Notes under the pieces: model-generated
Told to the model about the DNA's origin: nothing
Seen by the model: the letters and a program-made list of their open reading frames with translations, nothing else
The model's database searches: none
Made by a program: the position numbers and the translations under genes
In this document: piece by piece, positions 1-24,985 of the stretch
Numbering within the stretch: the first letter of the stretch is position 1
Layout: each line of letters starts with the position of its first letter
IMG/VR virus record: IMGVR_UViG_3300008255_000449
Span: 1-24,985 of that record
DNA length: 24,985 nucleotides
Origin: a virus
Lineage: Duplodnaviria > Caudoviricetes
Direction: 5' to 3' (one strand)

Positions 1-64
1 CTGCTGGCTCCTGATCTTCTGCTGGCTCCTGATCTTCTGCTGGCTCCTGATCTTCTGCTGGCTC
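1..64. repeat. 18-bp tandem repeat (CTGCTGGCTCCTGATCTT) x3.5, coding EPAEDQ
   Basis: Directly visible; unit is a multiple of 3 and in frame in the 1-307 CDS. Confidence 0.95.
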
Positions 65-307
65 AGCATCGAGCGGAGCGTCCAGAATATCCAGATCTTT
101 CACGTCCCCGGCAAATATTTTCGCAAAATCAGCCTCCACGCCGAATACTTCTCCGGCCTTCATCTGGAATCTGGCGATCACCTCATAAACGTCCGGGGTC
201 TCAGTGGGCTTCACCAGATGTTTACGCCTGCGATATTGTTGCTCGTCGAGCAATATTAAGCCGCCCTCAATGGCGATTGGCCCCTTAACGACTTCGTACA
301 TTTTCAT
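1..307 (-). CDS. Hypothetical head-region protein downstream of the capsid gene, running off the window edge, with acidic EPAEDQ repeats
   Basis: ATG at 307 with AGGAG RBS (316-320). Manual translation MKMYEVVKGPIAIEGGLILLDEQQYRRRKHLV...DAEPAEDQEPAEDQEPAEDQEPA is open to position 1. Not in the ORF track because it is partial. Confidence 0.75.
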   Translation of the reverse strand, partial: MKMYEVVKGPIAIEGGLILLDEQQYRRRKHLVKPTETPDVYEVIARFQMKAGEVFGVEADFAKIFAGDVKDLDILDAPLDAEPAEDQEPAEDQEPAEDQEPA

Positions 308-329
308 AGGAATTACTCCTCTCTGTGGA

Positions 330-352
330 GCGGGCGGGGTGTCCCCGCCCGC
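330..352 (-). other. GC-rich stem-loop just downstream of the capsid gene (mRNA stabiliser or attenuator)
   Basis: GCGGGCGGGG-tgt-CCCCGCCCGC, a perfect 10-bp stem with no U-tract. Confidence 0.6.
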
Positions 353-360
353 GCTAACTA

Positions 361-1335
361 TTAGGTCAAGGTCACGTAAACCGAGTGCTGCCAGAGGCCA
401 TACCCGACGTTGTAAATGCCGTCCAGGGCGTACAGATATTCTTTTTGCTTCACGGCGTGATCGCTTCCCTCGCCCAAGACCTGCATACCGACCGGCGCGG
501 CCTCTTGAAAAACAAACGGCTTCATTGCGCCATCGACCCGGTGGACTGCAAAGGCATCTGTCAGGGTCATCAGCGGATCAACATAGACGCCGATTTCCAG
601 GTTCGGGGCGGTCACCAGGGTGTTAATTTGCCCGTTGGCAAAGGTTTTGTTGCTGACAGCCGCCATGGTCGCGGCCCAGAACGCAACCGGAACATGAACG
701 ACAAACTTCCTGGCAGTCTGGTTGATGGGTTTGCCGGTGTCGGACTTGAAACCCAGAATTGCCTGGATGGCTTTCAGAATAGCCTTCTCCATATTCTGTG
801 CCGAAGGGTCTGTCGTTGTGCCTTGCGCGTCTTGCGGTATGGCCTGCTCAGAAATATCTTCGCTGATGTCGTTGCTCTGCGATCCACTATCTCCCTCGGA
901 ATGGTCGGTGTCGTAGAAAAACTGACCGTCATAACAAACCGTAGATGTCCCGGCCTCAACCACGGTCGTCAGTAATTCCAGAGGGTGGTTCGCGGCCGAC
1001 ATTGCCAGGTCAGCGATCCGGCTCTGGATCATGCCAAGTTTAACGAATCGGTGATCGTTGATTTTGATACCAAGCGACATCTCGTACTCGATGTTTTTCA
1101 GGAAATACGAGAATTCTCTCAGTGATTTGATCTGGCGGCCGCCGACCCATTCCCGCATCCCGGGAACATTGCCGAGCCATCCATAATTTTCACCGGCCTC
1201 CTTGTCTGAAGGGGCCTTGATGGCAAGCTCGTTAATCATATTTTTATTTTGTTGTTCTTCCAGGCTCTGGAAGAAGATGCCGACCACATCATTAGAATGA
1301 AGCGCTCGGTGCTGTGCATTTGTTGGTGCTGGCAT
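361..1335 (-). CDS. Major capsid protein, Mu gpT-like
   Basis: 324 aa; ENYGWLGNVPGMREWVG, KNIEYE, CYDGQFFYDTDH and C-terminal NVGYGLWQ match the Mu-like gpT family; AAGGAG RBS; position after protease and decoration genes. Confidence 0.88.
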   Translation of the reverse strand: MPAPTNAQHRALHSNDVVGIFFQSLEEQQNKNMINELAIKAPSDKEAGENYGWLGNVPGMREWVGGRQIKSLREFSYFLKNIEYEMSLGIKINDHRFVKLGMIQSRIADLAMSAANHPLELLTTVVEAGTSTVCYDGQFFYDTDHSEGDSGSQSNDISEDISEQAIPQDAQGTTTDPSAQNMEKAILKAIQAILGFKSDTGKPINQTARKFVVHVPVAFWAATMAAVSNKTFANGQINTLVTAPNLEIGVYVDPLMTLTDAFAVHRVDGAMKPFVFQEAAPVGMQVLGEGSDHAVKQKEYLYALDGIYNVGYGLWQHSVYVTLT

Positions 1336-1367
1336 GGAACTGTCTCCTTTACAAAATTTCTGCTAAC

Positions 1368-2111
1368 TTACTTTTGACGCGCAATGAGCGAGTTGATCAT
1401 TGTGGCGTTCTCTCGAATCGCGGCACGTAGCGCCACGTTGTCTGCCACCACCTCATTCAGGGCTTCTTGCAATTCTTTCAACTGCAAGTTGGCTTCCAAG
1501 ATCGCCGCGTTAACTGCTGTGTTAACAGCCAAATCGGTATAGGTGTCAGTCGTGCTGAGCGCGATGTCTTGTACATCTGCCAGAACGCCGTCAGTCGTCC
1601 CGGTTAATGTTCCAGTCACCGTTGCGGCGGTGGCGTCAAGATCCGGGAGATCGCCGTTGCTGGTCCCGCCAATAGCGCCGCCGGCCTCGGTTAGTGCGGT
1701 CAAATGCGCCACCCCAACACCATCAAATTCAACGATCGCTTTAGTGCTGGCAACGTGCCGGACAATTTTTCCGATCATCGTGCTGGTGCTGGCGGTTAGG
1801 GTGAAGGTGTTGTCGTCGGAGGCGTAGACAGGTTTACCGATATCGGTAACGGCCGTAACGCCAGTTACTGCCAATTCAATCCGGCCGCGCTGAATCACGC
1901 TTACTTTAATGTCCCCGGCGGAGCCAGAGGCATTGTCGGCCTTCGCCTGGGCGAACCCGGCAAACGGATCTCCTGCGACGAGCGGGCGAGCGTTACCGGA
2001 ACTGATACCGACGGCCGCTCCCTGATAGATAATATCGCTGGCCACCACCGGGAGGTCATTAATAACACCGATTTCAATGGCCCTTAAAGCATTATCTGCA
2101 AGTGTAGTCAT
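1368..2111 (-). CDS. Capsid decoration/cement-like protein (DUF2190-like N-terminus) with C-terminal coiled coil
   Basis: IYQGAAVG...FAGFA...DIGKPVYASDDNTFTLT pattern; lies between protease and capsid; heptad-rich tail LEANLQLKELQEALNEVVADNVALRAAI. Confidence 0.65.
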   Translation of the reverse strand: MTTLADNALRAIEIGVINDLPVVASDIIYQGAAVGISSGNARPLVAGDPFAGFAQAKADNASGSAGDIKVSVIQRGRIELAVTGVTAVTDIGKPVYASDDNTFTLTASTSTMIGKIVRHVASTKAIVEFDGVGVAHLTALTEAGGAIGGTSNGDLPDLDATAATVTGTLTGTTDGVLADVQDIALSTTDTYTDLAVNTAVNAAILEANLQLKELQEALNEVVADNVALRAAIRENATMINSLIARQK

Positions 2112-2143
2112 GTTAAAATCTCCTTATTGGCTAAATACGACTA

Positions 2144-2632
2144 TTAGCGGGTCGTGGAGGCCACGCGCCCTTCTTCTTTTGCTCTGGTGAATGAGGTGTA
2201 AACCTCCAGGCTGATGTATTGCTCCCGCAATTTGGCATCCTGTTCCCACTCTGCCTTGCAGCGCTCTTCAACGGGAAGCCCGCTCAGATCAACCGGCTGG
2301 TCTTTTCCCTCTTGTTGTGCGATGGGTGCCGGGGCATCTTGCTGTAAATTAGTAGCGATGCTGGCTCGCTGCTGCTTCTCGGCATTCAGAACTGCAACCG
2401 CAGCCTCTGGGCCGGTGGTTTTACCGTCGAATTTCATCGAGGCAATCAGAGCTTCATGGCCGGGCATGAACTGCTCCTCGACCGATTTAATTCGCTCCAT
2501 CTCTGCCTTTGCGCCCTCAGCCCGTGCGGCGGCCGTTCCTTCTGTGACGCCTTCTTTTTTGATTTCCTCCACAAGGGAGGCGCAGTTTTTTACCAGAAAA
2601 TCTCTGGTAATATCTTTCATTTCAAATGGCAT
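2144..2632 (-). CDS. Putative nested in-frame scaffolding protein (lambda Nu3-like), 162 aa
   Basis: AAAGGAGAAGATACT-ATG inside the protease gene, in frame (648 nt after the 3280 start), following the protease domain; helical A/E/K-rich product MPFEMKDITRDF... Confidence 0.6.
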   Translation of the reverse strand: MPFEMKDITRDFLVKNCASLVEEIKKEGVTEGTAAARAEGAKAEMERIKSVEEQFMPGHEALIASMKFDGKTTGPEAAVAVLNAEKQQRASIATNLQQDAPAPIAQQEGKDQPVDLSGLPVEERCKAEWEQDAKLREQYISLEVYTSFTRAKEEGRVASTTR

Positions 2633-3280
2633 AGTATCTTCTCCTTTGCTGCTGTTTTTAATTTTTTTTCTGGTAAGAAATTCCGGGGTGTGTTCAAAAC
2701 TTTTTAGAGCGTCGAAGCTTGCAACCGCTTTAATGGGCTCGGTGGTCTCGTCGGCGAAACCCATGGCGACCGCTTCAGCCGCAGTCATCCAGGTTTCTTC
2801 GTCCATCATTTTTGATATTTCATCTGCCGACAAACCAGTCCTTGCCTCATAGGCCGACATACTCGCGGTCTTAACCTTCTCCAGAAACTCGGCAGTATCG
2901 CGCATGTCCTGGGCGTCGCCGAGTGCGATGGTGACCGGGTTATGAATCATCATCAGCGCGTTGGCTGGCATCGTAATGGTGTCGCCAGCCATGGCGATTA
3001 CAGAGGCGATGCTGGCCGCCATACCGTCAATAAATACGTTGATCGTTGCCGGGTGGCGCATCAGCATGTTGTGGATGGCATGGCCGTCAAAGACTGCGCC
3101 GCCGGGAGAGTTAATAAATACATCGATGGTGTCTACGTCGCCGAGCGCCTTAAGCTCTCGGTTAAAAGACTTCGCATTAACCCCATCGCCGTACCAGTCC
3201 TCACCGATAAAATCAAATATGTGGATCTCGGCATTTTTGGTATCGGTTTTATTTTGAGTTTTGAACCAATGCTTCGGCAT
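2144..3280 (-). CDS. ClpP-like (S14/S49) head maturation protease with C-terminal scaffold region
   Basis: INSPGGAVFDG, IDGMAASIASVIAMAGD, MMIHNP and MMDEETWMTAAEAVAMGFAD motifs; AGGAGG RBS. Confidence 0.92.
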   Translation of the reverse strand: MPKHWFKTQNKTDTKNAEIHIFDFIGEDWYGDGVNAKSFNRELKALGDVDTIDVFINSPGGAVFDGHAIHNMLMRHPATINVFIDGMAASIASVIAMAGDTITMPANALMMIHNPVTIALGDAQDMRDTAEFLEKVKTASMSAYEARTGLSADEISKMMDEETWMTAAEAVAMGFADETTEPIKAVASFDALKSFEHTPEFLTRKKIKNSSKGEDTMPFEMKDITRDFLVKNCASLVEEIKKEGVTEGTAAARAEGAKAEMERIKSVEEQFMPGHEALIASMKFDGKTTGPEAAVAVLNAEKQQRASIATNLQQDAPAPIAQQEGKDQPVDLSGLPVEERCKAEWEQDAKLREQYISLEVYTSFTRAKEEGRVASTTR

Positions 3281-3291
3281 TAGGTCTCCTC

Positions 3292-4863
3292 CTAATTCTG
3301 AACTGCATCATTCGGAGAGTCTGTTGCTGCCGGGTCTTGAAGCCCGTCCGCCCTCCGCATTTCAACTTCCCGTTTGCGCTGGTTATGTACGTCCTCCCAG
3401 TCGGAGCCGGTGTTTTCTGTCGTAACCCGGGAGAGCGATTTCACGCCCATGTCCACCCATAGCTGTTCGGCTTTTGCTTCCCGAAGCGGGTCGATATGTC
3501 CCGGGGCTGGGCCGACCCACTCGCAGGCCGAGTAAGCTCTGATGATCGCCGCATTCCCGCTTAAATATCCGGGCGCATGGATCCGCCCGCTTGCGACGGC
3601 TTCCATAAGCCAGGTGCGATAGATGGGATCATTAAACGACTCGCCGAGCCATTTGCGGCGGCGTCTAAAAAAGCGCCAGGCCTCCATCATCGCCGCCCGG
3701 CTTGCGCTGTATGAGGCGGTGAAGTGTTTGATTAGAACTTCGAATGGCAGTTCAAGCGCGACGCCGACCTGGCGTAATATGGCCTGCATGAACGGATCAA
3801 ATGCGATATTCGGGCGATTCGGATCGACGGTTTCTATTGACTCTCCCGGGGAGAGCTGGCCGATAATACCGCTCTGAAGCTTGTAGTCTTTATCCGCTGT
3901 GGACCCGCCGATATCGCTGGTTGGCTCCATTGGTGCCAGGCCGCCCGCGCTCTCTGTTTTAAAAAATACGGCAAACATCCCGGTTACAACGGCCGCCATC
4001 AGCTCTGCCTCGGTATAGCGATCCAGTTGCTTCAGGGTCTCAATAACCGGCGCGAGATCCGGAATCCCCCTGCTCTGATGAGGTCGGAGCTTCGGATATA
4101 GATGAATGACATTTCGGCGTCCTGTCTTTGCGCCGAAGGCCGGGACGCGATTCCACCTTAATTCTGTAATCAGGCTGCCCGGGTGTTGGGTCTGTATATG
4201 GTAGGCCACTGGCGCACCGAAGCTGTCTTTCTCGACGCCGCCAGCCATGGCGATAGTATCCATCTGATGGTTGGGGTTGCTGATCCGGTCACCCTCGATA
4301 AGCTGGACGCGGGTTTGGTAAGGAAACCCGCCGCGCTCAAACATAGGAAGCAAGGCAAAAACGTCGCCGCTGGTCAGGACACTTCTGAAGGCCAGCTCCT
4401 GGAGGCCGTAAAAATTAAGTGTGCGCTCGGCGTCGCATTCCTGCGACTCTGACCATACATGGAATTCCCGCTCGGTGTTCCGCTGCCAATCGGAGGCGGC
4501 ATCGGCGGTCATGCCCAGAAACTCGTAATCAATTTTGCTTTGGAGCTTTAGCCCGTCGCCGACAACGTTTAAGACCTTCGTATTAATTGCGCCCAGGGCG
4601 ATGGGATTATTTCTGGAAAGATCCCGCGATCGGTTAACCAGCACCTGGCGGTCAGGGAGAGTATCCCTATCAGCGTCCTTCAGCCATGGCACCCACTCTT
4701 TAAGGGTGCGGCGGGAGCGCGACGCGCCGGTATAACTATTTACTGTCGACATGAGCGCACGAGCGCGGAGGCGTTTCACTCCGTCTTCAGGATTAAAGAA
4801 CGCAACGAGCTGATCAATCGCGTTCATTTGGAACGCGGGCTGTCTGGATGGGACTTCTCTCAT
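3292..4863 (-). CDS. Portal protein, lambda gpB family
   Basis: 523 aa; RSRDLSRNNPIALGA, VVGDGLK, RPHQSRGIPDLAPVI, SYSASRAAMMEAWR and HIDPLREAKA motifs. Confidence 0.93.
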   Translation of the reverse strand: MREVPSRQPAFQMNAIDQLVAFFNPEDGVKRLRARALMSTVNSYTGASRSRRTLKEWVPWLKDADRDTLPDRQVLVNRSRDLSRNNPIALGAINTKVLNVVGDGLKLQSKIDYEFLGMTADAASDWQRNTEREFHVWSESQECDAERTLNFYGLQELAFRSVLTSGDVFALLPMFERGGFPYQTRVQLIEGDRISNPNHQMDTIAMAGGVEKDSFGAPVAYHIQTQHPGSLITELRWNRVPAFGAKTGRRNVIHLYPKLRPHQSRGIPDLAPVIETLKQLDRYTEAELMAAVVTGMFAVFFKTESAGGLAPMEPTSDIGGSTADKDYKLQSGIIGQLSPGESIETVDPNRPNIAFDPFMQAILRQVGVALELPFEVLIKHFTASYSASRAAMMEAWRFFRRRRKWLGESFNDPIYRTWLMEAVASGRIHAPGYLSGNAAIIRAYSACEWVGPAPGHIDPLREAKAEQLWVDMGVKSLSRVTTENTGSDWEDVHNQRKREVEMRRADGLQDPAATDSPNDAVQN

Positions 4864-5069
4864 GAGGGTGTTGCCCCAAACAGACGAATGCCACCGGCAT
4901 CTTCGCGGTCAGCCATTTTCCTGAGCCACTTCTCGCGCTCGTAGAGGGTGCGGAGATCGCCACGCTTCAGCATCCGATCCCCGATCTGATATTCCTGAGC
5001 GCCGCCCTCAATAGCGGTAATGGCTGTTTGAACCTCTTCCAGTTGGGTTGTATATGACTTGATCGCCAT
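4860..5069 (-). CDS. Head completion/head-tail joining protein, gpW-like
   Basis: 69 aa between terL and portal; AITAIEGGAQEYQIGDRMLKRGDLRTL; ATGA overlap with portal. Confidence 0.8.
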   Translation of the reverse strand: MAIKSYTTQLEEVQTAITAIEGGAQEYQIGDRMLKRGDLRTLYEREKWLRKMADREDAGGIRLFGATPS

Positions 5070-7019
5070 TTAATACATCCTTCCTATAATTCTGTTTTTT
5101 TTACGCGCAGGGGCGGGAGGCTCCGGCGTATCAGGCTTTAATCCCTCGTGGTGCTGGTGTGGAATGATGCGTGTCCCCCACTCCTGCCAGTTGCTCGCGA
5201 GCATATTTAAGCCGGCGAAACTTAAAACCATCATGTCCAGCGCCTCGTTCCTGGCTCGGATTTTGCGCCAGGCTTTTTTCTCTACCCCTCGCTCCATTTT
5301 TTTGACGAGTTGCTCGGCGGCCAACTGTTTAAAAAATTCTTCCATGTAGCGATCCGGGAAGTGGATATATCCCGGCCCGGGCTCAGTTCGGTTCAGGCGG
5401 CCGTATATAATTTCTTTTGCGGGATCGACGCCGACGGTGAACAGCTCGACTTTTCTTTCATCAACACCCGTTCTCTTCGGGGCCGGGCTCGTTATGATTG
5501 GCCGGCCGTCTCCCGCGACGCCCTTGGTGGCAAAAATACGCTGGGCTGTTTTCCCTTTGCAAAAATCGTAGACGATCTGAGTTTTAAAACCGGAGTCGAT
5601 GCAGGTTGATGATATTCGCAGCTTGACGCCCGACTCATGCGCGAATGTGCGATCAAGATAATCCTGCAACTCCCGCCAGACGCCGGGCTGTTCCGGGTCT
5701 CCCCAGAAGGTCTGGTGATCAACCGACCAGCATTCTTCCCTTAGCCCCCAGCCGTTCACCAGAATCTCTATACGGTCATTCTGGATGTCGACGCCTGCGG
5801 TAAGAACGAATGCGCCCATCGGAACTTCGGCGGTATACTTCTCGCGGCGATGGTAAAGATCACTACTCTCTATCCCTGCGCCCTCTTCCTTCCAGGTTTC
5901 GCAGAGCCGGGTGTTTGTGAAAACTTTTAACTTTTGAACATCCTCCTTGGCGTCCAGAAACTCCTGGACAAACTGCGCCCAGGTGAACCATGGGCTGTAT
6001 AAGGTATTGAGCCTGAATCCGGCGACTCCGTTAAATTCAGCCTGGGCGATCCATTTTCCCCGGGCGACCATATCCGGCTTGTCTGATTCGAAAAGCAGCG
6101 TTCCGCATTCGATGCAGACCATGTGCGCCGTCTCTGGCCTGTGTACTTTTACTCCGTCGACAATCTCCTTATCCCAGCATACGTTTTTCCATTCCAGCTT
6201 TTGATACTGGTCGCAGTGGGGGCAAGGAACAAAGTATTCCCGCTGGTCGGATCTCTGATAGGATGGGTGGATCTTCGAGTCTGTGTCAGTGCCGGGTGAT
6301 GACGTTTTTATGATTTTTTTGTCCCAGAAATTGGTAGTCCGTTTTTCCGCCAGGTCGATGGGGTCGCCTTCTTTTTTGGAAGATTTTTCGTAACGATCAC
6401 ACTCATCTTCGAATAGGCGCTTGATGGGTTTTCCCGCAAGCGAGGCGGGAACGTTAGCGCTGGCAATCGCCAGATAGCCACCGGCAAAATTCTTTTTGAA
6501 TGTCCCGCTCTGTTTCTCATGGCCGCCACCACGACTCGGATATATTTTGCGCGACAGTACATCGGTGTCACGGATCATGGTGTCGATCCGGTCCTCTGAA
6601 AAATCCTTCGCGTTGTCCTTGTCGGGCTGCACCATCAACATCGGACTTGGATCAATATGAACGCTATAGGCGATGCAGTTAAGTAAAATCTCGCTTTTGC
6701 CGAGCTGCGATGCCCATTCCAGAACGATGGTATGAACGGTGGGATCGGTAAATGCATCCATCGGCTCACGCTGGTATTCGGCGCGGCTGGTGTCCCATTG
6801 CCCGTATTCAGAGCTTCCTTCCTGCGACAGCATCCTATATTTGTCCGCCCACTGCGAAACGGTGAGATCCGGCGGCGGGGCGAGAAGCGACAACACACTG
6901 CGGGATACTGCAGCCAGCGTGGCGGAGCATCTGAGTTTAAGGCGATTCGATTTCTGTTTCAGAGAGTTCTCGCAAGCCTTCGTCAATCGCTTTTTTGATG
7001 ATTTCTTTTGCCTGGGCAT
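5070..7019 (-). CDS. terL: Terminase large subunit, lambda GpA family (start codon uncertain)
   Basis: PPPDLTVSQWAD, ASQLGKSE (Walker A variant), LFEDECDRY (Walker B), YFVPCPHC, LTAGVDIQ and RNEALD motifs. Confidence 0.95.
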   Translation of the reverse strand: MPRQKKSSKKRLTKACENSLKQKSNRLKLRCSATLAAVSRSVLSLLAPPPDLTVSQWADKYRMLSQEGSSEYGQWDTSRAEYQREPMDAFTDPTVHTIVLEWASQLGKSEILLNCIAYSVHIDPSPMLMVQPDKDNAKDFSEDRIDTMIRDTDVLSRKIYPSRGGGHEKQSGTFKKNFAGGYLAIASANVPASLAGKPIKRLFEDECDRYEKSSKKEGDPIDLAEKRTTNFWDKKIIKTSSPGTDTDSKIHPSYQRSDQREYFVPCPHCDQYQKLEWKNVCWDKEIVDGVKVHRPETAHMVCIECGTLLFESDKPDMVARGKWIAQAEFNGVAGFRLNTLYSPWFTWAQFVQEFLDAKEDVQKLKVFTNTRLCETWKEEGAGIESSDLYHRREKYTAEVPMGAFVLTAGVDIQNDRIEILVNGWGLREECWSVDHQTFWGDPEQPGVWRELQDYLDRTFAHESGVKLRISSTCIDSGFKTQIVYDFCKGKTAQRIFATKGVAGDGRPIITSPAPKRTGVDERKVELFTVGVDPAKEIIYGRLNRTEPGPGYIHFPDRYMEEFFKQLAAEQLVKKMERGVEKKAWRKIRARNEALDMMVLSFAGLNMLASNWQEWGTRIIPHQHHEGLKPDTPEPPAPARKKNRIIGRMY

Positions 7020-7410
7020 TGGTTCGTGTCGCCCTCACTCGTTGCGCCAGCCGGTTTGGAATAGAGCTTAATTTTGATTTCATGCGCATGATCATCAAGC
7101 CCCATGTCTCCTCCACCTCCTGGGCGAGGACCACCTCCTGGCGGCGGCGCTGAAGTTCTATTTCCTGCAATTCTGCTTTTACTCTGGTAAGCCTGGTGCG
7201 CTCTAAGCCATAACCCGTCTGTTCAGCCCCTGCGGATCCATAAGCCAGCGATTGCAGGTACTGGATATAACCACGAACCGATCCGACGAGCGGGTACTGT
7301 CCCCGCGCCGCCTTGGGGATAACGCCCTCTTTTGCCAACTGCTGAACTCGTCGCGGGTCAAGGCTGAGTAGTTTTGCGATGGCCTCCAGGCTGATCACCT
7401 GCTCGGCCAT
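6937..7410 (-). CDS. terS: Terminase small subunit, Nu1-like
   Basis: N-terminal wHTH (IAKLLSLDPRRVQQLAKEGVIP...GQYPL), coiled coil ERTRLTRVKAELQEIEL; overlaps terL. Confidence 0.85.
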   Translation of the reverse strand: MAEQVISLEAIAKLLSLDPRRVQQLAKEGVIPKAARGQYPLVGSVRGYIQYLQSLAYGSAGAEQTGYGLERTRLTRVKAELQEIELQRRRQEVVLAQEVEETWGLMIMRMKSKLSSIPNRLAQRVRATRTNAQAKEIIKKAIDEGLRELSETEIESP

Positions 7411-7413
7411 GGT

Positions 7414-8010
7414 TTACCTCGCGGTGGCCATGGCGCGATTAAACGCGGTCTCAAAATTCTTTTGAACACGATCTGTCACAGTCCGCCGGACTGTTTCCTC
7501 AAAACCGAATCTGGCGTTGATCTCTGCTTTTGGAATCAGAAGAAACATAACCTCGACGGGGAATCTGCTCTTGCCCTTGCGGCGCATAATTGCTTCACGG
7601 CCGGATTTAAGCCGCTGAATAAATGACTTGGGGCGATCCAAAACAGCGCGAGGGCGGTTTGATTTCGTAATAATATCGCGCTTGTTTTTTCTGGCACCCC
7701 GGGCAGGGATGGCTAGATGCTGGCCTCGTGGTGTTTTGGTGCCGCCCTCTTCCTGCAACTGCATGTAGTCGTCTCGAACCATCACCCTGGATTCCAGGTG
7801 GTTCTTTTTTGCTGGCTGGATTTGAACCCCCTTTTGCGTCCAGGTATTCCTGATCGTGAACTTATGCGGCAGCCTCACTATGACGACTTGCTGAGCGTCT
7901 TTGGCTGTCTGGGTTAGCGTCATCGCGCCGATGAATGGCATCTGCTCCCGCGCGAGGAAACCCATGCGGCGCTCCAGATCCGAGGTGTCAACTGTGATAT
8001 CAAGCTGCAT
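7414..8010 (-). CDS. Basic phage morphogenesis protein (gpZ/HK97 gp10-like tail-completion type)
   Basis: 198 aa, K/R-rich; QMPFIGAMTLTQTAKDAQ and FETAFNRAMATAR pattern of genes commonly found before terS. Confidence 0.5.
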   Translation of the reverse strand: MQLDITVDTSDLERRMGFLAREQMPFIGAMTLTQTAKDAQQVVIVRLPHKFTIRNTWTQKGVQIQPAKKNHLESRVMVRDDYMQLQEEGGTKTPRGQHLAIPARGARKNKRDIITKSNRPRAVLDRPKSFIQRLKSGREAIMRRKGKSRFPVEVMFLLIPKAEINARFGFEETVRRTVTDRVQKNFETAFNRAMATAR

Positions 8011-8015
8011 TCTTT

Positions 8016-8186
8016 TTAATCTCCAATTCTGGAAATAAATTTTTCATGCGGGAAACAATTCGGATCATTGAAACCAAATTCTTTAATGCTGGCGGCGATC
8101 TGTTTGATTTGCTCCGGCGGGTGTTCCTTCGCGTTGCCCGGGTATGCCTCAATCTCGGTTATAGGTTTTTCTTCTATAAAAAGCAT
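8016..8186 (-). pseudogene. Truncated ParB/Srx-like N-terminal domain (likely remnant of a ParB-DNA methyltransferase gene), 56 aa
   Basis: Manual translation MLFIEEKPITEIEAYPGNAKEHPPEQIKQIAASIKEFGFNDP matches the start of ParB-like domains, then diverges (NCFPHEKFISRIGD*); GTGAGG RBS. Confidence 0.7.
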
Positions 8187-8192
8187 CTCGCC

Positions 8193-8534
8193 TCACTTAA
8201 CCTGCACCTGGCACGGCGTCCAGGGGAATTGTTGCCTGCTCGACATGACGACGGCTGCACCGTTCCGTTGAGCTTTTACGGTGGAACTTGTCCGCAGAAG
8301 ATCCATATAGTGCGGCCATCTTTTGCGGGAGACCGCATAATAATTACCTATCTCTCCGGTATAGGTGATGCCGAGCCAGGCCATTTTTTTGTGGTGGCAT
8401 CGCGGGCAGTGGCCGCGCATTAAGTCATGATACTGATAGTGCGACTTCCAGTCGTCATTCGCGAACAGCCGGTCTGTTTTCTCCGGCCGGAAAACATCAT
8501 CGCAACAGCGCAGCACGTAAGTAAAATCAGCCAT
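8193..8534 (-). CDS. Hypothetical protein with CC and CPRC motifs; first gene of the putative late operon
   Basis: 113 aa; GAGG/AGGA RBS; co-oriented with and abutting the downstream genes. Confidence 0.6.
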   Translation of the reverse strand: MADFTYVLRCCDDVFRPEKTDRLFANDDWKSHYQYHDLMRGHCPRCHHKKMAWLGITYTGEIGNYYAVSRKRWPHYMDLLRTSSTVKAQRNGAAVVMSSRQQFPWTPCQVQVK

Positions 8535-8848
8535 AGATATCCTGTCCTCTTTTGCCCGGAGGTGGCGGTTTCCCGCACGGATCCCCTTTTAACTTCCCCG
8601 TTCGTTTCCTACTAGGACCAGAAAAAAGGATGTCTGCCGGTCCTGCCCGGCTCGTTTTCTTTTAATTTACAGCCCAGGGATATCAGACCATAGGTTTTTT
8701 AAAAAGATTCGTTTACGGGCCTCCCAGACGGCGGAGAATTAATACTTATTGTTTATCCTCCTCCAGCGAGGGAGAGAATCAATAAGTTAAGCTGGCACGT
8801 AATTTAACTTATCGGTGGTTTTGGTTCCGTTTTTTTAACTTTTCTGCC

Positions 8849-8878
8849 AAATAAAAAACCCGCCGAACCCCGGCGGGC
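8849..8878 (-). terminator. Rho-independent terminator (tR'-like)
   Basis: Minus strand CCCGCCG-gggtt-CGGCGGG-TTTTTTATTT. Confidence 0.85.
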
Positions 8879-8921
8879 TGTTAGTTTACATCATGGAAAA
8901 AAGGAATGGTTAGATTCCCCT

Positions 8922-8950
8922 ATTATAGCAGTATTCAGCAGACCAGGCAG
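8922..8950 (-). promoter_or_regulatory. Putative late promoter (pR'-like) with extended -10
   Basis: Minus strand TGcTATAAT at 8930-8922; CTGCCT at 17-bp spacing. Confidence 0.6.
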
Positions 8951-9216
8951 AGCTGCTTAAAATTTATGCCCAGCTCTCGCAACACCTCCCTGATCCCTTC
9001 CTGCCCCAAAGACCTGCTGAGGTATTTTTGCAAAAATGGCTCGATACCGCCAGGCTCCAACTCGTACCAGCCCCGTTGCGCGAGTGGGTTTCTGTGTCCG
9101 GGAAGCTCCCCCGATTCCGCCATATCCCGTATACTGGCCTGCTTGATGGATCTGATTCGCTTCTTCAGCACCCGAAACAAATCGCCGGTGGTGATGGTAT
9201 TAACCGCCATACGCAT
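8935..9216 (-). CDS. Small putative winged-HTH protein at the end of the early operon (candidate late regulator)
   Basis: 93 aa; ITTGDL...SIRDMAESGELPGHRNP...GWY resembles Xis/MerR-like wHTH; GGGAG RBS. Confidence 0.5.
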   Translation of the reverse strand: MRMAVNTITTGDLFRVLKKRIRSIKQASIRDMAESGELPGHRNPLAQRGWYELEPGGIEPFLQKYLSRSLGQEGIREVLRELGINFKQLCLVC

Positions 9217-9223
9217 CTCCCTT

Positions 9224-9442
9224 TTACTTCCTGCCCTGTTCTAATTGTAGCACGCAAAGCGGGCAAGTGTCCCGGTCTCCGTACCGACTATAGAGCCAGC
9301 CGGTACACTGCTCGCTGGACCGCGCCATACACTGCCGCAGACCGGGGCTGATTTTTTCATCGATTGCCTTTCGGCCGAGTGTATTGTACGTATATTGGTA
9401 TTGTTCTTTGCTCTTACTCACAGTTATCTCTCTTCCACCCAC
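9224..9442 (-). CDS. Hypothetical protein with Cys motifs (C-x6-C, CPLC)
   Basis: 72 aa; in operon orientation. Confidence 0.5.
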   Translation of the reverse strand: MGGREITVSKSKEQYQYTYNTLGRKAIDEKISPGLRQCMARSSEQCTGWLYSRYGDRDTCPLCVLQLEQGRK

Positions 9443-9657
9443 TCACATTTACAAAATCGGTTTGAGCGCCAAGTGGCGACGGCGGCATGGTAGTCCGGCA
9501 AAGAGTGGTGATGAAAGATGACCATGCCGTCGTCTCGGTACATTACCTCATCAAAAAACCGGGGCGGATAGTACCCCGTATTAAGCTTGAATCGTTCTTT
9601 GCACTCATCGCATATCCTGCAATATTTAAGCGGCGCAATTCTCATTTTGCTCCTCAC
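9424..9657 (-). CDS. Hypothetical Cys-rich protein
   Basis: 77 aa, CRICDEC; coupled to neighbours; start may be ATG at 9645 after GAGGAG. Confidence 0.55.
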   Translation of the reverse strand: MRSKMRIAPLKYCRICDECKERFKLNTGYYPPRFFDEVMYRDDGMVIFHHHSLPDYHAAVATWRSNRFCKCEWVEER

Positions 9658-9887
9658 TCCACATAATCGTCATAGATCATGATTTCTGCGATAGGTTGGT
9701 ATTTGTCTTGGCGGTAAATAATCAGGTTTGATTTATGTGCATCAGCGAAGCTGAGAAGCTCCTCCAGGGTGTTGATGTTTACGTAGGTTGTTTTGCCCGA
9801 GGCATCTTGTCTGTACTTGAAGCCCTCAATTATGACAGGTTTCTGGTCTTCAAGTCTGCTGGCCTGCGTTAACACAAATTCAGTCAT
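9654..9887 (-). CDS. Hypothetical protein
   Basis: 77 aa; AAGGAG RBS; INTLEELLSF...IMIYDDYVE phage-type motif. Confidence 0.65.
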   Translation of the reverse strand: MTEFVLTQASRLEDQKPVIIEGFKYRQDASGKTTYVNINTLEELLSFADAHKSNLIIYRQDKYQPIAEIMIYDDYVE

Positions 9888-10044
9888 TTTTCTTCTCCTT
9901 GGTTTCTAACTCTATAATCAATTTGACAAAGTTTTGGAGCCGCCGCACGGATCGCTGAGCGTACCTTGGATGGAAGACTTCCGCAAAAATAAGCGGGTCA
10001 TGTGGATTTGGTACGCCGAACATGGTTTTAAAAAATTTAATCAT
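9880..10044 (-). CDS. Small hypothetical protein, 54 aa
   Basis: Manual translation MIKFFKTMFGVPNPHDPLIFAEVFHPRYAQRSVRRLQNFVKLIIELETKEKKND*; fills the gap and overlaps both neighbours; GGAG RBS supplied by the 12-bp repeat. Confidence 0.55.
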   Translation of the reverse strand: MIKFFKTMFGVPNPHDPLIFAEVFHPRYAQRSVRRLQNFVKLIIELETKEKKND

Positions 10045-10474
10045 CGGTCTTATTCTCCGTCTTATTCTCCGTCTTATTCTCCGTCTTATTCTCCGTCTTA
10101 TTAATTGGCCCTAATGGTTTTCCGCTTAGAAATTTTTCCTTCCTGCAATGCAGGCATTCCATACCACCATCTTGATCTATAGCGATCCAGCTTCCGCCTT
10201 TGATTTCAATAACGCCTGGTGTGTACTTCACCTGGGCTGCTGGGCCTTCCGGCAAAGATATCAAACCACCACACAATCCTGTTACAATCGCTTCGACTTT
10301 CGAATTTACGTGGAGCTTGCTAAAAATATTAGCCAGATGGGTTTTAGTGGTGAGCGGGGAAACACCATGGGCGGCAGCGATTTTACTTATATCGCCACCA
10401 TGATCTACCAAGCCCTGAAGGGTTTCTGTCTCTCTCTCCGTGAGTTCGACTCTCCGTGTTATTCGTGTTGACAT
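10037..10474 (-). CDS. LuxR/GerE-type HTH protein with C-terminal CxxC and NKTE repeats
   Basis: LTERETETLQGL...IAAAHGVSPLTTKTHLANIFSKLHVNSKVEAI is a LuxR HTH signature; GAGGAG RBS. Confidence 0.8.
   Translation of the reverse strand: MSTRITRRVELTERETETLQGLVDHGGDISKIAAAHGVSPLTTKTHLANIFSKLHVNSKVEAIVTGLCGGLISLPEGPAAQVKYTPGVIEIKGGSWIAIDQDGGMECLHCRKEKFLSGKPLGPINKTENKTENKTENKTENKTDD
10047..10102. repeat. 12-bp tandem repeat (GTCTTATTCTCC) x4 plus 8 bp
   Basis: Perfect copies, directly visible. Confidence 0.95.
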
Positions 10475-10486
10475 GATTACTCCTCT

Positions 10487-10768
10487 CTATTTATTAAGTT
10501 CTTTGGGAAATTCGCCGAATGACGCGATGCTAAGCACGGCATACCCCGGCTCGATTCCGTATTGGCCGCCAGGTAGGACGTGCGTGATGGCGAAAGTGGC
10601 AATATCTGGTATGCCCACTCTGTTTCCGTTTTCGTCAACCGGGTACATGACCACGCTATGTCCTTCCCGGAAATCACGGTCCGCAATGCTTCGAATCTCT
10701 GCTGTCTTCTCCCCGGCCAACAGTGCCGGCCAGAACTTCTCATTAACTTTTAATATGTGTTTTCTCAT
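10487..10768 (-). CDS. DUF3850/ASCH (PUA-like) domain protein
   Basis: HILKVNEKFWPALLAGEKTAEIR...DRDFREG...ITHVL...GYAVLSI. Confidence 0.8.
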   Translation of the reverse strand: MRKHILKVNEKFWPALLAGEKTAEIRSIADRDFREGHSVVMYPVDENGNRVGIPDIATFAITHVLPGGQYGIEPGYAVLSIASFGEFPKELNK

Positions 10769-11011
10769 TTACTCGTCTCCTTGGTTGAGTTCGTCGGCCT
10801 TGAACCTGAGAGTGATTCTATCCAGCCCGGTTGCTTTGGCTGCCTGCCCCTCGGACAGAACGCCCTCGTTGTGTAACTTGACAATGTAATCCTCCATTTT
10901 TTGGGCGCGTCGGCAATCATTGCAGCGTGAATAGCTACCGCTGTGGCCTGCTGGCCCGTATTTCTCGCGACGGGTTTGCCATGCTTTTGCGCGTACCTTA
11001 CTCAGCATCAC
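10769..11011 (-). CDS. Hypothetical protein with C-terminal HTH-like segment
   Basis: 80 aa; LSEGQAAKATGLDRITLR; GGAGG RBS. Confidence 0.6.
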   Translation of the reverse strand: MMLSKVRAKAWQTRREKYGPAGHSGSYSRCNDCRRAQKMEDYIVKLHNEGVLSEGQAAKATGLDRITLRFKADELNQGDE

Positions 11012-11045
11012 TCAGCCACCTCCGCTGTTAGGTTGTATTCATTCG

Positions 11046-11975
11046 TCATCGTTCTTCCTCCAGAATATCAACAAAATAAATTTCCTCGCCGGACGGTCCG
11101 ACAAAATGCTTGTCCCGCACACCTTCCGGCAAATACTCCGGCACACGAAGATCGCTCCCCGCGTACTCTCGCCCGCTCTGCTTATCGCGCACCCGTCGGG
11201 CTGCAAGTACGCGCTCGTGATAGGGTTTAACCTCGACCGGGGCCTTGGTTTTGGTAACGCCGGGCCGGTACTGTTCCAGCCTGGCTTCGAAAACTTTTTT
11301 ATAATAATTGGCGCTCCCGGCGGCTTTCGCGGAACAATCAAAACACACGTCGCGCCAGACAGCCATAACATCGGCATCCCGGCAATCTTTCCGGCGTTGT
11401 AAAAACTTCTCCGCCGTCAGGGAAACGTAACCCCGCACCCAGCCTATATTTTGCATGTTAGGGTTGGCGCTTTTCAGCATGGCGTCCTCCGCCTGGTCGG
11501 CAAACTCGTCGGGCATATTTTTTTTTGGAAAATCACGCTCGCCGGAAAGATCTCTCTCGTGAGAGAGAGATCTTTCTTCTGTTATCTGATCTCTGTTATC
11601 TGATCTCTGTAGCGTGACTTGCGATGGTGTAACTCCGGAGTTTTTATTTTTCTTTTTCGTCCATTCATCCCGGTAATCAAGCATCTTAGGAATTTCTATT
11701 ACGAACGATTTTTTTAATTCCGTAAAACGAATTTTCCCAAAAGTTTCACAGAAGTGAAAAAACTTTTTCATTTTCGTTTCATTTACATGCAACTTTCGGG
11801 TAAAAATTCGCTTCGGAATTTCTATTTCTTTGCCGCAATTTTCCTCCGTGCATGCGGCGGCGTAAATTTCCAGAAGGCCGCACCACATGCCGTACCCTGT
11901 GATCCTGAACTCCTCGATCAGGCTGACGATAAAGAAATCATCCAGCATATTCGCCATGTGCTTATACCACCTCAT
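11046..11975 (-). CDS. Phage replication initiator (DUF4373/replisome-organiser-like N-terminus)
   Basis: MRWYKHMANMLDD...GYGMWCGLLEIYA N-terminus; low-complexity linker carrying DNA repeats; GGAGG RBS and ATGA overlap. Confidence 0.7.
   Translation of the reverse strand: MRWYKHMANMLDDFFIVSLIEEFRITGYGMWCGLLEIYAAACTEENCGKEIEIPKRIFTRKLHVNETKMKKFFHFCETFGKIRFTELKKSFVIEIPKMLDYRDEWTKKKNKNSGVTPSQVTLQRSDNRDQITEERSLSHERDLSGERDFPKKNMPDEFADQAEDAMLKSANPNMQNIGWVRGYVSLTAEKFLQRRKDCRDADVMAVWRDVCFDCSAKAAGSANYYKKVFEARLEQYRPGVTKTKAPVEVKPYHERVLAARRVRDKQSGREYAGSDLRVPEYLPEGVRDKHFVGPSGEEIYFVDILEEER
11545..11610. other. Putative replication origin inside the initiator gene
   Basis: 14-bp inverted repeat GAAAGATCTCTCTC-gtga-GAGAGAGATCTTTC (11545-11576) next to direct repeats TCTGTTATCTGATC x2 + TCTGT (11578-11610); T-rich tracts on both sides. 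Confidence 0.6.
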
Positions 11976-12235
11976 TTCCCGCCCTCCAGTTCCACTCTAT
12001 GCTCCGCCAGCGCCTCCATCACCGAATCATACATAAGCAGGGCCTGGTCTCTCCCTTTTGTTTCAGAAACCCGCGTTATGAAAGTAATCAGGCAACACAT
12101 CAGAGCGGCGATAACATTCTGATAATGAGTCTTGTGCTGGTGGATATAATGCCCCACATGGGGCCATATGTGCTGCGCCAGCTTGAATGCCTCCCGCTCA
12201 TCCTTATGCGCCAGGAAATCGACCGTTTTTGCCAT
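11972..12235 (-). CDS. Hypothetical protein, 87 aa (start reassigned to MAKTVDF)
   Basis: TAATG coupling with the upstream gene; GGAGG RBS. Confidence 0.65.
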   Translation of the reverse strand: MAKTVDFLAHKDEREAFKLAQHIWPHVGHYIHQHKTHYQNVIAALMCCLITFITRVSETKGRDQALLMYDSVMEALAEHRVELEGGK

Positions 12236-12465
12236 TACGCGCCTCCCTGGCCGCGGCGCAACCGGGCGAGATTCTGCTTTACCCAGCGCCGCTTCCTGGC
12301 GGTTTCCTGTTTTACCGCCATGGCCACCCCGCCCAGAAGTACCCATACCAGGAAGATCCATTTAGTTATCGCCCACCAGATGATCGAGACATAATCGGCG
12401 ATTTCATCCGGGCTCGGATATGACCGGAATACTTCCGGCAGAAATTCCATAACTTCATTTTCCAT
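12235..12465 (-). CDS. Small membrane protein, 76 aa (start reassigned to MENEVMEF)
   Basis: AAGGAGG RBS; hydrophobic stretch IIWWAITKWIFLVWVLLGGVAMAV followed by a basic tail. Confidence 0.65.
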   Translation of the reverse strand: MENEVMEFLPEVFRSYPSPDEIADYVSIIWWAITKWIFLVWVLLGGVAMAVKQETARKRRWVKQNLARLRRGQGGA

Positions 12466-12757
12466 TCTTCTGACCTCCTTTTTTACATTCATCACAGTAC
12501 TCTGCGCGAGGGCCGCCAGGTTGGTATTCCTTGCCGCACTTAACGCATGGCTTAGGTTTATAGCCATAACTAGCTCCGCCCACATTGTTTTTATTCATCT
12601 CTAGCAGCGAGTTATATGCTTCTTTCAACGGCACCAGCGCATTATTTATCAGCTCAATTTCTGCCTGCCTTTTTTTTAGAGCCACCTCAGCCCGCTGGCG
12701 TCTGGTGTACAGCACCTGCATTTGATTTTTAATGACAACGATTAGCGATGGTGACAT
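12455..12757 (-). CDS. Coiled-coil protein with C-terminal Zn finger (CVKC...CDEC)
   Basis: 100 aa; AAGGAG RBS. Confidence 0.7.
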   Translation of the reverse strand: MSPSLIVVIKNQMQVLYTRRQRAEVALKKRQAEIELINNALVPLKEAYNSLLEMNKNNVGGASYGYKPKPCVKCGKEYQPGGPRAEYCDECKKGGQKNGK

Positions 12758-12922
12758 TTAATTTCTCCTTCCCCCAGAATTGTGAACGCCCCTAAAAAAT
12801 CCCATACTGAAACGGGTGAAAAAAGGGTAATTCAATCTTCCCAAAACCTTCCCGGGGAGGATGCCCGCGTGATACATCCAGTTTTGTACTGGCATTTCTT
12901 TTTTTATTTTCTTCTTGTCCAT
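12758..12922 (-). CDS. Small basic hypothetical protein, 54 aa
   Basis: Manual translation MDKKKIKKEMPVQNWMYHAGILPGKVLGRLNYPFFTRFSMGFFRGVHNSGGRRN*; AAGGAG RBS; stop abuts the next ATG. Confidence 0.5.
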   Translation of the reverse strand: MDKKKIKKEMPVQNWMYHAGILPGKVLGRLNYPFFTRFSMGFFRGVHNSGGRRN

Positions 12923-13191
12923 CTCTTAGGTTCTCCTTCTGTCTTGTTAATTTTTTTTGATAGCAGTCCCAATACCGCGATCGGCATAAAGCAACTCTGA
13001 TGCTGCTCAACCCCGCCCATCCAGTGCATGCCGTAAACGCGCTTAATGGCGCAGTTTTTACAGTCTCGCTCCGTTTCATAACACTCCCGGGCTGTGGTAT
13101 TCCAGTGGTATGCGGTGTGGCTTCTATTGGCCACAAAGTTCTCGCCGAGTTTCTTGTGCAATAATGCCCAGCGTTCGTCCAGAGTCGTCAT
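12904..13191 (-). CDS. Hypothetical Cys-containing protein
   Basis: 95 aa; HWNTTARECY...CKNC...CFMPIAVLGLL; ATGA overlap with ruvC; GGAGG RBS. Confidence 0.7.
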   Translation of the reverse strand: MTTLDERWALLHKKLGENFVANRSHTAYHWNTTARECYETERDCKNCAIKRVYGMHWMGGVEQHQSCFMPIAVLGLLSKKINKTEGEPKRWTRRK

Positions 13192-13709
13192 GCCTTCCCT
13201 CCCCGGGCTTCAATAATAGATTTTCTGAATGTTGGATTTCCCCAGGCCAGTCCCTGGGCGAGCGCGTCGGCATGGTTGTCGTCGATAATTTCCCGATAGT
13301 CGACCCCCATCGCTTGGGCCACACACCGCCATACGTCACTCTTGCCCGCCCGGCCGTTCCCGGTCGCCGCAAGTTTAACCGTCGAGGGCGCGACCTCATA
13401 ATAAGGAATTCCTGCTCGGGCGGCCGCCATCTTACAGATTAGCGTTGCGCCAGCCATGGCCTCGACTGTACGAGGACCATTTTGCAGCCGGCCATTTTTG
13501 CCATGCAGGACCAGGAGGATTTTTTCAAAAGTCATCTCTTCCGGTCCGTAAGCATCCATGAGCCCCAGCAGATCATGAAACATTTCCATGAGTCTGGCCG
13601 CCGCCGTACTGCCCATGGGTTTCAGTCGGCCGTGGTGAATCGGAATACTGTCGTCCATAATGCAGAAGCCGCAGCATCTGGAAGATTGATCGATATGAAT
13701 CGTTCTCAT
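13188..13709 (-). CDS. ruvC: RuvC-like Holliday junction resolvase, 173 aa (start reassigned to MRTIHID)
   Basis: IHIDQS (Asp), MTFEK (Glu), EVAPSTVKLAATGNGRAGKSDV and DDNHADALA motifs. Confidence 0.88.
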   Translation of the reverse strand: MRTIHIDQSSRCCGFCIMDDSIPIHHGRLKPMGSTAAARLMEMFHDLLGLMDAYGPEEMTFEKILLVLHGKNGRLQNGPRTVEAMAGATLICKMAAARAGIPYYEVAPSTVKLAATGNGRAGKSDVWRCVAQAMGVDYREIIDDNHADALAQGLAWGNPTFRKSIIEARGGKA

Positions 13710-13734
13710 GTCTCTATCCTTCCGGAGGGGAGGC

Positions 13735-14064
13735 TTAAGCCTCCTCCCCCTTTTTACCCTTGCCTTTTTTGGCGCGAAGCTCCTCGACGTTCTTGACGTT
13801 CGATTTATCCATGACGGATTTGTTATTGCCGCCATTCGGCGAGAAAGTGCGCTGCCCGGCAATCAGACCCGATTCCAGATCCTCAAGATCTTTGACCTCC
13901 TTGCTCAAAGCGCGGCGGTGGGTCCGAATTGCGACCTTGCGGGTATATACCTCCGCGAGCTTTTCCAGCCGCTCCCCTTCGGTCAGGTTGTCGACCTGAA
14001 GCTCCAGAAGCGCCTGTGTCTCTTCGGATGTGGTTGTCTCTCTTGTGGGTGTCTCTACTACCAT
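13735..14064 (-). CDS. Hypothetical coiled-coil protein with basic tail
   Basis: 109 aa; AGGAG RBS; hairpin GGAGGC-ttaa-GCCTCC over its stop codon. Confidence 0.65.
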   Translation of the reverse strand: MVVETPTRETTTSEETQALLELQVDNLTEGERLEKLAEVYTRKVAIRTHRRALSKEVKDLEDLESGLIAGQRTFSPNGGNNKSVMDKSNVKNVEELRAKKGKGKKGEEA

Positions 14065-14166
14065 TGGCGTGTCTCCTATTATCTACTTAACACGCCTAAC
14101 CATTCTGTCTTTCTTTCCTTCAGGTTTGGTTCGAGTCGGCGCGACCCGCCGACTGGCCCAAACCTG

Positions 14167-14367
14167 CTATGTCTTACGCGGGGCAATTATCTGCCCCGTT
14201 GTGAGATTTTGAATACTGAAGTTGATTATGTTCCGCATGGCCATTGCCTCGTCATGGGTCATGTCTTTGATCCATATCCGCATGTCGTTATCCCACCAGA
14301 ACCCGGCGCTTTTTGCGTGGTGGCGGGACTCAACATTAACGATGGCCATATAGCGGAATCTTTGCAT
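14167..14367 (-). CDS. Small protein, DUF5710-like
   Basis: HHAKSAGFWWDNDMRIWI resembles the AKxxGxxWDxxxKxW motif; GGAGG RBS. Confidence 0.55.
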   Translation of the reverse strand: MQRFRYMAIVNVESRHHAKSAGFWWDNDMRIWIKDMTHDEAMAMRNIINFSIQNLTTGQIIAPRKT

Positions 14368-14525
14368 TAACTCGCCACCTCCCTGATAAAGCCGGCCATG
14401 ATATTCATGCGCTCTTCCAGCAGATATCGGTTATGGTCTGTCATGATTACCCGGCCCCGGTGGTCTATAACCTCCCAGATATAGTGATCTGGATTGCCGG
14501 TAGGTTGTCTTTTTCTAATGTACAT
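14367..14525 (-). CDS. Small hypothetical protein, 52 aa
   Basis: Manual translation MYIRKRQPTGNPDHYIWEVIDHRGRVIMTDHNRYLLEERMNIMAGFIREVAS*; starts 3 nt after the sbcC stop; TAATG coupling downstream. Confidence 0.6.
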   Translation of the reverse strand: MYIRKRQPTGNPDHYIWEVIDHRGRVIMTDHNRYLLEERMNIMAGFIREVAS

Positions 14526-14528
14526 GGT

Positions 14529-16829
14529 CTACCCTTCCTTTACTTTCACCTGGCCATTTTCTATATGCAGCACCGCGTCGGCCATTTGCTGCGCTGCGCC
14601 CTTATGGGAAACGTAAAACACCTGCTCGAAGCCGCCGATTTCGACCGCCTTCCTGAGCATTCGAATATACAGCTCGGTGTTGGATTCTGACAGCGGCGCG
14701 GAGCATTCGTCCCGCACCAGCGTTCTGGTATCGACACCGGAATGTCGCCGCTGGAAGATTGAGAGCCCGAGGGAGATCACTTCTTTTATCAGCGCCTGCT
14801 CTCCGCCACTCTTGTTTTCAACCGCCGTCTCCTCTCCGGTCTCGTTGTCAATAATGCTGAATTGGAGGCACTCGCGCAGCTCATCTTTTGTCGTCAGCTC
14901 GCGCTGGGTTTTGATCGTTATGGTAAACCTGCTACCGTAACATTCGCGCAGCAAGGCGTTTACCAGTTCTGATATTTCCGGCCCCGCCGCATCGATTTTG
15001 AGAGCCTTTGCGCCGGTCGGTCCGAGCCCTTCTCGCAGGATCTGCAGGAAGGAGAACCTGTTTCTTGTCCGCTCCAAATCGGCGAGGATTTCTTCCAGTT
15101 GATTCTTTTGCTCTTTGATCCCCTGCAGCTTCTGATCAGCTTTCGCGGCATTGGCGAGCGCCGCCTCGCCGCCCACCCGGATAGCCTCGATACTGACCTC
15201 CGCCTCCTGGACCTGGCGCGTCAGGGCGCTAATCGTATTTGTTATGTCGGCCGCTTGATCGAGTTTCTTTTGAGCTTCGGTCTTCCGGCTGGCATTCTCA
15301 AGAACACGCGCTGCGGCCTCCGTCACTGCCTGCCGGTAATCGTCGATCCGCTCCTGAATGCCTTCCAGGTAAGGAGCCTGCTTCACTAGCGGCTCCAGAT
15401 CGGCGAGCTGCGTTTTGAAAATTTGTAAACCGTTTTGCCGGTCTACGATCCGCGCCAGCAACTCATCCCCTTTGCCGCTGATTTGCGCCAGGTGTAGCGC
15501 CTCTTCGGCGGCTCGCTCCTGGGTGTCAAGGCCTTGCTTATTGGTTTCGTGGATGGACTTTGTTTCGAGTGCCTTTGCAAGCTCCGGCTCTAATCCCTCT
15601 ATGTCGCGCTCTGCTTGCTCTATCTGGGCTTTGAAATCCCGGGCGTTTGCGAGCAGCTCACATTTCGGCTGCAGATCCGTACCGACGCACGGGACGCGAT
15701 CGATAACATTTACTTGCGGCTGCAGGCGGGTGATCATCTCTGTTGCCCGGGTCTTCTGATTCTGCAGATCCCGGATGCGATTCTCGGTCTCGTGGATGGC
15801 CCGAAGATGCGAGGTCTGAACGTTCTTGATCCGATCGAGTTCATCCGTTGCGGTGCGGATCTTCTCCCGTTGCGCCGCGTCCTCGGCTGTCCGTTTTTCC
15901 TGCAATTGTGTTATCGCGCTTTCCAGCTTGGTGGCCTGCTGCTTTGCCGTTGCGGCCGCATCCAGGGCGAGCTGGATCTTATCCGCATCGGCCCTGAGTT
16001 TCTCGTTATTCTGTATGCGCTCAGTTTTTTCAGCGATGATCGCATTATCGTTTCTGATCGCCGTTTCAGCATCCGCGATCTGCTGGCGCAGGGGTTCGAG
16101 ATTCTGGGCGTTGGCCTGGGCGTTTGCAAGCTCCTGGCGCAGGCAGTTAAGATCCGATTGAACCTGGTCTGTTTTTGCCTTCGCGGACTCGGCCAGGCGT
16201 CGCCAGTGCTGCGCCTCCTCTTCTATCGTTTGAACGTCCTCGCATGATCCGCGCAGGAAAGACGCCTTCGCTTCCAGCGTAGCGATCTCGCGATCCGTCC
16301 GCTGGCAGCCTTCCACCACCAGCTCATAGGGCTGTTGGAATTTTGCCAGCCCTAACACTTCCGACAGCAGGCCGGAACGTTCCCGGTCCGACAAACTTAG
16401 CGGATTGCCTCGCCCGTTCTGGGCGTGATAAACGCTGGCCATAAAAGCTGTCTCGCTTAAGTTCAGGTGGCGGAGAAGCGACGCCTCGAACTCCGCCACC
16501 TTCCCTTCGGTTATGGGTTGGCCGTCTATGAAAAGATAGGGCTTTTGCTTGCGCCCCTCGGCGTCGATGAGTCGGCGGATCTGATATTCGCGCCCCGACA
16601 TCTCGAACGTCAGATCCAGGTAAGCATCCCTGCCCTGGAATGGGGTATACAGACTTCCGGGACGATTCGGCGCGACCCCATAGAGGGCGAGCGGAATGCA
16701 ATCGAGAAGCGTTGTTTTTCCGGCGCCATTTTCGCCAGTTACCGCCACAAGGGCCTTTTCGGGAAACTGAATTTCTTGTTCTTCTGGGAAGGGAATCAGC
16801 CCCTTAGTTTTCAAGCTTATAAAACGCAT
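14529..16829 (-). CDS. sbcC: SbcC/Rad50-like SMC ATPase
   Basis: Walker A GENGAGKTT, Q-loop YHAQ, long coiled coils with a central Cys pair, signature KSGGEQ, Walker B LVRDE, H-switch VSH. Confidence 0.92.
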   Translation of the reverse strand: MRFISLKTKGLIPFPEEQEIQFPEKALVAVTGENGAGKTTLLDCIPLALYGVAPNRPGSLYTPFQGRDAYLDLTFEMSGREYQIRRLIDAEGRKQKPYLFIDGQPITEGKVAEFEASLLRHLNLSETAFMASVYHAQNGRGNPLSLSDRERSGLLSEVLGLAKFQQPYELVVEGCQRTDREIATLEAKASFLRGSCEDVQTIEEEAQHWRRLAESAKAKTDQVQSDLNCLRQELANAQANAQNLEPLRQQIADAETAIRNDNAIIAEKTERIQNNEKLRADADKIQLALDAAATAKQQATKLESAITQLQEKRTAEDAAQREKIRTATDELDRIKNVQTSHLRAIHETENRIRDLQNQKTRATEMITRLQPQVNVIDRVPCVGTDLQPKCELLANARDFKAQIEQAERDIEGLEPELAKALETKSIHETNKQGLDTQERAAEEALHLAQISGKGDELLARIVDRQNGLQIFKTQLADLEPLVKQAPYLEGIQERIDDYRQAVTEAAARVLENASRKTEAQKKLDQAADITNTISALTRQVQEAEVSIEAIRVGGEAALANAAKADQKLQGIKEQKNQLEEILADLERTRNRFSFLQILREGLGPTGAKALKIDAAGPEISELVNALLRECYGSRFTITIKTQRELTTKDELRECLQFSIIDNETGEETAVENKSGGEQALIKEVISLGLSIFQRRHSGVDTRTLVRDECSAPLSESNTELYIRMLRKAVEIGGFEQVFYVSHKGAAQQMADAVLHIENGQVKVKEG

Positions 16830-17083
16830 CAGAATATCCTCGCTTTCTTGAGCGGTTTAGTGACCAGTATTATTTTTGAAAGACTCGAGTTGTGATCGAA
16901 AACCGTCTTCCATGCATAGCGCTCACCTTTTTTGGCTAATAACTGTTTGTCCGCTGGCAGGGTTTTGTTGAATGCCGCCCGAATCTCCTCCGACCGCCGC
17001 CAGCGGTTGCGGAGATTCTTTTTGCTCTGCGGTTTCGGTGGCGGCGCTGGGAAAGCTTCGCCCTTAAATCGAAGTCTCTTCAT
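16829..17083 (-). CDS. Small basic hypothetical protein between sbcD and sbcC
   Basis: 84 aa; ATGA and TGATG couplings on the two sides; AGGAGG RBS. Confidence 0.65.
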   Translation of the reverse strand: MKRLRFKGEAFPAPPPKPQSKKNLRNRWRRSEEIRAAFNKTLPADKQLLAKKGERYAWKTVFDHNSSLSKIILVTKPLKKARIF

Positions 17084-18390
17084 ACCGCCACCTCCTGGAT
17101 AATTGGCGCGGCAGGTTTGGAATGGTCGTCAGCCCGACCCCCGCCGCATGCCTGAGCCCCGTTCCCGCCTTGGCCAACGTTATGAACGTCGGTACGTTCG
17201 GCGACGCGCTGATCCGGCTCGCTGCATTCCGTAATCTCTTTCAGTATCTGAAGGCATTCCTGTTTTTTTTCGCTAAGTCCCTTGGAGTCGAGCCAGACGC
17301 CGAGGCAATCCTCGACAGATTCGGCGGCCTTCATCTCCTCGCAGCGCACCGCCTGCGTGACTTCGACGATCTGCTCTATCTTGAGTTCTTTCGCACCTTC
17401 AAAATACTTTTTGATCGGATCCAGATCTACTTTTGGCAGATCCTCCTGGTTCACGCGATAGCGGAACCGGATGCGGGCTCCCCGCGTTGAGTCCGGCGTC
17501 AGGGAAGGTGCGACGTCATAAGCCATATCGGAATCATCATCATCAATGAATGTCCCGTCGCGCCATTCGGCCTGTACAATGAATGTCCCGTCGCGCCATT
17601 CGGCCTGTACAAGCAACATAGGGGTTGGGCTTACGCTAATAAATTCTTTCTCCCAGTAACCGCCCGCCGCTGTCCAGAGCATAACTCCTTTGTCGCCTTC
17701 TGACTCCCCGAAGGTCTGCCGGGTAAGAGAGCCGACGTACCAGACGCCCGGGGCCACCTCTTGATTTTTGTGGTAATGCCCGCAAATAACCGGGCAGCCA
17801 ATCGCAGCCAGGCGGTTGGCGTTCAGGTGGATTCCGTTGTTGCGGGGAATATGCCCGTTGTCCAGGGCAGCGCCGGAAACCGTGCCGTGAAACAGAACCA
17901 TACTCGGGCCATCGTAGCCCTGTACTTTTTGGAAAGTTGAATCCAGAATCGTCTCAAAGAGGCTGGTGCCGTCTTCCGCCAGGGCGTCCTGATTCGTATG
18001 CTTGAGCGCCAGGGCTCCGGCGTTAAAGTGCGGAATGCCCAGCACCTGCAACATATCGCCCTCGCGGGCAGTGATACGCTCCTCGTTCGGCGTTTCCCAG
18101 ACGTAAATTTCCCGGGCAAAATCGCGAAAGATTAACAGATCCCCCGACTCGTCATGATTCCCCCGGATGATCACCACCGGCCGCTTCCCGTCCCGGTTGA
18201 TCCGGTGCAGGAAATTCTTGAACACCAGCCGCTGTTCCGGCGTTGATTTCGCTTCGAAAACATCGCCCAGGACGAATACCATATCAACCTCGCGGTCGGT
18301 GGCGATATCAATCACTCGGCTTAAGGCCTCGGCCTCTTCAGTTTGATCACCCCCATGGAGATGGATATCTGCTACGGTTAAAACTCTCAT
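17080..18390 (-). CDS. sbcD: SbcD/Mre11-like metallophosphoesterase nuclease, 436 aa (start reassigned to MRVLTVAD)
   Basis: ADIH, LGDVFE, RGNHD, FHG, GHYH and YVGSL...FGE motifs; GAGGAG RBS. Confidence 0.92.
   Translation of the reverse strand: MRVLTVADIHLHGGDQTEEAEALSRVIDIATDREVDMVFVLGDVFEAKSTPEQRLVFKNFLHRINRDGKRPVVIIRGNHDESGDLLIFRDFAREIYVWETPNEERITAREGDMLQVLGIPHFNAGALALKHTNQDALAEDGTSLFETILDSTFQKVQGYDGPSMVLFHGTVSGAALDNGHIPRNNGIHLNANRLAAIGCPVICGHYHKNQEVAPGVWYVGSLTRQTFGESEGDKGVMLWTAAGGYWEKEFISVSPTPMLLVQAEWRDGTFIVQAEWRDGTFIDDDDSDMAYDVAPSLTPDSTRGARIRFRYRVNQEDLPKVDLDPIKKYFEGAKELKIEQIVEVTQAVRCEEMKAAESVEDCLGVWLDSKGLSEKKQECLQILKEITECSEPDQRVAERTDVHNVGQGGNGAQACGGGRADDHSKPAAPIIQEVAV
17544..17612. repeat. 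Perfect 33-bp in-frame tandem duplication in sbcD (VQAEWRDGTFI x2)
   Basis: CAATGAATGTCCCGTCGCGCCATTCGGCCTGTA x2 + CAA. Confidence 0.95.
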
Positions 18391-18524
18391 TGCATTAACT
18401 CCTCTACCTGCTGCTCCAGATCCATGCGGGAGAAGGAGTCGTAACAGTCGACACACATCGTATCGATGGCCTCATCCTGCGGAACTGCGTCCCGGCACCT
18501 GGTGCAGATAATTTCCTCAAACAT
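18387..18524 (-). CDS. Small Zn-finger protein, 45 aa
   Basis: Manual translation MFEEIICTRCRDAVPQDEAIDTMCVDCYDSFSRMDLEQQVEELMQ*; two CxxC; ATGA overlap with sbcD. Confidence 0.7.
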   Translation of the reverse strand: MFEEIICTRCRDAVPQDEAIDTMCVDCYDSFSRMDLEQQVEELMQ

Positions 18525-18628
18525 TTCTCTCTATATCCTCTAGGTAACTATGACTTTGCCCGTCTCTCCGGGCCGTCACCCCGCTGGTGAGTCTGCACCA
18601 TGGCCGAGGTTGCCAGCCTGTTATGTCG

Positions 18629-19702
18629 CTAATAGACCTGCTTCTCGGCCTGCTCGCGCTGTTCTTTTACCGCGACCTCCTGTAGGAATTTACGATGATT
18701 CTTGTACGCCTCGACCAACGTGGTCCGCTCTGCGCCGGTGAGCCGCATCTCTGCGACCTCTTCTCCCAGCGCGTCCAGCATCGCGAGATTGGCCGCATCC
18801 TGCATGCGTTCGAGCATGTCCTCGACCCCGGTGATTGCCTCCGGGTGAACGTCCACCACCTGCGGGCGCGGCGCGGCGTCCTCGACGACGCCATAGAGCT
18901 GCTTGGTTGCATTGCTGGTGATGGCCTGTTGCTGGGCCATAAGACGGTCGGTTTCCGGCGAAACTCCAGCCTGGAAGACCGGTCGCAGGATGATCCAGGG
19001 CCGCAGAAACTTATCTTTATCCATGCTCGTCGGAATATTATTAAGGTTCTTAATTGCGTTGCGCCGGGCTTTTTTGCGCGTGGACTCGACGATGTGGGCC
19101 TGGCGCTTCTGTTGCTTGGTGCGCTCCCCCGTTGCCTGATCTGTCGTCCAGGATTCATTGTACAGATCCTGGGCTTTCCCCTCCCCTTCGACCGCGACCG
19201 GAGCGCCGTTCGGCAGGATGAAGAAGGCGTCATATTTAACGGAATACATGGCCACCCCGTCGATCTCTTCTGTCTTCTCTTCGGCGATCCGGGTCTGGCA
19301 CCCCTGCATGTTTCCCAGCTTAATGATAAAGTCCGCTTTCGGCGCGACTTGACCCGGCTGGAGTTTCATTTTGCTGGCCGCTTCCCCGTGCCAGCAGTCG
19401 TCCAGGGTCGGGATCACCGGTATAGGGATAAGCTTTGTGCCGGGCGGAATTTGGGAGAGAATCGACTCCCCGAAATTCAGCAGGTTTGAATTCGCCTTCT
19501 CGGCGAAGTTAACGTATGCGGCGATCCGCTGGCCATAGTCGACCTCCGACAGATCGATTTCCCCTTTCTGGTTCATGATCGGAGCAAGAAAATCGACGGG
19601 CGAGCCGGCAGCGGATATGGCCGCCCCCTGGGCCACGCCCGTCGTGAGTCCCCCTGCTTTTGGTTGGGTATCTTGAATTCCTGTTTGCGCTATGTCGCTC
19701 AT
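18629..19702 (-). CDS. Putative single-strand annealing/recombination protein (Rad52/Erf-like fold), 357 aa
   Basis: AAGGAG RBS before MSDIAQ; beta-rich YSVKYDAFFILPNG...EGEG followed by helix HIVESTRKKARRNAIK; position just upstream of sbcDC. Confidence 0.55.
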   Translation of the reverse strand: MSDIAQTGIQDTQPKAGGLTTGVAQGAAISAAGSPVDFLAPIMNQKGEIDLSEVDYGQRIAAYVNFAEKANSNLLNFGESILSQIPPGTKLIPIPVIPTLDDCWHGEAASKMKLQPGQVAPKADFIIKLGNMQGCQTRIAEEKTEEIDGVAMYSVKYDAFFILPNGAPVAVEGEGKAQDLYNESWTTDQATGERTKQQKRQAHIVESTRKKARRNAIKNLNNIPTSMDKDKFLRPWIILRPVFQAGVSPETDRLMAQQQAITSNATKQLYGVVEDAAPRPQVVDVHPEAITGVEDMLERMQDAANLAMLDALGEEVAEMRLTGAERTTLVEAYKNHRKFLQEVAVKEQREQAEKQVY

Positions 19703-19879
19703 AGTGGTCTCCTTCTCTCTATCTATATCTCTATCTGTATCCTGCCACGTCCCGATCAGAATCAGCAGCACCGCCGCCAGTAAGAGCCATGGCCCGAGAT
19801 CCACGTCGCGGATCTGATTCGGCATGCCGGGACGCTCCTCGTATAGGGTATCCAGCGCGGTCTCAATATCTCTATCCAT
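19703..19879 (-). CDS. 59-codon membrane-anchor segment with its own RBS, fused in frame (no stop) to the annealase candidate
   Basis: AGGAGG-ccgacacc-ATG at 19879; TM-like LGPWLLLAAVLLILIG; same frame as ATG 19702. Confidence 0.5.
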
Positions 19880-19903
19880 GGTGTCGGCCTCCTGTGTTGG
19901 CAT

Positions 19904-19929
19904 AAAAAAGCCCCCCTCAGAGGAGGGCC
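19904..19929 (-). terminator. Rho-independent terminator after the first two early genes
   Basis: Minus strand GGCCCTCC-tctga-GGGGGGCT-TTTTT. Confidence 0.7.
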
Positions 19930-19956
19930 AAGTAAGGTGTACAGTGATTCGTGGAG

Positions 19957-20226
19957 TTACCTCGCGAGCGAGGCGGGTTTTACCGCCCTTAAGGGCGTGT
20001 AAACTTTTTGTTGCCTTTTTTGCAACCGCGTTTCGTTTGCGGTATCGTTTTCCTTCAGTTTTACGTATGCGTCGATCAGGTCGCTCTCGATCAGATCTTT
20101 CTTCCGTTGTTTTACCAGGCGGCGGCATGCTGCCCGGATAAACTCGGCGAGGGTCTCGTCTGGTTCGAGTATGCCCTCGATCTGGCTGCGGAGAAACTCT
20201 CCCATCTGTATGGAGGTTTTAGCCAT
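19957..20226 (-). CDS. Ribbon-helix-helix-like regulator, 89 aa (start reassigned to MAKTSIQ)
   Basis: KTSIQMGEFLRSQIE...ETLAEFIRAACRRLV fits the RHH pattern; overlaps the upstream stop. Confidence 0.55.
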   Translation of the reverse strand: MAKTSIQMGEFLRSQIEGILEPDETLAEFIRAACRRLVKQRKKDLIESDLIDAYVKLKENDTANETRLQKRQQKVYTPLRAVKPASLAR

Positions 20227-20392
20227 TGGCCACCCGGGATTTAAGCGCGTCAATATCGGACTGCGGGACTCTTGTGGTTCCACCGATACGGACCACATTA
20301 GGAAAAACGTTGTTATCAACCCAGTTACGAACTGTTCTGGCGCTTACCCTGAAAATATTTGCGACTTCCTTCGGTGTTAAAAGGTCGTTCAT
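20219..20392 (-). CDS. Excisionase-family HTH (HTH_17) protein in the Cro position, 57 aa
   Basis: MNDLLTPKEVANIFRVSARTVRNWV...VRIGGTTRVPQSDID; GGAG RBS. Confidence 0.85.
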   Translation of the reverse strand: MNDLLTPKEVANIFRVSARTVRNWVDNNVFPNVVRIGGTTRVPQSDIDALKSRVANG

Positions 20393-20421
20393 GAAAGAAA
20401 CTCCGTTCCCTAACAGAAATA

Positions 20422-20449
20422 AATATACCATACAGGAAAAAAAGTGCAA
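20422..20449 (-). promoter_or_regulatory. Early lytic promoter in the divergent switch region
   Basis: Minus strand TTGCAC-16 bp-TATATT with extended TG. Confidence 0.6.
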
Positions 20450-20489
20450 CAAAAGCAATAAGATTTCTTAAAGGAAAGGGTAAACCCCT

Positions 20490-20837
20490 ATGGATAACCT
20501 CTTAAGCGAACTCCTAAAGGACAAAATGATCCAAAAAAACTGGACTTATGACCAGATGTCAAGCGCGATCGGCGTAGGGAGAAGTAATCTCCATAAATGG
20601 ATCAATGACGGGGTTTTGCCTGATACAAAAAACTTGGTAAAAATTGCCGATGGCCTTGGAATTGGCCTTGGGGAAATAATAGATGCGCTAGAAGGTAGAT
20701 ACATTCCGATGGACGAAGCCGACCGGGAAGCTATCGCTATCTGTCGGCGCTACAAGCCGGAGTCCATCCTCCGTGCGGCAGAGCGGGTAAAGGGGGCAAA
20801 AAAAAACCCCCAGAGGGGCCATAAAGTTTGGTGTTGA
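20490..20837 (+). CDS. XRE-family HTH repressor (CI-like, no S24 peptidase domain)
   Basis: WTYDQMSSAIGVGRSNLHKWINDGVLPDTKNLVKIADGLG; divergent from the early operon. Confidence 0.85.
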   Translation: MDNLLSELLKDKMIQKNWTYDQMSSAIGVGRSNLHKWINDGVLPDTKNLVKIADGLGIGLGEIIDALEGRYIPMDEADREAIAICRRYKPESILRAAERVKGAKKNPQRGHKVWC

Positions 20838-20861
20838 AATGTTGCTTTACAGGAGGATTGT

Positions 20862-21203
20862 ATGAATAAAACAAGCCCAATAGAACCAGCAAAGGCCATG
20901 GGCCGGACTGTCGGATGCCTGTCTGGAACTATAGGGGCAGGATGCATGCAAATTATCGGCGTTTTGCTTTGTCTGACGGGAATTGGCGCGATTGTTGGAA
21001 TTCCGTTAATTATAATGGGGTTTGCCGCTCCGGCCGTAACAGGCGCTATAACCGGGGAAATAATGATTAAAAGTAGCTGCCCCGCTTGCGGGCAGGCGAT
21101 AGAGGATATTAAGAAGCCGGGATATGACTGCCCCGCTTGCGGCGAGCGCCTGATTGCAAAAGAAAAAACCATGTACTTGGCCAGGGATATAATAGATGGT
21201 TGA
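20862..21203 (+). CDS. Membrane protein with double-CPACG zinc ribbon, in the repressor operon
   Basis: IIGVLLCLTGIGAIVGIPLIIMG hydrophobic hairpin; CPACG x2; AGGAGG RBS. Confidence 0.8.
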   Translation: MNKTSPIEPAKAMGRTVGCLSGTIGAGCMQIIGVLLCLTGIGAIVGIPLIIMGFAAPAVTGAITGEIMIKSSCPACGQAIEDIKKPGYDCPACGERLIAKEKTMYLARDIIDG

Positions 21204-22530
21204 ATTTTCGCACCTAAATCAAAAAACGCATGCCGCCGACACCCCTACACCGTCGGGAGTATGCCCGCGCTGTGGCTATACTTCCCAAGCTGAGGGTCGC
21301 GGGTTCGAATCCCGTCGCCCGCTAATACTTCAAAACGTAAACCAAGAAAAACAATGCGAAACCATGCGAACCAATGCGAAACCGGAATCTGAATGGATAG
21401 GGCAGCGAGAGGCAGAAACCCGCTTTGGCTGTAGCCGTGGCCGGTTCTATTGGCTGGTGAAATCCGGCGGTGAGCGGGTTCGCGCCGAGAATAAAGGGAA
21501 CAGAACGGTCCAAAAGATCCATATTTCCCTACTGGAGGCCGAGTCGCAGGTTATCGGCGATTACCGAAAGTTATATGATCAATGGGTGGCAGATCTTCAG
21601 TCTGGGGCGCTAATAGGGCGACCAGTAACCCCGCAGGGCCTTCAGACCCTTAAATACGGATTAGAAAAACTATGGCAGTATTCCGGCCAAAACCCGACGC
21701 TGGATCGGATTACAGCGGAAACTCTAAAGATAGCGCTGGGGGGAATACAAATCGACCACCAGCGGAGAAATTGCCATTTCTCCGTCCGCGATCAAATGTA
21801 TAAGAGCCTGGTGAGCTTCTCGAAATTTCTTATCAGGGAGGGCGTCCTGCCCGTCTCGATACTAGATCAGATCAGACTCTACAAACCGAAACGACATTAC
21901 CAGCCTAAAAAAATAGTTCTGACGGCGGCAGAGGTGGAGCGAATACTGGAAAAGAACTGGTCCATCCGGACTGGTGGCCGGTCCGACATCGATCAGTTCT
22001 TATCGGCCGCGATAGTTATGATGGGCGCATTTGCGGGGCTGCGCCGGGCCGAGATCATAGATCTGGGGTTGGCCGACGTAAACATGGCGGAAGGGTATAT
22101 GCAGGTTGCCGGGAAGGGAGGGAAGTGCCGCCCGGTTGGGCTACTGCCCGGACTGGCGGAGTTCCTGGTCGATTGGCTGGCCATCCGGCCGTCGTCGGAC
22201 TCGGGGCGACTGTTTGTACAAGAAAACGGTATTCCGCTTACTGCCAGCGTGATAAGGGGGAGGCTAGACCGCCTTAGTGCGGCGACTGGTATAGAATTCT
22301 CCCCCCATGCCCTCCGGCGAAGCTTCGCCACTATAATGGAGGGGCGCGGCATGCCGTGGTCATACGTCCAGAAGGCGCTGGGCCACGCGGATATAAAGAC
22401 GACGCAGGGCTACGTTATGGCCGACGAGAGGGCTTCTGTCGAATGGTTAAAGAGCCATGGCCGGGACACCGTGCCGGAAATTACGGACATCGACCGCCTG
22501 AAAGCCCTTGCCTCTATGCTCTCCCGGTAG
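21196..22530 (+). CDS. int: Tyrosine recombinase/integrase (start at 21196 or 21364)
   Basis: AGLRRAEI (R), GKGGK (K), HALRRSFAT (HxxR), LGHADIKTTQGY (H, Y): complete catalytic set; adjacent att core. Confidence 0.93.
   Translation: MVEFSHLNQKTHAADTPTPSGVCPRCGYTSQAEGRGFESRRPLILQNVNQEKQCETMRTNAKPESEWIGQREAETRFGCSRGRFYWLVKSGGERVRAENKGNRTVQKIHISLLEAESQVIGDYRKLYDQWVADLQSGALIGRPVTPQGLQTLKYGLEKLWQYSGQNPTLDRITAETLKIALGGIQIDHQRRNCHFSVRDQMYKSLVSFSKFLIREGVLPVSILDQIRLYKPKRHYQPKKIVLTAAEVERILEKNWSIRTGGRSDIDQFLSAAIVMMGAFAGLRRAEIIDLGLADVNMAEGYMQVAGKGGKCRPVGLLPGLAEFLVDWLAIRPSSDSGRLFVQENGIPLTASVIRGRLDRLSAATGIEFSPHALRRSFATIMEGRGMPWSYVQKALGHADIKTTQGYVMADERASVEWLKSHGRDTVPEITDIDRLKALASMLSR
21281..21323 (+). mobile_element. 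att core (probably attP): 3' half of tRNA-Gly(CCC) from the anticodon loop to the discriminator
   Basis: c-TTCCCAA-GCTGA-GGGTC-GCGGG-TTCGAAT-CCCGT-CGCCCGC-T gives anticodon loop, 3' anticodon stem, variable loop, T-arm, acceptor 3' strand and U discriminator; no D-arm or 5' acceptor strand upstream. Confidence 0.9.
21351..21380 (+). repeat. Three tandem 10-bp repeats (nnnATGCGAA), candidate integrase arm-type sites
   Basis: ACAATGCGAA, ACCATGCGAA, CCAATGCGAA; inverted copy TTCGCA at 21207-21212 on the other side of the core. Confidence 0.65.
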
Positions 22531-22552
22531 TGTTAAGAATAATTAAAGACAG

Positions 22553-22581
22553 TTGACTTCATCGTTCGATGGCGTTATATT
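22553..22581 (+). promoter_or_regulatory. Near-consensus sigma70 promoter with a palindrome in the spacer
   Basis: TTGACT-17 bp-TATATT; CATCG-tt-CGATG at 22560-22571. Confidence 0.75.
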
Positions 22582-22633
22582 ATAGAGGTTAACCAAAACC
22601 GACGGCCGCCAGGCCGCGAGAAGGGACACCAAA

Positions 22634-23245
22634 ATGAAAAAATTTACTTGCAACTGCAAAGCCCCCGCCACCAACAGCTACGGCAATATTGAAAAACAAG
22701 AAATTCCGAAGGGCTGGGCCGCCTTCGGTGACTGCCGGGGCAAAATCGCCCAGGAAGCCAAAGCCCAGGGCAGGCTGGTTATCGTAAGAACCGGCTGGCA
22801 CTACAGATCGCGGCGCTGGGGATACGCGCCGATTCTGGAAAACTACGCCTGTCCCCATGTTTTCAGCAGAATCAAAAAAGCCGAGGCCGAGGCCGAGGCT
22901 AAAAAAAACAGCCCTGAGGCCATTAAGCGCCGTGAAGCCGCCCTGAAGGCGGCGGCCACCAGAAAGAAAAATCAGGAAATCAAGGCGGCGGCGGAGCGCG
23001 AAGCGAACCAGCCCGCTGCCATCAGCGCCGATTCAACGGCGGTCGAGGCGCTGAAGTCCGCCTGCCAGGAGCTTGCAAACGCCCAGGCCAAACAGCGGGA
23101 TTTCAGCCCGATCTGGATGGGCTATTTCCTGGCGCTGAAAACCCAGATACGCGCCCATTTGCCGGAGATGGTGGGCGACGGCATGAATCGCTACGCGCAA
23201 CAGGTGGCCCGGGCACGGTATTATGGCGAGAAAGTCGAGGTCTGA
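22634..23245 (+). CDS. Hypothetical protein, 203 aa (anti-defence candidate)
   Basis: First ORF after the promoter; AAGGGA RBS; N-terminal domain, A/K/E-rich helical linker, C-terminal helical domain. Confidence 0.7.
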   Translation: MKKFTCNCKAPATNSYGNIEKQEIPKGWAAFGDCRGKIAQEAKAQGRLVIVRTGWHYRSRRWGYAPILENYACPHVFSRIKKAEAEAEAKKNSPEAIKRREAALKAAATRKKNQEIKAAAEREANQPAAISADSTAVEALKSACQELANAQAKQRDFSPIWMGYFLALKTQIRAHLPEMVGDGMNRYAQQVARARYYGEKVEV

Positions 23246-23324
23246 CCCCTTCCCCCTCCCTGCCTCTGCAACGAGGCGGGATAGGCGGAAGCCTTACAGT
23301 AGTAACAGAATGGAGGAAGCTAAA

Positions 23325-24149
23325 ATGGTGACCAGATTTGAGATTTTGCAAGAGGAAAACCCCGATCAGGCCCATGTGGTTGAAAAAATACTAGGGTGTG
23401 AAAAAGGGAAACATAACACCTACTGGGATGCCGAGGTGCCCACCTGGCAGGGATACCGGAATAAGGACCGCGATACCCGCTTCAGGCAAGCAAAATGGAA
23501 CCCGGTGGTGGCTGCCGTCCTGGCACTTCTCCCTGATATCGACCTGCCGAACGGGGTGGTTTCTGAAGAAACTGGAGAGTGCGACACGTATAAGGTTTTC
23601 GACGGGTATTCTATCGCATCACGGAAAAAAGGCGAGATGCTGCGCTTCCCGATGGGGGCGGGGAGTGACCTGGTTCTAACTGAATCACAGTTATGGGACG
23701 TGGAATATCTGGACGAGGAGACGAAGCGGCCAGCCGGTCATGAAACCGGGCTGTGGCGAAAAAAATGGATCACTGTCTCCGCGTTAGCGGCCATGGTCCG
23801 GGTGGCTGCGATAGATTACTACCGTCGCTTTCCTGGCGATTATGGCGTGCTGGAAAAATTAGAAAACCACGTCATCCCCGAAGATCTCAGGGAAATCAAG
23901 AGCCTGTTCGATATTCCTGAGATAGAAAAAATATACGCGGAACAGTACAGGCTGTCGAAGTCTTTCGCAGAAGCTAGATCCCTCCCGAAGTTAACCGGCA
24001 CCGCGCGGCAAAAACAATGGGCTGAGACCATCAGAGCGGTATACTTCGCGGAATGTGAGTTACAGGGAGAGGCGCCCCCTAAAGAGGTTCAAAATCAAAA
24101 AAGCGCAAGATACTGGATCAATTCAATAAAAAGTGGGCCTGCCAGATGA
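23325..24149 (+). CDS. Hypothetical protein, 274 aa (start reassigned to MVTRFEIL; anti-defence candidate)
   Basis: GGAGG RBS; C-terminal LPKLTGTARQKQWAETIR...SARYWI resembles the LPxLxGSEKQxxWAxxIR motif of uncharacterised phage proteins. Confidence 0.75.
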   Translation: MVTRFEILQEENPDQAHVVEKILGCEKGKHNTYWDAEVPTWQGYRNKDRDTRFRQAKWNPVVAAVLALLPDIDLPNGVVSEETGECDTYKVFDGYSIASRKKGEMLRFPMGAGSDLVLTESQLWDVEYLDEETKRPAGHETGLWRKKWITVSALAAMVRVAAIDYYRRFPGDYGVLEKLENHVIPEDLREIKSLFDIPEIEKIYAEQYRLSKSFAEARSLPKLTGTARQKQWAETIRAVYFAECELQGEAPPKEVQNQKSARYWINSIKSGPAR

Positions 24150-24186
24150 AAAAGCCCTACGAAAGTAATAGAAATGGAGGAAAATC

Positions 24187-24669
24187 ATGAACCATGTACG
24201 TTTCCGCCTGACGCGGGAGGCCCTGACCCTCAGCCAGGGAGAACTGGCCGAGGCGCTGGGCGTCAGTAAGCGCGTGCTGGCCCGCTGGGAAGGCGGGCAG
24301 GAATCGGTGCCGGAAGCCCGGCTGGAGCAGCTGGAAAAACTGGCCGAAGAATTTCATGGCGCGATCAACCGGCGCGCTGACACCCTGCTTGCCTTGATCG
24401 AAGAGCGTAAAATGGACTACGTTATTATGCCCGTCTATATGAGCGATGCGGAATACCGCGCTGTTGATTGGCCGGGCGGGGACATCTGGCCCACGGCCAA
24501 AATGATGCGGCAGATGATTTACCGCATTGTGGCGGCGGTCGAGGCAAAAACAGCGGCGGAAATTCTGCTGATTCCCTTTGATCTGGAAAATTATCAGGAC
24601 TGGCTGGCCGAATCCGGCGAGGCCGACAACACCCAGAACCGAAGCGTCTGGGCCGCAATGCAGGCATAA
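24187..24669 (+). CDS. XRE-HTH regulator, Aca2/YdiL (DUF1870)-like, with C-terminal extension
   Basis: FRLTREALTLSQGELAEALGVSKRVLARWEGGQESVP, a long helix, then MPVYMSDAEY; GGAGG RBS. Confidence 0.65.
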   Translation: MNHVRFRLTREALTLSQGELAEALGVSKRVLARWEGGQESVPEARLEQLEKLAEEFHGAINRRADTLLALIEERKMDYVIMPVYMSDAEYRAVDWPGGDIWPTAKMMRQMIYRIVAAVEAKTAAEILLIPFDLENYQDWLAESGEADNTQNRSVWAAMQA

Positions 24670-24682
24670 TGGAGACCCTATA

Positions 24683-24985
24683 ATGAAAAAGCCAGACTCT
24701 CCGCGCCAGTGGGCGCTGATAAAAGAAGAAAAATTCTACTACTCGAAAAAACCTTGCAAGCGCGGGCACTGGGCCCCACGCTACACGAGTAACTATGTCT
24801 GTACGGAGTGCCACGTAATTGACGCCAGAGCCTGGACTCGGGCCAACCCGGAAAAGCATCTGACTTTCACCAAAAAGTGGAGGGCGGCGAATCGGGAAAA
24901 ATACCGGGAGAATGACCGCATCTGGAAACAGGCGTACAGAGAAGCGAAACGAATGATAGAAGCGGAAAACGGAGGAAATGAAAAA
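24683..24985 (+). CDS. Zn-binding phage protein, running off the window edge (module often N-terminal in HNH-type proteins)
   Basis: Manual translation MKKPDSPRQWALIKEEKFYYSKKPCKRGHWAPRYTSNYVCTECH...; GGAG RBS; a further GGAGG-ATG begins at 24978. Confidence 0.7.
   Translation, partial: MKKPDSPRQWALIKEEKFYYSKKPCKRGHWAPRYTSNYVCTECHVIDARAWTRANPEKHLTFTKKWRAANREKYRENDRIWKQAYREAKRMIEAENGGNEK

Follow-up and report, generated by a model that had tools for sequence, protein, structure and literature searches.

Does the group of genes that follows the integrase of an uncultured groundwater phage constitute a counter-defence operon of the acr-aca type? The question arises from a stretch of 24,985 nucleotides of phage DNA (hereafter the window), for which the initial annotation had proposed a strong promoter, two orphan genes that may encode anti-defence proteins and, as the final gene, a helix-turn-helix (HTH) regulator resembling Aca2. 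The features that bear on the question are listed in Table 1.

Phage setting and gene order

The phage is temperate, and family searches of the window identified lambda-type terminase, portal, protease and head genes. RuvC- and SbcCD-like genes lie on the minus strand and are followed on the plus strand by a repressor, a small membrane/zinc protein and the tyrosine integrase, the start of which was placed by inference, with the open reading frame from 21196 reading through the attP-like site. The tRNA half at this site reads Gly-CCC in its anticodon loop. Contigs carrying tRNA genes from runs X1-X4 align with it at exactly 21281/21285-21323, and their loose ends consist of tRNA 5' halves before this stretch and CCA behind it. 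No complete tRNA gene was found in the window, and none of the pieces listed for X1-X4 contained an exact match to the att core when the host att site was sought. The runs with matching DNA are aquifer or groundwater metagenomes, with X1 as the possible source and X2-X4 containing near-identical pieces. The best terminase matches in the host search reached only 40-45%, and no related phages were found among the viral contigs searched with the HTH protein, the attP-like site, the integrase or ORF6.

Table 1. Positions of the features in the window and in L064, the other assembly of this phage.
Feature	Position	Strand	Remarks
attP-like site	21281..21323	+	3' half of tRNA gene, directly 5' of integrase
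Tyrosine integrase	21364..22530	+	PF00589, E 6e-27; phrog_1, E 3e-30
Promoter-like site, sigma-70 type	22553..22581	+	TTGACT-17-TATATT; 10/12 consensus positions
Palindrome in promoter spacer, candidate operator	22560..22571	.	CATCG-tt-CGATG; 8/11 pairs if extended to 22554-22577
Second palindrome	22587..22594	.	GGTTAACC; at expected transcription start; read off the sequence, no chance estimate
5'-leader hairpin	core 22603-22616, extendable to 22600..22618	+	CGGCC-gcca-GGCCG; ends just 5' of ribosome-binding site
ORF1	22634..23245	+	203 aa; basic, pI 9.7; orphan
ORF2 leader	23289..23318	+	repeated as HTH-gene leader at 24152-24182, 25/31 columns
ORF2	23325..24149	+	274 aa; acidic orphan N-terminal 200 residues and basic C-terminal domain
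ORF2 C-terminal domain	23973..24146	+	~55 residues, about 217-270; homologous to AcrIF23 62-116 and AcrIE7 2-51
XRE-HTH regulator	24187..24669	+	160 aa; long (SO3848/DUF4447) form; Aca2/YdiL/SO3848 structural family
ORF4	24683..24985	+	101 aa; stop 3 nt past window end; Cys/His motif of phrog_1081, E 4e-6
ORF5	in L064, after ORF4		53 or 81 aa; basic; no family
ORF6	in L064, after ORF5		71 aa; acidic; no family

The operon region starts 23 nt past the integrase stop and comprises six co-directional genes, the last of which are seen in L064, an assembly that extends past the window end and is identical at 5124 of 5127 bases over this part. ORF1, ORF2 and the HTH gene are each preceded by a Shine-Dalgarno-like site. 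The regulator had been expected to be the last gene, which was found not to be the case: it is the third of the six, as ORF4 begins 13 nt past its stop and ORF5 and ORF6 follow in L064. Genes located downstream of aca2 inside operons are also described in the available text of PMC13551039. The strong hairpin that follows ORF6 in L064 reads as a convergent terminator serving the opposite strand.

The leaders of ORF2 and of the HTH gene were found to match each other over 31 nt (25 matches). None of 5000 shuffles reached the score of this pair, which ranks top among 528 leader pairs, scoring 36 where the next best scores 30. This common leader suggests a cassette-like assembly of the operon.

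The sizes given earlier for the two genes ahead of the regulator were correct, and ORF1 is indeed an orphan, whereas ORF2 contains a recognisable C-terminal domain. ORF1 consists of a Cys-containing N-terminal part, a middle part rich in Ala, Lys and Glu, and a C-terminal part. Word, Atlas, phage, PDB and family searches returned no family and no relative other than a 96% identical variant of 198 aa (P0004) with an in-frame deletion of 15 nt; among metagenome contigs the gene was found just in two assemblies of the same phage, and residues 1-89 have no relative among the plasmids searched. The Atlas model of ORF1 (pTM 0.26) is unusable for claims about its fold. Searches found no named family for ORF4, ORF5 or ORF6, and neither ORF1 nor ORF6 matched an entry in the PDB.

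The regulator and its putative control region

Both motifs on which the Aca2 resemblance had been based, RWEGG..SVP and PVYMSDAEY, are present in the regulator. Its best full-length match is SO3848 (PDB 2OX6; E 1e-6), with residues 2-159 aligned to 8-165, and both proteins are of the same length class. The protein passes the cut-off for DUF4447 (29.8 bits against 27.2) and scores 14 bits against Aca2_YdiL (PF08965), below the Pfam gathering cut-off of 23.8. Judged by these scores it falls outside the Pfam Aca2 family and is a long SO3848/DUF4447-type protein distantly related to Aca2. The likeness to Aca2 and YdiL proposed in the initial annotation holds for the structural family, both in the full-length SO3848 match and in the C-terminal part, and does not extend to the Pfam family or to the canonical operator. 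In structure comparison 2OX6 was the top Foldseek row at E 0.08 and came at rank 13 (Z 4.5) in a wide search, but the single-sequence model behind these values, with a pLDDT of 53, is too poor to support a claim about the fold.

A profile built from four relatives (L005, L006, L009 and one actinophage protein), with the window protein left out, gave residues 56-160 a score of 20.8 bits, as compared to at most 6.3 bits for 1000 shuffles and at most 1.5 bits for four ordinary XRE proteins. On this comparison the match to Aca2-type relatives is found in the C-terminal part itself and does not depend on the HTH portion. When the window protein is included, the profile matches Aca2 structures at E 9e-22 to 6e-16. 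L005, L006 and L009 are Pasteurellaceae prophage proteins that match the regulator over its whole length (22-26%), share its C-terminal extension and all pass the Aca2_YdiL cut-off; in sequence, they bridge the gap between the window protein and the Aca2_YdiL family. Ahead of the L009 gene lie an RHH gene and a homologue of Cas5f (Csy2), and arrangements of this type are described as anti-defence in the available text of PMC13551039. The actinophage homologue L004 is without the extension. Five of the nine candidate loci were dropped as HTH-only XRE matches, four of them being reused as controls. An HTH-profile search of 401 genomes of one class added four new loci, and the three of them that were examined contain generic XRE proteins only.

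According to the accessible part of PMC8434428, no structures other than YdiL and SO3848 align with both domains of Aca2, and SO3848 has two extra C-terminal helices; the same source places neither protein in a prophage and both outside acr operons. SO3848 is described there as chromosomal and of unknown function, whereas the window protein belongs to a phage operon and is encoded beside an Acr-related domain. Arg30 in the recognition helix, which is required for repression by Aca2 (PMC6765145, as far as its text is available), is kept as Arg29 in the window protein, and the residues that follow it are LAR as compared to WQY in Aca2.

The operon may instead be a moron expressed in the lysogen, namely a toxin-antitoxin, superinfection exclusion or prophage-encoded defence module in which a separate promoter at the prophage end drives expression and the HTH protein serves as antitoxin or repressor. 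Having a promoter of its own and lying between the integrase and the convergent terminator, the operon would fit such a module, and the accessible part of PMC7474061 lists a DUF4447 gene of a mycobacteriophage as toxic on expression. The regulator also has matches to antitoxin families, every one of them confined to the HTH portion and below cut-off. Its matches are not limited to generic XRE or antitoxin proteins, though, given the full-length match to SO3848/DUF4447; its C-terminal part is of the Aca2/SO3848 and not of the antitoxin type, and family searches found a toxin, nuclease or defence domain in none of the six ORFs. We consider the moron highly unlikely.

The near-consensus promoter is present as had been described and is one of three sites in the window with 10 of 12 consensus positions, being the sole one located 5' of a gene in the correct direction. 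The inverted repeat in its spacer and the hairpin in the leader are likewise present where they had been reported, and both stand out from chance only marginally (p about 0.04): shuffled spacers contain a 5-bp palindrome in 4.3% of cases and shuffled leaders the hairpin in 3.9%, the folding z of the hairpin being -2.38 (4 of 200 shuffles). As signals they are suggestive only. Aca2 leaders contain two conserved RNA hairpins; one hairpin was seen here, as judged from this sequence alone. No Rfam match was found at the leader, and a hairpin between ORF1 and ORF2 was not significant (z -1.41). The canonical Aca2 operator core (TTCG-N6/N8-CGAA) is absent from the promoter, where the palindrome has CATCG arms.

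It may be asked whether the regulator is an SO3848-like protein acting on other targets, with the palindrome and the hairpin due to chance and the six genes a loose collection of cassettes. Of all the 29-mers that the window contains, 13% have a palindrome of this kind, the spacer palindrome has no second copy there when up to one mismatch is allowed, and SO3848 and YdiL themselves exist outside acr operons, as cited above. Against this, a palindrome in the promoter spacer was found in all three long-form relatives (L005, L006 and L009), one of these palindromes having the canonical TTCG-N6-CGAA core; a common leader precedes ORF2 and the HTH gene, and genes three to six are tightly spaced. 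This reading is very improbable in our estimation, and the HTH protein most likely works like Aca2 with a different operator, as far as its sequence can tell.

The resemblance to acr-aca2 operons such as acrIF8-aca2 of phage ZF40 covers the strong sigma-70 promoter, the palindrome over the promoter, the putative leader hairpin, the cargo genes ahead of an HTH protein of the Aca2 structural family and the retained Arg30. Unlike in ZF40, the regulator has 160 aa with an SO3848-type C-terminal extension and remains below the PF08965 cut-off, the recognition helix and the palindrome differ (CATCG and not a TTCG core), three genes follow the regulator, and the cargo is without a full-length known Acr.

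A domain common to ORF2, AcrIF23 and AcrIE7

The most valuable result of this study is an unnamed domain that AcrIE7 and AcrIF23 have in common and that forms the C-terminus of ORF2. A search with ORF2 against 1.84 billion representatives gave six matches besides ORF2 itself, four of them with a common C-terminal motif; the other two, the repeat proteins P0009 and P0012, were set aside as chance matches. The profile of the ORF2 C-terminus and these four relatives matched AcrIF23 at E 4e-14 and AcrIE7 weakly, and direct phmmer for the ORF2 domain gave E 0.023. A scan of viral contigs yielded 46 loci with the domain, or 35 after removal of near-duplicates. The ORF2 domain and 34 locus members, with the AcrIF23 cluster left out, were combined into a 35-member profile, which found five matches at E up to 1 among 177,635 distinct PDB sequences. 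All five are AcrIF23 (PDB 7FIA; E 5e-13) or AcrIE7 (PDB 9KJB, 9LA6, 9L2Q and 9N3X; E 4e-5 to 7e-5), and the link between AcrIE7 and ORF2 is visible by profile only. No Pfam family was found for any of the 35 members. With ORF2 and AcrIF23 both left out of the profile, the two score 45-47 bits and none of the other 356 reading frames of the window does so. As the loci were picked by their likeness to ORF2, circularity affects its own score and the conserved K/R in the first motif. It does not affect the matches to the two Acrs, nor the Arg in the second motif, which 23 of 34 members have and ORF2 lacks.

ORF2 and AcrIF23 share the near-identical motif LTGTARQKxWAExIR and, downstream of it, an A-x-aromatic-WI motif. 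They differ in that the domain lies at the C-terminus of a protein of 274 aa in ORF2, which has neither detectable counterparts of AcrIF23 residues 17-28 nor its two C-terminal helices. These residues, by which AcrIF23 binds Cas2/3 (PMC9270243, accessible part), form a loop outside the shared domain; the N-terminal similarity of the two proteins was equalled by 402 of 1000 shuffles, and a look-alike of the loop at ORF2 residues 74-85 was rejected. The same source reports that AcrIF23 alone bound no DNA in the assay.

The match to AcrIE7 covers its N-terminal half, and its second half has no counterpart in ORF2. K6 and R49 of the 106-residue AcrIE7 chain, the mutation of which abolishes binding of single-stranded DNA (PMC12002350, as far as its text is available), align with the domain's conserved K/R and R. 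The position of K6 is occupied by Arg228 in ORF2 and that of R49 by Ile268, with Lys269 adjacent. No credible relative of the N-terminal 200 residues of ORF2 was found in the searches run, and the ORF2 model (pLDDT 41) is unusable for claims about its fold. The similarity of ORF2 to the Acrs is at the domain level only, and no gene of the operon is a full-length homologue of a known Acr.

The neighbourhood of the domain leaves room for an alternative in which it is a general phage module for nucleic-acid binding or protein docking that two Acrs have borrowed, ORF2 takes part in DNA metabolism or modification, and the six genes form an autoregulated early cassette of the usual kind, lacking an anti-CRISPR gene. 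The domain gene is followed by a superfamily-2 helicase gene in 14 of the 35 non-redundant loci, four of which also have a PAPS reductase/DUF3440 gene and three a methylase gene. The domain was found singly, as tandem repeats and in many fusions, the functional loop of AcrIF23 falls outside it, and 28 nt of ORF1 recur unchanged and in the same frame in the sbcC-like gene of this phage. Family searches, however, found no helicase or modification gene in the operon itself. Moreover, the accessible part of PMC13551039 places these same helicase, methylase and PAPS-reductase genes, together with LPD29 genes, in Aca-regulated operons, where they are predicted to be probable counter-defence genes, and places distant acrIF23 homologues in such operons as well, so that the helicase context can itself be read as counter-defence. 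We regard the borrowed general module as unlikely.

Small HTH or RHH genes were found next to the domain gene in seven of the 35 loci and an LPD29 gene in one. One locus is the acrIF23-acrIF24 operon itself. None of the 115 neighbours matched a Pfam family for Aca2 or an Acr in a scan that misses some Acrs (AcrIF24 has no Pfam match). The neighbours were called with a crude ORF caller and cut at 450 residues, and two loci offered no downstream gene for the count.

The operon resembles the loci of PMC13551039, where distant acrIF23 homologues occur with helicase or restriction-modification genes and aca or RHH (Aca14) genes, in its domain family and in being an accessory operon of the Aca-regulated class. 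It differs from them in having no helicase, methylase or nuclease gene, and the Results of that paper, in the text available, make no link to AcrIE7. No link between AcrIE7 and AcrIF23 through this domain was found in the literature covered, which included the accessible parts of PMC13131331 and PMC13728456 and hardly any subscription papers, so that prior publication is possible; the associations of the domain may already be contained in the supplements of PMC13551039 (Figs S9 and S10).

Possible functions and wider meaning

From the gene order and the homologies described above, we infer a possible course of events. The strong promoter would fire at phage entry and give an early burst of operon expression, the cargo would blunt the host defence, and a dimer of the Aca2-like protein would then turn off expression through binding to the palindrome in the spacer and perhaps to the hairpin in the leader. 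Such autorepression appears likely. The basic C-terminal domain of ORF2 would bind exposed single-stranded DNA, for example the displaced strand of an R-loop, and shield phage DNA in this form from a host nuclease, with the acidic N-terminal 200 residues as the targeting part in the manner of the N-terminal loop of AcrIF23. We hold the binding of single-stranded DNA by ORF2 to be conceivable, though somewhat doubtful, and a target of the Cas3 type to be improbable. ORF1 and ORF6 would be further candidate cargo. With 71 aa, ORF6 is of the size usual for Acrs.

The earlier proposal of a counter-defence role gains from the domain that ORF2 has in common with AcrIF23 and AcrIE7, and loses from the frequency of this domain in helicase-linked genes and from a regulator that is not last. 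On balance we lean slightly towards an autoregulated, acr-aca-like counter-defence operon of six genes next to a temperate phage's integrase gene. That a true Acr is encoded somewhere among the six is somewhat less likely than not, and ORF2 itself is probably not one.

A wider and rather speculative possibility, which we think would more readily prove wrong than right, is that the domain of AcrIE7, AcrIF23 and ORF2 is a widespread phage module for shielding single-stranded DNA, that ORF2 is a new inhibitor made up of this module and a targeting domain, and that the regulator represents a new operator specificity in an SO3848-type branch of Aca2. If true, the shielding module would unify two Acrs that were each published as having a fold of their own (unique for AcrIE7, PMC12002350; novel for AcrIF23, PMC9270243; accessible parts of both), would explain how AcrIF23 promotes DNA binding by Cas2/3 yet blocks cleavage, and would point to a large family of anti-nuclease proteins built from modules.

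The regulator places an SO3848/DUF4447-type protein, from a family of unknown function, in an acr-aca-like setting, and the operon provides candidate counter-defence proteins from an uncultured groundwater phage without close relatives in the collections searched. Should the domain be the unit by which AcrIE7 binds single-stranded DNA, AcrIF23 and dozens of other phage proteins (46 loci in one scan) could be tested in the same way, and the domain would serve as a marker for anti-defence genes.

Acr candidates beside long-form aca2

Three genes of the Pasteurellaceae prophages lie close to a long-form aca2, whose product carries the SO3848-type C-terminal extension. The 76-aa gene of locus L009, which like L001 belongs to Pasteurella phage Pm86, is preceded by a promoter with a palindrome and is a candidate Acr gene. 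The 93-aa and 72-aa genes of L005 and L006, where the palindrome is found in the spacer of the promoter ahead of each, are additional candidates.

Features located in the window and in the compared loci
Feature	Location	Detail
attP-like tRNA 3' half	window 21281-21323	within over-long integrase ORF 21196-22530
RHH, 106-aa acidic, Cas5f (Csy2) homologue, 76-aa (no assigned function), long-form aca2 genes	L009:149-3260
Locus of the 93-aa gene (no assigned function)	L005:5642-6441	immediately 5' of long-form aca2
Locus of the 72-aa gene (no assigned function)	L006:5659-6447	immediately 5' of long-form aca2
Short exact tandem repeat	window 1-64	period 18
Short exact tandem repeat	window 10047-10102	period 12
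Short exact tandem repeat	window 17544-17612	period 33; within sbcD-like gene

The AcrIE7/AcrIF23 domain in other proteins

In a module that recurs in L015, L022, L031, L049 and relatives, the domain also lies close to the N-terminus of a protein of ~380-460 aa, and genes for an SNF2 helicase and for PAPS reductase/DUF3440 come next. Three database proteins (P0010, P0011 and P0013) each carry it in two or three tandem copies.

Integration site and shared sequence in the phage genome

The integrase probably starts at 21364 rather than at 21196. The attP-like site is intact, which points to a free, non-integrated form of the phage. A second assembly, L064, lacks ~135 nt (window 19724-19858) inside the 499-aa gene.

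A 28-nt stretch of ORF1, the first operon gene (23064-23091, plus strand), is identical to one in the phage's own sbcC-like gene (16111-16138, minus strand) in the same reading frame, with QELANAQA encoded in both, and this identity is also found in L064. Another 17 nt are shared between the sbcC-like gene (14780-14796) and ORF4, the fourth operon gene (24712-24728). These identities suggest recombination or gene conversion inside the phage genome.
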